From positions 59,981 to 123,980 of the forward strand of contig CAYMIA010000001.1 of assembly GCA_964390595.1 (NCBI GenBank): DNA of 64,000 nt. Reading direction: 5' to 3'. Source of the stretch: an uncultured Gammaproteobacteria bacterium (GTDB lineage: Bacteria; Patescibacteriota; Microgenomatia; Daviesbacterales; UBA10151). This document shows, piece after piece, positions 1 to 64,000 of this stretch (the first letter of the stretch is position 1; the number at the start of each line of letters is the position of its first letter). The position numbers and the translations under genes were made by a program. A model generated the notes under the pieces. It was given only the letters and a program-made list of their open reading frames with translations. It did no database searches and was not told the DNA's origin.

Positions 1-25
1 TTGTTTAAAAAATCATCAATGACTT

Positions 26-766
26 TCATACTACAAATTTTTCAAACCCACTGGTATAAGTTGCAATTCCATTGCTATCTATCGTATAACCTTCAAACCC
101 TTTTAAGTTTTCAATAAAATTAATTCCTTTCTCTCCCATAGCAAAGGCGGCTGTAGCGAACCGGTCAGCTTCATAAATATTTGGGCCAATTACTGTTAAA
201 CTAACAATATCACCAGAAGCTTTTTGACCCGATTTGGGATTGTATATGTGATGACCTCTTTCGTAGGTGCCTGAAGTTACTATCCCTTTATTTTTAGGGC
301 GAACCGCCTTAACAATCTCTTTGGTTTTAAAAGGATTTCTAATTCCAACTATCCAAGGTTTTTCAAATTTATTTCTACCAAAAGATTGAATATCTCCTCC
401 AGCATTGATATAAAAATTTTTAAATCCCTTCCTCTTTAAAATTCTGGATGCATTCCAAACAGCCCAGCCTTTAACTATGCCTGAAGGGTCATATTTGCTG
501 TTTTGTTTGATATTAAAAAAACCACTAGTTTCCTGATTGGTTTTTTCTGAAAGTTTGAAAACTTTTTTCATATCTTTACTAAATCTGGATTTTTTGATTT
601 GGCCTTTATTTATCAAAGTTATCTCACTGTTATTTTTATAAGTGCTAAATTTTTGATCAATGTATTTAAAGTAAGAATAAATCTGATCAATATCCGCTTC
701 AGTTACGAATTTGTCAACCACCTCAATAGTTATAGGCATACCCATCAAAATTCTTGTTACTTTCAT
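26..766 (-). CDS. apbE: ApbE-family FAD:protein FMN transferase (flavin transferase), short form
   Basis: 246-aa ORF. The N-terminal pattern MGMPITIEV...ADIDQIYSYFKYIDQKFSTYKNNSEITLIN and a central AGGDI motif are typical of ApbE. It lies 4 nt downstream of an FMN-binding-domain gene on the same strand. Confidence 0.7.
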   Translation of the reverse strand: MKVTRILMGMPITIEVVDKFVTEADIDQIYSYFKYIDQKFSTYKNNSEITLINKGQIKKSRFSKDMKKVFKLSEKTNQETSGFFNIKQNSKYDPSGIVKGWAVWNASRILKRKGFKNFYINAGGDIQSFGRNKFEKPWIVGIRNPFKTKEIVKAVRPKNKGIVTSGTYERGHHIYNPKSGQKASGDIVSLTVIGPNIYEADRFATAAFAMGEKGINFIENLKGFEGYTIDSNGIATYTSGFEKFVV

Positions 767-769
767 ACT

Positions 770-1240
770 TTAAACTTTTGCCTTATCAAGAGCTGATTGT
801 AGAGATTCTCTGAAGGCGCGGCTAGTTTGAGTAGCACCAGAAACTATGTCGATGTTAGCATTTTGGGCTTGAATTGCTTCTTGCTTAAGATATGGCATGG
901 CCTGAGTGTTAATTTCAACTGAAGTCCGCCTGTCATTTGGGTATTGTAAAAACTGAACATCAACAATCTTTCCTCCGTTAATAACGGTTTCGACTTGAAG
1001 ATTGCCATAATAAGCATCTGCAATATCACCTGTATATTGACCATCTTTGTATTGACCACTTACTGGTTGAGCTGTCATTACTGGGTGGGGGTTTGCTGTA
1101 GAAGGAACGCTAGTATCCTGGAGAGTGCTAATGTTTGGAGGTATTACTGTGCTAGTTCCATCTGAACCTTCAAGTCTTTGATGGAGCGAGTATGCAATAA
1201 AAGTTAGAATAACTGTAACAGATAAAAAAATCCTTTTCAT
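770..1240 (-). CDS. FMN-binding domain protein (flavinylation substrate), N-terminal membrane anchor/signal
   Basis: 156 aa with a hydrophobic N-terminus. It carries a DIVSGATQTS motif that matches the [S/T]GA[S/T] covalent-flavinylation threonine site of FMN_bind domains. It sits immediately upstream of apbE, which fits an operon. Confidence 0.65.
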   Translation of the reverse strand: MKRIFLSVTVILTFIAYSLHQRLEGSDGTSTVIPPNISTLQDTSVPSTANPHPVMTAQPVSGQYKDGQYTGDIADAYYGNLQVETVINGGKIVDVQFLQYPNDRRTSVEINTQAMPYLKQEAIQAQNANIDIVSGATQTSRAFRESLQSALDKAKV

Positions 1241-1370
1241 TTGGATATTTTAGATTATTTTTCCTTAAAAATAGCTGAGAGATAAAAATAATCTGTGAGC
1301 CGAATGACTCTCTATTTGAACCAACTCTAGCTTGGCTCGAGCATTTGAGACAAGTATATCAAAAGAGGAG

Positions 1371-1556
1371 CTAAAATTTTGTTCTGATATAGAAGAATAA
1401 CGACACACCAAATAAAAATGCAACAGCACCAGCAAATTTCATAGAAGATTCTGGATAAAGAAACACTAAGACACCAATAACTATGATTATTATTGACAAT
1501 CCTAACATATTCCGCTTAGCCTTCCTTTTTTGTTCAGGCATTAATTTAGTAGGCAT
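1371..1556 (-). CDS. small hydrophobic membrane protein (hypothetical)
   Basis: 61-aa ORF with two predicted TM segments and a KRKAKR basic stretch. No recognisable family. Confidence 0.3.
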   Translation of the reverse strand: MPTKLMPEQKRKAKRNMLGLSIIIIVIGVLVFLYPESSMKFAGAVAFLFGVSLFFYIRTKF

Positions 1557-1733
1557 AATTCCATGGTAGGTAACATTCGCTTAAAAGTCAAGAAGAATCA
1601 GCTGAGTTCGAATTACACTCGGGTATTCAGAGTTATGAAGCTAGTCCATGCTGATGAAGGATTAAGTTCAAACCGTGAGATTAGTCCATTATATCAGGCT
1701 ATTCGGGACATCGATAAACAAGATGTCCCATTC

Positions 1734-1807
1734 GGTGAGCCGAGTGGGATTCGAACCCACGACCAAGAGATTAAGAGTCTCCTGCTCTACCACTGAGCTA
1801 CCGGCCC
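1734..1807 (-). tRNA. tRNA-Lys (anticodon CUU)
   Basis: Folded by hand on the reverse complement. Acceptor stem GGGCCGG/TCGGCTC (two G-U pairs), D-arm GCTC-AGTGGTA-GAGC, anticodon stem GGAGA/TCTCT with loop CTCTTAA (anticodon CTT), T-arm GTGGG-TTCGAAT-CCCAC, discriminator A. Confidence 0.8.
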
Positions 1808-1814
1808 ATCATAA

Positions 1815-2093
1815 TTAGTCTTTTTTGTGAGCCTCTTCAGCTTTGGTTATCTGATCAGCCACGCTGACCTCTTCAATATCTTTGCCATCATCGTTATCTT
1901 TGTTATAAAGTCCAGCTTGATGAGCTTCATCAGCTACACTTCTGGTTTCAGTTATTTCAGGATTTGGAGCGCTGCCATCAAAATCACTTTCGTCTAAGTT
2001 TTCTGGATCAGCTTTAATTGCATTGGCTAAGCCAGAATCCTCCTCATAAGCTTCCTCATTTTCATCTTTAACATCGCTATAATCATCGCTCAT
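1815..2093 (-). CDS. highly acidic, low-complexity protein (hypothetical)
   Basis: The ORF track gives 117 aa. The likely true start is the internal Met MSDDYSD, which is preceded by a strong SD (AAAGGGGGTGA, 4 nt spacer), giving about 92 aa. The protein is D/E-rich and looks disordered. Confidence 0.45.
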   Translation of the reverse strand: MSDDYSDVKDENEEAYEEDSGLANAIKADPENLDESDFDGSAPNPEITETRSVADEAHQAGLYNKDNDDGKDIEEVSVADQITKAEEAHKKD

Positions 2094-2208
2094 AAAATCA
2101 CCCCCTTTGTTTGTGTATGATACAACAGAAGAGGAAACTTTTGAACTATGAATGCTAAATTGGTACAATGGGAGCAGTAAATGCGCCTAGTAGCGCATAT
2201 ATTTATAC

Positions 2209-2281
2209 GCGCCTGTGGCTCAATGGATAGAGCATTGGTCTTCGGAACCAAGGGTTGTGGGTTCGACTCCCGCCAGGCGCA
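2209..2281 (+). tRNA. tRNA-Arg (anticodon UCG)
   Basis: Acceptor stem GCGCCTG/CAGGCGC is a perfect 7 bp. D-arm GCTC-AATGGATA-GAGC, anticodon stem TTGGT/ACCAA with loop CTTCGGA (anticodon TCG), T-arm GTGGG-TTCGACT-CCCGC, discriminator A. Confidence 0.75.
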
Positions 2282-2287
2282 CAATTT

Positions 2288-2800
2288 ATGAAAAAGGCAA
2301 GAATTGGTTTAATAATAAGCGTTACTCTAGTTATTTCAGCTTTTTTAGGATATAGATATCTATCTAATTTTCGGCGTGTCTCAACAAATTACCATCCTGA
2401 TGATTTACAGAAGTCTCAAATAAATCCTCAAGACCTTAAATATGAGGTTATCCAAAAGGGTGAAGCCTTAGGTGTAGAAAGTTATTTAGTACTGGTTACA
2501 TCTAATGACCCAGCAGCGGTAAATCAGATTGCTTTGAATGTTAAGAAGCAGGAATGTAAGATGCCTTGTGATGTTCATTTATTTGACGAGAAACAAGCAA
2601 TTTTTACATATTTAGAATACGATAAATTAATGAAAAACAGAGAAACAACATCTGAGCAGAGGGATAAATGGAATAAGGAAAATTATATTTATATAGCAGA
2701 TCATTATGTAGGGACAATGAACTATAGTGCAGATAGCCTTTTTTCTAGTTATCCAAATAAAGATGTATATTATAAAGCACTTAAACAGGGTCAGATTTAA
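2288..2800 (+). CDS. membrane-anchored/secreted hypothetical protein
   Basis: The ORF track starts at 2255, inside the tRNA. The plausible start is Met MKKARIGLIISVTLV at 2288, which begins a signal/TM segment. No family recognised. Confidence 0.45.
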   Translation: MKKARIGLIISVTLVISAFLGYRYLSNFRRVSTNYHPDDLQKSQINPQDLKYEVIQKGEALGVESYLVLVTSNDPAAVNQIALNVKKQECKMPCDVHLFDEKQAIFTYLEYDKLMKNRETTSEQRDKWNKENYIYIADHYVGTMNYSADSLFSSYPNKDVYYKALKQGQI

Positions 2801-3335
2801 CTGAGTAGCTTAGTTCAGGTAAAACCTGGATATTGCCGCGGATGGCAGAGTTGAGGATGGTGGGTGCAAGTCTTGAGTTCTGATCAACACAGACCTCCAA
2901 ATATTCGCCGTAAAAAACTTTCTTGGTTCGAAAGCGGTCATACCTGAAGCCTTGTTCGGCGAGGTCTAGAAGCAGTTTTTGACTTGACGGAAGTTCAAAG
3001 TAATAAAAAAGTGCTCTCTCTCCTAGCTTTTCTTGATATTTTTGCATTCTTTCGGAGTTAAAGTTAATAAGTACTTGGGGATTGACTGGTTGGTATGTGA
3101 GCCAGGGTAGAGCGAGTTGTTTGCAAACTGGTGGCGAGCCAGGAAAGGCGGAGATATAGACCATAAAAGCATTTTCATCATTTGCAAGATCGGCAACTCT
3201 TTGATCCCACCTATCTCTAAGTTCGCTTTGATTAGGATTTGGTTTAACTTGACATTTCGGATCGATTGACGGAGCGAGTAGGTTGTAGTCTGGATGCACT
3301 AAAAAATCTATTTGTTCAATTCGTCTTAGGGGCAT
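2781..3335 (-). CDS. hypothetical protein
   Basis: 184-aa ORF with coding-like composition. It overlaps the next gene by 10 nt, which is operon-like. No motif recognised. Confidence 0.45.
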   Translation of the reverse strand: MPLRRIEQIDFLVHPDYNLLAPSIDPKCQVKPNPNQSELRDRWDQRVADLANDENAFMVYISAFPGSPPVCKQLALPWLTYQPVNPQVLINFNSERMQKYQEKLGERALFYYFELPSSQKLLLDLAEQGFRYDRFRTKKVFYGEYLEVCVDQNSRLAPTILNSAIRGNIQVLPELSYSVKSDPV

Positions 3336-3664
3336 TTGATTTGCAGTATATCATTTAAGGTGGTTTGGCTTTGAACTATTGTGGTATTGGGCAATTCAAT
3401 AACAGTCTTATAAATTGGATTCCAGAAGAAAAAACTATTAGGTGGAAGGGCATTTTTTAATTTGACTACTTGTTTTTGGTTATTTAAAATCACCACATCA
3501 ATTGGAATTTTTAAAAAAAGTGTGTGAATACCAAAGCGGGTATTAAAAATTAAAGTTTTGGGATTTGACTCTCTTAGCAGTCCAAATATTTGATCAAAAA
3601 AGCCCTTTGCCACTTTGGCGTCAGTTGCCAGAACTGTTTTTTTAGTCTCATTTAGTATTTTCAT
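3326..3664 (-). CDS. DUF192 (ACR, COG1430)-like small protein
   Basis: 112 aa. The GLLRE...NTRFGIHTLFLKIPIDVVIL pattern resembles the conserved DUF192 core (GLMxR ... FWMKNT..PLDiiF). Confidence 0.45.
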   Translation of the reverse strand: MKILNETKKTVLATDAKVAKGFFDQIFGLLRESNPKTLIFNTRFGIHTLFLKIPIDVVILNNQKQVVKLKNALPPNSFFFWNPIYKTVIELPNTTIVQSQTTLNDILQIKCP

Positions 3665-3727
3665 GATTCTATTTTACCCCTTTTCTTTTTCACAATACAT
3701 GGTAATATATTTAAGAGGTTATAGGAT

Positions 3728-4489
3728 ATGCCAAGAAAAAAGATTGAAATAACAGCGGCAATAACTAGAGGAAGAGGTTCCAAATCTGTTAGTTCAAAAG
3801 CTACCGCAAAAATTACAAGAAGTAGAAAACCTAAAGAAACTGAAGATTTTGATGAATTAACTGAGTCAACAGTTTCCAGAACTTCGTTTGCTAGTCTGTT
3901 TGCAAACCGGAAACGTGTTTATTTAGTTTCTGGAGTAATCGTAATTTTACTTCTTGGATATATTGCAGCCAAGTATTTGGTGGTTGCTTGGGTAGATAAA
4001 AAACCGCTGACCCGTTTTCAGTATTATTCTAGATTACAAGATAAATATGGCAAAGATACCCGTGAACAGCTAATTAGTGAGCAATTAATCTTAAATGAAG
4101 CAGATAAAAGGCATGTAAGCGTTACCTCCGCGGAAATCGACAATCAGGTTAAGACCATCGAGACTCAACAAGGCGGAGCTGATAAGCTAAAGCAAGCTTT
4201 AGACCAACAGGGTTTAACGGTGGATGAGTTAAGAAAGCAGGTAAAATTTCAATTACTGATTGAGAAGATGTTTGGTGGCGGAATCAATATTACTGAGCAA
4301 GATGTAGATAAGTACATGACTGATAATAAGGAATCTTTGCCTGAGATAAAACCAGAAGACGCTTCTGGTGCAGCCAAGTTACGCCAAGATATCCAAAGCC
4401 AGTTGAAGCAACAAAAGTTGTCAGAAGGCTTTAATGCCTGGTTAAAAGAAGCACTAGCTTCAAACCGGGTGAATCGGGTGGCTCTTTAG
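3728..4489 (+). CDS. SurA N-terminal-domain periplasmic chaperone-like protein (PpiD/PrsA-like, no PPIase domain evident)
   Basis: 253 aa. A basic N-terminus, then a TM anchor (YLVSGVIVILLLGYIAA), then a region (LTRFQYYSRLQDKYG...QLISEQLIL...DELRKQVKFQLLIEKMF) typical of SurA_N/PpiD chaperone domains. Confidence 0.5.
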   Translation: MPRKKIEITAAITRGRGSKSVSSKATAKITRSRKPKETEDFDELTESTVSRTSFASLFANRKRVYLVSGVIVILLLGYIAAKYLVVAWVDKKPLTRFQYYSRLQDKYGKDTREQLISEQLILNEADKRHVSVTSAEIDNQVKTIETQQGGADKLKQALDQQGLTVDELRKQVKFQLLIEKMFGGGINITEQDVDKYMTDNKESLPEIKPEDASGAAKLRQDIQSQLKQQKLSEGFNAWLKEALASNRVNRVAL

Positions 4490-4595
4490 AAATTTAACAG
4501 TGGGTATACTACATTCTTATAGGTTGACAAGTCACGCAAGGTCAATCTTGATTTTTAAGCGGTAAAGGCGTAATGTCTAGTTGGAGGTGATTTAG

Positions 4596-5003
4596 ATGAC
4601 AGATAATTTAAAGGTTAAAGGAGTTGAGAGTGTTTTATTGGGATCGGGTAATTCTAAACAGCTAGCAGATTTTTATAAAGATAAGGTGGGGTTAAAGCTA
4701 ACAACTGAGGCTACGATGGGTGAAGGGGATGAGGCGACTGATGTGTATGGATTTGACATGGAGAATGGAACAGGTTTATATATTATGAATCATTCAGAGG
4801 TCCATGGTAAGAATAATATGCCTGGAAGAGTGATGTTAAACATTGAGGTAGTTGGTCAGATCGAGGAGGCTGTTGAGCAATTGAAAGGGCGAGGAGTAGA
4901 GATGGTTGGAGAATTACATCACGTTGAAGGTTATGGCAAGATTGCGACTTTCGAAGACCCAGACGGAAATTATTTTCAATTGGTTCAAGTTAAAGAGATC
5001 TAA
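4596..5003 (+). CDS. VOC (glyoxalase/bleomycin-resistance fold) family protein
   Basis: 135 aa. The C-terminal ATFEDPDGNYFQLVQ is a hallmark VOC beta-strand motif. A GGAGGTG SD lies upstream. A paralog is present at 22644..23006. Confidence 0.6.
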   Translation: MTDNLKVKGVESVLLGSGNSKQLADFYKDKVGLKLTTEATMGEGDEATDVYGFDMENGTGLYIMNHSEVHGKNNMPGRVMLNIEVVGQIEEAVEQLKGRGVEMVGELHHVEGYGKIATFEDPDGNYFQLVQVKEI

Positions 5004-5012
5004 ATTAATCAG

Positions 5013-5651
5013 TTATTTAGCTTTGGAGGCAAGATCGGATAAATTACTGAGTAGGTCTATGAGTCTAATTCTGGTCTCTGGATCGGCTTTTTCTAGGGCA
5101 TATTTGAAACGATTCATAGCTTCTGTGTAGCGACGCGGACTATTTTCTGGGTCTGAAATATTGGTTTCATCTAATCCCTCGAGTTCAAGCCTAAGCTCGC
5201 TAATTCCAAGTTGATCTAAAACTCCGGCAGCGATTCCCTCACCTTCGAGAACCATTCCATAAAAGATGTGAAATGAGTTCATCTTAAGGTTTGGAATTTT
5301 TTGCCCTGCTTTTTTGGTAGTAGCCCAGGCTAATTCTAAAACTTTACTAGCTCTTGGAGTAAAGTGATCAGCCCCTGATGAAACATTTTCTCGTTCTCCA
5401 CCTTGGTAGGTAGAAAGTAAAAAAGAAGTCTCTCTTCTTACAGTCCAGGGAGTTATACCTAAACTTTGAAGAAATTTTCTTTCCCTAGTTTCCTCATGAT
5501 TACTTTTATCGCCGACAAACCCTAATAACAAATCTTCAGTTCCTACATAAATACAATTTCTATTTGTTGCCTCGAGTCTGGCCTGTTTTAAAAGACTGAT
5601 TCCGCTTTTGTCAATGTGAGCTGTTTCTAAATATGCATCTACATTTATCAC
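5013..5651 (-). CDS. Clp N-terminal (Clp_N repeat) domain protein
   Basis: 212 aa with two repeats resembling the ClpA/B N-domain motif (YVGTEDLLLGFV and HIFYGMVLEGEGIAAGVL). Confidence 0.5.
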   Translation of the reverse strand: MINVDAYLETAHIDKSGISLLKQARLEATNRNCIYVGTEDLLLGFVGDKSNHEETRERKFLQSLGITPWTVRRETSFLLSTYQGGERENVSSGADHFTPRASKVLELAWATTKKAGQKIPNLKMNSFHIFYGMVLEGEGIAAGVLDQLGISELRLELEGLDETNISDPENSPRRYTEAMNRFKYALEKADPETRIRLIDLLSNLSDLASKAK

Positions 5652-5698
5652 GGGGTTTATATTATAGGGTTATATAACATATGTCAAGAAGATCTCGA

Positions 5699-7132
5699 TC
5701 AGATTCTGCAAAATTGCATTGATGGTTCGAGCCATTTTCTTCCATTGGATTCAATTAATTGATCAGCCTCTTTTGGGCCCCAAGTTCCAGGCTTGTAAAT
5801 GAGAGGAATCTGGGAGCTTTTTGCATATTGATCAATGAAGGACCACTGGGCTTCAACCTCTTCAGCATCATTAAAAAAGGTTTGATCCCCTCGGATAACA
5901 TCGGAAATTAATCTTTCATATGGATCAGGGAGCCCGTGAAAGTTGCGGTCAACTGGATAGCAATATTGCATATATTCAGGGTTGAGTTTAATTTTGTGTC
6001 CAGGATGTTTGACCGCTACTTTTAAAACAATTCCTTCGTTCGGAGCTATTCTGTAAATTAAAATATTTGGTTCATCCACACTGCCTAGATTTTTAAACAA
6101 TCTGTTTTCTGGATTTTTGAATATAACGGAGATCTCTGTTACAGTTTGGGCTAATTTTTTACCAGCCCTGACATAGATCGGAACTCCTTTGAAACGGTTG
6201 TTATCAATTTCAGTTTTAAGCGCGTAGAAAGTATCTGTTTTTGAAGTAGGGGAGACGTTTTTTTCTTGACTATAGCCTTCGTATTGGCCCAGGATTAATT
6301 TTTTAGGATGGGGAATAAGTTCCTGTAAGATTTTTAATCTTTGTTTGGTGACTGCCTCATTGCTAAACTCGATTGGAGCATCCATTGCCGCAAAGGCGAT
6401 CATTTGAAGTTGATGATTTTGGCCAACATCTTTAAGGGAGCCCACAGTGTCAAAGTATCCACCCCGGTCGCCAATGCCAAAATCTTCAGAAGCAGTGACT
6501 TGAATATGATCGATAAATTCAGAGTTAATTAAGGGCTCGAAAACGCCATTCCCAAATCTAAAAGTTAAAATATTTTGAAGGGTTTCTTTACCAAGGTAGT
6601 GATCAAGCCGGTAGATCTGATCTTCAGAGAAATACTTCTTCAGTAGCTGATTTAACTTTTTGGCGGAACTTAAATCATTACCAATTGGCTTTTCAATCAT
6701 TAAACGGACAAAACCGGATCTTTGATGATTCATCTTGGCGCGTTGCAAGTTATCAAAGGCGTGATGATATAAATCCGGATAGGTTGCTAAATAATAGATG
6801 ACATTTTGTGACTTCAACTTAACTAAAAAGCCTTTTAATTTGACATAAAAATTGGGGTCATCGAGATGTCCGGGTAAGTAATGCATTTTCTTAACCAGCT
6901 TTTTTAAAATGGTTTCTTTAATAGGATGTTGGTGATGGCGGTTTTCTTTATTTAAAACTTGATGGATATACTTGGTAAATTCAGCTGGGGTTTGGGTGGA
7001 TCTAGCAATTCCGATAATGGAGATATTTGATGGCAGTAAATCCTTTTCAGCCATATCATAAAGAGCGGGAAGAAGTTTGATTTGAGCCAGATTTGAGGTA
7101 ATTCCAAAAATAACCAGGGTAAGCTTTTCCAT
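5699..7132 (-). CDS. zwf: glucose-6-phosphate 1-dehydrogenase
   Basis: 477 aa with the canonical G6PD active-site motif RLDHYLGKE, and EKPIGNDL upstream of it. Confidence 0.9.
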   Translation of the reverse strand: MEKLTLVIFGITSNLAQIKLLPALYDMAEKDLLPSNISIIGIARSTQTPAEFTKYIHQVLNKENRHHQHPIKETILKKLVKKMHYLPGHLDDPNFYVKLKGFLVKLKSQNVIYYLATYPDLYHHAFDNLQRAKMNHQRSGFVRLMIEKPIGNDLSSAKKLNQLLKKYFSEDQIYRLDHYLGKETLQNILTFRFGNGVFEPLINSEFIDHIQVTASEDFGIGDRGGYFDTVGSLKDVGQNHQLQMIAFAAMDAPIEFSNEAVTKQRLKILQELIPHPKKLILGQYEGYSQEKNVSPTSKTDTFYALKTEIDNNRFKGVPIYVRAGKKLAQTVTEISVIFKNPENRLFKNLGSVDEPNILIYRIAPNEGIVLKVAVKHPGHKIKLNPEYMQYCYPVDRNFHGLPDPYERLISDVIRGDQTFFNDAEEVEAQWSFIDQYAKSSQIPLIYKPGTWGPKEADQLIESNGRKWLEPSMQFCRI

Positions 7133-7252
7133 CAGAGATTAGGGTAATGTGTTGACATTAAAGTTGCAAGAGGTTAGTTAGTTCTACTTGACTTGATTTA
7201 TTGTTGCTGGCATACTCATTTCATGAGGCAAAGCCTCTTGTAGAATGCCACA

Positions 7253-7858
7253 ATGAAGATTGGTTCGACTAGAACTTTGGAAGAAAATAGAGAAGTTTTA
7301 AAGGATCCTGACTCGGTTGGTCCGGACCCAGTTTACTGGGTTTTTTCAGGTATCGAAACTGTACCTTGGGATAATATGACAGTTTTTGCTCCAGGGCGCT
7401 ATACTTCGACTTCGCTCAGTACCAATGGCGGCGGTGAGTATCCAAAGACTTTTGGGCATTATCATCCGGAGGATAGCAAAGATGAAGTTTATACTGTGAT
7501 TCACGGCGATGGCATATTCGTGATGCAAAAAAAGTTTTTTGATGAAAATGGTCAGTGGGTGGAGAATAAAGTTAGTGAGGTGGTGTTAATTTTCGCCAAA
7601 CATGGGGACGAGGTGGTTATCAAGCCAGAATGGGGTCATTCATGGAGCAATGTTGGTGATGATCCACTAATTACATCGGATAATTGGATTTGGGGTCATA
7701 CACCGGCTGATTATGAAGTAATTGGCAAAATGCATGGAATGGCCTATTACCTAATTGAAGAAGCGGGTGCTCCTAAAGCTGTGCCAAACCCAAACTACGC
7801 AGACTTACCTGAGCCACAATGGTTGAATGTCGAGCAGTTTAGTCAGAAATATGGTTAA
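7253..7858 (+). CDS. pgiA: cupin-type glucose-6-phosphate isomerase (archaeal-type cPGI)
   Basis: 201 aa. TSLSTNGGGEYPKTFGHYHPEDSKDEVYTV matches the cPGI signature T-x3-P-x3-G-x-E-x3-T-x-G-H-x-H-x6-11-E-x-Y. PEWGHSWSN matches the second motif P-x3-H-x3-N. It is divergent from zwf. Confidence 0.7.
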   Translation: MKIGSTRTLEENREVLKDPDSVGPDPVYWVFSGIETVPWDNMTVFAPGRYTSTSLSTNGGGEYPKTFGHYHPEDSKDEVYTVIHGDGIFVMQKKFFDENGQWVENKVSEVVLIFAKHGDEVVIKPEWGHSWSNVGDDPLITSDNWIWGHTPADYEVIGKMHGMAYYLIEEAGAPKAVPNPNYADLPEPQWLNVEQFSQKYG

Positions 7859-8507
7859 CTTTTTTGGTTTTAAGTAAGGGAATAGTTAGGCCAGCTAGTA
7901 TTCCAAAAGAACTACCCATTAAAAACCCACCTATCACGTCAGAGGTCCAATGTTCTCCCAAGTAAATCCGGGAGATCATCATTAAGATTAAACTGCCCAA
8001 AAGAATTGGTTGGATAATAGATTGGATTTTAGCTGGTGTTTTGAGATAGAAATAAACTATTAAAAAACAGATTAAAAAGGCTGTTCTGGTGACGTGCCCA
8101 GATGGATATGAATAGTTAGTATGAACAAACTCACTAGGAAAATGAAATTGAATGACGCCCCGGTAAAATAAAAAAGGGGGAGCTGGATGAAAGATAAATA
8201 ATTTACCATAAATCTCAACTACTAAAGCAATTGGGAGTAAGAATAGGCTGGCTGCAGCGACCCAAAATTTTTTAACTCCTAGAAAGATTAATAAGATCAG
8301 CCAAGCCACTCCAGTGATCTCTGCTGTTCCTAGTAGCGAAAGGATTGAAAAAGGTAGATCGAATTTTCGGGAGATATGATCTTGAAGGCGGACAGTGGTG
8401 TTAAAATCAAAAAAAACAAACCGGCCAGAGGCGACAAAGTAAGTAAAGACTAGAAAAAGAAAAAATAAGAAGAGGGCGATTAAAAAAAATGGTATTTTTT
8501 TGCCCAT
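7839..8507 (-). CDS. PAP2-family membrane phosphatase (phosphatidic acid phosphatase type 2 / undecaprenyl-PP phosphatase-like)
   Basis: 222 aa and polytopic. It carries the PAP2 motifs PSGH (YSYPSGHVTRTAF) and SRIYLGEHWTSD (SR-x5-H-x3-D). Confidence 0.7.
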   Translation of the reverse strand: MGKKIPFFLIALFLFFLFLVFTYFVASGRFVFFDFNTTVRLQDHISRKFDLPFSILSLLGTAEITGVAWLILLIFLGVKKFWVAAASLFLLPIALVVEIYGKLFIFHPAPPFLFYRGVIQFHFPSEFVHTNYSYPSGHVTRTAFLICFLIVYFYLKTPAKIQSIIQPILLGSLILMMISRIYLGEHWTSDVIGGFLMGSSFGILAGLTIPLLKTKKVNHISD

Positions 8508-8529
8508 CTAAATATCTTATCACAAATGC

Positions 8530-9294
8530 TTGTCTGCTTTGGCCTATTTGACGTATCATACAGTTATGAAAATAATCTGGATATTGCTCTTGGTTTTTGT
8601 TTTGGTGATCGCAGTTAATCTAAACCGGCTTTATGCTCAAATTTATGACCGGGTTTATATCCCTAGTCCTAACGACAAGGTGACTTACTTTTTGGGTCAA
8701 AAAAATGCTAAAAATGGTGTGGTTAAGTATGTCTCAATGGGAGATAGTTTAACTGCTGGTGTGGGAGTGGATTCGATCGAAAAAAGTTATCCCTACTTGG
8801 TCGCCAAAAAGATTTCTAAAGAGTTTCCGGATGTCGAACTGATTGATTTAGGGGTTCCAGGTGCGGGTGCCGATGATGTCTTTAGAGTTGAGCTACCGAT
8901 GGCCGTAAAGGAAAATCCTGATTACGTTACTCTTTTAGTTGGTATCAATGACATACACGATCATGTCTCAAAAGATAAGTTTAAAAAACAATATGAACAA
9001 ATTTTGGATACTCTCTTAAGTAAGACTACCGCAAAAATAGTTATTTTAAACGTGCCTTATTTAGGTGCGCCAAATTTGATTGTTTTTCCATACAGCAATT
9101 TTTATGATGGAGAGACCAGGCAGTTTAATTTGATAATTAAGCAGTTGGCTGAAAAAAAGAACCTCCCTTTGGTTGACTTATTTACATCTTCCAAGATATT
9201 TCAATCAGACCCAGCCAGATACTACAGCCCCGATCTTTTCCATCCAAATGAAGCTGGTTATAGAATTTGGGGAGACTTGATTAATGCCCGTTAA
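8530..9294 (+). CDS. SGNH/GDSL hydrolase (esterase/O-acetyl-transfer partner)
   Basis: 254 aa. Block I GDSLTAG, block III GINDI, block V DLFHPNEAGY (D-x-x-H). N-terminal TM anchor. Confidence 0.7.
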   Translation: MSALAYLTYHTVMKIIWILLLVFVLVIAVNLNRLYAQIYDRVYIPSPNDKVTYFLGQKNAKNGVVKYVSMGDSLTAGVGVDSIEKSYPYLVAKKISKEFPDVELIDLGVPGAGADDVFRVELPMAVKENPDYVTLLVGINDIHDHVSKDKFKKQYEQILDTLLSKTTAKIVILNVPYLGAPNLIVFPYSNFYDGETRQFNLIIKQLAEKKNLPLVDLFTSSKIFQSDPARYYSPDLFHPNEAGYRIWGDLINAR

Positions 9295-10333
9295 TGTAGT
9301 TGACGCTAAGTTACAGACAATATTTTTTTCTGGTCTGATAACTCTAATCCTCCTTTTTACACTCAGAAAAAAAATTAGTTTATCAGCTTTGGATATCGAT
9401 ACAACAACTGAGCTAAAAGGTTTGGCAATTTTGGCGATTGTTTTATCGCATATTGGATATTTTTTATCGACCGATCATGATTTTTTATTTCCACTGTCGA
9501 TTTTGGCAGGCTTAGGGGTCAATGTTTTTTTGTTTTTATCGGGATTTGGGCTGATGGTTTCATCAACAGAGAAGCCCCTGTCCATTCTTAATTTCTATTT
9601 AAAGCGGCTGCGGAAAATTTTTATTCCAATGTGGATTGTAATTACGGTTTTGTTTTTGGCCGATTTTTTTGTTTTAGGCCGGACCTACAAACCTCTGGAG
9701 ATTTTAAGTTCATATTTGGGGTTTTTTCCAAAGGCTGATTTGTACATCAATTTGAATGCACCTTTGTGGTATTTTTCCTTCATTCTATTTTATTATTTGC
9801 TTTTTCCAATAATCTTTCTCAAAAAATACCCGGTAGTCTCGGTAATTTTGATGATGGTTCTGAGCTTTATTTTTTCGAGGATGGTATTGCCAGTTGACTT
9901 TGGAGTAAACCAACTTTATAAGGTGCATTTTCTGGCTTTTCCATTAGGAATGTTACTGGCGATTTTCTCAAAAAGAATCACTAAAATCCCCAGTTTAATT
10001 TCATTTGTGCTCATACCTGTTTTTATTTTTGTTTTTGCCTATACAGCGATTAATTCTGGAGTAGGCCAGGGACTTGTGATTGAACAGGCAACTAGTTTAG
10101 TAACTTTATTTAGCTTACTCGGAGTGTTTATTTTAAAGAGGTGGCAGTTTAAATTTTTGATGCTTCTGGGAGTTTACTCATATGAGATCTATTTAATTCA
10201 CTGGCCACTTCTTTATAGGTATGATTGGTTGTATAAATTTTTGCCACCGGCGCTCGCGACTTTATTGTATATCTTTCTATTCCTAGCTTTAGGAGTCGTT
10301 TTGCAGAGATTAACTAGTAAACTTAAAGGTTAG
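9284..10333 (+). CDS. acyltransferase family 3 (membrane O-acyl/acetyltransferase)
   Basis: 349 aa with about 10 TM segments. The N-terminal LKGLAILAIVLSHIGYF is typical of AT3 proteins. It overlaps the SGNH gene by 11 nt. Confidence 0.7.
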   Translation: MPVNVVDAKLQTIFFSGLITLILLFTLRKKISLSALDIDTTTELKGLAILAIVLSHIGYFLSTDHDFLFPLSILAGLGVNVFLFLSGFGLMVSSTEKPLSILNFYLKRLRKIFIPMWIVITVLFLADFFVLGRTYKPLEILSSYLGFFPKADLYINLNAPLWYFSFILFYYLLFPIIFLKKYPVVSVILMMVLSFIFSRMVLPVDFGVNQLYKVHFLAFPLGMLLAIFSKRITKIPSLISFVLIPVFIFVFAYTAINSGVGQGLVIEQATSLVTLFSLLGVFILKRWQFKFLMLLGVYSYEIYLIHWPLLYRYDWLYKFLPPALATLLYIFLFLALGVVLQRLTSKLKG

Positions 10334-10398
10334 TTATTACTTATTCCTTACTCTGTTTTCAACCCGATCTTATATCAGTTTGATATGATTTTCTACAT

Positions 10399-10983
10399 AT
10401 GGGATTAATTAATGATCTGTCAATTATTAATATGATTTCCTGGCTCATTTTAGGACTCTCGGTTGGGTATATGACTCACTTAGTTGATGGTAGAGAGATT
10501 CGAGGAGGACTTATTGGATCGCTTTTAATGGGAGTTTTGGGTGCGGTCCTGGGAGGTTTTTTGGCTAATTTAATCTTTGGAGTTGGGATTGCTGGTTTTG
10601 ATGTGCCATCGCTGCTTTTTTCTATCGCTGGGGCGGTAATTTTGACGGTTTTTCAAAGGGTGTTTTCAAGTGAGATCCAATCGAATCCGGAAATTAAAGA
10701 AACGGGCGATTATGATCTGCCAGTTGATCAGGATAGTATCACCGAAGTTTATGAACAAGGTGACTTGGCTTACTTCTCTCAGGTGACACCGCTGAAAACG
10801 GATTACAGGTTAAATAACTACTTAAAGAGGGTCAGTTTTCCAGCGAGTAAAAGCGATTTAATTTCCTTTGCTGATCATGAGGATGCGAGTTACCAAACCT
10901 TAGAGACACTTGAGCAATTACCTGATCATATCTTTACGAGCGAAGAGGAATTAAGAAATTCGATCGATCAAATTAGATCATAA
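10399..10983 (+). CDS. GlsB/YeaQ/YmgE-family stress membrane protein fused to C-terminal DUF2795-like domain
   Basis: 194 aa. The N-terminal glycine-zipper TM region (GGLIGSLLMGVLGAVLGGFLANLIFG) is typical of transglycosylase-associated/YeaQ proteins. The C-terminus (YLKRVSFPASKSDLISFADHEDASYQTLETLEQLPD) resembles DUF2795. Confidence 0.5.
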   Translation: MGLINDLSIINMISWLILGLSVGYMTHLVDGREIRGGLIGSLLMGVLGAVLGGFLANLIFGVGIAGFDVPSLLFSIAGAVILTVFQRVFSSEIQSNPEIKETGDYDLPVDQDSITEVYEQGDLAYFSQVTPLKTDYRLNNYLKRVSFPASKSDLISFADHEDASYQTLETLEQLPDHIFTSEEELRNSIDQIRS

Positions 10984-11053
10984 CTTTACAGATCTCTTAC
11001 TCAAAAATTGCTTGCTTTTTATTTTTTATTGGTAGTATGGGGAGGAAAGTGAG

Positions 11054-11701
11054 GTGAGAGAGATGGCAAGAATGGTATTGGGTGTTTTTTCTCTTCGAGA
11101 TGAAGCTGAGATGGCAATCCGTGAGTTAGAGCGGGCGGGTTTTGATCCTAAGGATGTTTCTATTATCATGAAAAACCGTGAGGAAGCCCGGGAGATCTCG
11201 GATAATACCGAGGCTAATATCGCTGGAGGAGCGGTGACTGGAGCGACTGCTGGTGGCGCAATAGGCGCGCTTGCAGGTTTACTAATTGGGGTGGGGGCGA
11301 TAGCAGTGCCTGGTGTGGGAGCACTCTTAATTGGTGGCCCGATTGCGGCAGCGCTTGGCTTAACAGGGGCGGCGGCAGCGACTGCATCTGGTGCATTGAC
11401 TGGAGCTTTAGCTGGTGGTTTGATTGGCGGGTTACTTAGTTTGGGTGTGCCAGAAACTGATGCGAGAATCTATGAAGACCGTATTAAGGAGGGTGGTATC
11501 TTGCTTTTGGTGCCAGTTACCGACGGCAATACTGATGAGGCCAGAGAGATTCTGGAGACTAATGGGGCTGATCAGATTAAGATTGTGGGAGACTTAAAGA
11601 GCAGAAGAGGTGAATATGAAAGTCAGGGTTCACCGGCTTTTTATAGTGATGTTCCTAGAAAAAGAAGTGAGATTGATGAGTTTAATGAAGATGATATTTG
11701 A
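11054..11701 (+). CDS. general stress protein (YflT/GsiB-like N-domain) with glycine-zipper membrane segment
   Basis: 215 aa. The N-terminal VVGVFSLRDEAEMAIRELERAGFD...VSII resembles the YflT-type heat/stress-induced domain. An extensive G/A-rich glycine zipper follows. Confidence 0.45.
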   Translation: MREMARMVLGVFSLRDEAEMAIRELERAGFDPKDVSIIMKNREEAREISDNTEANIAGGAVTGATAGGAIGALAGLLIGVGAIAVPGVGALLIGGPIAAALGLTGAAAATASGALTGALAGGLIGGLLSLGVPETDARIYEDRIKEGGILLLVPVTDGNTDEAREILETNGADQIKIVGDLKSRRGEYESQGSPAFYSDVPRKRSEIDEFNEDDI

Positions 11702-11771
11702 TTAAACTCAGTACTTGATTAACAAACAGGGGGGAAGCCCTCTGTTTGTTATAGAAAGGAGGTGACTTTTA

Positions 11772-11972
11772 ATGAAAGATGTGCAAAAACGTAATCCCAA
11801 AATGGTTACACCTGCTGGAGAGGAAGATTACACAATGACTGACAAACCAGCAGATTCAGGGGTAATGACAGGACAAAATGATTGGGAACAATATAACGCT
11901 GAGGTTTCACCGGATGACAGTGAGGAAGAGACGTTGGTTGGTGATGAAGGTGAAGATGAAGATGCAGAGTAA
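11772..11972 (+). CDS. small acidic protein (hypothetical)
   Basis: 66 aa, D/E-rich. A GGAGGTGA SD lies upstream. Confidence 0.35.
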   Translation: MKDVQKRNPKMVTPAGEEDYTMTDKPADSGVMTGQNDWEQYNAEVSPDDSEEETLVGDEGEDEDAE

Positions 11973-11989
11973 TCTGGTATAGTTATTCT

Positions 11990-12568
11990 ATGACCGGACG
12001 AACTCATGATTTGGCAGCTTTTACAGCGCTGAATTTGGTAGTAGCTACAAATTCTCCAAGTCAGCTAACATTAGCAACGGCTTTGGTGGGATTAACTGCT
12101 AATTTAATAGGGGGGTTGGCTCCGGATATAGATCAACCAACTGCGGAGTTGTGGAATAGATTGCCAGCTGGCTCTATTTTTGGGCGGATTTTATCACCGA
12201 TTCTGGGGGGTCACCGTTTCATCTCTCATTCGATCCTAGGAATGATTATATTTGGCTTGGGGAGCAAGTATTTACTTAACCTACTGGCCGGTGTTTTATT
12301 GGTGGATATGCAGGTCGTCTGGATCTGTTTTATGATTGGATTTGTTTCTCATTTACTCATGGATACTTTAACCAGAGAGGGTGTACCATGGCTTTTTCCT
12401 TTGCCAGTTAGATTGGGGGTTCCGCCACTTCGAGCGCTTCGGATGAAAACAGGTGGTTTGTTGGAGAAGATGATGGTTTTTCCTGGATTAATACTGGCTA
12501 ATGCCTATATTTATTACCGATATTATCCACAATTTATGGAGTTTTTAAGACATACGATCAGGTACTGA
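11990..12568 (+). CDS. membrane-bound metal-dependent hydrolase (YdjM/DUF457 family)
   Basis: 192 aa. The N-terminal TGRTHD, then HRFISHS and VSHLLMD motifs, sit in a TM context characteristic of DUF457. Confidence 0.55.
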   Translation: MTGRTHDLAAFTALNLVVATNSPSQLTLATALVGLTANLIGGLAPDIDQPTAELWNRLPAGSIFGRILSPILGGHRFISHSILGMIIFGLGSKYLLNLLAGVLLVDMQVVWICFMIGFVSHLLMDTLTREGVPWLFPLPVRLGVPPLRALRMKTGGLLEKMMVFPGLILANAYIYYRYYPQFMEFLRHTIRY

Positions 12569-12654
12569 TTTATTACTATTTTCTTACCCAAGTTGGCAGA
12601 CAAATTTGTTAATTGATGATTAATCTAGAAATTTAGACTGGAGGTGAGATTGTT

Positions 12655-12789
12655 TTGGTAAAAGATTTATCTAGGAGGAATAAATTTAAGAAGAAGGAGA
12701 AGATAGCGATTGGTCAAGAACGCAATCCTTATGGAGAGACATTTTATAGTCAAGTTAGAGGATGGACAAAAAAGGCTAAAGGCCCTTAG
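12655..12789 (+). CDS. possible small basic protein (44 aa) with TTG start
   Basis: This ORF is not in the supplied track because it is under 60 aa. It follows a strong SD, GGAGGTGA, 7 nt upstream of TTG. Translation: (M)VKDLSRRNKFKKKEKIAIGQERNPYGETFYSQVRGWTKKAKGP. It sits in a gap of about 200 nt between genes. Confidence 0.25.
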   Translation: MVKDLSRRNKFKKKEKIAIGQERNPYGETFYSQVRGWTKKAKGP

Positions 12790-13915
12790 GGTTCCACATT
12801 GTGAGGTCTTCACCACCTAGCTTCCAGAAAACAAAGCTATTAATACCTAAGCTTTTAGCTAGAGAAATTTTTTTAAAGATACTAGTTTGGTCTTGAAACC
12901 AAACAGAGTGAGTATTATTTTGGGGATCAATATAAGAAAAATTTAGCTCCCCTGAATCTTTATCTCTGGTTGGATTAATATGATAGGTTTGAGCTTTGCC
13001 TATTAACTCAGTATAGGTTGAGCCAACCCCTTTTTTGCTGTCCCAGTCATAGCCATAATTTGGCAAACCAATAATAATTTTTTGGGGTGGAATGTTTTTT
13101 TGAGCATAGTTGATTGATGAGCGGAGATCCTCGAGTGGAGTAATTGGGCCTGGAGTTGAATTTTCGCTATGGAAATCATATGCCATCACTCTAATAAAAT
13201 CGGCCGACCTGCTCAAGTTTAAATAATCCTGACCCTTAGTGCCAATCCATTGATTATTTTCACCAGTTTGAGCGTGAACGGTGATGGAGAGGATTAGATT
13301 ATTGTGATGTAGCTGACTCGCTAGTTGGGAGACAAAACCGTTAAAATTTTCCTTATCGTCTGGGAGTATTTCCTCCCAATCTAGGTCCCAGCCATGAAAG
13401 CTAGCAGAAGTGGCGATGTTTGTTAGATCAGAAATTAGTTTTTGGCTGAGCTGCTTGTTATTTAAGAGTTTGTGGACTCGGGCTCCATCAAAGTCATTGC
13501 CGATAGAGGGAGTGACCAGGACGTTAGAGGACGCGGCGATGTTTAAAACTTCCTTTTTGTATTTAACAGCGAGCTCTTTAAGGGTGCCATCTGGTTCTAA
13601 TTTGTACCAAGCTGGGAGTATTTCGTTTAGGTTTTGGGAGGCGTTTTTAAATGAATTCAGAACACTGGCTTCATCCCAGGAGGGCAACCAGGCAGAGATA
13701 GTCGATTTCATAACTGGACTCATTGAAGTTTGAGTTACTGGAGAGGAGCTAATTATTTGAGGGGGTTGATTTAGCCATAATCTGGTAAAAAAAATTCCAC
13801 CTGAAATAACAATGATGGCAATTAGAATTGCCAGGTTTTTATTCATGTTATTTAACCCTTTTTTTACTGACGATTCGGCGGATTGATCGGCGGATTTTAC
13901 TGGTGCCGAGTACAC
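12776..13915 (-). CDS. glycoside hydrolase family 18 (chitinase-like) protein, membrane-anchored
   Basis: 379 aa. The GH18 catalytic motif D-x-x-D-x-D-x-E is present as HGWDLDWEE, and MAYDFH is also GH18-typical. N-terminal TM anchor. Confidence 0.7.
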   Translation of the reverse strand: MYSAPVKSADQSAESSVKKGLNNMNKNLAILIAIIVISGGIFFTRLWLNQPPQIISSSPVTQTSMSPVMKSTISAWLPSWDEASVLNSFKNASQNLNEILPAWYKLEPDGTLKELAVKYKKEVLNIAASSNVLVTPSIGNDFDGARVHKLLNNKQLSQKLISDLTNIATSASFHGWDLDWEEILPDDKENFNGFVSQLASQLHHNNLILSITVHAQTGENNQWIGTKGQDYLNLSRSADFIRVMAYDFHSENSTPGPITPLEDLRSSINYAQKNIPPQKIIIGLPNYGYDWDSKKGVGSTYTELIGKAQTYHINPTRDKDSGELNFSYIDPQNNTHSVWFQDQTSIFKKISLAKSLGINSFVFWKLGGEDLTMWNPKGL

Positions 13916-13938
13916 CTAAATGGAAAATAATCGAAAAA

Positions 13939-15039
13939 CTACTTACTGAATGGAAAGGCGTAGCCATAAAACCTCCTTTTGACTTGGTCTGTTTGTTCAC
14001 TATACCTTTTAGCCTTACCCCAGCTCATTGATAGATCAAAACTGAAAATAACCTTAATAAAACTTTTTAGAAAAACTAAACTGCTTAAGACTCTAAGTAA
14101 ATAAAAGAAGGGTAAGTAGCGAAAAATTAGCCAGTTGTGATGACGCTTACTAGTGAGAATTAGAGTGGGAGCGATAAATAAAATTAAGTCAATTAGTAGA
14201 GGAAATATTAATATGTGGGCCCGGTTGGTAATGACAAATGGGAGGAAAATTATCAAAGCAACTGAAAGAAGCCCGTTATACAGACCCTCGAGTGCCAGTA
14301 AGCCGACCTCTAAATCAAGCATTTGATTGCCCCAGGGGATGTTGTGTTTCCGGACGCATTGCCAAAAACCGGTATACCACCTGTCGATCTGTTTAAGAAA
14401 GTCAGTGATAGTTTTGGGATCTTGAGTAACTACGACTGAGCGATCGGTGTAGACGATTTGGCCTAAATTTTGGCGGTGAATTAAGAAAGTAAAGTCCATA
14501 TCCTCAGTCAGTGTTCCCGTTGGAATCTCTATTTTGTCAAAGATATCAGCCCGATAGATGGTTGAGCAACCTGGGCAAACTATAATGGCATTTTCAATAT
14601 TCTGGGCTGATTTATGAATGGTTTGGGCGACTTCATACTCCCAGAGCCGGTATGTAGTGATGGCGTTGTAGGTTTTGCCGATTACTTTTCCAACTACGCA
14701 AGCAATCTTTTTACCTTTAAATAAGGGCAGGCTGTTGTCTAGAAAAGATTTAGTAATTTTAGTATCGGCATCCATAGGCATTAAGTATTCATAATTTTTG
14801 GCTAACTTAAAATGCTTAATGGCTAGGTTCATAGCTGTTGCTTTGCCTTTGTTTGGGTTGAGGGTTAAGACATTAGAGACTAGTTTTTTAGCTTCCATTT
14901 CGGTGCCATCGATTGAACCATCATTGACAACGTAAATATCTTTTTTGTCAGCCACTTCGAGTAGTGACTTGATGGTATCGGCTATGACAGCTTCTTCATT
15001 GTGAGCTGGAACTAAAAAGGCGATCAGTCGTTTTTTCAT
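13939..15039 (-). CDS. processive family-2 glycosyltransferase (PNAG/chitin-synthase-like, IcaA/PgaC-like)
   Basis: 366 aa. GT2 motifs are present: VVNDGSIDGT, the DAD box PMDADT, TED (GTLTEDMD) and the Q-x-x-RW motif (KQIDRWYTG) that is diagnostic of processive beta-glycan synthases. C-terminal TM segments. Confidence 0.75.
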   Translation of the reverse strand: MKKRLIAFLVPAHNEEAVIADTIKSLLEVADKKDIYVVNDGSIDGTEMEAKKLVSNVLTLNPNKGKATAMNLAIKHFKLAKNYEYLMPMDADTKITKSFLDNSLPLFKGKKIACVVGKVIGKTYNAITTYRLWEYEVAQTIHKSAQNIENAIIVCPGCSTIYRADIFDKIEIPTGTLTEDMDFTFLIHRQNLGQIVYTDRSVVVTQDPKTITDFLKQIDRWYTGFWQCVRKHNIPWGNQMLDLEVGLLALEGLYNGLLSVALIIFLPFVITNRAHILIFPLLIDLILFIAPTLILTSKRHHNWLIFRYLPFFYLLRVLSSLVFLKSFIKVIFSFDLSMSWGKAKRYSEQTDQVKRRFYGYAFPFSK

Positions 15040-15905
15040 TTGCTGGCTGTTTGATTTAAGACCACTTGAAGAGCTTGAGTTGGTAGAACAACAGGTACAT
15101 TAGACTCTTTGATAACGTTTAGCATGTCGTTTAATTTGGCTGGAGTTGTGGCATAGTCAGTTGTGCCGTCATCAACTTGATGGAACATAATAATGAGCCA
15201 CTCGTTATTGGTTTTAGCGTGCTCAACCCAAGCTTTGATATATTCAGGAGTGGTAAATGAGTGAACTGCCTGAACATTTAAAGTGTATGGATCTTGAACT
15301 GGAAGTGGATTGTAGCCAACTCCAGAGCCGCGGAGAGAGACATAATATTTTTTGGCGATTTCATCAATTAAAGGAGTACCTGCTCCACAAGGGGTGACAA
15401 AGTTTTCAGCGGTGATGTTGTGGGCTAGCAGATCTTGTTTGGCTCCAGCTAATTCATCCTCAACTTGCTGGGCTGATAAATGATCTGGATTGCAGTTGTG
15501 AGTTCTGGTGTGAGAAGAGATCTCCCAGCCACTGCTTTGCATCTTTTCTACTTGAGCCCAACTCATATAGGAGGGTTGGCCCAGAAGTTTGGTTGGAACA
15601 GCCAGCGAGCCTTTGAGGTTTTTGTCTTCCATCATCGGAAAAGCAGTTGAATATTGAGAGAGCCAGGCATCATCAAACCAGAGGGTGATGAGCCCACCAC
15701 CACTCCATTTGATTTTTTCGTAGGCAGTTTTAGTTGGTTGCTGAACTTGGACCTGAGTTGGCTGAGTTATCTTAGGATCGAGAACGTCCCAGGTTGGATG
15801 GTGAACTGTGCCAACTAAGTAGCCAATAGCTAGCCATACACCAATGATTGGTACGATCAGCCAAGACAACATATGCATTTTTTCTGGGTTGAGTTTTTTA
15901 GTCAT
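15036..15905 (-). CDS. polysaccharide deacetylase (NodB homology domain; IcaB/PgaB-like)
   Basis: 289 aa with the NodB motifs TLWFDDAW (a TFDDG variant) and SHTRTH (H-S/T-x-x-H). N-terminal TM anchor. It overlaps the GT2 gene by 4 nt. Confidence 0.65.
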   Translation of the reverse strand: MTKKLNPEKMHMLSWLIVPIIGVWLAIGYLVGTVHHPTWDVLDPKITQPTQVQVQQPTKTAYEKIKWSGGGLITLWFDDAWLSQYSTAFPMMEDKNLKGSLAVPTKLLGQPSYMSWAQVEKMQSSGWEISSHTRTHNCNPDHLSAQQVEDELAGAKQDLLAHNITAENFVTPCGAGTPLIDEIAKKYYVSLRGSGVGYNPLPVQDPYTLNVQAVHSFTTPEYIKAWVEHAKTNNEWLIIMFHQVDDGTTDYATTPAKLNDMLNVIKESNVPVVLPTQALQVVLNQTASK

Positions 15906-17356
15906 TAAAACCGCCTTTTGTATATATAGAAATCTTTACTCTGAAAAGTCAAGGCATAATTTTCAGATAAGTTTTCAGCGACCAACTTGTGTATACCCTC
16001 GTGAGAGTCATCTCTGGATTCTTGATCTCCTTCTAGCTCGACATAGTTAAAGTAACCATCATGAAGGGCTTTGGTGTAAGCGCTCGCATCTTCTTTTTTG
16101 CTATAAGAAAACCAGTCAAATGTAGTGACATTGATTGGATGGTCATTCTCGTAGATATCCAAAACAGCGGCTGAGCCAACTTCGGCTAAAAGTTTATCAC
16201 CTGGTTTAATATGGCTTTGGAGGTAAGATGTAATCGGTGAGCTATCGGTCCATTGGTGATTAAAGCGTTGGCCATCTTGGTAGGAAAGAAACCAATAAAG
16301 CGCTAGTACTGTTGTAATATAGCCGACGAGAAGCGTTTTGAGGTATCGGCCTTTGAGGGAGGTGATTATATTACCTATTCCTAGCCCAGCGACAATTGAT
16401 CCGAAAGCGATACTCAAAAAGATATGTTTATCAAAAGTGCTTAGCCGGTGGATACCGATATGAAACAAGAGGGCTAATAATCCACCAAATGTTAAAATGC
16501 TCCATAGTTTATATTGTTTATGTAAAAACATACCGATTGTGCCAAGAGCATAAAAGCCCAACATGTAATAGGTGTTGGTCCAAAACATCTCTAATATCTG
16601 AAGTGGGCTGGCATATTGATTGGATTGGGTTTGATAGTAGGTAACAAGAGCAGTAAAGTTGGTTAAAAGGAAAAAAGTCATGGCGGCGATTAAGGGATAG
16701 AGAAAATAGTTTTTAAAGAACTTGAACTGGGTTGGGGTTTTTCTTAACTTAAAAAAGAAGGTTAGTACAATAAATGGTAGAAAAATCCCGCTAATAATTT
16801 TAAACATGATTGCAGCAAACAATGAGAGGCTGGAAAGTAAATAAAGTTTACCGGTGTTCCGGTCTGTTTTTTCAGCCAGCAAAAGCAAACCAATGCTTAG
16901 GAATAGAAAATAAAAGCTAGGCATATCATAAGTGGCTAAACGGCTAACATAATAGGCTGTAGCTGAGCCACCTACGACCGCAGCAGCGATGCTGGCTGTT
17001 AAGTAATTTTGAGAATCTCTTTTTTTGGTGAGAAATAAGGTGATCATAAAAATGGTTTCAATGGTCAAGATGCCAAAGAAAACGTTCAGCAGTCTCGATC
17101 CAACTATACCGCCGATGGTATAGGCCAGGCTAGTAATAGTTGGATAAGCCATTGGGTGACCAGCAACCCAGGCTGAGGGGTTATAAGTGACCCAGTCGCC
17201 TTGGAAGATTCCTAGCTTTCCTAGAACCACATAAATTGCTTCATCATTAAATGGAGAGTTGTAATTTAAGTTGATTACCCGGATTAGCAATGCAATTGCT
17301 AGAATTAGCAAAAGTGGCAAATAGGTGATTGGTAAAGGTAGTTTTATTCGGCCCAT
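15905..17356 (-). CDS. GT-C fold glycosyltransferase (ArnT/PMT-like, GT39/GT83-like)
   Basis: 483 aa with at least 11 TM segments. The first-loop FNDEAIYV (DE motif) is characteristic of ArnT/PMT-type GT-C enzymes. Confidence 0.6.
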   Translation of the reverse strand: MGRIKLPLPITYLPLLLILAIALLIRVINLNYNSPFNDEAIYVVLGKLGIFQGDWVTYNPSAWVAGHPMAYPTITSLAYTIGGIVGSRLLNVFFGILTIETIFMITLFLTKKRDSQNYLTASIAAAVVGGSATAYYVSRLATYDMPSFYFLFLSIGLLLLAEKTDRNTGKLYLLSSLSLFAAIMFKIISGIFLPFIVLTFFFKLRKTPTQFKFFKNYFLYPLIAAMTFFLLTNFTALVTYYQTQSNQYASPLQILEMFWTNTYYMLGFYALGTIGMFLHKQYKLWSILTFGGLLALLFHIGIHRLSTFDKHIFLSIAFGSIVAGLGIGNIITSLKGRYLKTLLVGYITTVLALYWFLSYQDGQRFNHQWTDSSPITSYLQSHIKPGDKLLAEVGSAAVLDIYENDHPINVTTFDWFSYSKKEDASAYTKALHDGYFNYVELEGDQESRDDSHEGIHKLVAENLSENYALTFQSKDFYIYKRRF

Positions 17357-17447
17357 AACAATTAATTACAATCGTATTGCTGCATAATACTATATCTGAT
17401 AGTATTTGTAAACTATTAAACTAAACTTACTTTGGTATACTAATTTA

Positions 17448-17951
17448 ATGGTAGCTTTTGGACATACGGCAGTGGGTGTTTTGATTGGAGTAACGACTGC
17501 CCATTTTGTAGCTGATTCTGATCCAGTTTTGGGAATGTCTCTGGCCTTTGGGGTGGGACTGGTATCACATTATTTGGCAGATTTTATTCCCCATGGTCAT
17601 TTTTTTACTGACACGACCAAGTACAAAAAATACGCCCTGCCAATCATTATTTTTGATTTGGGACTTGGCGGGGTAATATTTTTGGGGTTATCTTTTTTAA
17701 AGTTTGGGGTGAGTTGGCCCATGGTTTATATTATTTTGGCTGTTGTTGCATCAGAGTTGCCTGATGCATTAGACGCTTTTGTTTGGATGAAAATGATTAA
17801 GCCTAAGGGACTGATTGGCTTGGAGTATCAGCTGCATAGAGCGATGCATTGGCATGCTAGGCCAGATCCTGGTCTGCCGCTTGGCCTATATGATATTTGG
17901 CAGGTGGCAGTAATAATTGGTGCTTTTTTAGTGTTTAAAGTTATTTCTTAG
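17448..17951 (+). CDS. membrane protein (possible DUF457-like hydrolase)
   Basis: 167 aa and polytopic. An N-terminal His plus the SHYLADFIPHGH motif are loosely reminiscent of YdjM-type proteins. Confidence 0.35.
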   Translation: MVAFGHTAVGVLIGVTTAHFVADSDPVLGMSLAFGVGLVSHYLADFIPHGHFFTDTTKYKKYALPIIIFDLGLGGVIFLGLSFLKFGVSWPMVYIILAVVASELPDALDAFVWMKMIKPKGLIGLEYQLHRAMHWHARPDPGLPLGLYDIWQVAVIIGAFLVFKVIS

Positions 17952-17984
17952 GTAATTCTCAGCTAGCCTTGGTATAATTCGAGG

Positions 17985-18662
17985 ATGAGAATTTTAATAG
18001 TTGAAGATGAGCACAAGATCGCCCAGTCGATTAAAAAGGGGCTAGAACAGGAAGCTTACGCAGTTGATATAGCTTATGATGGGACTGAGGGACTCGATAT
18101 GGGTTTATCGGGAGATTTTGATTTGATAATTTTGGACCGGATGCTGCCAGGTTTGGATGGAATTCAGATCTGTCTCAAGTTGCGTGAAAGTGATATTCAT
18201 ATACCAATTCTAATGTTAACAGCTAGGGGGCAGGTTGAAGATCGGGTGGTGGGTTTGGATTCAGGGGCTGATGATTATTTAGTCAAACCTTTTGCATTTG
18301 AAGAGTTGCTAGCAAGAATTAGAGCATTAAAGAGGAGGCCAGTTGATAGTTTAGGGGTTAAGTTGCAAATGGCTGACTTGTCGCTTGATCCCGGCAAATT
18401 TGAGGTCGAAAGAGGTAAAAAATCAGTTAGGCTTTCTAATAAAGAGTTTGCTTTGCTTGAATATTTAATGAGACATCCCAATCAGATTCTCACCAAAGAG
18501 CAGATCATTAATCATGTTTGGGATTATGAGGCAGATGTGTTGTTTAATACAGTCGAGGTTTATATCGGTTATTTGAGAAATAAAATTGACCGGGCTTTTC
18601 CTAAAAGCCCAAACTTGATTAAGACCGTGAGAGGTTTTGGATACAAATTAACTGAAGGGTAA
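17985..18662 (+). CDS. OmpR-family two-component response regulator
   Basis: 225 aa with a receiver domain (MRILIVEDE...DLIILDRMLPGLDG) and a C-terminal winged-helix domain (Trans_reg_C). Confidence 0.9.
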   Translation: MRILIVEDEHKIAQSIKKGLEQEAYAVDIAYDGTEGLDMGLSGDFDLIILDRMLPGLDGIQICLKLRESDIHIPILMLTARGQVEDRVVGLDSGADDYLVKPFAFEELLARIRALKRRPVDSLGVKLQMADLSLDPGKFEVERGKKSVRLSNKEFALLEYLMRHPNQILTKEQIINHVWDYEADVLFNTVEVYIGYLRNKIDRAFPKSPNLIKTVRGFGYKLTEG

Positions 18663-18669
18663 TTTTGGA

Positions 18670-19689
18670 ATGTTTCAATCAGCTAGGTTTAAACTGACAT
18701 TTTGGTATATCTTAATTATCGCCTGCATTAGCGTTTTTTTTAGCGCCGCCTTTTACAAAACTTCAACCAAAGAGTTTGATAGAATAAAGCAGGTTGCTCA
18801 GTTCCGGATTGATCACGAAGAAGACCAATTTCTCCCTCCAGAGATTTTGGCGTTGAGGTTGGAGCAGAATCGGAACACCTTGAGTACAGTTGCGGAAGCT
18901 GAACGGCGGATATTGCTCTTTTTGGTGGTGATTAATCTGATCTTGCTTTTGGGCAGTGCTGGGGCGAGTTATTTTTTAGCTGGCCGGACACTTAAGCCAA
19001 TTCAAGAGATGGTAAATGAGCAGAATAGATTCATCAGCGATTCCTCTCATGAACTCCGAACTCCGCTGACTGCGCTTCGAAGTATGATCGAGGTTAATTT
19101 AAGAGCCAAGAAGTTATCAGTTAAAGAAGCCAGAGAGCTGCTTGTGAGTAATTTAGAAGAGGTGGTTAGTTTGCAGACTTTGGCAGAAAGTTTATTGCAG
19201 CTAACTCAGTTGGGAAGTAAGAATACTTATCAATTTAAAAAAATTAACTTAAGAAACTTGGGAGAAGAGGCGATTAAGAAAGTTCGACCTTTATCTAAAG
19301 AAAAAGATATTAAAATTGAGAACAAGCTGGAAGACCTGTCAGTTGAGGGAGAATATTTGAGCTTGCTTGAATTGTTTGTGATCTTTCTGGAAAATGCAAT
19401 TAAGTATAGCCACCCAGGCAGTGATATTATAGTTGATTTGGCTATTTTGGATCACACTGTCAAAATTAACTTCAAAGATCAAGGGATTGGCATAGAACCA
19501 TCGGAGTTGGCTCATATCTTTGACCGTTTTTATCGGGTTGATTCAGCCAGAAGTGGTAGTAAAGTGGGTGGTTTTGGGTTGGGGTTGTCAATTGCTAAAA
19601 AGATTGCTGAGCTTCACCAAGGGCAAATTGAGGTGGAAAGTAAGGTGGGTCAAGGGAGTAAATTTAGTGTCTTATTGCCTCTAAAATAG
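18670..19689 (+). CDS. sensor histidine kinase
   Basis: 339 aa with two TM segments. H-box SHELRTPLTALRS and HATPase G-boxes (GGFGLGLSIAKK). It starts 8 nt after the response regulator. Confidence 0.85.
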   Translation: MFQSARFKLTFWYILIIACISVFFSAAFYKTSTKEFDRIKQVAQFRIDHEEDQFLPPEILALRLEQNRNTLSTVAEAERRILLFLVVINLILLLGSAGASYFLAGRTLKPIQEMVNEQNRFISDSSHELRTPLTALRSMIEVNLRAKKLSVKEARELLVSNLEEVVSLQTLAESLLQLTQLGSKNTYQFKKINLRNLGEEAIKKVRPLSKEKDIKIENKLEDLSVEGEYLSLLELFVIFLENAIKYSHPGSDIIVDLAILDHTVKINFKDQGIGIEPSELAHIFDRFYRVDSARSGSKVGGFGLGLSIAKKIAELHQGQIEVESKVGQGSKFSVLLPLK

Positions 19690-19703
19690 ATCTTTACAGA
19701 AAC

Positions 19704-20696
19704 ATGTTTAGTGAACAAGGCCGGGTCATTTATCATCGCAGAAAAAGAAAAAGCAGATTTACCAAACTGATGCTGGTTCTGTTTGGATTTATTTTTGTTT
19801 TAGCGGTCTACTGGCTGTTTTTAAAAAGGCAGCCGGAGAGCTTGCCGCTTAGTTCGTCAGTTGGTTCATCTGAGCAAAATTTAGGTGGGGTTTCAGTTCT
19901 GTCTCTTTCGACTAACCGGCCGGAGAATCTTGACTCTGCGCTGTCGCAAGTAGTTCAAAAATCCCTTGAGGGTACCAGGGGAACTTACGCGGTAGCGATA
20001 AAGAATTTAAAAAATGGTGAGACGTATTTATACAACGAACATCGGGTTTTTGAGGCAGGCAGTTTATACAAACTTTGGGTAATGAATACGGTGATGGAAA
20101 AAATTAATCAGGGAGTATTGAAGGAGGATGATGTGCTGGAGGAGGATGTTCAGATATTAAATTCTGAATTCAGTATTGACCCAGAACTAGCTGAACAGAC
20201 AGAGGGGACAGTTTCCTTTACAGTGAATGATGCCTTAAAACAGATGATCACAATATCTCATAACTATGCCGCATTGATTTTAACAGCCAAAATTAGATTA
20301 TCAACTGTAGCCAAGTTCTTAGCGGATAATAATTTTAAAGAATCTCAGGTTGGTACCAATGGTGAAGCTCCAGTGACAACGGCGCTAGATATAATGCGCT
20401 ATTTAGAGAAATTGTATTTAGGGCAGCTCTCTGATAAGGAATCGACGGATAAGATGTTAAATTTGTTAAAGATGCAGCAGTTAAATGATAAGATTCCTAA
20501 ATATCTGCCGGTTGATACCATGGTCGCGCATAAAACTGGGGAGATTGGGCAATTTAGTCATGATGTTGGAATTGTTTACTCAAGTAAAGGGGACTATATT
20601 ATAGTTATTCTGTCAGAAAGCGACTACCCGCCAGGAGCCGAGGAGCGGATTGCTCAAGTCTCACAAGCAGTTTACCAATATTTTAATTCCAAATAA
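19704..20696 (+). CDS. class A beta-lactamase-like / penicillin-binding serine hydrolase
   Basis: 330 aa with an N-terminal TM anchor. It has the three active-site motifs S-x-x-K (SLYK), S-x-N (SHN) and KTG (HKTGEIG). Confidence 0.65.
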   Translation: MFSEQGRVIYHRRKRKSRFTKLMLVLFGFIFVLAVYWLFLKRQPESLPLSSSVGSSEQNLGGVSVLSLSTNRPENLDSALSQVVQKSLEGTRGTYAVAIKNLKNGETYLYNEHRVFEAGSLYKLWVMNTVMEKINQGVLKEDDVLEEDVQILNSEFSIDPELAEQTEGTVSFTVNDALKQMITISHNYAALILTAKIRLSTVAKFLADNNFKESQVGTNGEAPVTTALDIMRYLEKLYLGQLSDKESTDKMLNLLKMQQLNDKIPKYLPVDTMVAHKTGEIGQFSHDVGIVYSSKGDYIIVILSESDYPPGAEERIAQVSQAVYQYFNSK

Positions 20697-20701
20697 GTGG
20701 G

Positions 20702-21244
20702 CTATTTTTTTCTTAAGTTTAGTACAAGAAGCGAGATAACGCTTAACACTGACATAATTAAAAAGAGAGTGCTAAATCCAAAAAGAGTAATGACAAAGCC
20801 ACTTAAAATACCTGCTATGGCGACAGCAGAGTTGCTGATGACTCCCCAAAGGCTCCATTCTTTGAGGTGTTTTTTAGGGTCCAGATTCTCTGAGATTAAA
20901 GTTTGAAAAGAAGGTGAACCAATTCCTTCTGAGATACCAATTAGGACCTGGGCGATAAAAAGGGTAGTAATTGTGGGCTGAATGACAAGTGAAAACCAGG
21001 CGATTCCACGGATAATAAAGTTTAATCTAAGCAATTTCTCATGCAAACTAACTTTGTCTGTTAGCTTTAACATGAAGAATTGAACGATGGTGGTAACAAT
21101 GAATTTAAGCCCAAATAAGATTCCTGCGAGTTCAATATTGCCACCAATTTTGGTGACAAATACAGCATAAAGGGGAACAAACAAACTTTCTGCAAATACA
21201 AAAATGGTGTTGCTAATGACTAGATATCTTAGATAAAAGTTCAC
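20702..21244 (-). CDS. six-TM membrane protein (half-size MFS-like)
   Basis: 180 aa and polytopic. No strong motif. It could be a truncated or half transporter. Confidence 0.35.
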   Translation of the reverse strand: MNFYLRYLVISNTIFVFAESLFVPLYAVFVTKIGGNIELAGILFGLKFIVTTIVQFFMLKLTDKVSLHEKLLRLNFIIRGIAWFSLVIQPTITTLFIAQVLIGISEGIGSPSFQTLISENLDPKKHLKEWSLWGVISNSAVAIAGILSGFVITLFGFSTLFLIMSVLSVISLLVLNLRKK

Positions 21245-21261
21245 CTGAATTTAGTATAGCA

Positions 21262-21756
21262 TTAAGCAAGGCCAGTTTTTCCGAGGATTTCAACAGAAAT
21301 GACTTTTCTTCCCAGAGGTCGGTTAGTTCTAAAAGGAATGTTTTTTACAATTAGCTCTTCAACTATTAGATTACCTGAGCGAAGGACAGTTACCAATGGC
21401 AACTTGGCTAATAACTCTGGATCTGTACTTCTAAACTCTCCCAACTCTTTGGCTTGATTTATGATATCTAGTTTTTTTAAGGCGTTTCTAGTTGGTTTGT
21501 TGGTAACTACGCCGCTAAAGGGAACATCATGACCTGTAATACTAACGAGCTCTTTGAGTAAGAGGCTGGCGATACCTCGGCGGCGAAATCTTTTATCTGG
21601 AACTAGGAGGTCCTCTATTTCAATAACTCCATTCGGATTTAAATAGTACTCTAACACTCCGACAGTAATTTCATTGAAATCGGCCACGATTGAGGTATGT
21701 GGTGTATCAATATAGTGCCTGATTTGCAGGCTTTCCAAAAACTCCGTTCCAGCCAT
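21262..21756 (-). CDS. GNAT-family N-acetyltransferase
   Basis: 164 aa with acetyl-CoA motif A, RRRGIASLLLKEL (R-x-x-G-x-A). Confidence 0.7.
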   Translation of the reverse strand: MAGTEFLESLQIRHYIDTPHTSIVADFNEITVGVLEYYLNPNGVIEIEDLLVPDKRFRRRGIASLLLKELVSITGHDVPFSGVVTNKPTRNALKKLDIINQAKELGEFRSTDPELLAKLPLVTVLRSGNLIVEELIVKNIPFRTNRPLGRKVISVEILGKTGLA

Positions 21757-21817
21757 CTGGATATTATAGGTCGGTATACTTTGAATTACAAATATATGAA
21801 TTACTTTTTGGTATACT

Positions 21818-22261
21818 TTGGCAATGAGACTTATTACTTCTGAGCTTACTACTCGGATTGTTGCCGAAGTTTGTGATTTGCTGAATAAGAATGGTGTGTC
21901 CTACTTAGTCTATGGAAGTGTTGGGGTTAAACTTCTAATGGAGGAAGATTTGCAGGTGAATGATATTGACATAATAGTGATGGAGTCTGATTTTGAACAG
22001 CTAAAGCAGCTATTAAGAAAATCTTTTAACCCTATTTGGACTGGTTTTAGTATTCATGCTAATTCCACAGAATATTTGGGCTATGACGGTAAGCCATTTG
22101 ATATTTCATTTGATTCTTATGGGCATTATTTTGCAAAGTTAGGAGTGGATTTTAGTGCTAATGTGGATAAGGATGTTAATGGAGTGACTATTAAAATTAT
22201 GCCTCAGGAAACATTGCATAAGATTTATGAAAAATTTTCTAGTAAGTATAGAGGTCGGTGA
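21818..22261 (+). CDS. nucleotidyltransferase-fold protein (ANT/Lnu-like minimal NTase)
   Basis: 147 aa. YGSVGV...NDIDII matches the G[SG]-x9-13-D-x-D nucleotidyltransferase signature. Confidence 0.45.
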   Translation: MAMRLITSELTTRIVAEVCDLLNKNGVSYLVYGSVGVKLLMEEDLQVNDIDIIVMESDFEQLKQLLRKSFNPIWTGFSIHANSTEYLGYDGKPFDISFDSYGHYFAKLGVDFSANVDKDVNGVTIKIMPQETLHKIYEKFSSKYRGR

Positions 22262-22268
22262 GACTTAC

Positions 22269-22502
22269 TTATTCTGTAGGTTGTTCTTCGGTTTGTTCTG
22301 ATTCTGCTAAGGTTTGTTGCTCTGCCTGTTGCTCAGCTTCGGTCAGTTGAGTTTTTAGCTGATCAATTTGTTCTCTGTCTGCAGTGATTCGGTGTTCATA
22401 TTCATCAACATAGCCTTGATAGGTAGCTCTATTATTCTCAGCTTGTTGTTTATCTGCCTCAATAGTGCTGATTTGATCTTTTATAGAACCTGGATTGGCC
22501 AT
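22269..22502 (-). CDS. small coiled-coil protein (hypothetical)
   Basis: 77 aa, Q/E-rich with heptad-like repeats. Confidence 0.35.
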   Translation of the reverse strand: MANPGSIKDQISTIEADKQQAENNRATYQGYVDEYEHRITADREQIDQLKTQLTEAEQQAEQQTLAESEQTEEQPTE

Positions 22503-22643
22503 GCGTATATATTAATCTTGTTTTGCAAGCTTGGTATAAAGAAAGAGTAAAGAAAAGGTAAGAAAGGTTTTGATATACTCAAGTTATAGATTTTAAGAAT
22601 TTAGTAGATAAATTAATTAAAGAGACTGTTGAAGAGTATGAAA

Positions 22644-23006
22644 CTACTTTTTCTCTTCCCAGGGAGTCATGAGTTGGAAATAGTTGCCGTCAGGATCAGC
22701 GAGGGTAGCGACCCAGCCACCGCCCATTTCGTAAGGTTCTTTAACTGAAGTCGCACCTGCTTTGACCATGCGGTCGTATTCTTCTTTAACTTCCTTGGTT
22801 TCTAGATTGAACATGAATCTAGAGGGTTCTTTTGACTCACCCCTTACTTCTGAGTGTTCACCAACCATTAAAAAGCAGCCACCTACTGACCAACCAGCGC
22901 CACTATCGTCAGTGTAGTCTGCAGTTTTATCAAAGATTTTGCCATAAAACTCGGAGAGGACTTTGGGTTGTGAGCTGCCAATCATGATGGAATTTAAATT
23001 TAACAT
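22644..23006 (-). CDS. VOC (glyoxalase-fold) family protein
   Basis: 120 aa. The C-terminal LADPDGNYFQLM is the VOC hallmark. It is a paralog of 4596..5003. Confidence 0.6.
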   Translation of the reverse strand: MLNLNSIMIGSSQPKVLSEFYGKIFDKTADYTDDSGAGWSVGGCFLMVGEHSEVRGESKEPSRFMFNLETKEVKEEYDRMVKAGATSVKEPYEMGGGWVATLADPDGNYFQLMTPWEEKK

Positions 23007-23013
23007 AGTTTGA

Positions 23014-23787
23014 TTATACTACAGCTTGAGGTTTTTTGGAATGGTTCAAACTGTCAAGTCCCGCTCGAAGTCGGGCTGCACCCCCAAGTTGGACTTGGGC
23101 AAGAAGGAGTTGACTAACAAATTCAGGAGGAGTATCTGTTCGAAGAATCCAGGGTTCGAGTTGAGCAGAAGAAAAAGGTGGGTGACTCTCCTCGGGCACT
23201 AGGTGAGTCTTTAGAAGCGGGAGGATGCCTTCTTTTAGACGGCCTTGATGTCTGGCCTTCTGGTAAGCGTCACAGACAAATTTATAGCAAACTTCCGCGT
23301 CTTCGGTAAGTTTGTGCGTATCAGTATAGGGGCGTCTACCAGTAAAGACTAATTCCATGATCCAACCGCTTAAGATCTCTCCCAGTAAATTAAGTTTTAA
23401 TTCTGGGGCAACATCTCCTTGGACATCTTCTTGATGATGTTCGTCATCAATCCACCGACTGCCAATTACTCCTGTGCCTGGTAGGCGGCCATATAGTTCC
23501 ATTAATTTGGCCCGATAGTCTACTTTATGACCAATCATGACTTTTCTTAGGCCATCGACTAATTTAGGGGTTTCCCGGTTTTGCCAAGTAGTGGCAATGG
23601 TTTCTGTCATAAGGTTAACGCGGTCGTCATAGGGAAGATTCTCTAAGGCACTATCTAGTAGGAATAAAATGGGGTCGCTCCAACGAGGGTCTTTGTTACC
23701 AAATATGACTTGTCTTTCTGGTTTTTCTGCTGCTCTGTCTGGACCCATAGATAAATGTAAAATACACTTCTTTAAATTTTTTGTCAA
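23014..23787 (-). CDS. hypothetical protein in higher-GC block, divergent from radical SAM gene
   Basis: 257-aa ORF. The likely start is the internal Met MGPDRAAEK. It is W/R/P-rich and sampled GC is about 47% against 35-40% in the surroundings. No motif recognised. Confidence 0.45.
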   Translation of the reverse strand: MTKNLKKCILHLSMGPDRAAEKPERQVIFGNKDPRWSDPILFLLDSALENLPYDDRVNLMTETIATTWQNRETPKLVDGLRKVMIGHKVDYRAKLMELYGRLPGTGVIGSRWIDDEHHQEDVQGDVAPELKLNLLGEILSGWIMELVFTGRRPYTDTHKLTEDAEVCYKFVCDAYQKARHQGRLKEGILPLLKTHLVPEESHPPFSSAQLEPWILRTDTPPEFVSQLLLAQVQLGGAARLRAGLDSLNHSKKPQAVV

Positions 23788-23833
23788 GGTTAAATTAATG
23801 TGCTCTAGGTGGATGGTGTAAAATAGGTAAGTA

Positions 23834-24751
23834 ATGCAAGAAGTAGGTCAAAACTCAGGTTTGGATTACCAAAAAGGTACTGTTGTACCAATTTTAGATT
23901 TGGAGATTTCAGGAGAATGTAATTTGCATTGTCCGACTTGTTGGGGGACGCCACCAAGTATGAAGCAAGAACATGGGCTTTCAGAATGGTTGTCCTTAAT
24001 TGAAAAGCTAAAAGTTGAATATGGTTTAGAAAGTATTGCTTTGACTGGAGGGGAGCCTTTAATGGTGCCAGGAATTGATAGTTTTATAAAGGGTGCTAAA
24101 GCAGGCTTGGGGTTAAATGTTAATTTGCTGACTAATGCGGTCTTTTTAGGAGAACACTTTTTTAGCATCAGGCCCTACTTGGCCTCTATTTCTGTTCCAC
24201 TTGATGGTTCAAATGAGATGATTAACCGGAGGTCCAGGGGTAAAGATCATTTTTCAGTGGCACTGGATTGGATCTCACTAATTAGCGGGCAGCATCCAGG
24301 ACTACCCTTAAAAGTGGGAACTGTGGTATCTGGTGCAAACATCCAAGATGTGCCAAATATTGGAGAAGTTTTGTTAGATCAGGGATTTAGTCAGACTTGG
24401 AAATTATATCAAGCGACAGCTTTTGGAGCTGCGCAGGAAAGTAGGGTTTGGAAAACAAGAAGAGTGACAGATCAAGATTTTGAGCGATTAGTGGTAGAGA
24501 TGACAAGGAAATTTGCAGGTCAAATGAATGTAACTGGTCTGTCAACTGTAGAAGTGGGTGGATATTGCATAATAGTTAGACCAAATGGGAATGTGGTGAC
24601 TAATTCTTTAATTGATGGGACTGAGCATTTGCTTTTTGGCAATATTTTTGATGATACTGCAGGGGCCATGCGATCGATTGGTGAATATCATGTTAGGGAC
24701 CGCGGTGTCCAGAGAATGGCCACTTCTTATGGTTTCCAAGGGCTTCGCTAG
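23834..24751 (+). CDS. radical SAM enzyme (single [4Fe-4S] cluster, no SPASM/twitch Cys cluster)
   Basis: 305 aa. CNLHCPTCWG is the C-x3-C-x2-C cluster motif, and GGEPLMV is the SAM-binding glycine-rich motif. The C-terminal half carries only one Cys. Confidence 0.8.
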   Translation: MQEVGQNSGLDYQKGTVVPILDLEISGECNLHCPTCWGTPPSMKQEHGLSEWLSLIEKLKVEYGLESIALTGGEPLMVPGIDSFIKGAKAGLGLNVNLLTNAVFLGEHFFSIRPYLASISVPLDGSNEMINRRSRGKDHFSVALDWISLISGQHPGLPLKVGTVVSGANIQDVPNIGEVLLDQGFSQTWKLYQATAFGAAQESRVWKTRRVTDQDFERLVVEMTRKFAGQMNVTGLSTVEVGGYCIIVRPNGNVVTNSLIDGTEHLLFGNIFDDTAGAMRSIGEYHVRDRGVQRMATSYGFQGLR

Positions 24752-24770
24752 GGTGTGTTATTATCATTGA

Positions 24771-25397
24771 ATGGAAAAAGTGGCGATTGTTGGGAGTGGG
24801 GTCGTTGGAAAGACTCTAGCTCAAGGGTTTAAGAAGCACGGTTATGAGGTAATAATGGGTTCTAGAGATGGCCAGCCAGTTGAGGGGTTTGATGGAGAGT
24901 TTGGTAAATTTGAGGAGGTGGTCAAAGACGCTAAAATTGTAGTTTTGGCGGTTAAGGGTTCAGCCGCTGAAGAAGTGGTTTCGAGCTTGAAGGATAATTT
25001 ATCAGGAAAAGTGGTTATTGATACGACTAATCCAATTGCGCAGGAGCCACCAGAAAATGGGGTGTTGAGGTTTTTTACCTCTTTAGATAACTCTTTAATG
25101 GAGAGGTTGCAAAAAAAGGCTCCAGGGGCTTATTTTGTGAAAGCTTTTAATAGTGTTGGCAACGCAGTGATGGTTAATCCTGATTTTGGTGGAGAGACAC
25201 CTTCAATGTTTATCTGTGGTAACAGTGAAGAGGCTAAAAAAGAGGTGGGTCAGATTTTAGAAAAGTTTGGGTGGGAAGTTGAAGATATGGGAATGGTGGA
25301 ATCAGCTAGAGCAATTGAGCCTCTTTGCATCCTTTGGTGTATCCCTGGAATGCTTAAAAATGAATGGCTCCATGCCTTTAAGCATTTAAAGAAATAG
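24771..25397 (+). CDS. NADP-dependent oxidoreductase, F420-dependent NADP reductase/ProC-like Rossmann protein
   Basis: 208 aa with the N-terminal dinucleotide-binding motif KVAIVGSGVVGKTLAQGF. Its overall pattern resembles the NADP_oxidored_F420 family. Confidence 0.55.
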   Translation: MEKVAIVGSGVVGKTLAQGFKKHGYEVIMGSRDGQPVEGFDGEFGKFEEVVKDAKIVVLAVKGSAAEEVVSSLKDNLSGKVVIDTTNPIAQEPPENGVLRFFTSLDNSLMERLQKKAPGAYFVKAFNSVGNAVMVNPDFGGETPSMFICGNSEEAKKEVGQILEKFGWEVEDMGMVESARAIEPLCILWCIPGMLKNEWLHAFKHLKK

Positions 25398-25691
25398 TCA
25401 GTCTTTATTAGCGTCTTCTCAGAAGGCCAAGTAGGGGTGAACCAGCTCCAATCAAAAAGCCAAATTGATACCAAGCGGTATCTCTGGCGACATCATAAAC
25501 AGGAAATTGGGCTAATATCCCAAAAATATGCAAAATAAGTAGTGGCCAAGCAGTTAATCCATTCCAAAGTCCAAGTAAAATATTTTCTAACATTAGATCT
25601 ATTATACACTAGTGAACAACTGATTGAACTTGCATCACATTATCATCCTATAGTTGGTTATTTTCTTAATATTCTGGTAGTATAAGCACTT

Positions 25692-26564
25692 ATGAATAAT
25701 CTTGAGGTTGTTAATGGGGATCTTTTAGTCACAACAGGTACTGAAGCTCTTGCAGATAGAGTTGTAGTTATAGAAAATAGAACTCTGGTTTTGCCTGCTT
25801 TAATAAGAGAACAGATGCGGGATTTGGATAATTGGGTTGCTTCTGGAAAATATTCTGCTGAAATATTCGCAGTGGGTCTCTCTAAAACTAATCAAGACAG
25901 AATAGAAGTTGTAGAGCTAATTGCACCTGATCCAGAGAAAATTTTTAGAATAGATGGTTTTTTTATAACGCCTCAACAAAAAGAGCTCCAATATTTACTC
26001 AGCGATTGCCAAACCCTTGCTATAGCGTCAATGAGTAGTGGTATTTTTTTGTATGCTCGCGGAATTGAAGGAACTGGTAAAGGCATCTTTTTTGAGGGAG
26101 GTGCTAATGGATCAATTGAGTGGTCAATTATCGCCAGAGATTTGAGCCAATTATTTGATCAAGAATTGCCTACCAGTGTTGAGGAAGCAAGATCCTTAAC
26201 TCCCTTGGAAGCTGAAGTTGACTTAGATGGAGTGATGACCTTAAGCAGTGCTAGCATAACAAGAGGTTTCTTAAAAAAGGTAGATAATAGAGCCCAAGAG
26301 GTCGGTTTAAAGATTGGTTACACAGTTCATCACCATCCCAGCCTTCAATTGGCTGTGTTGGCTTTACGAGGTAAAGATTTTAGCAGAAGACAAGCATTTT
26401 ATGATGAGCTATTAACTTACTCCCCAGGAGATATTGATACAATGAAAAGACTTGGAGCTGATTTTTTTGAGATCAGAGCTTTAGGAAATCCTCAAAATCC
26501 ATTTGATCCAAATGTAGGTGTAACAAGTAGAATTTATAGAACTGGAAGTAGTAGAATAGATTAG
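25692..26564 (+). CDS. hypothetical protein
   Basis: 290-aa ORF. No motif recognised. Confidence 0.45.
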   Translation: MNNLEVVNGDLLVTTGTEALADRVVVIENRTLVLPALIREQMRDLDNWVASGKYSAEIFAVGLSKTNQDRIEVVELIAPDPEKIFRIDGFFITPQQKELQYLLSDCQTLAIASMSSGIFLYARGIEGTGKGIFFEGGANGSIEWSIIARDLSQLFDQELPTSVEEARSLTPLEAEVDLDGVMTLSSASITRGFLKKVDNRAQEVGLKIGYTVHHHPSLQLAVLALRGKDFSRRQAFYDELLTYSPGDIDTMKRLGADFFEIRALGNPQNPFDPNVGVTSRIYRTGSSRID

Positions 26565-27160
26565 TGAGAAAAATTATTGTATTAACTTTTATTACATTGG
26601 ATGGAGTTATGCAGGCGCCAGGTGGACCAACAGAAGATACCTCCGGTGGGTTTAAGTATGGTGGATGGACAGCTCCATATTTTGATGATTTTTCTGGTAA
26701 GATCATGGCTGAACAGATGAGTCAGCCTTTTGAGTTGTTGCTGGGAAGAATTACATTTGAGATATTTGCTTCTTATTGGCCAGAGCATGAGAAAGATTGG
26801 CCAGGCATCAATAAGGTAACAAAGTATGTGCTATCAAATACACTCACCAAACATGAATGGAGAAATTCAGTCTTTATGGGTGGTGATGTGGTGGAAAAGA
26901 TCAAAGAGCTAAAAAAGAAAAAAGGACCAGACCTGCAAGTTTATGGGAGCAGTAATCTGATTCAGACCTTATTGAAGCATGACTTAGTTGATGAATTTTG
27001 GCTGAAAATATTTCCTCTGACCTTGGGGGAAGGAAAAAGATTGTTTGGTGAAGGGACTATTCCAGCAGCTTTCACCTTAGAAGAATCTAAAACTTCACCC
27101 AGTGGAGTAATCTTTGCTAACTACAAGCGGGCTGGCAAAGTTAAAACAGGATCATTTTAA
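26564..27160 (+). CDS. dihydrofolate reductase-like (RibD C-terminal domain, YwjB-like) protein
   Basis: 198 aa. KIIVLTFITLDGVMQAPGG...GRITFEIFASYWPE...VYGSSNLIQTLLKHDLVDEF is typical of the RibD_C/DHFR-like family. Confidence 0.7.
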   Translation: MRKIIVLTFITLDGVMQAPGGPTEDTSGGFKYGGWTAPYFDDFSGKIMAEQMSQPFELLLGRITFEIFASYWPEHEKDWPGINKVTKYVLSNTLTKHEWRNSVFMGGDVVEKIKELKKKKGPDLQVYGSSNLIQTLLKHDLVDEFWLKIFPLTLGEGKRLFGEGTIPAAFTLEESKTSPSGVIFANYKRAGKVKTGSF

Positions 27161-27232
27161 AGAAGGGTAAATAATACAAAAACAAGAAGGTCTATTTATG
27201 AAATTCCTAATTTCACCTGATATACTTTAATA

Positions 27233-27544
27233 ATGCCAACTGCGGCTGAAGAATTTCTAAGCATAATTAATGAAACTGTACCAAATGCCACTCCTGGTAT
27301 AGCTTATGGTATGGATTGTTTTATGTATAAAGGAAAACCAGTAGGGTCTTTAGTAGAAGCTAAAAAACACATTGGATTTTATCCGATGAGTGGTAGTATT
27401 GTAGAACAGTTTAAGGAAGAGCTTAAAGAATATTCAACTTCTAAAGGAACTGTTAGATTTCCATTAGGAAAACCTTTACCAAAAGGGATTATAAAAAAGA
27501 TGCTTTTGGCCAGAATTAAAGAGATAGATGAATCCCTGGGGTGA
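27233..27544 (+). CDS. DUF1801 (YdhG-like) domain protein
   Basis: 103 aa. The pattern GIAYGMDCFMYKGKPV...GFYPMSG matches DUF1801. A paralog is at 52639..53040. Confidence 0.55.
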   Translation: MPTAAEEFLSIINETVPNATPGIAYGMDCFMYKGKPVGSLVEAKKHIGFYPMSGSIVEQFKEELKEYSTSKGTVRFPLGKPLPKGIIKKMLLARIKEIDESLG

Positions 27545-27640
27545 TTGGTTGGATGTAGCTTGTACCTAACTCAAGAAATTTTAATCCCTTGATAATTATT
27601 TCTGCTTGATTATAATATCTTGATCTGCCTTATCATATAA

Positions 27641-28399
27641 ATGGCAACATTCACCACCAAAGAAATTGATATTCATGCTTTTCAAGCAGGGATATTTATG
27701 GCAGAGGCAGACTTAATTTCCCCTGTCGTGGTCGAGGAAACAGAGCATCCAGATATACCTCAAAGACTAGAGGATTTCTATGCAGCAATGAAGCGCCATC
27801 TTGATCACTGGTCTTCTTATGCTAGTGCAGCAGGAATTGGTCAATACTCACTGGTAACAGGTCAACCTGCTGGAGCTTTAGCCAGAGTCGATTCATACTT
27901 TAGAAACCCTACTGGAAGAGAAATGTTCGAGGATTTTCATAATTTTGGGGAACAGGTGATGGGTCCAGCTGTATTAGAAACCACTGATGAGCAAAGAGAA
28001 CAATTTAAAAATAATCTGGTCTTTAACTTCCTTGGCGAAGATTTTTACTTTGTCGGACCTCCTCGACTAAGGCGAACAGTTTTTTTAACTAGAGTCTTTC
28101 CTGGGAGTCTTCCACCTGATATCTCAGAATTCATCAGAGATATCGAAGGTATCAGTCAAGCTGATGAAATGATGACAACTCAAGGTTATCATCTATTTCA
28201 TGCGATAGATGGAAGGATGATGCATTTACCGTTTAGAGAAGCTACGGATTATGATCCGACAAAATTGACTTACTTTGGACAAATGAGAATGGAACGGAAA
28301 AGACTACTATTTTATCCACCAGATGAAAATAGGGTTGTTGATTTTACTCAAGCTTTCAGGAGAACCGCGTCTGACACTGGGGTGAGCGACGGGATTTGA
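27641..28399 (+). CDS. hypothetical protein
   Basis: 252-aa ORF. Its last codons overlap the 3' end of tRNA-His on the opposite strand. No motif recognised. Confidence 0.4.
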   Translation: MATFTTKEIDIHAFQAGIFMAEADLISPVVVEETEHPDIPQRLEDFYAAMKRHLDHWSSYASAAGIGQYSLVTGQPAGALARVDSYFRNPTGREMFEDFHNFGEQVMGPAVLETTDEQREQFKNNLVFNFLGEDFYFVGPPRLRRTVFLTRVFPGSLPPDISEFIRDIEGISQADEMMTTQGYHLFHAIDGRMMHLPFREATDYDPTKLTYFGQMRMERKRLLFYPPDENRVVDFTQAFRRTASDTGVSDGI

Positions 28400-28453
28400 A
28401 CCCGCGGCCATCGGTACCACAAACCGGCGCTCTACCACTGAGCTACGCCCACC
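28378..28453 (-). tRNA. tRNA-His (anticodon GUG) with encoded G-1 and CCA
   Basis: Hand fold on the reverse complement. Extra 5' G(-1), acceptor GTGGGCG/CGCTCAC (one G-U pair), discriminator C, encoded CCA, D-arm GCTC-AGTGGTA-GAGC, anticodon loop TTGTGGT (anticodon GTG), T-arm GCGGG-TTCAAAT-CCCGT. Confidence 0.8.
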
Positions 28454-28614
28454 AAGCGCAGGGATCATTCGGACAACCGCTGTACTAAACTATAAAGTCT
28501 TTACTGCCGAATAATCCAGCCCAAGCTAATATCAGCAACTAACTTAGTTGGAACTGTTTTAAAGTTTGGACTGTCGATATTTTAGCAGGAATTTGGAGTT
28601 TTCTCCAGTTGGGG

Positions 28615-29334
28615 TTAGGAACTATGGAGTTCTTGGAATTGAGCTCGCCACTTAATTACTTCGGGTCCTTCATCCATCCAGTTGTATTGGGAGGTGCTTA
28701 AAAAAGCTCTACGGCCTTGCTGGCGTCTTTCTTTGACCTCAGGAGATAGGAATGCCTCAGCTCTATTTTCTGCTTCAGTCATCCTTCGTCCTAATTCAAC
28801 CAACTCGGGATCAAGCACAAGAGTTCTTAGGTATTCAGCGTACCATTCCACCCATTTTTCGCGTTCTTCTAGAAGAGGCTTTTCAACCTCTGGGGCTTCT
28901 GCTTTATTAAAGAGACCTTCCCTACCTTTAGGTTCCCAACCAAACATTTGACCATAAAAATTGAGTGGCTCAGCGTATTTTCTAACTACATCTCCACTAA
29001 CAGTCAAATGTAGCTGGTCCCAATAATGTAAGATATATCTTCGACCGGTTTCGGTGACTATGCCAAATTTTAAAAGGGTATTTAGGCGGTGAGAGCCGAT
29101 AAGTTTGTAGTCAGATCGATCTCTTCTGCCAGTTTCTTCTAAAGCTTTATAACCTTCATCTAGAACATCTGAAAAGTCTCCATTAAGTAATTGCTCTGCC
29201 CTTATACTTTTTAGCCTAGCTAGTTCTGGGTTAGCTAAATCGGGGACCAAACCAAAAAGGCTGCGGAGTTCGCAGTTTCTTTCAATAGGTGTCATGCTGG
29301 CATATTGTTCTTTAAATCTATCTACTCTGCTCAT
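28615..29334 (-). CDS. hypothetical protein (R/E-rich)
   Basis: 239-aa ORF on the other side of tRNA-His. Its composition is richer in GC than the flanks. No motif recognised. Confidence 0.45.
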   Translation of the reverse strand: MSRVDRFKEQYASMTPIERNCELRSLFGLVPDLANPELARLKSIRAEQLLNGDFSDVLDEGYKALEETGRRDRSDYKLIGSHRLNTLLKFGIVTETGRRYILHYWDQLHLTVSGDVVRKYAEPLNFYGQMFGWEPKGREGLFNKAEAPEVEKPLLEEREKWVEWYAEYLRTLVLDPELVELGRRMTEAENRAEAFLSPEVKERRQQGRRAFLSTSQYNWMDEGPEVIKWRAQFQELHSS

Positions 29335-29394
29335 TGAGGATGAATACTAACAGAGACTTAGGAGCAAAATCAAGCATTAATGAGGTGGTTTTGA

Positions 29395-31134
29395 TTAATT
29401 AGAGAAGGGAAGCAGTTTCCAGAGTTGGATGGGGTTTAAGATTGCAGAGGGGACATCGGGGGAAAGGGTGCCAAAGTCTAGGGTGTTGGTGCCAGCATGG
29501 AGGACTTGGTGGATAGTTTTGGGTTTGTAGAAAGGTTTGTTAATGGTGAAATCATAAGCATATTCTGGTAAAAGATTTGTGTTTTGAATAAGCTGGGATT
29601 GACCAGTGGAGCTGAGGAAAATTTGTAAGACAGTTTTACCTAAAGTTGAGGCGATATTTAAGAGAAACTCCCCTGAGTGATTTTTCTTCCATTCTAAATC
29701 AGCTTTAATCTCTAAACTAACAGGGGCATCAACATGAGTACCAAATTTTAAAACTGGGTTATCAAAGATCTGTTCATCTTTAAAGAGATTAATTAAAATT
29801 TGATAATCTCCTCCCTGAGGGGCTTTGATAGATAGATTGAAGGTATATTCTTCTCCAGGTTTGACCTGAGTTTCTTTGGGCAGTTGCGCTGGGGAGATCT
29901 CTAAATCTTGAGAGGAACCAGTGGCGAACAGTTTAACTTGCCCATATTCATTCCAGGTTGATTGACCAACATTTTTAAAAGTTAGGGGAATGGTATAAGT
30001 TTTTTTCTCAACTAAACCATGATAAATCTCTCCTTTAACCAGCTCAGCTTTGTATTCTTGAATGGGGGTACCATTTTGTTTGGGGATATCGCGTAAGGTC
30101 TCAAATTGGGGATAAAACTGAGTACCCAGTACATTTGGATCTGAGGGCTGGGCAGCGATTTTTTTGAATGAAAAGTGGTCAAATGGAGCCTCTTGATAGG
30201 TGAGTAAAAATGGGGTGACAGCCACAATATCTGAATGATTCCAAATTGATTCAAAAGCAGTTTTATAGTACTGGCTGACTTCACTAGCATCTGGAAGGGT
30301 GTGGTCTGGAGTTAAGCCTTCAGAGTGTTTCCAACCAGTTTCAGTGATAAAAATGGGTAAAGTTTTTTTAACTCCCAGTTTTTTTAATAGATCTTGCTCC
30401 CATTGCCAGGTGTGAATGGTGCCTCGGCCAGTGATATTGGGAGGTGAAGCAAAGCCTGGATTTGGGTAAGAGTGCGAGTCCCAACCATCTAGTTTGGCAA
30501 AGATTCCGGGAACTGCTTGGTCCATTTGTTCTAAGAAGCTAATCTCTTCTTGATAAGCAGGTAACTTTTGAGGAGCTGAGGCGTCGAGCCCAGCGTTTAA
30601 GATAAAAAAATCTGAGCTTTTAGATTTAAAAGCCTCAATAGTTTGGTTGAGAGTTTTGGCATAGTCTTTAGCATCAACAGTGTTACCCCATTCGGTGGCA
30701 TGATTGGGTTCATTATAGGCGATTACATAGCGGTTTTTGACTGGCCAGTTTAAGGAATCTAGGAAATTGGCCCAATCAATGGCATCTTGGGTCTCTGGAC
30801 GCTTCCAAAAATCTCCCTCTGGTTTGGTGGCCAGACGGACGATTGGGATTAAATGTTGCTGTCTTAAATGATCAAAAAATTGCTGCCATTTTAACTGATT
30901 TTTGTCACCTGATTGGATGACTACAGTAATATAACCCCAGTCACCACCTGAGGAATTAACTAGCTCTTTGGCGCTATCAATTTCATCATTGGTTGGGGAG
31001 ATAATATGAATTCCAAATTTGTTGTTAGAAACTGAGAGTGGATTAACTACTGCCTGAGTTGAACTAGGCAGAAATAGAAAGTAAAGAGCCAGAAGCGCTA
31101 CGAAGAGCGATATACGAAGAGCGATATACGACAT
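29395..31134 (-). CDS. secreted clan GH-A glycoside hydrolase (GH5-like) with C-terminal beta-sandwich domains
   Basis: 579 aa with a signal peptide (MSYIALRISLFVALLALYFLFLPSSTQA). NEPN (AYNEPNHATEWG) is the acid/base motif. ITETGW is a candidate nucleophile Glu. About 250 aa of C-terminal non-catalytic region follow. Confidence 0.55.
   Translation of the reverse strand: MSYIALRISLFVALLALYFLFLPSSTQAVVNPLSVSNNKFGIHIISPTNDEIDSAKELVNSSGGDWGYITVVIQSGDKNQLKWQQFFDHLRQQHLIPIVRLATKPEGDFWKRPETQDAIDWANFLDSLNWPVKNRYVIAYNEPNHATEWGNTVDAKDYAKTLNQTIEAFKSKSSDFFILNAGLDASAPQKLPAYQEEISFLEQMDQAVPGIFAKLDGWDSHSYPNPGFASPPNITGRGTIHTWQWEQDLLKKLGVKKTLPIFITETGWKHSEGLTPDHTLPDASEVSQYYKTAFESIWNHSDIVAVTPFLLTYQEAPFDHFSFKKIAAQPSDPNVLGTQFYPQFETLRDIPKQNGTPIQEYKAELVKGEIYHGLVEKKTYTIPLTFKNVGQSTWNEYGQVKLFATGSSQDLEISPAQLPKETQVKPGEEYTFNLSIKAPQGGDYQILINLFKDEQIFDNPVLKFGTHVDAPVSLEIKADLEWKKNHSGEFLLNIASTLGKTVLQIFLSSTGQSQLIQNTNLLPEYAYDFTINKPFYKPKTIHQVLHAGTNTLDFGTLSPDVPSAILNPIQLWKLLPFSN
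31101..31128. repeat. perfect 14-bp tandem duplication (cgaagagcgatata x2) inside the signal-peptide codons of the glycosidase gene
   Basis: Read directly from the sequence: cgaagagcgatata cgaagagcgatata. The unit length is not a multiple of 3, so the copy number sets the reading frame. Confidence 0.85.
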
Positions 31135-31462
31135 GCGCTTTGGTATTTTACCACCTTGCCTTAAGATTTACACAATTCTCTCTTGACTTTGGGTTTTGTT
31201 TGGGTCAATAATAGGGCTTGATGTTGGAGCTTTCTGAGCCTATTAATGTGTGGTGCTTTTTCAAGGGTACAACTGTTCAGCCATACATATTTTTTTGGAA
31301 AAAGAGAAAAATTAAGATTGATACTATTAACTTAGTCCACACCAGCAAAGATGGTGCCTCGCTACTTTACTTTTTTTCAGTTTCCGCTGGTAATAACTTT
31401 TACAGACTAAAGTTTGATCTTTTCAAATTAAAATGGTCTCTAGAAGCCTTGGAGGAAGGCGA

Positions 31463-32785
31463 ATGAGAACTATCTTTCATATTGACTTCAATAGCTACTT
31501 TGCGACTGTGGAGCAGCAGGCTAATCCGAGGCTTCGGGGCAAGCCTATTGGAGTGACGGGGGGAGATCGGATGAGCCGGACAGTCATTGGAGCGGCTTCA
31601 GTTGAGGCTAAAAAGTTTGGGGTTAAAACTGGGATGAGTATTCCTGAGGCTTTAAAGTTTTGTCCCCAGATAATTTTGGTTAAAGGAGATTCAGATAAAT
31701 ATTTAGCTTGTACCAAGCGGTTTTTAAATATTTTAAAAGATTACTCGCCTTTTCTAGAGGTTTTTTCAATTGATGAGTGCTTTTTAGAGATGCCAGTTTG
31801 TCATTCTGGGATACTTCCGAAGAATATACCCTTCACTGAAGTTCAGGGTGACAAAGGGGATCTTCAGGGAGACAGTTTTAGAAAGTTTATCGGTGTTGCT
31901 GAGGAGATTAAACAGCGAATTAGAGAGGAAGTTGGAGAATGGATTAGTTGTTCAGTGGGAATTTCATACAACAAGTTAATGGCGAAGTTGGCAGGATCAC
32001 TTTATAAACCAGATGGATTGGTGGTGGTTGAAGACCCGGAAGCAGCGATGAGAGTTTTAGATCGGGTGGAGTTAGATGATGTTTGTGGGATTGGTTTTAG
32101 AATTAAAGCCAGGTTGAATAATATGGGAGTCAGAAATTTTGCTCAGCTAAGACAGGTGCCCTTGGAGAGCTTGTTAGCTTCATTTAAAAGTTATGGGCAG
32201 ATTTTGTATAACATGGCCCGCGGTATTGATGACTCAGAGATAACCCCATTTTATGAAAAAGAAGAGGTCAAATCAGTTGGGCATAGACACACCATCAACC
32301 ATGATACCAATGATCCTGAAGAGATCAAGCAGATTTTACTCAAACTGACTGAGCTAATAGCCAGGAGACTGAGGGAAAAGAGACTTTTAGGTAGAACTGT
32401 GGTCTGTTTTTACAGAGCAGCCTTTGATAAAAACTTTTTTGAGGCGACAGGGCACCGGTTTAATGGAGATGGGATGCAAACAACTATTGAGTTAACTCAG
32501 GATGGGTTAGATATTTTTAAAGCCGCGTGGAAGGTTTTTGAAAAAATTTGGGATTTAGAACCAATTAGAATGGTTGGAGTATCTGTTTCTAATTTAACTC
32601 CAGAAAGACCTAGAACTTTGAGTTTTTTACCTGAAATTAAAAGAAGGGAGGTTATTACCAGTGCACTAGACAAAATTAACAATAAATACGGCGAGTTTAC
32701 GCTACAAAGAGGGGTGCTGCTTAATTCAGTCAGAGTCTATCGAAAACCTAACCCGTTTTTATCAGATCGCAGATTCAAATTGTAA
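31463..32785 (+). CDS. dinB: Y-family DNA polymerase IV
   Basis: The ORF track starts at 31433, but the likely start is Met MRTIFHIDFNSYFATVEQ. This matches DinB motif I (DxDxFFAxVE). FSIDECFLE matches motif II (SIDEAFLD). Confidence 0.8.
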   Translation: MRTIFHIDFNSYFATVEQQANPRLRGKPIGVTGGDRMSRTVIGAASVEAKKFGVKTGMSIPEALKFCPQIILVKGDSDKYLACTKRFLNILKDYSPFLEVFSIDECFLEMPVCHSGILPKNIPFTEVQGDKGDLQGDSFRKFIGVAEEIKQRIREEVGEWISCSVGISYNKLMAKLAGSLYKPDGLVVVEDPEAAMRVLDRVELDDVCGIGFRIKARLNNMGVRNFAQLRQVPLESLLASFKSYGQILYNMARGIDDSEITPFYEKEEVKSVGHRHTINHDTNDPEEIKQILLKLTELIARRLREKRLLGRTVVCFYRAAFDKNFFEATGHRFNGDGMQTTIELTQDGLDIFKAAWKVFEKIWDLEPIRMVGVSVSNLTPERPRTLSFLPEIKRREVITSALDKINNKYGEFTLQRGVLLNSVRVYRKPNPFLSDRRFKL

Positions 32786-32803
32786 AATGATATACTAACA
32801 AAC

Positions 32804-33748
32804 ATGAAAGCATTAGTAGCTGGGGGAGCTGGGTTTTTGGGATCGCACCTATGTGATAAATTACTTGAGCGAGGATATGACGTAATTTGTGTTGATAATC
32901 TACTCACTGGCTCAGAAAAAAATATTGAACACCTCAAAGATAATCCTAAATTTCAATTTATCAACCATGATGTGATTGAAAATTTGCCTGAGATACTTTC
33001 TGCCAATTTAGTTTTCCACTTAGCCTCCCCAGCCTCTCCTAACCATCATAGCCCGAAGAGTTATCACGTACTTTGGGAAGAAACGATGCAAGTCAATACA
33101 ACTGGAACTTGGAATTTAGCCGAGTTTGCACTGAAAAATGGTGCTAAATTTTTATTTGCCTCTACCTCTGAAGCGTACGGTGATCCACTCGAACATCCGC
33201 AAAAAGAGACCTACCGTGGTAACGTCTCAACAACTGGACCCCGCTCAGTCTATGATGAAGCAAAGCGCTTTGGGGAAACAGTGACTGCTGCATTTACTCG
33301 CTCAAAAGGGTTACAAGGAAAGATTATCCGCATTTTTAATACGTATGGGCCAAGAATGGCACGAGATGACGGCAGGTTGGTAATCGAGTTTGTGCGAGCA
33401 GCTTTAAAAGGTGAACCGCTACCAATCTTTGGGGATGGAAAACAAACACGCTCATTCTGTTACGTCTCAGATTTGATCGATGGGATCATCGCTGTTATGG
33501 AGAGTGACAAAACAAATGGGGAAGTAGTCAATTTAGGAAACCCTGGTGAGTTCACAGTTTTAGAGTTCACCGAAGTTGTTAAAACAGTTACCAATTCAAA
33601 TTCACAGGTGGTTTTTAAAGAATCCTTACCTAAAGATGATCCATTAAAAAGAAAACCAGATATTACAAAAGCGAGAGAGCTACTTAATTGGGAACCAAAA
33701 ATTCATTTAGAAGAAGGCTTGAAAAAATTAATTGTTTCACTTCAATGA
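32804..33748 (+). CDS. UDP-glucuronate decarboxylase (UDP-xylose synthase)-like NAD-dependent epimerase/dehydratase
   Basis: 314 aa with GxxGxxG (VAGGAGFLGSH). SEAYGDPLEHPQKETY matches the UXS/ArnA-decarboxylase signature around the catalytic Y-x3-K. Confidence 0.75.
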   Translation: MKALVAGGAGFLGSHLCDKLLERGYDVICVDNLLTGSEKNIEHLKDNPKFQFINHDVIENLPEILSANLVFHLASPASPNHHSPKSYHVLWEETMQVNTTGTWNLAEFALKNGAKFLFASTSEAYGDPLEHPQKETYRGNVSTTGPRSVYDEAKRFGETVTAAFTRSKGLQGKIIRIFNTYGPRMARDDGRLVIEFVRAALKGEPLPIFGDGKQTRSFCYVSDLIDGIIAVMESDKTNGEVVNLGNPGEFTVLEFTEVVKTVTNSNSQVVFKESLPKDDPLKRKPDITKARELLNWEPKIHLEEGLKKLIVSLQ

Positions 33749-36165
33749 TGTTTTTCTGCATCAAGGATCGCCAGGGTTGTTTTCAAAACTGTATCTGGAT
33801 TTAGAGAAATACTGTCAATTCCAAGGCGGACTAAAAATTTAGCAAAATCTGGATAGTCAGAGGGTGCCTGACCACAGATGCCAATATACTTGTGACGTTT
33901 TTTAGCAATTTTGACAACTTCAGTGATTAAATCTTTAACAGCTGCGTTATTTTCATTAGCAATTGATGAGAGCTCAGAGTTGTCACGGTCAATTCCAAGG
34001 GTTAGTTGAGTCAGGTCATTTGAGCCAATACTATAACCATCAAAGATCTTTAAGAACTGATCCGCTAAGATGACATCGGCTGGAATTTCACACATCATAT
34101 AGACTTTAAGTCCATCCTCACCTCTTTTTAAATTATATTTATACATTGTTTGGAGCACTTTTTTGCCTTCGTCGACTGTCCGGCAAAATGGAATCATGAC
34201 GATTAGGTTTTTAAGTCCCCATTTTTCCCTGACAATTTTGATAGCCTGGCACTCAAGTCCAAAGGCAGCTTCAAACTCAGGGTCATAATACCTGGAAGCC
34301 CCGCGCCAACCAATCATAGGATTTTCTTCTTTGGGTTCAAAATCAGCTCCGCCAACTAGCGAGGCGTATTCATTGGTTTTGAAATCTGAAAAACGGACGA
34401 TAACTGGGCTGGGATAAAAAGCGGCCGAGATTTTAGCGATACCTTGAGCTAGTTTTTGGACATAAAAATCCACTTTATCGTCATAGCCTTTAGTTAAGTG
34501 GTCGATCTGTTTTTTGGTCTGATCATTTAGTTTATCGAAATTTAGCAAAGCGAGGGGGTGAATTTTGATCTGGGAGGCGATAATAAATTCTTCGCGGGCG
34601 AGGCCAACGCCATCATTTGGTAGAAATGATGATTTAAAGGCTTCGTTGGGTGAACCAACATTGATCATGATTTTAGTTTTAGGATTTTTGAGGTGTTTGA
34701 GGTTATATTGTTTAACTTCCCATTTGCATTCTCCGTCGTAAACAATTCCCTCAGTGCCTGATGAACAATCGATAGTGATCATTTGTCCATGCTTGATGAC
34801 TTTAGTGGCTTCCTGGGTTCCAACTATGCAGGGAATACCTAATTCCCGTGAAACAATAGCCGCATGGGAGGTGCGTCCACCTTCATTGGTGACAATTGCT
34901 GAAGCAATTTTCATGATTGGTTCCCAATCAGGATCGGTAATTTTGGTGACTAAAACTTCACCTTGGTTGAATTTATCAATATCCTTGGCCGAATTAATAA
35001 TATTGGCTCGGCCTGAGGCAATTTTAGTGCCTACAGCTGAACCTTTGATCAGTGGTTTGGTCGTCTCTTTCATCTGGTAGCTTTCAATTGTTTGGGAGTC
35101 TTTGTTGCCATGGATTGTTTCGGGGCGGGCTTGAACGATGAATAACTTACCAGTCAGACCATCTTTAGCCCATTCAGTATCCATCGGTTTTTTATAATGG
35201 TTCTCAATAATAACTGCCCAACTGGCCAGCTTGAGGATTTCAGTATCTGTGAGCGTAAATTGGGTTTGTTTTTCTTCCGGAGTGCTGATTAGTTTGGTAT
35301 CTTTGCCATTTTCACCATAAATTAAGCTTTGCTTTTTAGTCCCCAAGTTTTTAGTGATTATTGCGGGGAAACCTTTTTGTAGCGTTGGTTTAAAAATCTC
35401 ATATTCATCTGGGATTACTTCTCCTTGAACAACTAACTCACCCAAACCCCAGGAAGAGTTAATGACAACCACATTTTTAAAACCAGTGTCTGGGTCAAGT
35501 GTAAACATCACCCCTGAACAAGCTTTATCTGAGCGGATCATTTTTTGGACTCCAACCGACAGATACGCGCTTAAGTGGTCAAACTTTTTGTCGACCCGGT
35601 AGGAAATCGCGCGGTCTGTAAAAAGTGAGGCAAAACATTCCTTGACTGCCTCGATTAACTCACTCTTGCCTTTAACATTCAAGAAGGTGGCTTGTTGACC
35701 AGCAAAGCTGGCGTCGGGTAGATCTTCAGCTGTAGCAGAGGAGCGGACTGCTACATCAACATCTTTAGTACTATATTGTTTGGATAGTTGGGCATAAAAG
35801 TCACCGATCTGAATTTCTAAATCCTCAGGAACTGTTGATTCACTAATCATTTTTCTGACTGAAGCGCCTTTAGATTGAAGATTTTTGATATCAGTGGTAT
35901 CTAAATCTGAAAGCTCTTGTTTGATTTTAGAGGTTAAATCATTTTTTTCTAGAAAGAGCTGATAAGCAGTAGCTGTAATAGCAAAGCCATTGGGGATATT
36001 GACTCCTTTTTTAACTAGTCTTTGGTACATCTCGCCCAAAGAGGCATTTTTACCGCCAACTAATGGAACATCTTTAATGGTCAGCTCTTTAAACCAGAGA
36101 ACTTTTTTATGCTTTCGGGAGAGGAATTTAAGCATCTTAAATCTATTATGAAACTTAAAGGTCAA
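33742..36165 (-). CDS. ppsA: phosphoenolpyruvate synthase (pyruvate, water dikinase)
   Basis: 807 aa. The PEP-utilizing enzyme phospho-His motif GGRTSHAAIVSRELGIPCIVG is present, with an N-terminal ATP-grasp and a C-terminal PEP-binding TIM domain. Confidence 0.9.
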   Translation of the reverse strand: MTFKFHNRFKMLKFLSRKHKKVLWFKELTIKDVPLVGGKNASLGEMYQRLVKKGVNIPNGFAITATAYQLFLEKNDLTSKIKQELSDLDTTDIKNLQSKGASVRKMISESTVPEDLEIQIGDFYAQLSKQYSTKDVDVAVRSSATAEDLPDASFAGQQATFLNVKGKSELIEAVKECFASLFTDRAISYRVDKKFDHLSAYLSVGVQKMIRSDKACSGVMFTLDPDTGFKNVVVINSSWGLGELVVQGEVIPDEYEIFKPTLQKGFPAIITKNLGTKKQSLIYGENGKDTKLISTPEEKQTQFTLTDTEILKLASWAVIIENHYKKPMDTEWAKDGLTGKLFIVQARPETIHGNKDSQTIESYQMKETTKPLIKGSAVGTKIASGRANIINSAKDIDKFNQGEVLVTKITDPDWEPIMKIASAIVTNEGGRTSHAAIVSRELGIPCIVGTQEATKVIKHGQMITIDCSSGTEGIVYDGECKWEVKQYNLKHLKNPKTKIMINVGSPNEAFKSSFLPNDGVGLAREEFIIASQIKIHPLALLNFDKLNDQTKKQIDHLTKGYDDKVDFYVQKLAQGIAKISAAFYPSPVIVRFSDFKTNEYASLVGGADFEPKEENPMIGWRGASRYYDPEFEAAFGLECQAIKIVREKWGLKNLIVMIPFCRTVDEGKKVLQTMYKYNLKRGEDGLKVYMMCEIPADVILADQFLKIFDGYSIGSNDLTQLTLGIDRDNSELSSIANENNAAVKDLITEVVKIAKKRHKYIGICGQAPSDYPDFAKFLVRLGIDSISLNPDTVLKTTLAILDAEKHH

Positions 36166-36170
36166 AATAG

Positions 36171-36701
36171 CTAGTGAATTGACTGGACTGCTTGTTTGAT
36201 CAAATTTTTAACTTGGTTAATATCGCTTGAAGCATCAATTTTGATCAGCTTGCTCTGAGACTTATAATGGTTTAGTAACGGAGTGGTTTCTTGATGATAG
36301 ACGAGTAATCTTTTTTCGATAATTTCGGGTTGATCGTCAATCCTTTTTCTGCTAAGTAGTCTTTGTTCTAAAGTTGAGTCTGGTACATCTAAAAAAATGC
36401 ACAGATCGATTTGAGGGTCAAAGACCGACAGTTGGGATAACCGGCGGGGGTAGCTATCTAAGATGACATCTCCAGGAGTTTGACTGAGGGCGGTTTTAAC
36501 CAGTTTAGCCATTTGTTTGTCGTCAACTAAATGACCAGAGAGCATTAATTCCTTAAATTCGTTGGCCTCCGGACTATTTTTTTTGATCTCGGACCTGATT
36601 AGACCGCCAGTTTGGATGAGAGAAAACCCAAGTTCTTCTGAAAGGAGCTTAGCTTGAGTTGTTTTACCTGAACCGATCGGTCCAGTGATTAAAATATTCA
36701 T
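36171..36701 (-). CDS. adk: adenylate kinase (short, lid-less form)
   Basis: 176 aa. The P-loop ILITGPIGSGKTTQAKLL and the overall pattern resemble short AdK. Confidence 0.7.
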   Translation of the reverse strand: MNILITGPIGSGKTTQAKLLSEELGFSLIQTGGLIRSEIKKNSPEANEFKELMLSGHLVDDKQMAKLVKTALSQTPGDVILDSYPRRLSQLSVFDPQIDLCIFLDVPDSTLEQRLLSRKRIDDQPEIIEKRLLVYHQETTPLLNHYKSQSKLIKIDASSDINQVKNLIKQAVQSIH

Positions 36702-38110
36702 TAAATTGTGACAATCTTGATAATATCAGTCGATCCGGAAAGGCCAACTGTGGAACCAGTAACGACGACGACATGGTCGCCTTTTTTGGCAAAACCGTTG
36801 TTGACAACTGTGGTAATCGATTTCTCCAAAAATTTATCAAAGCTACCTGTTGGTTCAGTGACAACGGAGCGGATACCCCAGACCAGAGCAAGCTGGTTCA
36901 TAGTTTTTTCATCATGGGCGACTGCCACTATTTGAGCATTAGGTCTAAAGGACGAGAGGAGGCGGACTGTTTGGCCAGTGGCTGTTGGAACAACGATGGC
37001 TTTGGCATTAATCCTAAAGGCGATGGAGGCGGCAGATGAGACCAGGGCGTTGTGGGATAACCATTCTTTGGCGATATTTTCCCAGTTTATTTTAATATAT
37101 TGGTTGTACTCAGGGTTGCTTTCAACTGACAGAATAATATCTTTCATGGTTTGGACTGATTCAACTGGGTACTTACCAGCTGATGTTTCAGCGGAGAGCA
37201 TAACTGCATCAACTTGATCTAATACCGCATTAGCTACATCCGAGACTTCAGCCCGGGTGGGGCGGGGGTTTTCAGTCATTGATTCGAGCATTTGGGTGGC
37301 TACAAAAACTGGTTTTTGGTTTTGTCTGCAAAGCCGGATCATCTTTTGTTGGGCGATTGGGACCTCAGCTGCAGGGATTTCAATTCCTAGATCCCCCCGG
37401 GCCACCATGATGACATCAACCTCTTTGATAATCTCCTCAATGTTTTCAATCGCCGCCTTGGTTTCAATTTTGGCGATAATTAAAGCTTTGCTACCGGCTT
37501 TTTTAATTAATTTGCGGGCATCTTTAATATCTTCTGGGCTCTGAACAAAAGACAGAGCGATGTAGTCAGCATCCTCCTTTAAACCGAATTCCAGATCTTC
37601 TTGATCTTTTTGAGTTAGAGCAGCGCCTTTAATTATAGTATCCGGCACATTAATACCTTTGTTAGAGGAGAACCAGCCATCGTTTAGAGCATCGCATTCA
37701 AAAGCATGTCCCTTAACTGCGGATACTTTTAATCCGACTAGTCCATCATTGATATAAACTCTTTGCCCCTTTTTCATATGCGGAGCTAAGTCAAACTGGA
37801 TGGGGATCTCGCCTTCAATTGGATTGAGAGCAAATTGAATTTTTTGACCTTTTTTGACCTCAACTTTTTCACTGAGTGCACCCAGTCTGAGCTTTGGGCC
37901 TTGTAGGTCAACCATGACTGCAAGCGGTTTGCCAAGTTCTTTAGAGATCTTTCTGGCATTTTTGAGCCGCTGTCTTTGTTCTGCCTGGGTTCCATGAGAC
38001 ATATTTAGCCGGGCCACATTCATGCCAGCTTGAGCTAGCTTCTTCATGCAGTCATAATCACCGCTGGCTGGACCGATGGTACAAACTATTTTGGTTTTTT
38101 TGTGAGTCAT
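36701..38110 (-). CDS. pyk: pyruvate kinase
   Basis: 469 aa. The N-terminal TKIVCTIGPAS...MNVARLNMSHG and the typical PK barrel motifs are present. Confidence 0.9.
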   Translation of the reverse strand: MTHKKTKIVCTIGPASGDYDCMKKLAQAGMNVARLNMSHGTQAEQRQRLKNARKISKELGKPLAVMVDLQGPKLRLGALSEKVEVKKGQKIQFALNPIEGEIPIQFDLAPHMKKGQRVYINDGLVGLKVSAVKGHAFECDALNDGWFSSNKGINVPDTIIKGAALTQKDQEDLEFGLKEDADYIALSFVQSPEDIKDARKLIKKAGSKALIIAKIETKAAIENIEEIIKEVDVIMVARGDLGIEIPAAEVPIAQQKMIRLCRQNQKPVFVATQMLESMTENPRPTRAEVSDVANAVLDQVDAVMLSAETSAGKYPVESVQTMKDIILSVESNPEYNQYIKINWENIAKEWLSHNALVSSAASIAFRINAKAIVVPTATGQTVRLLSSFRPNAQIVAVAHDEKTMNQLALVWGIRSVVTEPTGSFDKFLEKSITTVVNNGFAKKGDHVVVVTGSTVGLSGSTDIIKIVTI

Positions 38111-38178
38111 GTTTAGCCTGAAATTAGTATATAATATTGAGCTGGGGAATAATACCAGGTTGGATTAGTGAAGTCAAA

Positions 38179-38670
38179 CTATAGGGCTTGATCGGCTGAT
38201 TTGGTAAAGAACCTCGAGATTTTAGAGGTAAGGCAACCAGCTGCTCCTGCTAGTAATACCAATATGAGTCCTCCAATTACTGGACTTCCATCGATGATGC
38301 CGGCGTAAAAGCCGCCATCAGAGTAAGATTGGCTTCTTTGTGCTTCATGCCAGGGGTCTTTAATCGCTTGGAAATATTGGGGCGTACCAGCTTCTAAGCT
38401 GATTACCGTTTCAGTACCCGCTATTGTGAGTACACCCGCTACAGCTCCGGAGGCAGATCCCACTCTAAATTCATGATATGACCGTTGTCGCCGTTGACAC
38501 CTCGCTTTATCTTGTTGGTCCTGTTGGTCTTGAATTGCCTTAAGATTGGGTCTAGTATCAACAGATTGAAGTCTTGCAAAGCCAGATTGGGAATCAGGGG
38601 CATAGATAGGAAAACTTAGACTATCCAGTCTATCAAGGCGGTTCACAAAAATTATTATACTACTGTACAA
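38179..38670 (-). CDS. hypothetical protein with C-terminal TM segment
   Basis: 163-aa ORF. The N-terminus is Q/D/R-rich low complexity. Weak coding evidence. Confidence 0.3.
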   Translation of the reverse strand: MYSSIIIFVNRLDRLDSLSFPIYAPDSQSGFARLQSVDTRPNLKAIQDQQDQQDKARCQRRQRSYHEFRVGSASGAVAGVLTIAGTETVISLEAGTPQYFQAIKDPWHEAQRSQSYSDGGFYAGIIDGSPVIGGLILVLLAGAAGCLTSKISRFFTKSADQAL

Positions 38671-38695
38671 GTATTTCAGTCAAAAAGTATAATTT

Positions 38696-39886
38696 TTGAA
38701 GATGGATCAATTGGAAAAGTTGGAAAAAGAAATCCCCAAGCCAGTTTGGTACTTGAGTGTAATTAGTTTCTTTAATGACATCTCTTCAGAGATGCTCTAT
38801 CCGGTGATGCCGATTTTTTTAACTCAGGTTTTGGGGGCGCCAGTTTTTGTGGTGGGATTGATAGAAGGTGTAGCTGAAGGGCTATCTTCAATTTTTAGAA
38901 CAGTTTTTGGCTATCTGTCGGATAAATATCAAAGGCGTGAGCCCTTTGTCATTTTAGGGTATAGTTCATCAGCTATTGCCAAGGTGATCATCGCTCTTTC
39001 ATATTCTTGGCCTTTGGTCTTTTTGGGTAGATTTGTTGACCGGATGGGCAAAGGGATGCGGACTGCACCTAGAGATGTGATGCTTCTTGATGCCTCAAAA
39101 GCTAAAAACCGGGGGTTTATTTTTGGATTTCACCGGTCAGCTGATTCGGCTGGAGCTTTTTTGGGTCCAATCATCACCTTAATCTTGCTAGCTTCATTTA
39201 ACAATAATATTAGGCTGGTTTTGCTTTTGGCAACAATTCCAGCTTTTTGCAGTTTATTTTTCTTTTTATTTTTGAAAGAAGCGAGGAGGACTCACCCTGG
39301 GCCTGCTAAATTTAACCTATCACTTTCTCTGCATAAAATGCCAAAGGAATTTAGGATTTTTTTACTTGGGACTGCTTTGTTTTCTTTGGGGAATAGCTCA
39401 GATAGTTTTTTAATCCTAAAATCTCAAAGTTTAGGTTTGTCCCTGACTTTAATTATTTCAGCCTACATCTTATACAACTTGGTTTATGCACTGGTTTCAA
39501 CTCCGGCTGGAGTGATCTCAGATAAGATTGGTCGAAAAAGAATCTTTATGGTTGGGATCTTAATTTACAGCTTAGTTTATTTAGGTTTTGCGATTAACCA
39601 TAATCCGATTTTGGTTTGGCCGCTGTTTGCTATTTATGGCTTTTACATAGCGATGACAGATGGGGTAGGAAAGGCGCTGATTGGCGGGTTAGTTAGCCAT
39701 GAAATTTCAGGAACAGCGTACGGGGTTTATAATACGGTTTTGTCGATTTTTCTGTTTTTATCTTCCTTTCTAGCTGGCTGGTTTTGGAGCCTAATTTCGC
39801 CTCAAGCCCCTTTTTATTTTGCTAGCGCTTGTGCACTTTTAGCTTTCCTGGTTTTTTTCTTCGTTCCTGAGAAGCGAGCCATTTAA
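38696..39886 (+). CDS. MFS transporter
   Basis: 396 aa with 12 TM segments. MFS motif A-like GRFVDRMGKGMRTAPRD. Confidence 0.8.
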   Translation: MKMDQLEKLEKEIPKPVWYLSVISFFNDISSEMLYPVMPIFLTQVLGAPVFVVGLIEGVAEGLSSIFRTVFGYLSDKYQRREPFVILGYSSSAIAKVIIALSYSWPLVFLGRFVDRMGKGMRTAPRDVMLLDASKAKNRGFIFGFHRSADSAGAFLGPIITLILLASFNNNIRLVLLLATIPAFCSLFFFLFLKEARRTHPGPAKFNLSLSLHKMPKEFRIFLLGTALFSLGNSSDSFLILKSQSLGLSLTLIISAYILYNLVYALVSTPAGVISDKIGRKRIFMVGILIYSLVYLGFAINHNPILVWPLFAIYGFYIAMTDGVGKALIGGLVSHEISGTAYGVYNTVLSIFLFLSSFLAGWFWSLISPQAPFYFASACALLAFLVFFFVPEKRAI

Positions 39887-39951
39887 CTTAAACTTTGATA
39901 AAACCATCCCAAATTGATAAAATACAGATGCCCGAATGGTTCATGCGATTT

Positions 39952-40024
39952 GCCCCCATAGCTCAGTGGATAGAGCAGGACGGTTCTAACGTCAAGGCCG
40001 CAGGTTCGAATCCTGCTGGGGGTA
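39952..40024 (+). tRNA. tRNA-Arg (anticodon UCU)
   Basis: Acceptor GCCCCCA/TGGGGGT, D-arm GCTC-AGTGGATA-GAGC, anticodon stem GGACG/CGTCA (27-43 mismatch) with loop GTTCTAA (anticodon TCT), T-arm GCAGG-TTCGAAT-CCTGC. The layout matches E. coli argU. G32 is unusual. Confidence 0.65.
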
Positions 40025-40086
40025 CTGATTCAAAGTTATTCCAAAAATGTTTTTTTGAGGAGTTTATTGTATAATTTCGCATTGAT

Positions 40087-40866
40087 ATGTCATTAATGCC
40101 AGAGAGTTCAGAAGAAACGCCGACTGCAGATTCCGCAGAAAGATATTTAAGAACTAGTCCGGTTACCCGAGACTTATTGTTTGAAAGTCGAGCCTTTAGG
40201 GGATCGGAAAAAGACGCTTCATTAATTTTTAAAACATTACCAGCTTATTCTCTTAGGTATAGCATGGAATATTATGGCAGAGCTTACAAAGATTCTTTTG
40301 CTTTCCCAACCGCTTTTTTCCAACTGGCTGAAAGAATCGGATTTAATATTTCGTACAAAGAGACCCCTAATAGAGATCGGGACGAGTTTAGGTGGTTAGA
40401 GGCATTTGCTGTTTATGTGGATTCTGAAGAGACAAGAAAGGCTTTAGTGGGGTTACAGTTTTCTTACTGGAAGTATGACATATATGAGATTCTCCATGGA
40501 ATTTCCCAGAGATCTCCTTCTGCACTTGAAGATTTGGCACTAGGTAATTACGAATCTCTTATTAGAAACGCTAATATCGAATATAGATTATTACCGGCTA
40601 ATTATCCAAGTATCGAACTGCTTGCAAAGCGCTCCTTTTTGGTCGCATATCAAAGAAATATGGATAGAAGAATTCTGGCTGTACAACACGGTTTAGCTCT
40701 TAGAGAACCAGATAGCCTAGACCTTCGACATAGAGAGCTTGTGCAGCGTTTTTTGGATGAAGGCTTATCTCCTTTAACGCCAATGGAGTTTGAGGCACTT
40801 GTATTTTATGTTGCTCAACATGTTTTTGTACGTGAGCCGCATTATGGACCCCCTAAGAATTTATAG
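40087..40866 (+). CDS. hypothetical protein
   Basis: 259-aa ORF immediately downstream of tRNA-Arg(UCU). No motif recognised. Confidence 0.45.
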   Translation: MSLMPESSEETPTADSAERYLRTSPVTRDLLFESRAFRGSEKDASLIFKTLPAYSLRYSMEYYGRAYKDSFAFPTAFFQLAERIGFNISYKETPNRDRDEFRWLEAFAVYVDSEETRKALVGLQFSYWKYDIYEILHGISQRSPSALEDLALGNYESLIRNANIEYRLLPANYPSIELLAKRSFLVAYQRNMDRRILAVQHGLALREPDSLDLRHRELVQRFLDEGLSPLTPMEFEALVFYVAQHVFVREPHYGPPKNL

Positions 40867-40994
40867 GATTTACTCGATTTCTTCATTGATTTTGGTACCC
40901 TTGGTGAGATCTTTTAAAAAAGTCTGACTTGTGAAGAAGAATTAATTTCTTGCTTAATCCTTACTTTAGTAGCTTATAAGCTTGAAACCTCTCT

Positions 40995-42236
40995 TTGCCT
41001 ACATCCCACTTTGTTAGAGTGGGGTTTTGGCTAATCGGTTATAATAAGAAGGTGCTTAAAAAGTATTTTTTGATTTTGATAATTCTGTCAATTTTAATTG
41101 TGTTTGTGGCAGTAATTATTAAGACCAGGGTGGGGGATTTAAGGCCAGTTATCTTACCTGCCAAGTCAGTGATGACCAGTCAAAAAGCCTCGATTTTAAT
41201 TGGAGACCAACCTAGTATTCCGCTGCAAATTAGTGATAGTTTTAAAATTGGAGTTTTTGCTAAGGATTTAGGTGCTCCGAGAGATTTGCAGCTTTCACCT
41301 GGGGGAACAATGCTTGCTTCTATTCCCAGTAAGGGAGAGATCGTGGCTTTGCCAGATAAAAACAATGACGGTCGTTCCGATGAGACAAAAATCATTATCT
41401 CTAATCTAAAAAATCCTCATGGGATAGCTTTTTTTAACAATAAGCTGTTTGTGGCCCAGGAAACTGAATTGGATAGATATAATTTTGATGAGGGTAGTCT
41501 GACTGCGACTTTAGATAAAAAACTGTTTAATATTCCAGTTGGAGGGAGGCATACGAGCCGGACTATTGAATTTAATTCCAAGGGAGAGATGTTTGTTTCG
41601 ATTGGGTCAACTTGTGATGTTTGTATGGAGAGAAATGCTTGGAATGGCGCGGTGATAGTATCTAATGCGGAGGGGATAGGTCCTAAAGTTTATTCTTCAG
41701 GGCTCCGGAATGCAGTTTTTATAAAGTTAAATCCAAAGAGTGACTCGGTTTGGGGAGTGGAGATGGGGCGGGATTATTTGGGTGATAATTTGCCCCCAGA
41801 TGAGATTAATATCCTGAGGGAAGGTGGTAATTTTGGCTGGCCTTATTGTTATGGTGATAAAACTCATGACGATTCTTTCGATCCGAGAAATAGCCATGGA
41901 TGTAGCGATACAATCGCGCCAGTTTTTAAAATTCAAGCTCACTCCGCGCCTTTGGGTCTAAATTTTATTAACTCAGCTCAGTTTCCAGCTGACTGGCAAG
42001 GAGACTTACTGGTTTCCTTTCATGGATCATGGAATAGATCAGTTCCAACTGGTTTTAAAGTAGTCCATATGAAAGTTTCTGGAGAAAATATTTTGTCTCA
42101 GGAAGATTTTTTAACTGGATTTTTACAAGGGAGCAATACCTTGGGTAGGCCAGTCGATTTAGAATTTGATAAAGAAGGCAGTTTATTTATTAGTGATGAT
42201 AAAGCTGGTGCTGTTTATAAAGTAATTAAGAAGTAG
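40995..42236 (+). CDS. PQQ-dependent sugar (glucose/sorbosone) dehydrogenase-like beta-propeller protein, membrane-anchored
   Basis: 413 aa with an N-terminal TM segment. NPHGIAF, GWPYCYGD and the overall beta-propeller pattern are typical of the GSDH/sorbosone dehydrogenase family. Confidence 0.6.
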   Translation: MPTSHFVRVGFWLIGYNKKVLKKYFLILIILSILIVFVAVIIKTRVGDLRPVILPAKSVMTSQKASILIGDQPSIPLQISDSFKIGVFAKDLGAPRDLQLSPGGTMLASIPSKGEIVALPDKNNDGRSDETKIIISNLKNPHGIAFFNNKLFVAQETELDRYNFDEGSLTATLDKKLFNIPVGGRHTSRTIEFNSKGEMFVSIGSTCDVCMERNAWNGAVIVSNAEGIGPKVYSSGLRNAVFIKLNPKSDSVWGVEMGRDYLGDNLPPDEINILREGGNFGWPYCYGDKTHDDSFDPRNSHGCSDTIAPVFKIQAHSAPLGLNFINSAQFPADWQGDLLVSFHGSWNRSVPTGFKVVHMKVSGENILSQEDFLTGFLQGSNTLGRPVDLEFDKEGSLFISDDKAGAVYKVIKK

Positions 42237-42627
42237 CTAGAATTTGTTGGTGGGTTTTTTTAAGCTGTTCACTGGTCGCCATTTTAGCAGGTTTTTTTAG
42301 ATCTCCTTCTTGATCCACTGGGATTAGATGGACATGGACATGGGGTGCTTCTAGGCCCATTACCAAAACACCAATGCGTCCGGATTTAGGTTTAAGAGTT
42401 TTTTGAAGTAGTTTAGAAACTTTTTTAGTAGCAATAAAAAGATCGCCAATCTCTTTGTCTCCGATATCAAAAAGGTAAGGGTCGTGTTTTTTGGGGATAA
42501 CTAAGGTATGACCCTCTTTAACAGGTTGAATCGTTAAAAAGGCTAAATAATCTTGATCTTCCCAGACTTTATAGCTAGGGATTTCATTTTTGATGATTTT
42601 ACAGAATACGCAATCTTCAAGAGACAT
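42226..42627 (-). CDS. HIT-family nucleotide hydrolase/transferase
   Basis: 133 aa with the histidine triad HVHVHLIP. N-terminal CVFCKI. Confidence 0.85.
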   Translation of the reverse strand: MSLEDCVFCKIIKNEIPSYKVWEDQDYLAFLTIQPVKEGHTLVIPKKHDPYLFDIGDKEIGDLFIATKKVSKLLQKTLKPKSGRIGVLVMGLEAPHVHVHLIPVDQEGDLKKPAKMATSEQLKKTHQQILATS

Positions 42628-43052
42628 TAGGATAGGTCAATTCCAGCAGCTTTGAGAACTTCAGCTTCTTCAAGGTAGTTTTGAGTAATCCAATCGGTAG
42701 TCTTTTGGTGTTTTTCTTCGCCTTCACCCCAAGTGTCTTCGCCCTTTTTTTCCATATCCTCAAGGTTTTGATAATAGTCAGGCATTTCAACTAGATGAGC
42801 GATCGCAATTTTGCCAGCAGTTTCGTAAGAATCATTGTGAACTTTGGTGATCCCACCAGTCTCTTCGGCATAGAGGTTACCATGTTCCATCTCTTCTTTG
42901 ACACCTTGTCTGAATTCACCTAAATCAAATTTAGTAAAATCTACTCCAATAGCAAGACCTACCTCATAAGCTTTTTTTAAAGTTAAATCGGGAAAACTTT
43001 TATAAGATTTAGAATAAAAATCATACTTGCGCATGGGCTTATTAAAGCACAT
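42627..43052 (-). CDS. hypothetical protein (EMEHG-motif small protein)
   Basis: 141 aa. The conserved-looking core VGLAIGVDFTKFDLGEFRQGVKEEMEHG is something I recall from small proteins of phage/CPR origin, possibly a DUF family, but I am not certain. Confidence 0.4.
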   Translation of the reverse strand: MCFNKPMRKYDFYSKSYKSFPDLTLKKAYEVGLAIGVDFTKFDLGEFRQGVKEEMEHGNLYAEETGGITKVHNDSYETAGKIAIAHLVEMPDYYQNLEDMEKKGEDTWGEGEEKHQKTTDWITQNYLEEAEVLKAAGIDLS

Positions 43053-43217
43053 TTAGATCAAAAAAGATAGTGCTTATTGTAGATTTTTCAGCCTTGTTGA
43101 GTTATCATTATTAGTTAACTGTGCTTTTTCTGCTAATGGCAGAGATCGCTCGGGTTGGGGGATTCGGCAGTGCGCTATGATGGGTAGTACAGAGGTTGTC
43201 CGAATCGCCCATGTTTT

Positions 43218-43289
43218 CGGGGTGTAGTTCATCGGTAGAACGCTCGCTTTGGGAGCGAGAAGTAGTGGGTTCAATTCCCTCCACCCCGA
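43218..43289 (+). tRNA. tRNA-Pro (anticodon UGG)
   Basis: Acceptor CGGGGTG/CACCCCG is a perfect 7 bp. D-arm GTTC-ATCGGTA-GAAC, anticodon stem CTCGC/GCGAG is perfect with loop TTTGGGA (anticodon TGG, G37). T-arm GTGGG-TTCAATT-CCCTC has one U-U mismatch. Confidence 0.7.
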
Positions 43290-43341
43290 CACTTTAATTC
43301 TTACCCTTAATTTACCCGATGATGATATAATCTTGGCCACG

Positions 43342-44103
43342 ATGAGTAAACTATTGAAGGGAAGAGATTTTTGGAATCAATCAGCGGCTGATTTTTCATC
43401 TGATCAAACTTTGGGAAGAAAATTTGTTTTGGATCCCGCGCTACTTAAGGTGATTGGAGATGTTTCAGGCAAAAAAGTTCTTGATTTGGGCTGTGGATAT
43501 GGCAGACTAACGAATTTACTAGCTTCCAAGGGTGGTATTTGTACAGGTATAGATTATTCAGAAAAATTAATTGAAATAGCTCAAGCTTCTGCTAAAAATC
43601 AAGGCTTGGGGGTTGATTTTCAAGTAATGGATGCAACTGAAATAGGTGACTTGGAAGGGGAATTTGATCTAATCTTGATCTCCATTCTTTTTCCCCACTT
43701 ACCAGATTACAAAAGAGCCTTAAGTTTGGCTAGGGGAATAAAAAATCTGGCCAAATCGGATGCCTATTTAATAATTGGTGAGCCTCATCCAGCCTTTGAT
43801 TATTATATGAGAAATAGGTTAGCAAGTGGAGATTTTGAATACTTTAATAGCGGGTTAGGATATGATTTTAAGATGGAGCTGGGGGCGACTGCTCTAGAGT
43901 CTGAGGCTTATCATTGGACTCTGGCTGATTATTCTAAGTTAATTGATGAGTCTGGATTTTTAATTGAAAAAATAATTGAATCAGAACCTCTGCCTGAAGG
44001 TAGGAAGATAAATCCGGATTGGTTTCAACAAAAAAGTAAATATCCCTCTTATATCATTTTTAAATGCGTTCAAAAATCCCAGCGAACTGATCTTGATAGA
44101 TAG
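43342..44103 (+). CDS. class I SAM-dependent methyltransferase
   Basis: The ORF track starts at 43249, inside the tRNA. The likely start is Met MSKLLKGRDF. Motif I is VLDLGCGYGRLT. Confidence 0.7.
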   Translation: MSKLLKGRDFWNQSAADFSSDQTLGRKFVLDPALLKVIGDVSGKKVLDLGCGYGRLTNLLASKGGICTGIDYSEKLIEIAQASAKNQGLGVDFQVMDATEIGDLEGEFDLILISILFPHLPDYKRALSLARGIKNLAKSDAYLIIGEPHPAFDYYMRNRLASGDFEYFNSGLGYDFKMELGATALESEAYHWTLADYSKLIDESGFLIEKIIESEPLPEGRKINPDWFQQKSKYPSYIIFKCVQKSQRTDLDR

Positions 44104-45505
44104 ATTTCCACTTACCTTCTGAGACTAGTTGCTCTAGCCTTTGATACATTGGTTTGCTGGTAGACATATAAACCAAGTTATAATCTGAGTTGTTAATATC
44201 TTGCCAATTTTGCTCTAGCGGATAGTACTCTGCAAAAGCGCTGTAACCTTTGTCATCTTGCCAAAGATGCATTCTTCCATCAATGGATGGTTTGATATTG
44301 GGGTAATTCCAGATCAACCAGCCTCCAAAATCATAAGCAGTCAGCAGATTGTTTTTTTGAGGATAGTTGGACAGAATCTCAGCTGATTTAGGGGAACAAT
44401 AGCTAAATTCAAAACAATATCTATCCCAATTCATGCTAGCAAATTGCTGGAAGGGAAGTTTAAATAAGATCACGACCACCAAAACTAAAGCCAGGAGGAT
44501 GGTTGCACCAATAGTTTGAAATTTTTTGGTATCTGGTTGTAAAAAATGAACTATGGGTAGTAGTAGTGGAATGGACAGATAGTAAAAAGGCCAAGCGTAG
44601 CGGCGTATAAAAAAGGTCATTAAAAAGACTATCACTGATACTCCAATGATGGGTAATATTTTTTTGTATTGATTGGTGAAAAAAATAGCAATCAGGCTAA
44701 ACAGGAGCAATGTGGCATAAATAATGTGGTTCCACCAAAGCTGTGATAAAGAGATAAAAGGGAGCCATTCAGCGATATATTTTTGCCAAGGGTTGGCAAA
44801 ATGATGCAAACTTTCTTGATAGATGCTAATTCCAAATGGATTAATTAGGGTAGCTAAGCCAGAGAAAACAAATGTGACTGCGGCTATAATCAAAGACTTA
44901 GTGGCTAATTCCTTTTCTTCTAGGTCAGTAAAAAAGATTAGCTCAACCACTTTGAATACTAGCCAGCAAAAAAATAGGCCCAGCCCAAGTAGGTACTCAC
45001 CATGAATGTTGCTCCAGATTAAAAAAACCGGTATTAATACGAGAGTCCATTTAGGGTTGACTTTATTTAGGCGGTTCAGAACAAATAAAAGCACACTGAT
45101 TAAAAACATGGAGAGTAGTTGACCTCGAAAAGAGACAGAATTCAGAGGATCTTCAATATAGAGAAGGATTGGAAAAAGAAACGCCTGTTCAAAAAAAGTT
45201 AGGCGGAAAGCCAAAGACACAAATAAAAAGGTTAGAGTGATTACAACTGCAGCAAGCAGGGTTAGTCCCAAAAATCCAAGTAGGTGATAGGCACCATAAG
45301 TAAAAAGGTCAGTTAACCAGGAGCTGTTAACCCAATGGTAATCAGGCATCATGGTAGAAAAAGTATTATCTCTGAGCAGGTTGCCGTGCGCAAAGAAATA
45401 TTCACCATATTTAAGATGCCAGCCTAAATCAATGTCATGAGGTACATTAAGGGCAGCTAGAAAAACTATTAAAAAGGGAAATAACCCCAAAAACAACTTC
45501 TTCAT
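44060..45505 (-). CDS. polytopic membrane protein (possible GT-C-type glycosyltransferase/polymerase-like)
   Basis: 481 aa with at least 12 TM segments. No diagnostic motif. The glycosyltransferase guess rests only on the topology. Confidence 0.4.
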   Translation of the reverse strand: MKKLFLGLFPFLIVFLAALNVPHDIDLGWHLKYGEYFFAHGNLLRDNTFSTMMPDYHWVNSSWLTDLFTYGAYHLLGFLGLTLLAAVVITLTFLFVSLAFRLTFFEQAFLFPILLYIEDPLNSVSFRGQLLSMFLISVLLFVLNRLNKVNPKWTLVLIPVFLIWSNIHGEYLLGLGLFFCWLVFKVVELIFFTDLEEKELATKSLIIAAVTFVFSGLATLINPFGISIYQESLHHFANPWQKYIAEWLPFISLSQLWWNHIIYATLLLFSLIAIFFTNQYKKILPIIGVSVIVFLMTFFIRRYAWPFYYLSIPLLLPIVHFLQPDTKKFQTIGATILLALVLVVVILFKLPFQQFASMNWDRYCFEFSYCSPKSAEILSNYPQKNNLLTAYDFGGWLIWNYPNIKPSIDGRMHLWQDDKGYSAFAEYYPLEQNWQDINNSDYNLVYMSTSKPMYQRLEQLVSEGKWKSIYQDQFAGIFERI

Positions 45506-45684
45506 TTTCCTGCAGAGTATAGCATGATTAATTTAAAAAAAAGACCCCATTGCTGAGGTCTTTCCCGAGAAATATTTATTGCTAAATCTTCCCTGACTCC
45601 ACAACTTGCGCCGTAGAGCTAATTTATATATATCCTTTTTTGCTAACTTTGTCAAGAATAAGTTGTGCGAACCCCACAAGGCTG

Positions 45685-45766
45685 TGCTGGCGGTGGGATT
45701 CGAACCCACAAGGTCTAAGACCATTGGATTTTAAGTCCAACGTGTATACCATTCCACCACGCCAGC
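45685..45766 (-). tRNA. tRNA-Leu (anticodon UAA), class II with long variable arm
   Basis: Acceptor GCTGGCG/CGCCAGC is perfect. Anticodon stem TTGGA/TCCAA with loop CTTAAAA (anticodon TAA). Variable arm GGTC-TTA-GACC. T-arm GTGGG-TTCGAAT-CCCAC. Discriminator A. Confidence 0.8.
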
Positions 45767-45814
45767 GGATTTGGAGCCATTGTAGCAAATAAACTACTCT
45801 GTTACAATTTTAAA

Positions 45815-46723
45815 GTGAAACGAGTAAAAAAGACCAAGCGGCCAACAAATTACTTTACTTTAGTGCTGCTAATAGCATTTTCAACAGCTTTAGCGCTTCT
45901 TCTAATTGTAATAATTAGTAAAAAGCCAGGTAGTGGATTAAAAAATACAGTCCAAGCTAAAGTTGCCCCAGTAGTTGTTAAAAAACCTGTAGCGCTAGTA
46001 AAAAAAGTTGCCGCCAATTCAGCTGCAACCATCCCTCAAAATTATGGCCGATCAGTCTCTGTGCCTATTTTGATGTATCACTATATAGGCAATAATCCTA
46101 ACTCAGCCGATAAAGCCCGGGATGTATTATCCACAGCGCCAGATAAATTTGATGAACAGATGGGTTATTTAGCTAAAAATGGCTTTAATCCGATTACTTT
46201 TGATACTTTGTATAGTGCCTTAAAGGGAACTGGAGGTTTACCAAGTAAACCAATTATTCTGACCTTTGATGATGGTTACACAGATTTTTATATTAATGCT
46301 TATCCAATTTTGCAAAAAAATGGCTTTAAAGCCGTGTCTTTTATTCCTACCGGACTGATGAATCAGGGGTATTATTTAACCTGGGACCAGATCAAAGAGA
46401 TGGATTCAGGAGGATTGATTCAATTTGAAGCCCACACCATCAATCATCTCAACTTGGCAACTTTAAGCCCAGATCAGATGAAATATCAAATAGTCGAAGG
46501 AAAAAAGCAGCTTGAAGAACATTTGGGTCATCCAGTTGGCTTTTTTGCATATCCTTATGGTGTTTCAAATGCAGTTGCTTGGCAGATTGTCAAAGAGGCT
46601 GGGTTTTTAGCTGCGGTGGGGACTTGGTATGGAACAGTCGAGTCGGAGGGAAATTTAGTAAATATGCCTAGAATAAGAATATCAGGCGGCTTGAGCCTTG
46701 ATGAGTTTGCAAAAAGAATCTGA
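45815..46723 (+). CDS. secreted polysaccharide deacetylase (NodB domain)
   Basis: 302 aa with an N-terminal TM/signal. NodB motif 1 is ILTFDDGYTDFY. A His motif sits downstream (EAHTINHL). Confidence 0.7.
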   Translation: MKRVKKTKRPTNYFTLVLLIAFSTALALLLIVIISKKPGSGLKNTVQAKVAPVVVKKPVALVKKVAANSAATIPQNYGRSVSVPILMYHYIGNNPNSADKARDVLSTAPDKFDEQMGYLAKNGFNPITFDTLYSALKGTGGLPSKPIILTFDDGYTDFYINAYPILQKNGFKAVSFIPTGLMNQGYYLTWDQIKEMDSGGLIQFEAHTINHLNLATLSPDQMKYQIVEGKKQLEEHLGHPVGFFAYPYGVSNAVAWQIVKEAGFLAAVGTWYGTVESEGNLVNMPRIRISGGLSLDEFAKRI

Positions 46724-46747
46724 CCGCCGGATATTTATCTTTTGGAC

Positions 46748-46999
46748 TTAATCTTGTCTTGGTCTAGCTTCATTGACAACAATTTTCCGACCATCTAAAT
46801 CGGAATCATTGAGACTTTTGATCGCCTCATCTGCTTCTGCATCGTTAGCCATTTCGACAAACCCAAAGCCACGGCTTCTGCCGGTTGCTTTATCCATCAA
46901 TACAGTTGCGGATACGACTGTACCGAATTTAGAAAAAAGATCATTCAATTGTTGATTATTAACTGCCCAAGGAAGGGATCCAACAAATAACTTTTTAAT
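46748..46999 (-). CDS. RRM-type RNA-binding protein (Rbp-like), apparently AUU-initiated
   Basis: The ORF track gives a 66-aa fragment from a TTG. Extending upstream in frame yields a complete RRM: RNP2 KLFVGSLPW is followed by RNP1 RGFGFVEM. The only in-frame start before RNP2 is ATT (46997-46999), preceded by SD GGTGAG with a 5-nt spacer. An in-frame TGA lies just upstream of the ATT. Confidence 0.55.
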   Translation of the reverse strand: MKKLFVGSLPWAVNNQQLNDLFSKFGTVVSATVLMDKATGRSRGFGFVEMANDAEADEAIKSLNDSDLDGRKIVVNEARPRQD

Positions 47000-47063
47000 A
47001 AAAACTCACCACCTTACTAAAATTGTGAATTAAATTCACGGGTTAAGCTTACCTTAATACTTG

Positions 47064-48770
47064 CTAGAAATCAATTGGTTTATTTTGCGAGAGTTGGTTT
47101 AGAACATACTGAGTTTGAGGGGTGGGAGAAAGTAGATAGGAGTTTTGAGCGGCTTTGAGGGCGGAGGGTTGGTCATTTAATTTGTAATTGATCAAGGCTA
47201 GTAAAAACCAAAGCTTGGGGTTGTTTGGTAATTTTTTTAAAGAGCCCTCAGCATATACTTTAGCTTTTTGAATATCGCCATGAAAAAGTTCTAAGTTGGT
47301 TCTATTTTCATGAGCCAAATAGTAATCAGAGAGGGAGAGAGTTTTTTGATAGAGTTCTTGGGCTTTGGCGTAATAACCTTCTTTTTCATAAACTGCGCCT
47401 AAATTATTGTAGGCAAAGTGCCACTTAGGTTGCAGAGCAATTGAGCGCTCAAAATGCTTTTTAGCCTCAGAAAACTGCCCTGCTCTAAAGAGTTCAACTC
47501 CTAAATTATTTTCTAAATCAAAGCTATTTTGAGAAATTTTTAGGTCATGACTGTAAAGAGTTAGGCCATCGACCCAATTGGTGTTGCGGATTAAATTCCG
47601 GGTGGTTAAGCCAGCTATAGCGATTAAAACTAAAGCCAGGATTGCTGGAATTAGTTTGGGTTTGAAGTTTAAGAGTGAATTTAGAAGTGCTGCCAAGATA
47701 AAAATTATTCCCACAAAGGGTGCGTAATACCAGCGTTCAGCGACTGTCATATCCAGGGGAAAGATATTGGAGATCAGACCAAAACTAACCCCAAACCAGA
47801 TCAGACCAAATAGCGCCAGTTTTGAGTGAGTTTTATAAATATAGAAGCAGAGTAATCCCAGAAGAGTTAGCAAAATAAAGAGTTGCAAGAAGAAGTGGGG
47901 AAAGTTGGGTTGCAGGACCAAAAAGTGTTGAGAGATAGCCAGATTTTTAGGGAAAATGGTATTAGATAGGTAAAACATTAGTTCGGAAGGGATGGTTAAT
48001 AATCTGGTAATCAAGCTGGCGTCAGAGATAGGAGCAAACTCAGGCGAACGGAACGGAGTATGAACTAAAATCAGGCGGATAAATAGATAGATAATTAGTG
48101 TTGAGGTTAAAGTCAGGAATAGAGCCTGGCGGGAAGTTTTTTTAAATATCAATAAAAATGCGGCCAGGATGGGAAAAATAACTACTGATGATTCTTTGAG
48201 GAAGGTGCCAGAAAGTAAAAGTAAGGCAATTGAAGCGAGAATTTTCCAGTTAAAAGTTTGGTTTTTGATTATTAGATAGAGCGCTGATAGGTTGAAAAAA
48301 GTATACATGACCTCAGATGAGGCTGCTATATAGGAGACAGCTTCATTGATAGCTGGGTGGACAGCAAATATTAGAGCACCAACTAAGCTAACTGACTGAG
48401 AAATTTTTGTTTTGGGAAGAAGTAGGGATAGAATTTTAAAGATTAAAATAGCGTTGAGGAGGTGAAAAGTGAGCTGGAAAAGATGAAAACCCCAGGCATT
48501 AGCTCCCCAAATTGCATAATTTAGCATGTAGGAGAGCGTTAGAAAGGGCCTGAAAAACCAACCAGAGAGTCCAGCTCCTCCAGTTGAAAAGGTTGCTCCT
48601 GAAAAGATTTGGTTAATATTGCCCAGATTTTGAATAATGGCATTGTTGACAATTTGTTCTTCATCATCCCAGACAAAACCGTTAAAAAGGATGTTAAAAT
48701 AGGCCAAACTGCTAACTATACAGATTAAAATAACCGCTTTTTTAGGGGTTAGGGCTTGGAGAAGCTTCAT
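47064..48770 (-). CDS. GT-C-type (PMT/TMTC-like) membrane glycosyltransferase domain fused to C-terminal TPR repeats
   Basis: 568 aa. The N-terminal polytopic domain has FVWDDEE (DE motif) in the first loop. The C-terminal 150 aa or so carry TPR-like repeats (AYNNLGAVYEKEGYYAKAQELYQK). Confidence 0.55.
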   Translation of the reverse strand: MKLLQALTPKKAVILICIVSSLAYFNILFNGFVWDDEEQIVNNAIIQNLGNINQIFSGATFSTGGAGLSGWFFRPFLTLSYMLNYAIWGANAWGFHLFQLTFHLLNAILIFKILSLLLPKTKISQSVSLVGALIFAVHPAINEAVSYIAASSEVMYTFFNLSALYLIIKNQTFNWKILASIALLLLSGTFLKESSVVIFPILAAFLLIFKKTSRQALFLTLTSTLIIYLFIRLILVHTPFRSPEFAPISDASLITRLLTIPSELMFYLSNTIFPKNLAISQHFLVLQPNFPHFFLQLFILLTLLGLLCFYIYKTHSKLALFGLIWFGVSFGLISNIFPLDMTVAERWYYAPFVGIIFILAALLNSLLNFKPKLIPAILALVLIAIAGLTTRNLIRNTNWVDGLTLYSHDLKISQNSFDLENNLGVELFRAGQFSEAKKHFERSIALQPKWHFAYNNLGAVYEKEGYYAKAQELYQKTLSLSDYYLAHENRTNLELFHGDIQKAKVYAEGSLKKLPNNPKLWFLLALINYKLNDQPSALKAAQNSYLLSPTPQTQYVLNQLSQNKPIDF

Positions 48771-48862
48771 TTGTTTTAATAATACTAGCAGCTAGTAACC
48801 AAAGACCAGTAGCTAATTCACCCTCTTGTAATTTTCACACACTATCCTATATATTAAAGCTT

Positions 48863-49327
48863 ATGGATCCAGATGATACAGATGTGACAGACGGCGAGTT
48901 AGTTTCTACTCCAGCTACAACTCAGGTGAGTGGGGGAGAGATTTTAATGAATATGGAGGGGCTGATTAAAAATTATATCGCCTCGATTGATAAGCTGCAG
49001 GAAGAATCTAAAAAGTTAAAGGAGATGTTGGATGATATCTTTAATAATGACCCAACTTTTAAGCAACACTCAGATGAGGCTAAAGAAGCAGCTAAAAAGA
49101 AACAAACGACCAAGAGTGAGATATTAAAGCGTCCACAAGCGGCTGAACTTAATGAAAAAGTTAAATCAATGAAGTCTCAGGTTAGCGAACAACAAACATC
49201 GCTATCTGATTATTTGCAGCAATATGCTCAAATGGCGGGGGTAAATGAGATTGAAGATGATTCAGGAACTGTTAGAGAGATCGTTTATACTGCCAAATTG
49301 GTCAGAAAAAGTGATTTTAGGCCTTAA
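48863..49327 (+). CDS. hypothetical protein (charged, coiled-coil-like)
   Basis: 154-aa ORF. No motif recognised. Confidence 0.4.
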   Translation: MDPDDTDVTDGELVSTPATTQVSGGEILMNMEGLIKNYIASIDKLQEESKKLKEMLDDIFNNDPTFKQHSDEAKEAAKKKQTTKSEILKRPQAAELNEKVKSMKSQVSEQQTSLSDYLQQYAQMAGVNEIEDDSGTVREIVYTAKLVRKSDFRP

Positions 49328-49971
49328 AGTTCAGAGATCTCTGAAGTTAAATTTACTCCATCAAAGATTAATTTAAATTCCACTGGTTTGGTTTTGTTAT
49401 TGGTAATATACAAATTTTGATTCGCACTGGCGCTTGGGTTGCCAGGGTTATCAAATATAGCTACACCATATTCTCTAGGAACTTGGGGGATAACTGCGAA
49501 GTTGTGGTTGGTGGGAGCTATGGCGATTAGATTGGCGTCTTTGGCTGACCAATAAATTAATGAGGCTAAATGACAAACACCATCACCCATTAAGTAACCA
49601 TCGGATTTAAATCCCTCAAGGCCATTAAAGTGCGCGGTAGTAGTTCGGGCTATTTTGCCTTTAAATTCTGGGTAAACATCTTCATGGAAGGCGAAGACTT
49701 CATTAGGTTGTAGTACAAAGCTATAGGTTGCAGATTTTCTAACTTCTTCCCAGTTGGGAGTTCTGGTTTTGGGAAGTCCATTAAGATAGTTAGCGGTCAG
49801 TAAAATGTTATCTTTAAAAACATCACTAACTGATTTAACAGGATAGCGGTTATCTAAAGAGATCGTGTGTGAGGCTAAAACCTGAGGTTGATGGGTAGGC
49901 ATTAGGCTTCCAAAGGTAGTTACCTGGAACATAGATAAGGTTGCGAATGTGATTAAAGCAGGTATTATCAT
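49324..49971 (-). CDS. VanW-like domain protein
   Basis: 215 aa with an N-terminal TM/signal. GDGVCHLASLIYWSA resembles the VanW core GGGVCQ(V)STTLY motif. Confidence 0.5.
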   Translation of the reverse strand: MIIPALITFATLSMFQVTTFGSLMPTHQPQVLASHTISLDNRYPVKSVSDVFKDNILLTANYLNGLPKTRTPNWEEVRKSATYSFVLQPNEVFAFHEDVYPEFKGKIARTTTAHFNGLEGFKSDGYLMGDGVCHLASLIYWSAKDANLIAIAPTNHNFAVIPQVPREYGVAIFDNPGNPSASANQNLYITNNKTKPVEFKLIFDGVNLTSEISEL

Positions 49972-50041
49972 AGTATTAAAAAAGCCTCCTTTTGGGAGAC
50001 CATTGCTTGGTATTATAGCATACTATGGGATTAGAAGCAAA

Positions 50042-50809
50042 TTATGGAGAAGGAGGACTTAGGGTAAGGGCAGCTTCTTGCAATGTAAGAAACCAATCCT
50101 GAAGCGACTGATCAATTTTATCTCCAGTTAGCCTAAACATTGCTTCCTGATCGGTCACCCGAAAAGAAAATATCTCGTTATTAAAACCAGCCCTGGGATA
50201 TTCCCATCTGGCTAGCATCGGTTTGTAGCCTGCATTAAGCATGACTTCCAGAGTATTTCTTCTAAAAGCATTGAGCGTGGTGGGCTCAGGATATTGTTCT
50301 CCCCAAACTAGTCCTACCAGGTGGGCTCGTGGCCCCTTTAGATCAATTTCCATGAGCATTTGCCTTAGAGCTGCATCTCGTAGGCTAGCATAGCCGGTAG
50401 GCCATCTATCTGATTCTTCTACTAAAGCAAAATTATTCTCATAGCCAGAATTGATCATTCGCGAGACTTTAAATGGCTTGATCCGTCTCCGAAAACAGGT
50501 AACAACATATTGCATTAGCTCATCTTCTGAATGATTTTGATTAGGATCGGGCCAAGCTAGTCCGTCAGCAAGAAATTGGACTCCGCCACTGTCTGGCATA
50601 ATGAGTCTCTTTCCAGGCGTGTGTTTATGGCTGATGGCTTGAACGAAGAGTTCAGTGGCTTTATCAGGAGAGACAGTCAGTTCAAAGATATCTTTTTCTG
50701 GCATAGACCTTTTATATATCCTTATAAGCTGGTTGTCAAGGGCTCTTTCTTTCAATTCAACCTCTAGTTTGTTAAAATTATCATCACATTGCGGGGACCA
50801 GCCTCGCAT
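50042..50809 (-). CDS. hypothetical protein (compositionally richer than surroundings)
   Basis: 255-aa ORF, W/R/P-rich. A sampled stretch is about 43% GC. It directly abuts the tRNA-Gln/GIY-YIG mosaic. Confidence 0.45.
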   Translation of the reverse strand: MRGWSPQCDDNFNKLEVELKERALDNQLIRIYKRSMPEKDIFELTVSPDKATELFVQAISHKHTPGKRLIMPDSGGVQFLADGLAWPDPNQNHSEDELMQYVVTCFRRRIKPFKVSRMINSGYENNFALVEESDRWPTGYASLRDAALRQMLMEIDLKGPRAHLVGLVWGEQYPEPTTLNAFRRNTLEVMLNAGYKPMLARWEYPRAGFNNEIFSFRVTDQEAMFRLTGDKIDQSLQDWFLTLQEAALTLSPPSP

Positions 50810-50820
50810 AGCTTAGCTAG

Positions 50821-50848
50821 GCGGGTCGTTAGCAACGGTAGGATAGCG
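50821..50848 (+). repeat. degenerate copy of tRNA-Gln 5' half (acceptor + D arm)
   Basis: GCGGGTCGTTAGCAACGGTAGGATAGCG aligns with the 5' portion of the intact tRNA-Gln 200 nt downstream (GCGGGATCGTTCAACGGTAGGACAGTAG) at about 80% identity. Confidence 0.4.
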
Positions 50849-50850
50849 AA

Positions 50851-51000
50851 ATGAAATACGTGGTATATGTCTTGTTAAGTAAGGTTAATGAAAAAAGTTA
50901 TGTGGGACTGACAAATAATTTAGAAAGAAGATTAGTGGAACATAATACAGGTAGAAGCTACTATACTAAGAGATATATGCCTTGGGAAGAAGATTTTTAA
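50851..51000 (+). pseudogene. GIY-YIG nuclease-family gene, C-terminally truncated (49 aa)
   Basis: Translation MKYVVYVLLSKVNEKSYVGLTNNLERRLVEHNTGRSYYTKRYMPWEEDF* carries the GIY...YVG and R-x-x-EHN-G core of small GIY-YIG (YhbQ-like) nucleases. It stops where full-length members continue. It is not in the supplied ORF track because it is under 60 aa. Confidence 0.6.
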
Positions 51001-51019
51001 AGAGTTTTTTAACTTAAAT

Positions 51020-51090
51020 TGCGGGATCGTTCAACGGTAGGACAGTAGACTTTGGATCTGCTTATCATGGTTCGAATCCATGTCCCGCAG
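51020..51090 (+). tRNA. tRNA-Gln (anticodon UUG)
   Basis: Acceptor TGCGGGA/TCCCGCA with U1-A72. D-arm GTTC-AACGGTA-GGAC. Anticodon stem GTAGA/TCTGC with loop CTTTGGA (anticodon TTG). T-arm CATGG-TTCGAAT-CCATG is perfect. Discriminator G, as in bacterial tRNA-Gln. Confidence 0.7.
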
Positions 51091-51202
51091 CTCGGTTTGA
51101 AAACTTGCCCTTGCGGTAAGTTTCTCAAAGCGATCTGGGACTGGGGATTCTAACTCGCGTCATCTCCACCAAGCGGGTTCGGCTATCCGCTAGTCAGCGG
51201 AT

Positions 51203-51221
51203 TGGGTGTATTATCCATGTC
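51203..51221 (+). repeat. 19-bp direct repeat TGGGTGTATTATCCATGTC (copy 1; overlaps a duplicate of the tRNA-Gln 3' end)
   Basis: Exact 19-mer found again at 52265..52283. Copy 1 continues CCGCAGC, which reproduces the tRNA-Gln 3' acceptor. Confidence 0.6.
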
Positions 51222-51282
51222 CCGCAGCACTAGGGAAAAGGCTTTCACAAAGCCATTATCAATCTTTGACCGTTCCCCCCGG

Positions 51283-51801
51283 TCACTTTTGTGTCTTACC
51301 TAAAATATCAAAACGGATAATGCCAACCAGCACAGACGTTAAGATAAATAGTTCTGTTAGCATACCCGCGTATGATCCGACGATAAAGTTATAGAAAAAC
51401 CATAATGGTCTTGGAATGAGCATAATAAAGCGAATCGTTTTCGGATTCTTTTGCCAGACTGCAATCGCTCCAAATATTTGGGCAATAATAGGAAGGAAAT
51501 CAGTGGTAGTTTTTGCCGTAAACAAACCAACAGCAATATAACATGCAATAAAAATATATGGCCAGAATTTTTGTTTTGCCCATTTTTCTGTTTCTTTTTT
51601 ATAAGAAACAAAGACTACACAAACTTCAATTAAATTCATTAGGGCGCCAATCCATGCCTTAAGTAAGCTGTAATGAACGACAAACAGCAGCAGTCCGACG
51701 AACATGAGGAGGAGAATGGTAACCCGTTTTTTCTTCTGAAATGAGAGAATGACAAAAATAAGTGCTAAAAAACCTATTCCTTGAATAAGTAATTGATTCA
51801 T
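51283..51801 (-). CDS. YgjV-like inner-membrane protein
   Basis: 172 aa with 5-6 TM segments. The size and pattern resemble YgjV-family proteins. Weak. Confidence 0.4.
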   Translation of the reverse strand: MNQLLIQGIGFLALIFVILSFQKKKRVTILLLMFVGLLLFVVHYSLLKAWIGALMNLIEVCVVFVSYKKETEKWAKQKFWPYIFIACYIAVGLFTAKTTTDFLPIIAQIFGAIAVWQKNPKTIRFIMLIPRPLWFFYNFIVGSYAGMLTELFILTSVLVGIIRFDILGKTQK

Positions 51802-51991
51802 GAATTTATTATAGCAACAATATTTATCTAAATGGTTTTATTTTAGACAGTCGTATAATAAGTTCCGACATAGTCAACTAGTGCCAGCCCTTCGACTGTG
51901 CTCAGGGCCATGGCCATGAATTCAAATGGCCATAACTGACTAGGATAGCCTTGGAGGGAGAAGGTCTTGAGCGAGTCAAACGAGTCGAAAG

Positions 51992-52260
51992 ATGTATTAT
52001 TTTTATATCCTACGTTGTTCAGATAACTCTCTTTATTGTGGAATGACTTCAAATTTAGATAAAAGAATTAAGGAGCATAATTCAGGTACTGCAAGGGTGC
52101 AAAATATTTGCGAGCTAAGAAACCTGTCCATTTAGTTCACCAGGAGATTTATCCTAATATAAAAACTGCAATGAATAGGGAGTTGCAGGTAAAAAAATGG
52201 ACAAAAGCTAAAAAGGAATCTTTGATTAGTGGTGATTTAGAATTATTAAAGAAACTTTAA
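51992..52260 (+). pseudogene. GIY-YIG nuclease-family gene, full-length but frameshifted (-1 near 52085-52095)
   Basis: Frame A reads MYYFYILRCSDNSLYCGMTSNLDKRIKEHNSGT...* and stops at 52133. The -1 frame continues CKGAKYLRAKKPVHLVHQEIYPNIKTAMNRELQVKKWTKAKKESLISGDLELLKKL*, which matches the C-terminal half of YhbQ-like GIY-YIG proteins. Confidence 0.6.
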
Positions 52261-52264
52261 GAAA

Positions 52265-52283
52265 TGGGTGTATTATCCATGTC
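52265..52283 (+). repeat. 19-bp direct repeat TGGGTGTATTATCCATGTC (copy 2)
   Basis: Exact match to 51203..51221. It lies immediately after the stop of the second GIY-YIG gene. Confidence 0.6.
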
Positions 52284-52596
52284 TACCACGAAGTGACAAG
52301 CTTTGCTTATTGAGCACATATTGTACAGAAGAGCTGATTGGTTTATCTGTTCGGTGAATACAGCCAAGCCAACAACAAGGCCGGCGCATCCCTTCTTTAA
52401 GTTCGATGAGGACTCTTTCAACATGCTGCTTTCTGGTTTCCTGCTTTTTAACGAAGGTCGCCCAGCAGATCCATTCATTGCGCGCAAGTGGGGTAAGGCT
52501 TTCCCATGCTGTGAGAGCTTTTGAGTCAGAAGTCAAAGCTTCCCGTAAATCCGCTGGAACTTTGTGCACAGTACCGCTTGAAATATTTTTAGTCAT
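52273..52596 (-). CDS. YdeI/OmpD-associated family protein
   Basis: 107 aa. LREALTSDSKALTAWESLTPLARNEWICWATFVKKQETRKQHVERVLIEL matches the conserved pattern of this family (AW..LTP..R.EWI.W...AK..ETR..R). Confidence 0.55.
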   Translation of the reverse strand: MTKNISSGTVHKVPADLREALTSDSKALTAWESLTPLARNEWICWATFVKKQETRKQHVERVLIELKEGMRRPCCWLGCIHRTDKPISSSVQYVLNKQSLSLRGRHG

Positions 52597-52638
52597 AGGA
52601 TCTTTAGAAGAATTATAACAAATTATCTATATCGCCAA

Positions 52639-53040
52639 CTAGGGTTTTGGTTTGTTCTTATCTTTCTGATTAAGTTCTACTGCATTACGGATGAGGTCTT
52701 TGAAGGCGGTTTTGTTAATCTTGTCTCCCTCGTTAATAACGATGGCGCGGTAACTATTTAGAAGACCTTTTGGGTCTTTGAGAGATGATCCTTTCGCGAA
52801 GGTCAGCCGGAGATGGTTCTTGTAGGTCTCGCCGGTGCAAATCATTCCGTCATGAGACCAGACTGGAATTCCATCAGGATTTGAGGGCTTTTTCCATTTA
52901 ACTTCTTCGGTTCCCTCAGGATCAGCCTGTTTGATTAAAGCGCGAAGCTGTGCTAGTCTTTTGCCACGCCAATCAGTTAACTTCATAATTATGGCATTTA
53001 TCTGTTCATCTACAGACCTGTCTTTTGAGGAAGAATTCAT
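52639..53040 (-). CDS. DUF1801 (YdhG-like) domain protein
   Basis: 133 aa. The MKLTDWRGKRLAQLRALI...VKWKKPS...PVWSHDGMICTGETYKNHLRLTF pattern matches DUF1801. Confidence 0.55.
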   Translation of the reverse strand: MNSSSKDRSVDEQINAIIMKLTDWRGKRLAQLRALIKQADPEGTEEVKWKKPSNPDGIPVWSHDGMICTGETYKNHLRLTFAKGSSLKDPKGLLNSYRAIVINEGDKINKTAFKDLIRNAVELNQKDKNKPKP

Positions 53041-53128
53041 TATAGGTACACTCTACCATATAAAGTTGCTAGCATCTAATTTGACTAGCTGAAACCCATA
53101 TTTACTTGTTAATTTAGGTCATGTATAG

Positions 53129-54649
53129 TTGTGTCAGTTAATCATGACTACCATACAGAGGGTTGATTTCCGCATTGAAAAACTGCAACAATCATTGAAG
53201 TTCTCCCGGGACATTATAGATACTGTCCGTGAACCATTCATAGTACTTGATTCTAAGTTGAGAGTTATGACTGCAAATCCAGCTTTTTACCGCACCTTTA
53301 GAGTTTTAAAAAAAGATACAGAAAAAAAACTCATATACCATTTGGGTGCTAACCAATGGCAGATACCAGAGCTCCGGAAGCTGCTTGAGTCAATTCTTCC
53401 AAAACGTACCACTTTTAAAAATTTTGAAGTTGTGCATAATTTTCCTACCATCGGGCAAAAAATAATGCTTTTAAACGCCCGTAGGATTGACCATGTCGAC
53501 CTCATTTTACTGGCAATTGAAGATGTTACGGAGCGTAGGCAACTGGCAGATAGACTGCACGAAAGTGAGAGACAATTCCGGACATTGATTGAAAAAAGTG
53601 CTGACGCAATTGCACTAGTTAATCCGGAAGGGAAAGTAATTTATGCTAGTCCTTCAACAAAAAATGTCTTAGGTTATTCCGAGAAGGAATTGCAGGGTTT
53701 CACAAATCCATTTGAGCTCGTTCCGCCCGATGATAAAAAAACCGTTACCAAACTATTTGAGGACCTTCTGAAGAAGCCAAGTGGTACAGTCATAGCTGAA
53801 TATCAGGTTAGGCATAAAGGCGGAACACATATCTGGATTGAATCGATTATGACGAACTTGTTACGTGACCCTAATGTCAATGCAATTGTCTTAAATTATA
53901 GGGATATTACCCACCGAAAAGAGCTTGAGAGTCAAAAAGATGACTTTATCGGTATTGCCAGCCATGAGCTAAAAACGCCCGTAACCAGTATTAAAGCATA
54001 TACCCAAATACTCCAAAAACGGTTCGAAAAGCAGGGAGATGAAATAGCAACCCAAAACCTTTCCAAAATGGATGCCCAAATAAACAAATTAAATACTCTT
54101 ATTAGTGATTTGTTAGATGTGACCAAAATTGAGACAGGCAAAATAGTTTTTAATATGCGGTCTTTTGATTTTGATAGCTTGATACGAGAAACAGTGGACG
54201 ATGTAAGACTCACAATTGATAAACATAAGATCTTGGTTAGGGGTAAAACCAGACGGAAAGTTTTTGCAGATAGAGAACGGATTGGATTGGTGCTGGTAAA
54301 CCTTTTGACCAATGCTATTAAGTACTCTCCTAATGCAGTAAGAGTCATTGTCCAACTGTCAGCAGATAAAAGATTGGTTACTGTTGGTGTGCAGGATTTT
54401 GGTATCGGTATTGAAAAAGCCAAACAGGACAAAGTTTTTCAACGCTTCTATCGGGTAACAGGACCTAATGGAAATACTTATCCTGGCCTAGGGCTTGGTT
54501 TGTACATAGCATCTGAGATAATAAAGCGCCATAATGGGAAGATGTGGCTTAAAAGCCAAGCTGGTAAGGGTTCAACCTTTTATTTCTCAATTCCCATCCG
54601 AAAAAAAACAGGGGTACAAAATAAAATAAAAGAAGATATTGAAACATGA
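53129..54649 (+). CDS. PAS-domain sensor histidine kinase (cytoplasmic)
   Basis: 506 aa with two PAS-like segments. H-box ASHELKTPVTSI. HATPase N/G boxes (LVNLLTNAIKYS, GLGLGLYIA). Confidence 0.85.
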   Translation: MCQLIMTTIQRVDFRIEKLQQSLKFSRDIIDTVREPFIVLDSKLRVMTANPAFYRTFRVLKKDTEKKLIYHLGANQWQIPELRKLLESILPKRTTFKNFEVVHNFPTIGQKIMLLNARRIDHVDLILLAIEDVTERRQLADRLHESERQFRTLIEKSADAIALVNPEGKVIYASPSTKNVLGYSEKELQGFTNPFELVPPDDKKTVTKLFEDLLKKPSGTVIAEYQVRHKGGTHIWIESIMTNLLRDPNVNAIVLNYRDITHRKELESQKDDFIGIASHELKTPVTSIKAYTQILQKRFEKQGDEIATQNLSKMDAQINKLNTLISDLLDVTKIETGKIVFNMRSFDFDSLIRETVDDVRLTIDKHKILVRGKTRRKVFADRERIGLVLVNLLTNAIKYSPNAVRVIVQLSADKRLVTVGVQDFGIGIEKAKQDKVFQRFYRVTGPNGNTYPGLGLGLYIASEIIKRHNGKMWLKSQAGKGSTFYFSIPIRKKTGVQNKIKEDIET

Positions 54650-55038
54650 GAAAAAAAGGTAAAAGTCTGGAGCGAGGTCGTAGGGTGTTGGTTGCAGATG
54701 ATGATCTGGCAATTTTGGATGTTATAAAACAGATCTTGGAGGAGGTAGGTTATGAGGTAAAAACCACAGTAAATGGTGAGACTGTTAGAACAATGCACCA
54801 GGAATTACCCGATTTACTTTTACTTGATATCTGGATGTCAGGAACCGATGGGCGAAATATTTGTAAACAGCTAAAAAACCAAAAATCAACAAAGCAGATT
54901 CCGATTGTTATGATTTCAGCAAATAAGGATATAAAAGTAATTGCCAAGGAGGCAGGCGCAGATGACTTTTTAGTTAAGCCATTTGAGATGAATGATTTAC
55001 TGAATATGGTGGCTAAGTATATTGGTACTGTTGATTAG
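54646..55038 (+). CDS. stand-alone response-regulator receiver (CheY-like)
   Basis: 130 aa with VLVADDDLAILDVI and LLLDIWMSGTDG (phospho-acceptor Asp). The conserved K is in LVKPF. It overlaps the histidine kinase gene by 4 nt. Confidence 0.85.
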   Translation: MRKKGKSLERGRRVLVADDDLAILDVIKQILEEVGYEVKTTVNGETVRTMHQELPDLLLLDIWMSGTDGRNICKQLKNQKSTKQIPIVMISANKDIKVIAKEAGADDFLVKPFEMNDLLNMVAKYIGTVD

Positions 55039-55076
55039 CAAAAATGTTTTGATTAATTATGGAGAAGAAACCAGTT

Positions 55077-55691
55077 TTAGGATAAGGCGTCTATTTGTCT
55101 TAGTCCATAGGTATATCTTTGTTCCTTAATATTACCAACGCTGTGGAATTGTTGGCCATCAAGGGGAGCAAAACCAGGAGCTCGCATTAGGACTACCATA
55201 CCAGGTATAGTCTCAATTTTTTGAATGTAAGGGCTGAATCTATCAAAATAAGTATAGAAGTCAGCTTCCCCCGCTAGAGCGATAACAGCAACTAAATTAA
55301 TGTAACGGGCTTTATCGAGATGGGTGGTAATACCTATTGAATTAGGTGGATGTTTTTGCAGAACTTGGGCGTTCAATCTTAACGGCGTAGTAAAGGGATA
55401 ACGGTCCAGAAGCCTAAATTGGTAATCTAACTCAGTTTGAAGGGCGTCTTTTAGAATGAAGAATAAACTATCATCAGGAAAATTTTCAAATGAAGCAAGT
55501 TGCTGTCTAACCTCGGTGGGTTTGCCTAGATTCACATATTCCGTCGCATCCAGGTAAGAATAACCTTGAGCTTCTTCAAGAAGTTGCCTCCTGATAGGTT
55601 CGGATAAAATCATCATGTTACTGGCACCAGTAGTGCTTAAGTCATGAACTATGCGTTCAGCATCAATATTTTGGCGAAGCAGAATTTCCAT
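55077..55691 (-). CDS. hypothetical protein
   Basis: 204-aa ORF. No motif recognised. Confidence 0.4.
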   Translation of the reverse strand: MEILLRQNIDAERIVHDLSTTGASNMMILSEPIRRQLLEEAQGYSYLDATEYVNLGKPTEVRQQLASFENFPDDSLFFILKDALQTELDYQFRLLDRYPFTTPLRLNAQVLQKHPPNSIGITTHLDKARYINLVAVIALAGEADFYTYFDRFSPYIQKIETIPGMVVLMRAPGFAPLDGQQFHSVGNIKEQRYTYGLRQIDALS

Positions 55692-55726
55692 TTTGAGTAG
55701 TATAACACTCGGCTGAGGGGGATGGT

Positions 55727-57043
55727 TTAGAAGAAGGCGATTGGAGTGCCTATTTTGTCAGTACTAAATTTTTTAACTATAATATTTCCGCTCTTAACGT
55801 CGATAACTTCCCAATTATAACCATAAGGTTTAACTAGTGATAAACTGTAATACAAAAGGTATTCCTCATTTGTAGAAAAAATGACGGTTTGGGGTACATC
55901 ATTAAGATAAGCAGTTCGATTTGTGTCAGAATTATCGGTCAGGCCAGTACTCGATACTAATCTGCCATCCTGTGAGTAAATGTTTAATCTCTCGTCATTG
56001 GGGACTGGTTGAGATTTCAAAAATAGTGCTAGATATTTATTAGTTGGTGACCAAACTCCTCCCGGAACTAGCTCAAATCTAAAATTTGGAGGATTATCTA
56101 AGTTGATTTGAGTTTTAGGTTTAGCTAAGTCAGCAAGTGAATATATTTTTATGGTTCGAGAGGAATCTAAGTCGCCTTGATTACTGAGGGAGATTACATT
56201 TTCCTTGCTTGGACTAAAAACTTCTTTGTGGTTAGGATCAATTAGCGGTATGTCAGTTTTTTTATTTAAATCAAACAGATAATATTTCTGATCAGTATGC
56301 CCAATGTTTTGATTATAAGTTACTATGTTTTCGCTTTGATCATAATAAAGATTTCCCAGAATTGGGGCGTTTTTCTTAAATAATATTTTGGGGACGAGGG
56401 TGGTAGCATCCATTACCCCAACGGCTCTTTCGGTTACTGTTGAGGAATTGATGTTTGGATCATTGCTAGCCACGAAAACCAGACTTTGGTTATTTGATGA
56501 CCAACCAGCAAAGAGGATATTTGAATAGCCAGTGGCTTGAATGACCTTGGGGGTATTTAATTGTTTTAAATTTGTGCCATCAACGTTAGCGATATACTGA
56601 TCAGCTCTTAAGTTACTGGGGTCAGTAATATTTTTCATGGCAAAAATTAGTATTTTGGAGCTATCTGGAGAAGCAACTGCACTAATATATGTGTCTTTAT
56701 CTGGTACTAAGTTAGTGTTAAATGTCTGGATATTTTCTCCTTTGGTATCAGAAATTTGCAGGGTTGATCCGGGCTTTCTTGTGGAGAATAGGATCTTATT
56801 TTGAAAGGCTAAATGTGGTGGAATAGTTGGTATAGGAGCTTGGGTTGGTAGCACCTCGGTGTGGTTGGCAGTTTTTGGTTGATTATTTTTTTGACCAATT
56901 AGTTCAGGGTGAGAGTTCTTGATATACAAAGATCCACCCACTATTCCAGCTGACAGAACTCCGATGATTAACAAGAAGATCAGGGTAGCAAATCCTTTTT
57001 GGTGCATTAGTATTAGTTTTGCACAATCAGTCAATAAATCCAA
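55727..57043 (-). CDS. secreted WD40-like/TolB-like beta-propeller protein
   Basis: 438 aa with an N-terminal TM/signal. Repeated beta-strand-rich segments with a periodic YxS/DG..I pattern. The call rests on composition and periodicity only. Confidence 0.4.
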   Translation of the reverse strand: MDLLTDCAKLILMHQKGFATLIFLLIIGVLSAGIVGGSLYIKNSHPELIGQKNNQPKTANHTEVLPTQAPIPTIPPHLAFQNKILFSTRKPGSTLQISDTKGENIQTFNTNLVPDKDTYISAVASPDSSKILIFAMKNITDPSNLRADQYIANVDGTNLKQLNTPKVIQATGYSNILFAGWSSNNQSLVFVASNDPNINSSTVTERAVGVMDATTLVPKILFKKNAPILGNLYYDQSENIVTYNQNIGHTDQKYYLFDLNKKTDIPLIDPNHKEVFSPSKENVISLSNQGDLDSSRTIKIYSLADLAKPKTQINLDNPPNFRFELVPGGVWSPTNKYLALFLKSQPVPNDERLNIYSQDGRLVSSTGLTDNSDTNRTAYLNDVPQTVIFSTNEEYLLYYSLSLVKPYGYNWEVIDVKSGNIIVKKFSTDKIGTPIAFF

Positions 57044-57093
57044 GCAGATGGTTTGAATGACCTACTAGATGGTATAATGCCGCCAGTAATTAG

Positions 57094-57648
57094 ATGACAA
57101 AAAGATTGATGCAAACTTTTAAATATTGGTTGCCGCTGGCGTTTGCTACCACGGCCGTTTCTGGTTTAGTTTATGCTACTGTTCAGCAAAATTATAGGCA
57201 ATCAGCTAATGATCCCCAAATTCAAATGGCAGAGGATGCTGCTGCATTGCTGTCAAATGGGATCGATCCTAAAAGTTTGGTAGCTGAGAATAAAGTGGAG
57301 ATATCCAAGAGCTTGGCTCCATATATCATAATTTTTGACAGCCAAGGAGTGGTTTTAGCCTCTTCTGGACAACTGGATGGAAGAGTACCAACTCCTCCTA
57401 GAGGTGTGCTCCAATCTGCAACTAGCAAATCGGAGAATAGAGTAACATGGCAGCCTAGAGATGATGTTAGGGGGGCCGCTGTAGTGACCCGTTTTGAGGG
57501 AACAACTTCAGCTGGTTTCGTTTTGGCGAGCCGCTCGCTCCGGGAAGTTGAAGTTCGGGAAAACCGGTTAACATTTACAGTCGCTGTTGCCTGGGTTGTC
57601 ACCATGCTAGGAAGTTTGCTCTTGATATTTTTTCTTTCGGTCTTCTAG
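57094..57648 (+). CDS. membrane-anchored hypothetical protein (N- and C-terminal TM)
   Basis: 184-aa ORF immediately upstream of the primase-like gene. No motif recognised. Confidence 0.4.
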   Translation: MTKRLMQTFKYWLPLAFATTAVSGLVYATVQQNYRQSANDPQIQMAEDAAALLSNGIDPKSLVAENKVEISKSLAPYIIIFDSQGVVLASSGQLDGRVPTPPRGVLQSATSKSENRVTWQPRDDVRGAAVVTRFEGTTSAGFVLASRSLREVEVRENRLTFTVAVAWVVTMLGSLLLIFFLSVF

Positions 57649-57760
57649 TTTCAGGATTGATATAGTTTAGACGTCTTGTATTTTTATTCAATAACTTCTA
57701 CTTTAAAGGTGTATTTACAACTCTGCTGCCCGCAAGTTATTCTAAATTATGGGGTAATTT

Positions 57761-60556
57761 ATGACTATGATAGAGGGCAAACACAAAGACCTTTGGGGTC
57801 ACCAAGTCGCATTTGATACCGCTTTATTGGAGCGGGTTCCAAACCCCTCCCGCAGATTTCAGGATTGGGTAGAGTCGGCTATGCATGATTACAAAAAGGT
57901 GGTTATTCCTGCAGACAGTGAGACCGGAAAACCAACCGAGCGGATAGTTAATAGCAGCAGGGTTGATATAGCGGTTAGTGCAATTATTCAAAAAGGGTTG
58001 GCAGATAGCGCTTTGGAGGCGTTAAGTTATCTCAATGGGATGCTCGCCGATTTTAAACCAACTACTTCCCGGATCGCTAAGCAAGATTTTGACAGACGGG
58101 GAAATTCAGAGAAATGGCGGTTGATAAGAGAGAAGGTTGGGGAAACACCTAAACCCAAAACTGATACCACTCACAGACAACATGGGACTTTTGGGCATGT
58201 CGCTATCGCTGATATTTTGGCGAATATCATGACCAATAAGGAATCAGCTGTTCAGCCCAATTTGCCGCTTGTTTTAGATGGACAGCTGTCGTTACCAGGA
58301 GATTTTGGGGTTCCAAAAAGGGTGATTGATTGGGACTATATGACTGAGTTGGATCAATATCTGGGGGAACTGCGAACAATATTAGACCAAAATACTGATG
58401 GAAAGTTGACTTTTACTCGGGCAACTTTAGCGAATTTTGTAGGGAATAGGTTAAGTGAGCATTTAAGGTCAGTCTATGGAAATGAGCATATGGATAAGAT
58501 TAGATTCAATGGCGATCCAGGCCGGAATCATTTAACTGTATATACTTTGGCAATTTGGGGTGGCGCAGCTAAGTTCGCTTTAGGTTCAGATGCCCGGATA
58601 CTTTTTTCCGAGCTAGCTCCATGGAATGAAAAAGCCCACACTTTTAAAGGACGGCCGGTCAATGTTGGGCGGATGGATGCGGTTGAACTGACTAGTTTAA
58701 GTGGTCAACCTTTGTCAAATGAACAACTCAGAAGAGCCAGGCAAATTGTTCGGGAGCACCCTCGTAATACAGAGGAACTGTTACGTCATTTAATGGGTAC
58801 TTTTAATGGTAGTCTGGATCTTAGTCAAGATCTCAGGATCATTGATTTTAAAATGGGTTTCGGAGATGGTTCACAAAAAAATCAAGTTATCTATGCCAAT
58901 CAAATTGCGGAGGGGCCATTTCCAGATCATGCCCGTCAAATTCGTGATTACGCGAGCAATGCGACACTTGCAGCTTATGAAGTTATCCGGCAAGAAGGCC
59001 GGCCAGTCCCGGAAAACTGGTGGGACTTGGAGGCGTTTAATTTTGCCTCTTTGTGTTATTTTTTGCACAGTGATGATGAACCAGTTGATCATTGTGAAAT
59101 TGTGACTCCAGACCAAAAGAGAGAATATGCCGAGAGAAGAGCAGACAGGTTGCCTGTTGTGCAAAGAAAGGCTGATATTAGAGATACAGATAATTTTGTG
59201 GCTAATTATTTGGTTGGAGTGTTAGAAAATAGGGCGGTAACGCTACCGGTTCGGGCCTTGCCAATGCAAATGGAGGGTGTAACTGCGGTTTCAGAGATCG
59301 ACCGGCTATATGAAAGCCGCCGGGTTTTTGTTGATGGTCAAAGGATTGTGGAAGAAGTTGGGGGTAGAAACAGCCGGTTTAGGGTGATGCATGTCGATAC
59401 CCTAATTAAGGCGATTAACAGTGGAGATATCGAGACAGGTTATTTTGGTCTCGACCGTGGCGGAATGATTAAATGTTTTTTGCCTGAGCATGGAGGAGAA
59501 GATGATACACCTTCTCTATATTTGTCGATTGACAGGGGAACTTTTAAATGTTTTGGCCGGTGTTCAGGTATCCCGCCTTTTAGAGGAGGTGGCCGGTTTG
59601 CTATGGATTCTATTCCAGAGAATTTGCCAGAGATATCTGAGCAGTTTAGGTCTAAATACTTTAGGGGAGAGCGGGCATCAGGAACTGAACCAGACCAAGA
59701 TCACTTGAAATTTATGCGAGATGCTCAGGAGGTTTTTACCCGGGCTTTTAGAGATAGCCCAGCTCAGGATTATTTGACCCAAGTTAGGAAAATTGATGCT
59801 GATTTAGCGGCTGCTTATGGAGTAGGCTTTGCTACTGTCGGATCAATTAGACAACTGCTTGAAGCCTATGATTTGGACTCTCTTATTAGATATGGACTAG
59901 TTGGTTACTCGGAGTATAAAGGTAGGCGGGGGAGTTTGTATGGATTGTTGAAATATAAAGGTTATAGCGATGCAGACATTGTCAAGGAACACCTGGTGAA
60001 GAAAGGCATCATTGATAATCATTATCCTTATTTTATTTTGGATCAAACTGCGACTTTCCCCTTAACTTTAGATGCTTCCCGGATCAATAGTTTTTATGGC
60101 CGAACCGTTAATGAAACAAATAAGCGGTTTGCTCACCGAAAATTAAGGTTGGCCGACCATGGTGGCTTTAATATGGGCGTTTTAGAGAGCGGTTACGATG
60201 AACTAATTATGGTGGAGGCGCCCATTGATGGCTTAAGTTTTATTCAAATGGGTTTAGAAAATACAGCCGCATTAATTGGAGTGAATAATGAATTTATCTT
60301 AAGGCAAGTGGCTAAATCAGGCAAAGCTCTGGCTTTTTCATTAGACAACGATCCAACAGGCCGGGATGTGACGGCTCATCTGATATCGCATATGGGCCAT
60401 ATTAATCCGTCGCTTCGAACCCGAGACTTTACAGCGGCGTTGAATGACGCTTTTTACGAAGGACTATGGAGTAATCCAGTCAATTGGAAAGATGCTAATC
60501 ATTTGTTAACAAATTATGGACCGGATGTTCTGTCAAATATGCGTCTCGCCGCTTAA
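57761..60556 (+). CDS. DnaG-type primase core (zinc-binding domain + RNA-polymerase/Toprim domain) fused to a 560-aa N-terminal domain of unknown function
   Basis: 931 aa. Around aa 560-600 there is a CHC2-like zinc finger (IKCFLPEHGGEDDTPSLYLSIDRGTFKCFGRCSG). The DnaG linker follows (AQDYLTQVRKIDADLAAAYGVGFA). Next is the RPD N-subdomain (ILDQTATFPLTLDASRINSFYGRTVNETNKRFAHRKL). Last is Toprim (DELIMVEAPIDGLS ... FSLDNDPTGRD). The first 560 aa have no match I can recognise. No C-terminal DnaB-binding domain. Confidence 0.7.
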   Translation: MTMIEGKHKDLWGHQVAFDTALLERVPNPSRRFQDWVESAMHDYKKVVIPADSETGKPTERIVNSSRVDIAVSAIIQKGLADSALEALSYLNGMLADFKPTTSRIAKQDFDRRGNSEKWRLIREKVGETPKPKTDTTHRQHGTFGHVAIADILANIMTNKESAVQPNLPLVLDGQLSLPGDFGVPKRVIDWDYMTELDQYLGELRTILDQNTDGKLTFTRATLANFVGNRLSEHLRSVYGNEHMDKIRFNGDPGRNHLTVYTLAIWGGAAKFALGSDARILFSELAPWNEKAHTFKGRPVNVGRMDAVELTSLSGQPLSNEQLRRARQIVREHPRNTEELLRHLMGTFNGSLDLSQDLRIIDFKMGFGDGSQKNQVIYANQIAEGPFPDHARQIRDYASNATLAAYEVIRQEGRPVPENWWDLEAFNFASLCYFLHSDDEPVDHCEIVTPDQKREYAERRADRLPVVQRKADIRDTDNFVANYLVGVLENRAVTLPVRALPMQMEGVTAVSEIDRLYESRRVFVDGQRIVEEVGGRNSRFRVMHVDTLIKAINSGDIETGYFGLDRGGMIKCFLPEHGGEDDTPSLYLSIDRGTFKCFGRCSGIPPFRGGGRFAMDSIPENLPEISEQFRSKYFRGERASGTEPDQDHLKFMRDAQEVFTRAFRDSPAQDYLTQVRKIDADLAAAYGVGFATVGSIRQLLEAYDLDSLIRYGLVGYSEYKGRRGSLYGLLKYKGYSDADIVKEHLVKKGIIDNHYPYFILDQTATFPLTLDASRINSFYGRTVNETNKRFAHRKLRLADHGGFNMGVLESGYDELIMVEAPIDGLSFIQMGLENTAALIGVNNEFILRQVAKSGKALAFSLDNDPTGRDVTAHLISHMGHINPSLRTRDFTAALNDAFYEGLWSNPVNWKDANHLLTNYGPDVLSNMRLAA

Positions 60557-60572
60557 ATGTCTATTTAGTATA

Positions 60573-60601
60573 TTGACTAAATATTTCTTACCCCTTAGTA
60601 T
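60573..60601 (+). promoter_or_regulatory. sigma70-like promoter (TTGACT - 17 nt - TAGTAT)
   Basis: Near-consensus -35 and -10 hexamers with a 17-nt spacer. The next plus-strand gene starts 200 nt downstream at 60803, preceded by a strong SD (GAGAGGAGGTGA). Confidence 0.3.
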
Positions 60602-60802
60602 CGTAGAGAGGTTAAGCTAGGTGTTGCGACTAGAGCCTGTTTATCCCTTTTGACTAAACTATTACCATGAATTTACTGCCCCATAATTGTACTATTTTCT
60701 TTAATTCTCTTACAAATTCCTTCCTACTAAATTCGAATATCACTAGTATTTGTGTCTTTTTAACAAATACTATAGCTGATATCGAGAGGAGGTGAAATAA
60801 AA

Positions 60803-61408
60803 ATGAAATTAGGATATAAAGTTGGTGCGATGTTATCAACTGGAGCCTTGCTGGCTTCTGTTTTTGCTCCAGTAGCTTTTGCTAGCAGTGATGTGACCGT
60901 TTCAGGAAATGGTGCAGGTTCAACAAGTATTGTTAATGTATCCGGTGGAACTAGCGGTGGTGGAAGTGTTACTCAAACTAATAACACAACCGTGCTAACT
61001 ACGGTCAATGCTTCAAGCAACACAGGTTATAACCAATCTAATGCTAATACTGGTGGGGGTGTAAGCACTACTACCGGATCCGCTACAACAGGCGTTAACG
61101 TTTCAGTTGCAGGTGGTACAAATGTGGCAACAGGTACTGATTGTGGTTGCGCAACAAACACCAATACAGTCAATGTTCTTGGTAATGGAGCTGGATCTCT
61201 CAATTTAGTTAATATTTGGGGGAGTAAAAAAGGTTCTTCAACTAAACAAACAAATAATGTATTTGTTGGTGTGGGAGTAAATGCAGGATCAAATACTGGT
61301 TACAACCAGTCAAATGCAAATACCGGACCTGGTGGAGTCACCACAGCAACTGGTGGATCTACAACTGGTGTAGGAGTTAATGTGACGGGTTCAACAAACG
61401 TCCATTAA
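60803..61408 (+). CDS. secreted Asn/Gly/Thr-rich tandem-repeat protein (two repeats of about 85 aa)
   Basis: 201 aa with signal peptide MKLGYKVGAMLSTGALLASVFAPVAFA. Repeat 1: VSGNGAGSTSIVNVSGG...NASSNTGYNQSNANTGGG...VNVSVAGGTNV. Repeat 2: VLGNGAGSLNLVNIWG...NAGSNTGYNQSNANTGPGG...VNVTGSTNV. Confidence 0.55.
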   Translation: MKLGYKVGAMLSTGALLASVFAPVAFASSDVTVSGNGAGSTSIVNVSGGTSGGGSVTQTNNTTVLTTVNASSNTGYNQSNANTGGGVSTTTGSATTGVNVSVAGGTNVATGTDCGCATNTNTVNVLGNGAGSLNLVNIWGSKKGSSTKQTNNVFVGVGVNAGSNTGYNQSNANTGPGGVTTATGGSTTGVGVNVTGSTNVH

Positions 61409-61427
61409 ATCTTTTAGTTTTTCAAAT

Positions 61428-61460
61428 AAAAGCCCCTTGGGATTCAGGGGGCTTTTTTAT
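61428..61460. terminator. rho-independent terminator (likely bidirectional)
   Basis: AAAGCCCC-ttgggattca-GGGGGCTTTTTTATT: a GC stem followed by a T-run. It lies between convergent genes (60803..61408 + and 61470..62054 -). Confidence 0.6.
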
Positions 61461-61469
61461 TCCCGAGGA

Positions 61470-62054
61470 CTATTTTTGATCAGCAAAAACTAGTAGCCTT
61501 TTAAATGAGGTACCAATTGGAGTACAGGTTTGTAAAATAAGTTGATGGGGGGATTTTGAGGTTAGAAACTCGATCTGATCTGGCCAAACAACTTTTTTGT
61601 CAGTTACTTTATAACTATATTCCTGGCCATCTTTGTATAAATTAATACTATCACCATTTTGAAGCTGTCCTAACTTAAGAAAGATGGTATTAATATAAGT
61701 TAAGCGCCAAGGGGCATTTGAAGAATGAGCAAATAAATAGATCGTGCCGGCATCTCCAGGTAGAGCTGTTCCTTTGGCTTGAGCGACGCCTTTTTCCAGG
61801 GCAGCGTTGTATTCTGACTCATTCCAAGGATTGACATCTGGGATAACTTTGGCTTCGGCCTGAATCTTGGGTATAGAGATGAAATAACCCTGATTAGGGA
61901 GATGGGGATTTAATCTAGGTGGAAAGAGATAAATTTTGATGACCGGAAGGTAGATTAAAAATATTCCTAGCACAGCTGCTAGCATGAGGGTATTTCCCAA
62001 CAATTGAATGGGACTTTTTTTAACCCTTTTTCTGCTTGCGGAGGATTTATTCAT
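61470..62054 (-). CDS. sortase (transpeptidase)
   Basis: 194 aa with an N-terminal TM anchor. Catalytic His context (IYLFAHSS) and TLxTC motif (LILQTCTP). Confidence 0.75.
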   Translation of the reverse strand: MNKSSASRKRVKKSPIQLLGNTLMLAAVLGIFLIYLPVIKIYLFPPRLNPHLPNQGYFISIPKIQAEAKVIPDVNPWNESEYNAALEKGVAQAKGTALPGDAGTIYLFAHSSNAPWRLTYINTIFLKLGQLQNGDSINLYKDGQEYSYKVTDKKVVWPDQIEFLTSKSPHQLILQTCTPIGTSFKRLLVFADQK

Positions 62055-62068
62055 TAAGTAGGAGAATT

Positions 62069-63265
62069 TTAGCGCCGTGCTCTGGCATATGCAACCCAGC
62101 CAGAAGGGGTTGAAGAATTTAGTCTTAAATGTAGACCAATGAAGAATAGACAGGCAAATAAAAGACTAAGGATTAATAACTCGTTGTTTCCAGTAGAGGG
62201 GAGAATCAGACCCGTCGTAGTTCCAAGTACAGATGGGCTTCCTCCTGAAGAAGAGCTGCCTGAATTTGTTGTGGTAGTAGTGGTGTTGGTTGTAGTAGTA
62301 GTTGGTGGTGTTGTTCCGCCCGAAGGGGGTGAACCAGGGGGAATGGATCCGCCTGGAGGTGGGGGAGGAGTTGTTGACTGGCAACAGGCAATAACAATCT
62401 GGCTCCCATTTAAATTAAAATTAGCAATAATAGTGTCTAGCATAATATTGCCAGTGTTTATCCAAACAGATCCGTTATTATTTGATGCAGTGTTTCCTCC
62501 GGTGTTGGCGTTGTAGAAAATATTGTTCTTAAGTATTAAGTTGTTAATAACTGAGATCGTATTATTGGAATTGTTATTTGTGATGACATTATTTTTTGAT
62601 CCAGAACCATTGCCGGATATTTTGATATCTGATATGGTCGAATCTGAGGAAGGAATGGAGATAGCGGACTGATTGATGTTGGTGTTAATAATTTGATTGT
62701 TAGCCGAGATATTGCCCGTATTAATGGAAACACTTCCATTGTTATTGTTGGCATTGTTTGAACCAGTATTAGCCGATCCGGAGATGTTGTTTTGAATAGC
62801 AGCTGTTTGATTGGTAGTCACAGTAGTTTGAGCTGTTTGATTGACTTGAATGCTGTTTTGGGAGTTTGAGCCATTGCTTGTCACTGCAACAGATGTATTT
62901 GCAGAAGTCGGGCAACAGTTTTGCTGAACTGTCGAAGTATTGAGATGATCGTTGCTGACTGTGGTATTGGAAGTTGAAGCACCAGTTTGTATTTGCGTCG
63001 AGAGCGGCTGGCTACCGGAGGAATTTGCTGTGTTGTTTGACGCGGTATTCGCTCCAGTATCAGAAGTCCCAGAAATATTGTTATTGATCGAAGATTGGTT
63101 AGATTGACTGGTAGTTGACGAGCTAGGTTGAGAGACAGTCACTTGAGTATCTGAGTTTGATCCATTGCCAGAAACCACAATTTCCTCAGCGAATACCACC
63201 TTAGGAGAACCAACAAAAAGTAATATAGATAGAATATTTACAATAATTAGAAGTCTGCTCTTCAT
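62069..63265 (-). CDS. LPXTG-anchored Asn/Ser/Thr-rich repeat surface protein (sortase substrate)
   Basis: 398 aa with a signal peptide. Repetitive SGNGS...ANTG.NTASNN motifs. A Pro/Thr-rich stalk (PPPPPGGSIPPGSPPSGGTTPPTTTTT) is followed by LPSTG, a hydrophobic segment and a basic tail (ARARR). Confidence 0.7.
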   Translation of the reverse strand: MKSRLLIIVNILSILLFVGSPKVVFAEEIVVSGNGSNSDTQVTVSQPSSSTTSQSNQSSINNNISGTSDTGANTASNNTANSSGSQPLSTQIQTGASTSNTTVSNDHLNTSTVQQNCCPTSANTSVAVTSNGSNSQNSIQVNQTAQTTVTTNQTAAIQNNISGSANTGSNNANNNNGSVSINTGNISANNQIINTNINQSAISIPSSDSTISDIKISGNGSGSKNNVITNNNSNNTISVINNLILKNNIFYNANTGGNTASNNNGSVWINTGNIMLDTIIANFNLNGSQIVIACCQSTTPPPPPGGSIPPGSPPSGGTTPPTTTTTNTTTTTTNSGSSSSGGSPSVLGTTTGLILPSTGNNELLILSLLFACLFFIGLHLRLNSSTPSGWVAYARARR

Positions 63266-63275
63266 TCTAATTTTT

Positions 63276-64000
63276 TTATTTCTTTTTAATAAAACTGATT
63301 AAATTAATAATTTTTTTACCAAAAACTAAGAAGATAATTATAGGTAAGGAGACAACCAACCAAGCTAAGTTAACTGTCATTTTGGAATTTTCAGAGTTTA
63401 TTAGGCCACCTGCTAGAGGATTATTTGAGCTTTTGTAACCAGCTATTTGGACGTTATTGATGCTGCTCGCACCTAAGACATTATTTGGTGATGAGGCATT
63501 TCCAGCTGAGACTGTCGTTTGAGTTTTAGTAATACCGATGACCGTCGTAACAGGTGCAGGATTTGGAGTAGATAATACGACAACTGTGTTGGTGCCAGCT
63601 CCGTTTGAGTTGTTTTGTTGGCCACCCTGAGGTGGGTTTTGGCTGCTAGAGTTGGCGGTTTGGTTGGTGGTTTGTTTTTTCATGCCTGGAGTAACGAAGT
63701 CGCCAATCCAACTTCCGAAGACATTGACAACGGTTACAATTAACCGACCATTACCTTTGATATTGTTGTTGACGAAGTTGACAATGTTGGCGACAATTTT
63801 GGCATTTCCAGTAGTGATTGTAGAGTCACCGCCGGTGTTGTTGTTAGCTTGGTTATTACCAGTATTGGCTGAGAGATTTAAGTTATTGGAAACTTTAGCG
63901 CTGTTTGTTTGGGTGAGTGTGCTGTTGCCATTTTGATTGATGTTGGTGGTATTCTGCGAACTAGCTCCGTTTCCGCTGTTGGTCGCATTGACATTGCCAT
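63276..64000 (-). CDS. Asn/Thr/Gly-rich surface protein, 5'-partial (continues beyond window)
   Basis: The ORF track starts at Met 63683, but the frame stays open upstream to the window edge (...SNNLNLSANTGNNQANNNTGGDSTITTGNAKIVANIV...GSWIGDFVTPGMKKQTTNQ...). C-terminal TM plus KKK. The motif family is the same as the two neighbouring repeat proteins. Confidence 0.5.
   Translation of the reverse strand, partial: GNVNATNSGNGASSQNTTNINQNGNSTLTQTNSAKVSNNLNLSANTGNNQANNNTGGDSTITTGNAKIVANIVNFVNNNIKGNGRLIVTVVNVFGSWIGDFVTPGMKKQTTNQTANSSSQNPPQGGQQNNSNGAGTNTVVVLSTPNPAPVTTVIGITKTQTTVSAGNASSPNNVLGASSINNVQIAGYKSSNNPLAGGLINSENSKMTVNLAWLVVSLPIIIFLVFGKKIINLISFIKKK

Follow-up and report, generated by a model that had tools for sequence, protein, structure and literature searches.

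Probable remains of small GIY-YIG cassettes nested against a tRNA-Gln gene in Patescibacteria

In the 64 kb of DNA analysed here (the whole of this stretch is called the window), which come from an uncultured, ultra-small bacterium of the Patescibacteria, a tRNA-Gln gene is surrounded by what are probably the remnants, now decayed, of small selfish cassettes. Cassettes of this kind, which settle next to tRNA genes in Patescibacteria, are widespread and apparently undescribed. The best named matches place the bacterium in Microgenomates, where it is probably Curtissbacteria-like. Comparison with about 130 related loci (labels L0xx–L1xx) establishes the anatomy of these cassettes, their recurrence, their directionality and their presence or absence, as well as the covariation of their leader and their pseudogenization. 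An earlier note had proposed a decaying, tRNA-targeting GIY-YIG element with repeated insertion. The comparison supports this proposal and gives good support for insertion at tRNA genes; that the nuclease itself drives mobility has only been inferred from sequence and not shown.

Results

The tRNA-Gln locus

The tRNA fragments, 19-mers and GIY-YIG reading frames described in the earlier note are all present and not due to chance, and their order and coordinates were verified. They surround an intact tRNA-Gln(UUG) on the + strand (positions 51020–51091), which ARAGORN finds uninterrupted and which scores 57 bits with the Rfam tRNA model. Upstream of it, a pseudo-tRNA-Gln 5' fragment consisting of the acceptor 5' strand and the D-arm (50820–50848, + strand) forms the 5' arm of what we call the A cassette and ends 2 nt before the ATG of a first nuclease gene, GIY-A. 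Its local alignment with tRNA-Gln scores 17, compared with a maximum of 15 and a mean of 7.4 (sd 1.5) in 3128 control windows, and in L037, L086, L093, L114 and L119 an equivalent arm precedes a GIY-A-type gene. The fragment is preceded by the remnant of an A-cassette leader (50787–50819, + strand), which holds a sequence resembling a tRNA 5' end (TTGCGGGG, 50789–50797) as well as the 12-mer CCAGCCTCGCAT, and which overlaps the called start of a minus-strand 255-aa ORF. This 12-mer recurs, together with the layout, upstream of the GIY-A homologue of L086, and CATTGCGGGG.CC.GCCT is common to the window's remnant and the leader of L093.

On its 3' side, the tRNA is followed by an ORF-less insert termed Z (51092–51202, + strand), which has a hairpin at its start and a stable predicted RNA fold (z = −3.7) and is partly similar (TGG..CT.GGGATTCTAAC) to an insert in the equivalent place in L120; the same succession of tRNA, ORF-less insert and 3' arm is also seen in L006, L069 and L100. 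The 3' arm next to Z (51203–51228, + strand) consists of the 19-mer TGGGTGTATTATCCATGTC, i.e. a T-arm with a mutated T-loop, plus CCGCAGC. Its 16 nt at 51213–51228 are 100% identical to the 3' end of tRNA-Gln and constitute the sole terminal duplication among the seven tRNAs of the window. Exactly two copies of the 19-mer exist in the 64 kb, at 51203 and 52265, and chance would predict none even with three mismatches allowed. The second copy (52265–52283, + strand), 4 nt past the stop codon of a second nuclease gene, GIY-B, is the right arm of the B cassette; both arms carry the same mutated T-loop, and the layout of GIY-B stop, a few nucleotides and the 3' arm of the local tRNA is also found in L010, L006, L059 and L105. 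The 19-mer is a degenerate tRNA T-arm serving as the 3' arm of the B cassette, and not an element terminus of its own. Tandem duplication as the origin of the two copies was rejected, since their flanks share nothing past the 19 nt, which leaves the order of events unresolved.

Between the first 3' arm and the B cassette lies an intact minus-strand gene for a ygjV-family membrane protein (51283–51801; Pfam Imp-YgjV, 6e-38), bordered by back-to-back terminator-like hairpins (51240–51285, not assigned to a strand) that would stop transcription of ygjV (−) as well as read-through from the tRNA (+). The idea that ygjV is cargo was rejected: none of the 80 GIY-B loci has it, its homologues are found in unrelated surroundings that lack a tRNA, and the gene comes with a promoter and a terminator of its own. 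It is a self-contained module outside the element family. At the far end, an OmdA/YdeI-family gene recognized by Pfam (52273–52596, − strand) has lost its native stop and runs six additional codons into the second 19-mer, so that its product ends in ..NKQSLSLRGRHG, compared with ..NKRSFS in a Curtissbacteria homologue. This lost stop marks the right-hand junction of the cassette. For the ORFs at 49324–53040, Pfam returned VanW, no domain, YgjV, OmdA and DUF1801.

Two inactivated nuclease genes

The only two GIY-YIG copies in the window, both on the + strand, are both inactivated, as the earlier note had claimed. GIY-A (50851–51000) is a truncated pseudogene of 49 aa that matches the Pfam GIY-YIG profile PF01541 (E = 6.3e-11) at positions 1–44 of 78 only; since its closest full-length relative, P0121 (70% identity), has 81 aa, about 32 C-terminal codons, including the region of the catalytic Glu, are missing. 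GIY-B (51992–52260), which is UPF0213/YhbQ/Slx1-like, is full-length but frameshifted, i.e. divided into two ORF pieces in different frames (Pfam GIY-YIG, E = 4.8e-11 and 1.7e-4) that jointly cover profile positions 1–76 of 78. Its lesion is a 1-nt deletion converting GGGG to GGG at 52095–52097. With one G restored, the gene encodes an 89-aa protein that can be aligned over its entire length with homologues of 89 aa (about 82% identity), keeps all residues that are invariant among the homologues and matches the structures 1zg2_A (E = 1e-15) and 1ywl_A (E = 7.5e-14) over residues 2–80. The Logan assembly of SRR9179562 is identical to the window over 51223–53397, frameshift included, and that of SRR9179560 has an additional 1-nt deletion at 52093–52094; being both reproduced and polymorphic in independent assemblies, the −1 frameshift is real and no assembly error. 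Frameshifted copies also occur elsewhere, namely the GIY-B of L037 and a GIY-A-type gene of L057. Neither the truncated GIY-A nor GIY-B with its 1-nt deletion qualifies as an intact, expressible UPF0213 gene. The window is a decayed relic, with both nucleases dead and ygjV now separating the tRNA from GIY-B.

The earlier note was right about the presence of two GIY-YIG genes, which are, however, not copies of one element: with 34% identity, they belong to different subfamilies and represent two positional classes with fixed sides, A on the 5' and B on the 3' side of the tRNA. GIY-A-type genes usually end 3–6 nt before the tRNA, with a copy of the tRNA 5' part in front; a word-index search for GIY-A homologues gave a single match, and more A-type examples came from a tRNA-anchored sample. 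GIY-B relatives, which are 60–83% identical across Microgenomates, normally sit directly 3' of a tRNA, chiefly tRNA-Gln, behind a hairpin leader. No DNA-binding domain was found in intact homologues of GIY-A and GIY-B (81–89 aa), the NCBIfam group-I-intron endonuclease model TIGR01453 gave 16.2 and 22.7 bits against a cut-off of 56, and the GIY genes had no PHROG matches.

The leader of the B cassette

The B-cassette leader (51885–51991, + strand) is a hairpin that reads CAGC, CCTTCGACT..GCTCAGGGCCATGGCC..CTTGAGCGA..GAGTCGAAAG and then the ATG of GIY-B, with a fold z of −3.2; its distal strand overlaps the ribosome-binding GAAGGA. Homologous leaders start exactly at the tRNA 3' end in L006, L010, L011, L012, L025, L078 and others, and the leader also follows tRNA-Lys, tRNA-Ser and tmRNA. 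Its P1 helix shows 16 compensatory cells compared with 6.0 ± 1.7 after shuffling (none of 500 shuffles reached 16), and 88.8% of its cells are paired, as against 33–47% when the partner strand is slid. Detecting this covariation required alignment blocks anchored independently of complementarity: RNAalifold with an automatic alignment recovered only an invariant P2 helix, and pairing the leader halves by regular expressions was too noisy to be used. The leader is abutted by a conserved 34-nt motif, X, ending in GCCAGC (51855–51888, + strand), which has a single copy in the window and recurs in L009 (twice), L019, L082, L096, L109 and L113 as well as immediately before a GIY gene in L030. Rfam contains no known RNA family for the leader, Z or the X motif.

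Linkage to tRNA genes in related loci

Of the 80 GIY-B loci, 15 have the 3' end of a tRNA or tmRNA on the same strand and no more than 210 nt upstream, where 0.38 would be expected (P ~ 3e-19), and GIY genes are strictly co-oriented with the adjoining tRNA. tRNA-Gln, with both anticodons, accounts for 27 of the 40 tRNAs in GIY-B loci; more than half of these loci have no tRNA within 4 kb, and none was seen near 11 distant relatives on viral contigs that served as a control. Besides tRNA-Gln, the cassettes flank Lys, Ser, Arg, Pro, Phe and Gly tRNAs as well as tmRNA, and the number of different stable-RNA genes next to which they are found is at least seven. Both classes can enclose a single tRNA, as in L037 (pseudo-tRNA 1–19, leader, GIY-A, 3 nt, tRNA-Gln, 55 nt, pseudo-tRNA 21–73, leader, GIY-B) and in L093 (GIY-A, tRNA-Gln, B leader). 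L006, L022, L059 and L105 have several paralogues per contig; flanking genes are not conserved, and there is no synteny past the tRNA.

Partial tRNA duplications, taken by the earlier note as an insertion footprint, lie on the outward sides only: when 14-mers of tRNA ends were counted with at most one mismatch, 3' ends recurred seven times downstream and never upstream, and 5' ends five times upstream and never downstream. This was replicated in an independent sample (three downstream, one upstream, none in the control directions), in which a duplication accompanied two of six tRNAs with an adjacent GIY gene versus one of 62 without. In every case the 3' arms begin in the T-loop (window, L006 twice, L059, L069), and an arm follows GIY-B in L010 and L006 as it does in the window; most tRNA-adjacent GIY-B genes have no detectable 3' arm. 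The duplications vary in length from 12 to about 65 nt. Those in L114 and L085 include 24–26 nt of upstream flank along with the tRNA 5' part, which is a plain insertion footprint. ORF-less elements at tRNA-Lys (L006) and tRNA-Gln (L100) share a common right end, GGAATGAAATGACGYAG, with an arm that fits the local tRNA each time.

The earlier note had named a case that would refute it, i.e. ordinary YhbQ-like housekeeping nucleases always found next to tRNA-Gln. The sequences are indeed UPF0213/YhbQ-like, but the 'always' fails, because most loci sampled by tRNA-Gln sequence are without cassettes: among 34 loci picked solely by a tRNA-Gln 26-mer, three have a GIY gene on the 5' side, one has it on the 3' side and about 24 have none. 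Similarly, L105 has GIY genes and pseudo-tRNAs between and after tRNA-Phe and tRNA-Gly, where L103, L110 and L118 have a 93-nt spacer. Related loci thus differ in whether a homologous target site is filled, but for the window's own species no such difference could be shown: scanning metagenomes with the 255-aa neighbour brought up no empty site in close relatives, and Logan assemblies returned the same species only, with no empty site among them.

Discussion

Comparison of the related loci yielded an anatomy for both cassette classes, and a possible mode of insertion can be sketched. Each class comprises a minimal (80–90 aa) Slx1/UPF0213-type GIY-YIG gene co-oriented with the tRNA. On the 5' side, the A class runs from a partial tRNA 5' copy through a GC-rich hairpin leader, the nuclease gene and 3–6 nt to the intact tRNA; on the 3' side, the B class runs from the intact tRNA through a hairpin leader that begins where the tRNA ends, then the nuclease gene and a few nucleotides, to a partial 3' arm beginning in the T-loop. 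With these layouts, the nuclease gene is therefore always bracketed by direct tRNA repeats and the tRNA is left intact. The nuclease may nick or cut its cognate tRNA gene, in class A close to the D-loop or anticodon loop and in class B close to the T-loop, whereupon the cassette would be copied or integrated with its tRNA-derived arms as the only homology. Insertion would in this way not depend on the genome around it and would leave the tRNA unharmed. After fixation the nuclease gene would decay, as in the window, where tRNA-Gln probably gained an A cassette (since truncated), an ORF-less insert bounded by a 3' arm and a B cassette with its own 3' arm (since frameshifted), in an order that was not reconstructed. 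The ygjV module would have come to sit at or near the tRNA/leader junction, and the OmdA gene next to the cassette would have lost its stop codon at the right-hand junction. The nuclease as the agent, the cut site and the copying route are inferences from comparative anatomy only; no cleavage, excision or circular junction was observed.

Could the nuclease genes simply belong to the host? UPF0213 proteins could be host factors of DNA repair or of tRNA/RNA metabolism that are co-transcribed with tRNA-Gln, with the leader as a processing or translation-control element, the fragments as traces left by local duplication and decay, and the window as a case in which two dispensable genes were lost. 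The strict co-orientation with the tRNA would fit, as would a covarying leader that starts exactly at the tRNA 3' end and overlaps GAAGGA with its distal strand, the high protein conservation (60–83%) and a family that is considered vertically inherited and includes a known fusion to the tRNA methyltransferase TrmH (PMC1564403). We nevertheless regard such an operon as unlikely, because the genes are patchy among tRNA-Gln loci, sit beside at least seven different stable-RNA genes, have multiple paralogues per contig (L006, L022, L059, L105) and are frequently pseudogenes, without any synteny past the tRNA; nor would it predict fragments that occur outward only and abut the cassette ends, the duplicated upstream flank in L114 and L085 or ORF-less derivatives with common ends.

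That tandem tRNA-Gln paralogues (CUG, UUG) once existed and left the fragments behind through unequal recombination or slippage, with the GIY genes being incidental, seems more doubtful still. Both isoacceptors are found beside GIY-B, the 5' fragment of the window is closer to CUG-type tRNAs (GGTAGGATAG), L037 has a second, near-complete tRNA-like copy (30 bits), and the tRNA-Gln(UUG) of L006 equals the tRNA-Gln(CUG) of L010 outside the anticodon arm, all of which could be scars of such events. These would not account, however, for the equal anatomy at Lys, Ser, Glu, Arg, Pro, Phe and Gly tRNAs, the constant start of 3' arms in the T-loop or the duplicated non-tRNA flank (L085, L114), and would leave the link between fragments and GIY genes (two of six versus one of 62) unexplained. 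Duplication of a tRNA 3' end from the T-loop onwards is also the classical sublocation of integrase att sites, and the exact repeats might be those of since-deleted tyrosine-integrase islands with GIY genes as left-over cargo. We consider this very improbable: the ORFs at 49324–53040 contain no integrase domain, the repeats bracket only 0.1–0.6 kb (121 nt and about 400 nt in the window), 5'-side duplications and a duplicated upstream flank do not fit att logic, and the content is always a small leader plus GIY unit or an ORF-less remnant.

Some known element types were excluded. An Rfam E-value scan of 50000–53000 and six related loci found tRNAs only, and the tRNA is continuous, which rules out a group I intron. 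An IS element or MITE was rejected for lack of a transposase and of terminal inverted repeats at the junctions, with duplications of 12 to about 65 nt. The architecture of I-TevI/Seg-type homing endonucleases, with a C-terminal DNA-binding domain, is not met by homologues of 81–89 aa, and PADLOC gave only marginal partial matches to defence systems (E of 5e-4 or weaker).

Selfish cassettes beside tRNA genes nevertheless recall the Seg proteins, i.e. SegB in the tRNA gene cluster of T4 and SegF/SegG with their 'intronless homing', in which a GIY-YIG gene that is not housed in an intron has tRNA genes on one or both sides and shows selfish behaviour, patchy distribution and decay. Free-standing GIY-YIG genes of T-even phages are expected to spread by break repair with co-conversion of an adjacent conserved gene (PMC2330249). 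Seg proteins, however, are phage proteins that measure at least about 200 aa and carry a DNA-binding domain at the C-terminus, whereas the cassettes are found in cellular Patescibacteria (their viral relatives are not tRNA-linked), encode the catalytic domain alone in 80–90 aa, and feature partial tRNA duplications and a conserved hairpin leader. UPF0213/YhbQ/YazA proteins (PDB 1zg2, 1ywl) share size, single-domain structure and full-length similarity with GIY-B. Their family has been characterized as inherited vertically and as probably acting in repair (PMC1564403); in the cassettes, by contrast, its members exist in multiple copies, are linked to tRNAs, lie between tRNA fragments, show a patchy distribution and have often become pseudogenes. 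As in tyrosine-integrase tRNA islands, the tRNA is regenerated and a 3' repeat starting in the T-loop lies at the far end of the insert; in contrast to these islands, the cassettes have no integrase, inserts of 0.1–0.6 kb, a mirror-image 5' class, and repeats of 12 to about 65 nt that may include non-tRNA flank. In the same radiation, CPR rRNA genes contain insertions that encode GIY-YIG proteins and belong neither to the group I nor to the group II introns; these GIY-YIG insertions were judged rare and outside a homing context (Tsurumaki et al. 2024, PMC11270868); those insertions interrupt rRNA genes and need removal from the transcript, whereas the cassettes flank intact tRNAs. tRNA introns of the phylum are likewise mobile-element-related insertions associated with tRNA genes, but as endonucleases in these introns the study describing them gives only HNH, LAGLIDADG and PD-(D/E)XK types, with no mention of GIY-YIG, and here Rfam finds no intron and the tRNA is uninterrupted.

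A more far-reaching and still tentative possibility is that these cassettes constitute an unrecognized, integrase-free class of Patescibacteria elements, made up of an Slx1-like nuclease and a hairpin leader, which integrate next to tRNA and tmRNA genes, perhaps also excising from them, with tRNA-derived direct repeats as the only homology, and which exist in mirror-image 5' and 3' forms and as ORF-less derivatives. This would add a type of mobile element to reduced genomes, in a group already known for intron- or insertion-ridden rRNA and tRNA genes, and one with an unusual insertion logic, i.e. going anywhere that offers a conserved RNA gene, leaving that gene unharmed and using no recombinase. 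These loci also matter for annotation, as they give rise to pseudogenes that are missed, ORFs with false starts (the 255-aa ORF), stops that are clipped (OmdA) and contigs that break at tRNA repeats. UPF0213/YhbQ proteins have solved structures but no established function and are treated as housekeeping; duplicated arms, a covarying leader, ORF-less derivatives and frequent decay at tRNA genes make tRNA gene DNA a likely substrate and a selfish life style likely for at least this branch. If true, this would provide the first biological role and substrate for part of the long-orphan UPF0213/YhbQ family.

Anatomy of the window locus

The locus is arranged around a single intact tRNA-Gln(UUG) gene at 51020-51091, as identified by ARAGORN and Rfam, in a Microgenomates-like patescibacterial genome of 39.6% G+C. 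The arrangement that the earlier note had read around it, i.e. partial tRNA copies and 19-bp direct repeats interleaved with two damaged GIY-YIG nuclease genes, was recovered throughout. On the 5' side, an A-leader remnant with a 5' arm (50787-50848) includes the degenerate tRNA 5' half (50820-50848), whose alignment to the tRNA scores 17 versus a best of 15 among 3128 control windows, and is followed by GIY-A (50851-51000), a truncated ORF of 49 aa matching the first half of the GIY-YIG domain. On the 3' side come the ORF-less insert Z (51092-51202), which contains a hairpin and is weakly similar to the insert of the related locus L120, 3' arm copy 1 (51203-51228), back-to-back terminators (51240-51285), an intact Imp-YgjV gene (ygjV, 51283-51801, minus strand) with its own promoter (extending to about 51830), a conserved 34-nt motif termed X (51855-51888, ending in GCCAGC), the B leader (51885-51991), the frameshifted GIY-B (51992-52260) and 3' arm copy 2 (52265-52283).

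The 19-mer TGGGTGTATTATCCATGTC can be read as a T-arm whose loop has mutated (TGGGTGTATTATCCATG versus CATGGTTCGAATCCATG in the tRNA). Across the 64 kb of the window it has just two copies, at 51203 and 52265, and no copy would be expected by chance even with three mismatches allowed; the second copy of the tRNA 3' end, at 51213-51228, equals the last 16 nt of tRNA-Gln. No further GIY-YIG sequence besides GIY-A and GIY-B was found in the window. The end of Z together with the 3' arm (51172-51228) can be drawn as a tRNA-like mini-structure without a D-arm (GCGGG.., hairpin ATCCGC-TAGTCA-GCGGAT, degenerate T-arm, ..CCCGC); the RNAfold prediction instead has GCGGAUUGGGUG paired to the arm, and Rfam detects no tRNA there.

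Two different, inactivated nuclease genes

GIY-B is split into ORF pieces carrying the first (51992-52135) and second (52108-52260) halves of the domain, and a single G added to the GGG run at 52095-52097 restores a protein of 89 aa, for which many homologues of equal length give gap-free alignments at ~82% identity. The -1 frameshift was checked in assemblies made independently for three sequencing runs, which cover the locus. That of SRR9179562 is identical to the window over 51223-53397, frameshift included, and that of SRR9179560 has lost one further nucleotide two bases from the first deletion. Thus, GIY-B is a genuine pseudogene, which is gathering indels in the population. GIY-A is ~32 C-terminal codons short of its closest relative (81 aa).

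Once repaired, GIY-B falls in the UPF0213/YhbQ/YazA family, a prokaryotic Slx1-like minimal GIY-YIG domain (E=1e-15 to PDB 1zg2, E=7.5e-14 to PDB 1ywl); GIY-A, with only 34% identity to GIY-B, represents another subfamily. Neither reaches the NCBIfam homing-endonuclease model, any PHROG or any defence model. Pseudogenes were also seen at the related loci L037 (3734-4003), where an A run close to the 3' end of GIY-B carries a frameshift, and L057 (865-1069), where a GIY-A-type gene is broken into two frames.

GIY-B relatives are linked to tRNA 3' ends and to a structured leader

Among 80 loci with GIY-B relatives from species-representative genomes, 15 have a tRNA or tmRNA 3' end on the same strand within 210 nt upstream of the gene, with 0.38 expected from the tRNA density in the remainder of these loci (P about 3e-19). 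tRNA-Gln with either anticodon makes up 27 of the 40 tRNAs in these loci, and Lys, Ser, Arg and Pro tRNAs as well as tmRNA are also found directly upstream of GIY-B. The flanking protein genes show no conservation across the 80 loci, all of which lack ygjV, and none of 11 more distant GIY-B relatives on viral contigs has a tRNA nearby.

Between tRNA and GIY-B lies a leader of 60-130 nt, which starts at the last bases of the tRNA and has the form ..CAGC/C(N)TTCGACTC .. GCTCA(NN)GGCYATRGCC .. GAGTCGAA(NN) .. TGAGCGA .. GAGTCGAAGGA .. ATG; the window copy folds with z=-3.2. With the halves of its P1 helix extracted from 17 leaders by anchors independent of complementarity, 88.8% of cells are paired (33-47% with the partner slid), and 16 cells are compensatory versus 6.0 +/- 1.7 in shuffles, 0 of 500 of which reached the observed value; at position 4/26, A-U, C-G, G-C and U-G all occur. 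The leader helix adjoins GAAGGA and may act either in RNA, through processing or by controlling translation at this motif, or in DNA. In the Peribacteria locus L069 (2389-2560), two tandem units lie downstream of tRNA-Glu: the first reads ..ATCACTATCCTGT.TGCC.CTTG.CCTGAGCGA..GAGTCGAAGG and has 18 nt of the tRNA 3' end repeated behind it; directly after this copy the second starts, read only to CCTGAGCGAGT. The leader-type motif is therefore present outside Microgenomates, too.

Partial tRNA copies bound the cassettes

Across 81 loci, 14-mers from tRNA 3' ends recur seven times downstream and never upstream, and those from 5' ends five times upstream and never downstream. The 3' arm begins in the T-loop in every case, i.e. 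in the window, behind GIY-B at tRNA-Gln of locus L006, behind ORF-less inserts at tRNA-Lys of L006 and tRNA-Glu of L069, and twice behind GIY genes at tRNA-Ser of L059. In locus L010, the GIY-B stop is followed after 7 nt by the arm TCCTAGTCCCGCAGC, the same layout as that of 19-mer copy 2, 4 nt past the stop in the window. The tRNA-Gln(UUG) of L006 (3836-3907, Roizmanbacteria) and tRNA-Gln(CUG) of L010 (3774-3847, Curtissbacteria) are identical outside the anticodon arm except for one D-loop base, a hint that isoacceptor genes carrying the same cassette may undergo exchange or conversion.

On the 5' side, the only close GIY-A homologue found is that of L086, which stops 6 nt short of a 5' end resembling that of tRNA-Gln and is preceded, as in the window, by CCAGCCTCGCAT...GGCGGGTC..GTAG ATG. 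The whole window architecture is repeated in L037, where psi-tRNA-Gln(1-19), a leader, a GIY-A-type gene (80 aa), 3 nt and tRNA-Gln are followed by 55 nt, psi-tRNA-Gln(21-73), a B leader and GIY-B. In L093, L114 and L119, chosen only by tRNA sequence, a GIY gene ends just 5' of tRNA-Gln, with a copy of the tRNA 5' part, broken by GC-rich hairpins, in front of the GIY gene; 24 nt of upstream flank are duplicated as well in L114, and a B leader continues after the tRNA in L093. Flank plus tRNA 5' part form 45-nt duplications in L085 and L079. The latter locus (3856-3977) repeats the first 35 nt of tRNA-Arg(TCG) 10 nt upstream of the intact gene, with the tandem duplication ending in the anticodon loop and a GIY-B-type gene 20 nt downstream; either repair or excision might have left such a trace.

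Occupied sites, empty sites and ORF-less derivatives

In 34 metagenome loci picked by a 26-nt core of the window tRNA-Gln, a GIY gene lies 5' of the tRNA in three and 3' of it in one, three have GIY-B 2-4 kb downstream, and about 24 have no GIY gene and ordinary terminators after the tRNA. Terminal tRNA duplications accompany two of six tRNAs with an adjacent GIY gene versus one of 62 without; in this single exception, L120, the 3' arm is still joined to an ORF-less B leader.

The metagenome locus L105 (JGI24721J44947_10025538) carries the order tRNA-Phe, GIY, psi-tRNA-Phe, GIY, tRNA-Gly, GIY, psi-tRNA-Gly; tRNA-Phe and tRNA-Gly are spaced by 93 nt in L103, L110 and L118. L105 and L116 are 99.86% identical over 2.9 kb and unrelated beyond, with the tRNA/GIY block on the L105-only side. 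This dense array (about 1700-2880, minus strand) opens with a psi-tRNA-Phe 5' half before tRNA-Phe, its GIY ORFs start 0-2 nt past tRNA 3' ends, and its pseudo-tRNAs have a GC-rich hairpin in place of the D- or anticodon region, as do tRNA copies in L114, L119 and L093.

ORF-less inserts after tRNA-Lys in L006 (2590-2696) and after tRNA-Gln in L100 (932-1010) have a common right end, GGAATGAAATGACGYAG, and the arm that follows it copies the 3' arm of the local tRNA in both, which argues for a target-derived duplication. These mini elements resemble non-autonomous forms derived from the B cassette.

Neighbouring genes and the history of the window

Behind the second 3' arm, the OmdA/YdeI-family gene (52273-52596, minus strand) no longer has its native stop and reads on for six codons into arm copy 2; a 79%-identical Curtissbacteria homologue stops six codons earlier. 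Since OmdA terminates inside the 19-mer, the cassette junction has altered the C-terminus of a host gene. On the other side, the first ~8 codons of a 255-aa hypothetical ORF (50042-50809, minus strand) lie within sequence common to A-cassette leaders at unrelated loci (CCAGCCTCGCAT in L086, CATTGCGGGG.CC.GCCT in L093), so its annotated start is probably wrong or element-borrowed.

The X motif ATAATAAGTTCCnACATAGTCnACnAGnGCCAGC recurs in Microgenomates loci (L009 4587-4620 and 5244-5277; L019 4774-4807; L082 6029-6064; L096, L109 and L113; L030 just upstream of 4001), mostly directly after ORF stops, and adjoins the GIY-B leader or start in the window and L030. It has no Rfam family, and a free-standing tRNA-Gln 3' arm that has diverged is one speculative reading of it.

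If arm copy 1 (..TCCCGCAGC) were joined to the leader (CCTTCGACT..), the canonical tRNA/leader junction found in L012 would be restored. One simple history is thus that a ygjV module inserted at this junction; alternatively, a second B cassette with its own arm landed after the X motif, and the two remain undecided.

Discussion

Overall, these nuclease genes lie between directly repeated stretches of tRNA sequence, while the tRNA itself stays intact. They are co-oriented with the tRNA, recur at many tRNA types, and are patchily distributed and decaying. The earlier note's interpretation, a decaying tRNA-targeting GIY-YIG mobile element, is supported in its core, with corrections needed. The mechanism is inferred: the nuclease would break its cognate tRNA gene, in the T-loop (B) or in the D-loop or anticodon loop (A), the cassette would then be copied or integrated via its tRNA-derived arms, and recombination between the arms would excise it cleanly.

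The main rival explanation is that the locus type is a host operon, with the gene for a UPF0213 protein of use to the host being co-transcribed with the tRNA. Such an operon would account for the leader as well as for the conservation of the protein, but it leaves unexplained why tRNA-derived arms exist at all, why so many different tRNAs serve as partners, why the arrangement is so patchy and why derivatives without any ORF occur.

In a 2006 survey of the superfamily, prokaryotic Slx1-like proteins were regarded as vertically inherited, and the sole link to RNA noted was a TrmH fusion (PMC1564403). T4 SegB is a GIY-YIG homing endonuclease within a tRNA cluster (PMC2330249), non-intron insertions encoding GIY-YIG proteins occur in CPR rRNA genes (PMC11270868), and a study from 2026 on patescibacterial tRNA introns makes no mention of GIY-YIG (PMC13011429). 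We did not find the arrangement described in the literature on GIY-YIG and tRNA adjacency or on these phyla, in a search that was incomplete and does not exclude a prior description. The window itself holds a dead relic, whose value lies in exposing a type of tRNA-nesting cassette, with a minimal GIY-YIG nuclease at its core, that is widespread and seemingly undescribed.

What the first reader, a model, noticed from the sequence alone, without database searches (positions are those of the whole stretch)
57761..60556. 931-aa protein: DnaG primase catalytic core fused behind an unrecognisable 560-aa N-terminal domain, away from any replication context
The C-terminal 370 aa or so are a DnaG core: a CHC2-like zinc finger (KCFLPEHG...FKCFGRCSG), the linker, the RPD N-subdomain and a Toprim with the E...DxD signature. 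In bacterial DnaG the zinc-binding domain is at the extreme N-terminus. Here it is preceded by about 560 aa with no motif I recognise, and the C-terminal DnaB-interaction domain is absent. The gene is flanked by membrane and surface-protein genes, not by rpoD or rpsU as in the usual macromolecular-synthesis operon. This is either an unusual housekeeping primase for this lineage or an accessory primase-like enzyme, for example from a mobile element or a nucleic-acid-targeting system. The N-terminal module is the unknown part.
Basis: partly seen in the sequence, partly recalled or inferred. Interest (0 to 1): 0.75.

Follow-up and report, generated by a model that had tools for sequence, protein, structure and literature searches.

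The report
RecB-like nuclease fused to DnaG primase
This 931-aa protein joins a RecB/Cas4-type DNA-end nuclease to a DnaG-type primase that lacks its helicase-docking domain; it belongs to a rare, undescribed family of tiny-genome (CPR/Patescibacteria) bacteria and, in relatives, sits alongside the ordinary replication primase rather than replacing it.

Summary
ORF 57761-60556 (+) encodes 931 aa. Its C-terminal ~390 aa are a divergent but complete DnaG core: a CHC2 zinc ribbon, the RPD N-subdomain and a Toprim domain. There is no helicase-binding domain.

An exhaustive HMMER search finds 272 relatives, most 850-960 aa with the same architecture. All 15 genomes recovered are Patescibacteria MAGs.

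Two independent relatives' genomes also carry a canonical dnaG-rpoD pair, so there the fusion is an accessory enzyme, not the housekeeping primase. It has no widely conserved neighbour and no mobile-element or recent-transfer signal. It keeps its position among related genomes but evolves faster than its neighbours. Nuclease-only versions exist.

Most likely it is a helicase-independent enzyme that loads on free single-stranded DNA ends, trims them and primes them, for repair or restart. Anti-invader defence is the main rival. The architecture appears undescribed.

The parts
57761..60556 (+). Complete gene for the 931-aa nuclease-primase fusion protein
   Evidence: ORF list. Full-length homologues of 850-960 aa with E down to 4e-80. 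M1 aligns in 97% of members.
57649..57760 (+). 112-nt upstream intergenic region; the gene appears monocistronic
   Evidence: Sequence shows GGGG about 8 nt before the ATG. Two promoter-like hexamer pairs at 57657-57684 and 57714-57743, but their number is no higher than in shuffled sequence. A 246-nt gap follows the stop codon.
57803..58060 (+). Small N-terminal alpha/beta domain (aa ~15-100), function unknown
   Evidence: AF2 model built on the MSA: helices 31-42, 67-77, 84-96 and strands 46-49, 59-62, mostly pLDDT >85. W36, G79 and L91 are conserved. No fold or sequence match could be assigned to it.
58073..59140 (+). RecB/Cas4/Dna2-type PD-(D/E)xK nuclease module (aa ~105-460) with helical insertions
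58184..58198 (+). Nuclease motif I, G142-T-F-G-H146, in helix 134-153
   Evidence: G142 and H146 are invariant in 40/40 members. Assigning H146 the role of the metal-ligand His of RecB (H956) rests on established knowledge and is an inference.
58610..58612 (+). Invariant E284, on strand 281-286
   Evidence: Invariant in 40/40 members. Strand assignment from the model.
58667..58678 (+). Nuclease motif II, G303-R-M-D306 (family consensus GGRIDALE), at the start of strand 305-310
   Evidence: D306 is invariant and G303 is conserved in 95% of members.
58844..58867 (+). Nuclease motif III, D362-F-K364-M-G-F-G368-D369 (family consensus DWKFAVGD), on strand 358-365
   Evidence: K364, G368 and D369 are invariant. 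Position 362 is D or E in nearly all 22 members displayed (one has A).
58937..58951 (+). QxxxY motif (Q393-I-R-D-Y397) in helix 388-411, the RecB-family signature
   Evidence: Y397 is invariant, Q393 is conserved in 97% and H390 in 95%. Helix assignment from the model.
59141..59392 (+). Linker: long helix 461-488 (R474 95% conserved), a disordered stretch ~489-511, and the lead-in to the zinc-binding domain
   Evidence: Model secondary structure and pLDDT dip. Conservation.
59393..59590 (+). DnaG-type CHC2 zinc-binding domain (aa ~545-610): C572, H577, C597, C601
   Evidence: phmmer to 2au3 covers aa 545-694. The three Cys are invariant and H577 is conserved in 80%. Zn_ribbon_DnaG is found in 32/40 members.
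59693..60175 (+). RNA-polymerase domain, N-terminal subdomain (aa ~645-805), including Y779-G-R781 and H792-R-K794-L795
   Evidence: Pfam DNAG_N matches aa 666-788, with a best E of 4e-14 among members. The family profile matches E. coli, S. aureus and M. tuberculosis DnaG RPD structures. Conservation. Equivalence to the GGR / KYLN motifs of DnaG is an inference.
60194..60505 (+). Toprim domain (aa ~812-915): E819, D823, D862-x-D864, D911-x-N913
   Evidence: Toprim_2 E 1.3e-7. Alignment to 5vaz. Conservation 85-95%.
60506..60556 (+). Short C-terminal tail and stop codon; no helicase-binding domain
   Evidence: At most 51 residues follow D911 in all 40 members, with a median of about 17. No DnaB_bind hit in any member.

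Best explanation
The gene encodes an accessory, helicase-independent nuclease-primase. It is one polypeptide made of (i) a small N-terminal domain, (ii) a RecB/Cas4/Dna2-type PD-(D/E)xK nuclease without an Fe-S cluster, and (iii) a DnaG-type primase (CHC2 zinc ribbon, RPD N-subdomain, Toprim) that has lost the DnaB-docking domain. It belongs to a rare family specific to Patescibacteria.

Shown here: the fold assignments, the conservation of both active sites, the absence of the helicase-binding domain, the coexistence with a canonical dnaG-rpoD pair in relatives, and the stand-alone genomic status.

Inferred mechanism: the primase cannot be recruited by DnaB, so the nuclease module targets the enzyme. 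In its structural relatives (Dna2, MGME1, Cas4, AddAB/AdnAB) this type of nuclease engages free single-stranded DNA ends or flaps. The nuclease would trim the ssDNA end using a metal-dependent site formed by H146, D306, D362 and K364. The zinc ribbon and RPD would then lay an RNA primer on the same single strand, turning a resected end, flap or gap into a primed template for fill-in or replication restart. This would be a chromosome-maintenance function in bacteria with minimal genomes.
For: - Real gene with full-length homologues.
- DnaG core.
- Catalytic residues of both enzymes are invariant or nearly so across 40 members at ~27% mean identity, and they sit on the expected secondary-structure elements.
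- No helicase-binding domain.
- Not the housekeeping primase in relatives: canonical dnaG+rpoD plus the fusion gene on one contig in L012/L031 and in L029.
- Long-term chromosomal resident rather than a mobile element: GC3 z-score +0.5; no flanking repeats; none in plasmids or viral contigs; same position kept in related genomes L006/L007/L011/L023 and L013/L016.
- The nuclease is the core unit: nuclease-only proteins of 494-511 aa with intact motifs exist, and L013 has cleanly lost the primase half at a syntenic site.
- DNA-end or repair flavour of the occasional neighbours: a GIY-YIG-like nuclease immediately downstream in 5 of 34 locus groups, and a Mu Gam-like end-binding protein upstream in L009.
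Against: - No biochemical data. Nuclease polarity, substrate and primase activity are all inferred from folds and motifs.
- The family is rare and patchy: 272 clusters among 1.84 billion representatives, 15 genomes of 185,579 species with the strict motif. It evolves faster than its neighbours, 30-45% against 45-82% identity. Both features also fit a conflict or defence gene.
- Most family members match PADLOC's DRT-associated DnaG-like model.
- The window's own genome was not shown to hold a canonical dnaG.
- No full-length model was obtained, so coupling between the two active sites is conjecture.
Confidence: 0.5

Rival explanations
1. It is a single-gene anti-phage or anti-plasmid defence effector. 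The DnaG-like module senses or engages invading single-stranded or replicating DNA, and the PD-(D/E)xK nuclease destroys it. Alternatively the nuclease generates fragments, as Cas4-family ACE1 does for Argonaute.
For: - Patchy, rare distribution.
- Evolves faster than syntenic neighbours.
- Variable neighbourhoods with no operon partner.
- 34 of 40 members match PADLOC 'RTasDnaG-like' and 22 of 40 match RT_UG29. DnaG-type primases are documented parts of Class 3 UG/Abi defence reverse transcriptases (PMC9226505).
- A second nuclease (GIY-YIG-like) is adjacent in some loci.
Against: - The window protein itself has no PADLOC hit, and the members' hits are explained by the generic DnaG domain.
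- No reverse transcriptase or other defence gene is a conserved neighbour.
- The neighbours sampled are housekeeping-type: MsrA, FtsH, AhpC, oxidoreductase.
- The gene keeps the same position across genomes whose neighbours are only 45-80% identical, which is unusually stable for a defence gene.
- Host-like composition.
Confidence: 0.27
2. It is the lineage-specific housekeeping replicative primase of the window organism, a DnaG that acquired an N-terminal extension.
For: The primase catalytic residues and zinc finger are intact. No other primase-like ORF occurs in the 64-kb window. The gene's composition matches the host.
Against: - Two independent relatives' genomes have a canonical dnaG (569 and 601 aa, one with a DnaB_bind hit) directly upstream of rpoD, as well as the fusion gene.
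- The helicase-binding domain needed for replisome coupling is absent in 40 of 40 members.
- The primase half has been lost at a syntenic site in L013.
- The family is far too rare to be the primase of a phylum-level lineage.
- The TIGR01391 score is 35.7 against a cut-off of 283.6.
Confidence: 0.05
3. It is the replication-initiation or priming protein of an integrated plasmid, phage or other mobile element.
For: Primases that lack a DnaB-binding domain and are fused to other enzymes are typical of plasmids and phages (established knowledge, e.g. TraC/Sog, T7 gp4). A Mu Gam-like gene lies directly upstream in L009. There are weak tblastn hits to Helicobacter phage primases.
Against: - No hits in 72,556 plasmids.
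- No confirmed hit in IMG/VR with the family motifs.
- PHROGs hits are weak and confined to the primase half.
- No flanking direct or inverted repeats.
- No compositional deviation.
- No conserved mobile-element genes among neighbours of 34 locus groups.
- The window flanks are a two-component system and cell-surface genes.
Confidence: 0.08
4. One of the two modules is not an enzyme. Either the nuclease-like domain serves only as a DNA-end-binding or regulatory module, or the Toprim acts as a nuclease rather than a polymerase.
For: Toprim domains act as nucleases in OLD, AriB and retron effectors (papers listed). PD-(D/E)xK folds are sometimes inactivated (established knowledge).
Against: All canonical catalytic residues of both modules are invariant or nearly so at ~27% mean identity. 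These include the zinc ligands and the RPD N-subdomain motifs, which are specific to primases and are not needed for a Toprim nuclease.
Confidence: 0.1

Closest known systems
Bacterial replicative primase DnaG (TIGR01391; structures 2au3, 1dd9, 5vaz)
   Same: CHC2 zinc-binding domain, RPD N-subdomain and Toprim in the same order. The acidic Toprim residues, the zinc ligands and the GGR/KYLN-like motifs are conserved. The family profile matches 2au3 at E 1.7e-24.
   Different: The zinc ribbon is internal, behind ~540 extra residues. There is no C-terminal DnaB-binding domain. The score is far below the equivalog cut-off (35.7 against 283.6 bits). The gene is not next to rpoD or rpsU. It coexists with a true dnaG in relatives.
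RecB-family nuclease domains fused to helicases: Dna2, AddAB, AdnAB, RecB
   Different: The partner is a primase, not an SF1/SF2 helicase. There is no Fe-S cluster, unlike Dna2, AddB and AdnB. It has large helical insertions and an extra N-terminal domain. Pfam PDDEXK_1 does not detect it.
Cas4-family nucleases, including Argonaute-associated ACE1 (9iab) and Cas4 SSO0001 (4ic1)
   Different: No four-cysteine cluster. No cas or Argonaute neighbours. Roughly twice the size. Fused to a primase, a fusion that the Cas4 phylogenomic survey does not mention.
MGME1 (mitochondrial genome maintenance exonuclease 1)
   Different: MGME1 is a single-domain eukaryotic protein. Sequence identity is ~10-12%, and it has no primase.
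Primase fusion proteins: T7 gp4 / Twinkle (primase-helicase) and UG29 defence reverse transcriptases (DnaG-type primase + RT + hydrolase)
   Same: A DnaG-type zinc ribbon plus Toprim primase used outside the canonical DnaB-DnaG replisome, as one module of a multi-enzyme polypeptide.
   Different: The fused partner here is a PD-(D/E)xK nuclease placed N-terminal to the primase. There is no helicase, reverse transcriptase or C-N hydrolase domain. The T7 gp4 match is only E ~0.2-0.8.

Membership tests
Bacterial DnaG primase (canonical, TIGR01391 equivalog) | CHC2 zinc-binding domain | tested here: met
   C572, H577, C597 and C601. The Cys are invariant. Zn_ribbon_DnaG is found in 32/40 members. 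2au3 aligns to aa 545-694. The domain is internal, not N-terminal.
Bacterial DnaG primase (canonical, TIGR01391 equivalog) | RNA-polymerase domain: DNAG_N subdomain plus Toprim with conserved E, DxD and D-x-D/N acidic residues | tested here: met
   Toprim_2 E 1.3e-7. DNAG_N E 1e-3 in the window protein and 4e-14 among members. E819, D823, D862, D864 and D911 are conserved 85-95%.
Bacterial DnaG primase (canonical, TIGR01391 equivalog) | C-terminal DnaB-helicase-binding domain | tested here: not met
   No DnaB_bind or related hit in 40 members. At most 51 residues follow the last Toprim motif. The canonical DnaG of L012 does show DnaB_bind.
Bacterial DnaG primase (canonical, TIGR01391 equivalog) | Score at or above the curated equivalog cut-off | tested here: not met
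   35.7 bits against a cut-off of 283.6.
Bacterial DnaG primase (canonical, TIGR01391 equivalog) | Sole primase of the genome, typically in the rpsU-dnaG-rpoD neighbourhood | tested here: not met
   The window context lacks rpoD and rpsU. In L012/L031 and L029 a separate canonical dnaG sits directly upstream of rpoD. The rest of the window organism's genome was not available.
Bacterial DnaG primase (canonical, TIGR01391 equivalog) | Template-directed RNA primer synthesis | not testable with these tools
   Needs biochemistry.
RecB/Cas4-family PD-(D/E)xK nucleases | Restriction-endonuclease-like alpha-beta-beta-beta-alpha-beta core fold of the RecB type | tested here: met
RecB/Cas4-family PD-(D/E)xK nucleases | Catalytic motifs: His-containing helix, Asp (motif II), (D/E)xK (motif III), QxxxY | tested here: met
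   H146, D306, K364 and Y397 are invariant. Q393 is conserved in 97%. Position 362 is D/E in nearly all 22 members displayed. All lie on the expected helices and strands.
RecB/Cas4-family PD-(D/E)xK nucleases | Detection by the family's sequence profiles (Pfam PDDEXK_1 PF12705, Cas_Cas4 PF01930) | tested here: not met
   No such hit at E <= 0.1 in any of 40 members. No PDB sequence hit with the N-module profile.
RecB/Cas4-family PD-(D/E)xK nucleases | Four-cysteine Fe-S cluster (Cas4/AddB/Dna2/Exo5 subgroup only) | tested here: not met
   No alignment column in the N-module has Cys in 30% or more of members. This places it with the cluster-less branch (RecB, MGME1, RecE).
RecB/Cas4-family PD-(D/E)xK nucleases | Metal-dependent nuclease activity on DNA ends | not testable with these tools
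   Needs biochemistry.
Defence-associated DnaG-like proteins of UG/Abi reverse-transcriptase systems (PADLOC RTasDnaG-like, RT_UG29) | Match to the PADLOC model | tested here: inconclusive
   The window protein has no hit at E <= 0.01. 34 of 40 members hit RTasDnaG-like (best 5e-23) and 22 of 40 hit RT_UG29, presumably through the shared DnaG domain.
Defence-associated DnaG-like proteins of UG/Abi reverse-transcriptase systems (PADLOC RTasDnaG-like, RT_UG29) | Fusion or adjacency to a UG/Abi reverse transcriptase and a C-N hydrolase or phosphohydrolase | tested here: not met
   No conserved neighbour family across 34 locus groups, and none of the 20 neighbours scanned with Pfam (10 in the window, 10 in other loci) is an RT or hydrolase. 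No RT domain in the protein.
Plasmid/phage primases (TraC/Sog type, T7 gp4 type) | Encoded on a plasmid, phage or integrated element; often fused to a helicase | tested here: not met
   No plasmid hit. Only three weak phage hits to the primase half. No viral contig. No helicase domain.

The most novel reading that the evidence does not exclude
The family is a self-contained 'resect-and-prime' machine. A RecB-like nuclease threads and trims a free single-stranded DNA end and hands the strand to a covalently attached, helicase-independent DnaG primase. This would give ultra-small Patescibacteria a previously unknown route for filling in resected breaks, restarting replication, or converting imported single-stranded DNA into duplex. 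It would be a bacterial analogue of eukaryotic primase-dependent end fill-in and of the mitochondrial MGME1/Twinkle division of labour. If so, DnaG-type primases can be targeted by something other than the replicative helicase.
Probability: 0.25. Interest if true: 0.75.

Novelty: new variant of a known kind. Interest (0 to 1): 0.58.

Why it matters
Bacterial DnaG is generally described as a primase that works only when docked on the DnaB helicase. Here a conserved family has removed that dock and fused the primase to a DNA-end nuclease. This implies a different way of choosing where to prime.

Both halves are well-understood enzyme types, so the hypothesis can be tested directly in vitro. The family has no Pfam, NCBIfam or PHROG model for its N-terminal half, and full-text searches found no paper describing the architecture.

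It is confined, as far as sampled, to Patescibacteria/CPR. The DNA maintenance and defence repertoires of these bacteria are poorly known and they are hard to study experimentally. Whether it proves to be a repair or restart factor or a new defence effector, it adds a new architecture to both the primase and the RecB/Cas4 nuclease families.

Tried and rejected
Approaches that gave nothing or could not be run:
1. Word-index homologue search, run three times (full protein, full-length alignment, N-terminal alignment), returned only the protein itself or canonical DnaGs. The exhaustive HMMER search was what found the family.
2. Single-sequence AlphaFold of the full protein gave pLDDT 32 and was unusable.
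3. Sequence profiles for the N-module found nothing in Pfam, NCBIfam, PHROGs, PADLOC or PDB.
4. The AFDB50 fold library was unavailable.
5. Exact-protein contig look-ups for the target and for pyruvate kinase were not on record, so the window organism could not be named and the rest of its genome could not be examined.
It was redone with seven closer core sequences.
7. A neighbour-joining tree against taxon labels was star-like, and the MAG labels looked unreliable, so no conclusion on horizontal transfer was drawn.
8. Literature searches for a nuclease-DnaG fusion, a CPR primase, Cas4 fusions, and CPR RecBCD/AddAB found no description.

Hypotheses tested and rejected:
9. Mobile-element hypothesis: plasmids gave none and phages only weak primase hits. 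The viral-contig motif scan gave none. No flanking repeats. No GC or GC3 deviation.
10. Housekeeping-primase hypothesis: rejected on the dnaG-rpoD coexistence in L012 and L029.
11. Conserved-operon hypothesis: rejected. The only recurrent neighbour is a GIY-YIG-like ORF in 5 of 34 groups, and it is absent from the window.
12. OLD/AriB-type Toprim nuclease reading: rejected, because the primase-specific zinc ribbon and the RPD N-subdomain are conserved.


Full report
**1. The observation**

The ORF is exactly where stated: 57761-60556 on the + strand, ATG start, 931 aa. A 112-nt intergenic region with a GGGG Shine-Dalgarno-like run precedes it, and 246 nt follow it. It therefore looks monocistronic. 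Promoter-like and terminator-like sites are no more frequent than in shuffled sequence.

The window is ordinary chromosome. It holds pyruvate-phosphate dikinase, pyruvate kinase, G6PD, a DinB-type polymerase, an MFS transporter, a two-component system and seven tRNAs. Downstream lie a repeat-rich surface protein, a sortase and an LPxTG-like protein.

**2. The C-terminal part is a DnaG core without a helicase dock**

- Pfam finds Toprim_2 (aa 816-879, E 1.3e-7) and a sub-threshold DNAG_N (aa 666-788).
- TIGR01391 aligns aa 580-879 at 35.7 bits, far under its 283.6-bit cut-off.
- PDB phmmer aligns Aquifex DnaG (2au3) to aa 545-694 and Pseudomonas DnaG (5vaz) to aa 762-872.
- With a profile of 40 family members the match to 2au3 rises to E 1.7e-24. 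E. coli, S. aureus and M. tuberculosis DnaG RPD structures follow.
- Zn_ribbon_DnaG is detected in 32 of 40 members.
- The zinc ligands (C572, H577, C597, C601), the YGR and H-R-K-L motifs of the RPD N-subdomain, and the Toprim acidic residues (E819, D823, D862, D864, D911) are conserved in 80-100% of members.
- The protein ends 20 residues after the last Toprim motif. In all 40 members the tail is at most 51 residues, and none has a DnaB_bind hit.

**3. The family**

The word-index search saw only the protein itself. The exhaustive HMMER search of 1.84 billion cluster representatives found 272 proteins at E <= 1e-3, of which 108 are at E <= 1e-30. Most are 850-960 aa, ~30% identical, and aligned from about residue 65 to 895. 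The two-part architecture is therefore a conserved family, not a one-off fusion or a mis-assembly.

A motif-based scan of one genome per species (185,579 species) recovered 16 loci from 15 genomes. Fourteen carry Patescibacteria/CPR labels (Saccharibacteria, Paceibacterota, Nomurabacteria, Yanofskybacteria, Minisyncoccia); one is labelled only 'bacterium'. A metagenome scan added 28 loci, giving 34 non-redundant locus groups. The window organism itself could not be named.

**4. The N-terminal part**

Alignment of 40 members showed invariant residues in the 'unrecognisable' region: D109, G142, H146, E284, D306 (consensus GGRIDALE), K364 with G368 and D369 (consensus DWKFAVGD; here IIDFKMGFGD), and Y397. 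Q393 and H390 are nearly invariant. This reads as the RecB-family motif set: a His-bearing helix, then D, then (D/E)xK, then QxxxY.

No sequence profile confirmed it, so I predicted the structure of aa 1-540 using a 39-sequence alignment of N-terminal parts. The model has mean pLDDT 82.9 and pTM 0.83. The single-sequence model had been useless.

The invariant residues sit where the fold demands:

| Residue(s) | Element in the model |
|---|---|
| H146 | helix 134-153 |
| E284 | strand 281-286 |
| D306 | start of strand 305-310 |
| D362-x-K364 | strand 358-365 |
| Q393/Y397 | following helix 388-411 |

No cysteine is conserved in this module, so there is no Cas4/AddB/Dna2-type Fe-S cluster. I conclude that aa ~105-460 are a RecB/Cas4-family nuclease with helical insertions. 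A small alpha/beta domain of unknown function (aa ~15-100) precedes it, and a long helix and a flexible linker follow it, leading into the zinc ribbon.

**5. Housekeeping or accessory?**

In locus L012 (a Minisyncoccia MAG, also recovered as L031) the family gene (921 aa) lies 3.7 kb upstream of a canonical dnaG. That dnaG is 569 aa and has Zn_ribbon_DnaG, DNAG_N, Toprim and DnaB_bind. A complete sigma-70 gene follows it directly.

In L029, from a 262-kb metagenomic contig, a 601-aa canonical dnaG (36% identical to that of L012) is followed by rpoD (58.5% identical). The family gene lies 2.7 kb further on. In at least two independent genomes, then, the fusion coexists with the classical dnaG-rpoD pair.

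The rarity of the family points the same way: 272 clusters at 50% identity, and 15 genomes with the strict motif, which about one third of members carry. For the window organism itself the question stays open. The 64 kb hold no second primase-like ORF, and the rest of the genome was out of reach.

**6. Context and evolution**

- No neighbour is conserved across the family.
- Of ten neighbours scanned in other loci, six gave Pfam hits: MsrA, FtsH, an FAD/Rieske oxidoreductase, AhpC, a histidine phosphatase and, in L009, a Mu Gam-like end-binding protein directly upstream. Three others had no hit, and the tenth is the rpoD of L012 already noted.
- In five of 34 locus groups a ~280-aa ORF follows ~115 bp downstream on the same strand. 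Its C-terminal half carries a GIY-YIG-like signature, and one member hits PF01541 at E 7.4e-6. The window has no such gene.
- There is no sign of mobility. Nothing was found in plasmids, and only three weak phage hits to the primase half. Nothing was found in IMG/VR with the family motifs. There are no flanking repeats.
- Composition is host-like: GC z +1.2, GC3 z +0.5 among 56 ORFs of the window.
- In two sets of related genomes the gene keeps its position, but it is much less conserved than its neighbours: 30-45% against 45-82% identity, and 37-43% against 62-76%.
- In L013 the gene stops after the nuclease module (508 aa) and abuts the same neighbour that follows the full-length gene in L016. 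This is a clean loss of the primase half.
- Five clusters of 494-511-aa nuclease-only proteins with intact motifs also exist.

The nuclease module is therefore the autonomous core, and the primase is an add-on.

**7. Mechanism (inferred)**

The structural relatives of the N-module (Dna2, MGME1, Cas4, AddAB/AdnAB, RecE) are nucleases that engage free DNA ends, mostly by threading single-stranded DNA. This is established knowledge of those families. DnaG needs single-stranded template and is normally delivered by DnaB through the C-terminal domain that is missing here.

The simplest reading is that the nuclease module provides the targeting. The enzyme would load at an ssDNA end, flap or resected break, trim it, and synthesise an RNA primer on the same strand, giving a polymerase a start for fill-in or restart.

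Stable chromosomal residence and occasional GIY-YIG or Gam-like neighbours fit a maintenance role. Patchiness and fast evolution fit defence equally well, and so do the PADLOC hits of most members to DnaG-like components of UG/Abi reverse-transcriptase systems (PMC9226505). I rate repair/restart about 0.5, defence about 0.27, and the mobile-element and housekeeping readings low.

**8. Comparison and novelty**

The protein works like a DnaG and like a RecB-family nuclease, but it is a full member of neither curated family. It fails DnaG's helicase-binding domain, equivalog score and context, and it is invisible to the PDDEXK_1 and Cas4 profiles.

RecB-type nucleases are classically fused to helicases, and DnaG-type primases to helicases (T7 gp4, Twinkle) or, in defence, to reverse transcriptases (UG29). 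A nuclease-DnaG primase fusion was not found in the Cas4 phylogenomic survey, nor in full-text searches.

I classify it as a new variant of known kinds, with moderate-to-high interest. Both activities and the end-targeting hypothesis are directly testable.

Noticed in passing
L007:6557-7471, L011:8807-9655, L014:9797-10642 (=L019), L020:2740-3624 (=L022), L023:2520-3377: A ~280-aa ORF sits immediately downstream (~115 bp, same strand) of the family gene in 5 of 34 locus groups. Its C-terminal half has a GIY-YIG-like signature (GVYxIxE...VYVGKS...RI...E..LI..PRDN). One member hits Pfam GIY-YIG at E 7.4e-6, and the N-terminal half is unknown. It is absent from the window.
   Followed up: partly
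L013:220-1746 versus L016:2-1723; proteins P0124, P0129, P0139, P0146, P0148: Nuclease-module-only versions (494-511 aa) with intact catalytic motifs exist. In L013 the primase half is cleanly missing at a position syntenic with the full-length gene of L016.
   Followed up: partly
L012:8302-11226 (=L031) and L029:3550-6584: In two independent genomes the canonical dnaG-rpoD pair lies within 3-4 kb of the fusion gene, once downstream and once upstream. This is more often than expected by chance for ~1-Mb genomes, but the numbers are too small to test. It could be a relic of a local duplication of dnaG.
   Followed up: no
L009:8232-9056: A Mu Gam-like (Ku-related, DNA-end-binding) protein is encoded directly upstream of the family gene on the same strand. 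Seen in one locus only.
   Followed up: no
window 60803-63683: A cluster of cell-surface genes. It comprises a 201-aa Gly/Ser/Thr/Asn-rich internally repeated protein (GC2 z +4.1, GC3 z -3.0), a sortase (61470-62054, -), a 398-aa low-complexity protein ending in an LPSTG-like sorting signal plus TM helix (62069-63265, -), and a further 135-aa S/N/Q-rich membrane-anchored protein.
   Followed up: no
window 55077-57648: Three consecutive ORFs (204, 438 and 184 aa) directly upstream of the target have no Pfam hit at E <= 0.01. The 184-aa and 438-aa products look membrane-anchored.
   Followed up: no
window 11054-11701: This 215-aa ORF (GTG start) is the strongest compositional outlier of the window (GC 0.489, z +3.2; GC1 z +2.4, GC2 z +2.1). 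It was not annotated.
   Followed up: no
window 53129-55038: A PAS-domain histidine kinase and a stand-alone receiver-domain response regulator with overlapping stop and start codons, so probably an operon. Two-component systems are uncommon in very small genomes.
   Followed up: no
L006, L007, L011, L023 (flanking block of 5-6 genes): The family gene stays adjacent to the same conserved gene block in four genomes, but its orientation relative to the block is inverted in L006 compared with L007/L011/L023. MAGs labelled 'Saccharibacteria' and 'Nomurabacteria' share this synteny, which suggests that some public taxon labels are unreliable.
   Followed up: partly

Follow-up and report, generated by a model that had tools for sequence, protein, structure and literature searches.

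The window analysed here is a stretch of 64,000 nt, in which ORF prediction and translation placed a class D gene, a sortase gene, a class C gene and the 3' end of a class B gene at 60803-64000, with repeat proteins flanking the sortase. An earlier note on this DNA had described adjacent genes for secreted repeat proteins beside a sortase; all of the described elements were found in place, and the motif strings quoted were recovered exactly. The class D gene (60803..61408, + strand; ORF and translation, repeat HMM) encodes a secreted protein of 201 aa with two repeats and no anchor. Cleavage of its signal peptide (residues 1-27, 60803-60883, +) is predicted after AFA27, and its repeat-HMM domains (60881-61129 and 61157-61405, +) are separated by a CGC motif (61142-61150, +). 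The repeats share 61% identity over 82 aa (50 identical positions) and, at the DNA level, only ~63% over a 125-nt local alignment; the earlier picture of a 201-aa protein with two 85-aa repeats and no sorting signal held, except that the repeats are not near-identical. Between the convergent D and sortase genes sits a putative terminator-like GC hairpin (61433..61450, unassigned strand) flanked by T-runs on both strands, which is a consensus pattern match only and was matched by the scan on both strands.

The sortase gene (61470..62054, - strand) encodes 194 aa. The sortase call was borne out by PF04203 (E=7e-22, 77.9 bits against a cutoff of 26.6) and TIGR01076 (57.8 bits against 39.35), and by an intact catalytic triad of His110 (LFAHSS; 61725-61727, -), Cys177 (LQTCTP; 61524-61526, -) and Arg186 (KRLLV; 61497-61499, -), whose residues are invariant in seven related operon sortases. 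The protein has one N-terminal TM segment (residues 20-43, 61926-61997, -) and ends eight residues past Arg186. Its homologues number 1742 at E<=1e-20, and a sortase family has been reported as near-ubiquitous in Microgenomates (PMC6744442).

Upstream of the sortase, the class C gene (62069..63265, - strand; ORF and repeat HMM) encodes a sortase substrate of 398 aa with three repeats (62930-63190, 62666-62902 and 62405-62638, -) and CC motifs at 117 and 294. The possibility that the LPSTG protein lacks a signal peptide had been raised; inspection and a simple hydropathy and -3,-1 check instead revealed a textbook n-h-c peptide (63188-63265, -; cleavage after VFA26), composed of MKSR, a 15-residue hydrophobic core and VFA/EE. 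A Pro/Thr/Ser/Gly stalk (residues 296-354, 62204-62380, -) leads to LPSTG (residues 355-359, 62189-62203, -), a TM segment (residues 360-380, 62126-62188, -) and a tail ending in ARARR, so that every part of the stalk, sorting signal, TM and basic tail previously noted beside the sortase is present and forms a canonical sortase substrate. No other LPXTG-type tail occurs in the 64 kb. Protein C shares 38% identity over 388 aa with the product of the gene next to the sortase in locus L032, and the sorting signal of ~30 class C relatives follows the consensus LP[ATVISK]TG, TM, YLRLRSGRSP.

The class B gene (63276..64000, - strand) is represented by its 3' end and runs off the window, as had been suggested for the cluster. 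Its frame is open from 63683 to the edge, which makes 63276-64000 the 3' end of one long gene; the third member had been taken for a 135-aa gene, and that ORF is only the tail of B. The sequence is collinear with the C-terminus of a 737-aa protein of locus L007 (40% identity over 210 aa, through the stop). It contains one full repeat (63756-63998, -), a hydrophobic 'RLIVTVVNVFGSWIGDFVTPG' motif (63684-63746, -) followed by an N/Q/S/G/T-rich linker, and a C-terminal TM segment (63318-63368, -) with a KK...KKK tail and no LPXTG. Orthologues of B have 680-820 aa and occupy the same operon position in 18 of 18 loci; members of the class have four or five repeats, then a linker of low complexity and a TM helix at the C-terminus. 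A further gene, A, is predicted just beyond the window edge, and in relatives class A has four repeats and an acidic/aromatic C-terminal tail, h.F.FDL..Lh.hL. Searches of genome and metagenome collections with exact 61-mers, aimed at the missing part of this contig, returned no match; the sortase is present in the protein collection with 100% identity, on an NCBI contig of 131.8 kb.

Repeat proteins were detected with the HMM of the A1 alignment or with the repeat HMM, and the family was defined by a unit of ~85 aa with GNGxxS, Q.N, ANTGxN.A..NTG and TG.A motifs. The repeat consensus is v.I.GNGA.S.N.V.V...V.Q.N.t.V.n.V...ANTGgN.An.NTGg...I.TG.A....V.v.N..N, and CxC or CC often follows. In a six-frame translation of the window, the three ORFs were the only matches of a 32-homologue profile (E values of 2e-58, 2e-33 and 2e-9), and the repeat HMM found two units in D, three in C and one in the visible part of B with domain scores of 24-62 bits. 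A wider search for the motif family, as had been proposed, with the same profile against 1.84 billion proteins recovered 2401 cluster representatives at E<=1e-3 and 881 at E<=1e-30. Homologues of D of ~200 aa numbered 39, then 414. Named homologues belong to Candidatus Levybacteria, and from these, not from markers of this contig, we infer that the host is a member of the Microgenomates (Levybacteria-like CPR).

The repeat matched no family in Pfam, NCBIfam or PDB. A Pfam-A search at E<=1 gave no match for D, C, B or 10 other members of the family, be it to collagen-like, DUF11, G5, Big, SLH or any other domains, and orthologues of the repeat proteins carry "-" in precomputed Pfam. A profile search of PDB sequences gave a single match, to the signal peptide (E=1.2). 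No description of this repeat family or operon was found in the literature. Judged from these searches, the ~85-residue repeat is a novel family, undescribed before. The earlier note had failed to recognise a known adhesin, pilin or S-layer domain, and none was found; nor did the repeat turn out to be a collagen-like, DUF11 or SipW-dependent matrix protein, the known families it had suggested might match.

We analysed the repeat by mean-field DCA on 848, then 1119 unique repeats. Results showed strong coevolution (top z=14), with a long antiparallel ladder (i+j ~110-112, pairs 34-77 through 51-60), a short hairpin (5-18) and a GNG loop packed against positions 47-55. AF2 models were of low confidence (pLDDT 44 and 52) and placed the hairpin turn at the same position in both repeats. 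The coupling pattern shows that the repeat folds into an antiparallel beta domain, which has a single long hairpin, and is not disordered low complexity. The biased composition earlier remarked on in these proteins is real, but the label "low-complexity" does not do justice to a folded, coevolving beta domain. That the shared motifs arise only from Asn/Thr/Gly-rich low complexity, with no real domain family behind them, is a vanishingly small possibility. The bias is strong (74% of D consists of G, T, V, N and S) and the HMMER bias terms are large, but the D-family columns S40, Q58, N60, G75, G92 and N107 are invariant or near-invariant across 99 sequences at ~40% identity, and the coevolving pairs together with the conserved synteny already refute a compositional artefact. 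Couplings of type i-i between adjacent repeats were very strong as well (z up to 21) and were equally strong for repeats n and n+2, which indicates shared ancestry, not stacking; in-register solenoid stacking of the repeats was thus rejected.

Gene order was compared in ~42 loci with sortases of at least ~46% identity. A family member lies directly upstream of the sortase in all 27 loci with at least 1.3 kb of upstream sequence, and three members in the order A, B, C, sortase are present in all 18 loci with at least 5.2 kb (the order was also seen in L003, L007 and L008). The same tallies for more distant sortases were 1/25 and 0/11. A convergent D gene follows the sortase in 14 of the 31 loci with at least 0.9 kb downstream. 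In relatives, D is usually the last gene of a TasA-like/SipW operon, standing fifth and co-oriented after genes for Peptidase_M73 (TasA-like), a SipW-like peptidase, LTD and HemolysinCabind; this five-gene order was seen in L001, L003, L006, L012, L014, L025, L032 and L037, and at least the HemolysinCabind gene precedes D in L018, L027, L033 and L038.

On balance, we lean towards reading the cluster as the 3' part of a lineage-specific Microgenomates envelope module, consisting of four paralogous secreted classes and a sortase. Its product is probably a part of the cell surface, and the cluster probably identifies the substrate of the near-universal Microgenomates sortase, for which no description was found in the literature. 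All classes carry signal peptides and would be exported by Sec. The intact triad, the canonical sorting signal and the invariant adjacency suggest that the membrane-bound operon sortase would cut C at LPST/G and join it to a peptidoglycan precursor. B would remain in the membrane through its C-terminal helix. A and D, which have no anchor, would be released and might most likely stay at the surface by binding homotypically to the anchored paralogues, perhaps secured there by disulfide bonds of the conserved CxC/CC motifs; DsbA/DsbB-like genes lie nearby in L006 and L007. That A and D assemble together with B and C is speculative, suggested by shared domains and synteny only. The result could be a protein coat, or short fibrils in which beta-repeat rods are stacked, serving envelope structure, attachment or both. 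Going further, it is a tentative and rather doubtful proposal that A-D form a CPR-specific S-layer-like coat or fibril, bound to the membrane by B, to peptidoglycan by C and to TasA-like fibres by D, and constituting the main envelope or attachment structure of Microgenomates.

Three other assemblies were weighed against this module. D might be an accessory of TasA-like fibres (TapA-like or an adaptor) instead of part of an A-B-C layer, its adjacency to the sortase operon reflecting no more than a common "surface island"; the most that D would then do is link TasA-like fibres to the anchored paralogues. The partner of D could be a TasA-like fibre, since in relatives D runs in the orientation of the TasA-like/SipW/LTD/HemolysinCabind operon and not in that of the sortase operon, and TasA homologues are known in Patescibacteria (PMC9245690). 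D also closes an operon that starts with Peptidase_M73 and SipW-like genes, the position expected of an accessory or anchoring factor by comparison with the tapA-sipW-tasA operon of Bacillus and archaeal bundling pili (PMC9245690). We nevertheless consider this reading unlikely. A phmmer search with a neighbouring TasA-like protein found no TasA/SipW operon in the 64 kb window, so D can persist without the operon nearby. Moreover, the signal peptide of D is of the ordinary AxA type, the SipW-type ...FAFFSD motif belonging to its TasA-like neighbour, and its domain is shared with A-C, not with TasA: A-D gave no Pfam or NCBIfam match to TasA/camelysin (Peptidase_M73, PF12389). The SipW connection raised earlier is real, but one of synteny, not of homology. 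A sortase-polymerised pilus, in which a class C-type polymerase would join the LPXTG Thr of C to a Lys of C, A or D in a covalent fibre, is very unlikely, even though pilus loci usually take this form, with several paralogues sharing one operon with a sortase. Class C pilus sortases are the closest relatives of the enzyme with a solved structure (E=1e-8 to 1e-11, ~30% identity), its TCTPxG...RLLV motif is reminiscent of the class C signature, and the best NCBIfam subfamily match is class C; that match (NF033745), however, reaches 56.6 bits where the cutoff is 160, and the class D sortase profile 52.5 against 165. By inspection, only ~14 residues separate the N-terminal TM from the IPKI strand, too few to accommodate a DP(W/F/Y) lid, and the enzyme has no C-terminal TM. 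Each operon contains only one LPXTG protein, and neither a YPKN-like pilin motif nor a conserved Lys was found in mature C (best column 50% K, one column, 28 sequences) or mature D (maximum 46% of a column, 99 sequences), which also speaks against the earlier idea of the 201-aa protein as a pilin-like subunit. Class C pilus loci and this cluster share a sortase within an operon of substrate paralogues, and the catalytic-domain sequence is closest to class C, but they differ in the lid, the C-terminal TM, the family cutoff, the number of LPXTG substrates and the pilin-motif Lys.

A functional amyloid resembling chaplins or curli, in which the long anchored B and C would nucleate the short free A and D into cross-beta surface fibres, is disfavoured, as is the pilus, and we regard it as quite improbable. 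Streptomyces chaplins comprise long ChpA-C with a LAXTG sortase signal and short free ChpD-H. The layout is the same here, with paralogues sharing one small secreted domain, long members anchored to the wall by sortase and short ones released, conserved Cys pairs, and a presumed surface layer made from both kinds. The N/Q/G/T-rich imperfect repeats with conserved Q and N positions recall curlin repeats, the notion of a surface-attached nucleator and a free major subunit recalls CsgB and CsgA, and AF2 gave no confident monomer fold. On the other hand, chaplin (PF03777), Curlin_rpt (PF07012) and Fap families gave no match to the repeat proteins even at E<=1, and a Foldseek match to FapC (E=3.4, TM=0.09) was noise. 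DCA indicated antiparallel intramolecular hairpins, not the parallel in-register ladders of a curli-type solenoid, and the equal n and n+2 couplings reflect ancestry here too. The repeat has no sequence relationship to chaplins, is twice as long, is polar (N/T/G/S) instead of hydrophobic and coevolves as an antiparallel hairpin domain, and the cluster adds a class anchored by a TM segment and another whose C-terminal tail is special. Compared with curli, the unit is 85 residues instead of ~22, and CsgG-type secretion would not be involved, because the host is a monoderm with a sortase.

The envelope module also resembles SasG/Aap of staphylococci, the repeat regions of which undergo homotypic interactions. 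Like this G5-E rod, the proteins combine all-beta repeats of ~80 residues, arranged in tandem and with long strands, with a sortase anchor and a stalk of low complexity that spans the wall. Unlike it, they match neither G5 nor any other Pfam family, include four differently anchored paralogues with a dedicated sortase, and have only 2-5 repeats per protein. Pam pili (bioRxiv 10.64898/2026.03.03.709456) are likewise CPR-restricted, secreted, paralogous surface-filament proteins that are also reported in Microgenomatia and were missed by annotation. Pam pilins are 39-55 kDa two-domain Ig-like proteins that assemble by donor-strand exchange with membrane-anchored chaperones; in contrast to the proteins described here they have no internal repeats, sortase or LPXTG, and a Pam pilus was rejected as the identity of the cluster, being a different system.

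Microgenomates and other CPR form a large uncultivated share of bacterial diversity, and their lifestyle is thought to need surface contact with other cells. Our analysis ties the sortase to a single LPXTG protein and to three or four paralogues from a repeat family that lacks annotation and has thousands of members; the definition of this family could seed a Pfam/InterPro entry. A-D are candidate identities for envelope densities in cryo-ET of ultra-small cells and specific targets for proteomics or structure work. Co-assembly of the paralogues, if true, would be a new way to build a monoderm cell surface, and a co-assembled polymer of A-D would represent a new kind of bacterial surface architecture. 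As a minor observation, a related-locus search of the genome contigs with the sortase returned only two loci, both irrelevant.

Four genes occupy the last 3.2 kb of the window. The first, D (60803-61408, plus strand), encodes a 201-aa protein whose signal peptide is of Sec type (MKLGYK, then a hydrophobic core and AFA↓SS) and whose mature part has a CGC motif between two repeats of ~85 residues; no anchor follows. A GC hairpin with flanking T-runs (61433-61450) separates D from the convergent sortase gene (61470-62054, minus strand), whose 194-aa product matched PF04203 (E=7e-22), scored above the TIGR01076 cutoff, and carries an N-terminal membrane anchor as well as His110, Cys177 and Arg186, each in its usual motif. 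Only 14 nt upstream of the sortase, C (62069-63265, minus strand; 398 aa) encodes three repeats behind a signal peptide (VFA↓EE), with CC motifs after the first and third repeat, and its Pro/Thr/Ser/Gly stalk leads to LPSTG, which is followed by a hydrophobic stretch and a tail with ARARR as its last residues. This LPSTG belongs to the only LPXTG-type sorting signal in the whole 64 kb. The 3' end of B (63276-64000, minus strand) shows 240 residues, in which a complete repeat and the hydrophobic motif RLIVTVVNVFGSWIGDFVTPG are followed by a linker rich in N/Q/S/G and by a C-terminal transmembrane helix before a Lys-rich end; LPXTG is absent from this visible part. The earlier note had described the cluster as a sortase beside secreted proteins with a shared motif vocabulary, and this was correct except on two points. 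The D repeats, called near-identical, are 61% identical, and the 135-aa ORF listed as the third member covers just the end of a longer gene, because its frame stays open up to the window edge.

The common motif vocabulary of these ORFs is that of a real protein family. With D as query, we retrieved 39 metagenomic homologues that share its size (~200 aa) and two-repeat plan, in which GNGxxS, Q..N, ANTG.N, NTGG, TG and CxC were invariant or nearly so. When the window was translated in six frames, a profile of these homologues matched only the three ORFs of the cluster; against 1.84 billion proteins it matched 2401 cluster representatives, of which 881 had E<=1e-30. A single-repeat HMM counted two units in D, three in C and one in visible B. 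No family member tested matched Pfam or NCBIfam, and the profile matched nothing among PDB sequences.

Contigs with D homologues carry sortases nearby. In one of them, L003, the window arrangement was reproduced and extended: genes for a four-repeat protein (440 aa), a protein with a C-terminal TM (742 aa) and a protein with LPATG (383 aa) precede the sortase in that order; L007 and L008 shared this gene order. We then used aligned operon-type sortases to gather 80 metagenomic loci, to which the repeat and sortase HMMs were applied; sortases with at least ~46% identity were classed as close and the rest as more distant. Results showed a family member directly upstream of 27/27 close sortases against 1/25 distant ones (loci with >=1.3 kb upstream), and three family members upstream of 18/18 against 0/11 (loci with >=5.2 kb upstream). 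A convergent two-repeat gene, arranged as in the window, lay within 2 kb downstream of 14/31 close sortases (>=0.9 kb available; distant sortases not counted). The first upstream member, A, has ~400-530 aa, usually four repeats, and a conserved acidic/aromatic tail (..N.NhhG....P....F.FDL..Lh.hL); the second, B, has 680-820 aa and a C-terminal TM; and the third, C, has 340-410 aa and an LPXTG signal conserved past the pentapeptide (LP[ATVISK]TG, TM, YLRLRSGRSP). The C protein of the window was 38% identical over 388 aa to its orthologue in L032, and the B fragment aligned collinearly with the C-terminal end of B in L007. By extrapolation, gene A is predicted to lie just outside the window edge.

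Several relatives showed additional features around these genes. A second sortase subtype with the motif T(M/L)YTCTGFLD(T/S)KRF was found near D in some of them (L001 11867-13209; L004 8676-9859), in L001 beside an unrelated Thr/Pro-stalk protein ending LAATG, so at least two sortase/substrate pairs exist in these genomes. Another family member in L001 (10378-11166) bears within its second repeat a His/Tyr/Asp/Trp-rich insertion (HHDGYYKYNHDDHDYWMKWFKDHYGDHNWHKY), which may be a metal-binding elaboration. Genes for a large glycosyltransferase, a polysaccharide pyruvyl-transferase and a deacetylase (L007 12050-19307) and a cellulose-synthase-like gene (L003 9323-10984) adjoin the sortase operon, which may point to a surface island that combines protein and polysaccharide.

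The repeat fold was approached by mean-field direct-coupling analysis of 848, later 1119, unique repeat units (effective number ~800-1050). The strongest couplings (z up to 14) formed three features: a long antiparallel ladder (i+j ~110-112, from pair 34-77 to pair 51-60), corresponding to a hairpin of ~20 residues per strand that turns at the second NTGG; a short hairpin near the N terminus (5-18, 3-20), which encloses the GNGxxS loop; and couplings that join this loop to positions 47-55 and to the invariant Gln30. On the strands, the coupled residues make up the small or hydrophobic (A/V/I/S) face. AlphaFold2 models were of low confidence (pLDDT 44 with 32 sequences, 52 with 99 sequences) and placed strands and hairpin turn at equal positions in both repeats; searches for similar folds with such weak models gave nothing above noise. 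Coevolution thus predicts the repeat to be a genuine all-beta antiparallel domain. Same-position couplings between adjacent repeats were also very strong. We considered solenoid stacking as their source and rejected it, because repeats n and n+2 were coupled equally strongly, which indicates common descent of the repeats within a protein; these couplings were left out of the fold reading.

In relatives, D also belongs to a second gene set. In L001, L003, L006, L012, L014, L025, L032 and L037 it closes an operon whose other genes, all in its orientation, encode a TasA-like protein (Peptidase_M73), a signal peptidase of SipW type, a protein with an LTD domain and a HemolysinCabind protein, and in four further loci at least the HemolysinCabind gene precedes it. 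Taken together, these loci give a common super-locus in which A-B-C-sortase converges on D-HemolysinCabind-LTD-SipW-TasA. Patescibacteria are known to carry TasA homologues (PMC9245690). D, specifically, may thus be an accessory of the TasA-like fibre, a reading that we hold to be less likely but still a serious alternative. The TasA-like/SipW operon was not found anywhere in the 64-kb window, where the corresponding site upstream of D holds a divergent DnaG-like primase of 931 aa (57761-60556, plus strand). In this protein, Toprim_2 covers residues 816-879 and TIGR01391 dnaG matches weakly over 580-879; phrog_6444 matches as well, whereas the N-terminal extension (~550 residues) matched no family.

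In working logic the cluster most resembles chaplins and SasG/Aap-type LPXTG repeat rods, and in locus design a pilus operon, but when their defining features were tested it qualified for none of these families. The mixture of long anchored and short free paralogues would suit a chaplin- or curli-like amyloid; this is improbable, as profile support was absent, the coevolution pattern is antiparallel and intramolecular, and the coupling analysis gave no evidence of a curli-type parallel solenoid. Polymerisation of a pilus by the sortase is more improbable still. The nearest solved relatives of the enzyme are class C sortases, but its score fell far under the class C cutoff, it has neither room for a lid nor a C-terminal TM, the operon encodes a single LPXTG protein, and no lysine is conserved in C or D. 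The Pam pilus, recently reported from CPR bacteria, was also considered and rejected as a different system.

We rate the cluster as a sortase-dependent surface-protein system, of a known kind, with a novel repeat domain, a dedicated minimal sortase and an unusual combination of four paralogue classes with three attachment modes. The signal peptides of D and C, the intact sortase triad, the conserved canonical sorting signal found on C only, the anchorless D and the C-terminal TM of B suggest how it could work. The operon sortase would attach C to the wall, B would be tethered in the membrane via its long linker, and A and D would be released. More speculatively, A and D might be held to B and C through homotypic contacts of the repeats, perhaps with disulfides at the conserved CxC/CC motifs, and the product might be a coat or short fibrils. 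DsbA/DsbB-like or thioredoxin-fold genes occur near the sortase cluster in L006 (465-1663) and L007 (2411-3067), which fits these cysteine motifs and the reported CPR enrichment of MdbA-like oxidoreductases (PMC6744442). Our literature search found no description of the repeat family or of the A-B-C-sortase operon. The finding is real as a conserved, undescribed system whose function we only infer; nothing yet points to an unprecedented mechanism. It gives the Microgenomates sortase a predicted substrate and defines a large unannotated protein family.

Named homologues of D and the sortase came from Candidatus Levybacteria and from an ACD 'uncultured bacterium' of the Rifle aquifer, and many related contigs from 0.1-um groundwater fractions; a sortase family is reported to be near-ubiquitous in Microgenomates (PMC6744442). 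The window is thus probably of Microgenomates origin. One two-repeat homologue, P0227, was deposited under a 'Nanoarchaeota archaeon' MAG, a label that could reflect mis-binning of CPR/DPANN small-cell fractions, or transfer. Beside the cluster, two proteins matched nothing in Pfam, NCBIfam or PHROGs and may be further uncharacterised envelope proteins: one of 438 aa, which has a TM or signal segment at its N terminus (55727-57043, minus strand), and one of 184 aa, which has hydrophobic segments at both termini (57094-57648, plus strand). An Rfam scan of the window found no family other than tRNA at gathering score, and seven tRNA genes are scattered over it (1736-1807, 2209-2281, 28381-28452, 39952-40024, 43218-43289, 45685-45766 and 51020-51090). 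GC skew was positive in 31/32 consecutive 2-kb bins (1-64000; maximum +0.28), independent of gene orientation; for a complete Microgenomates genome, a disparity in strand composition has been reported (PMC7143001).
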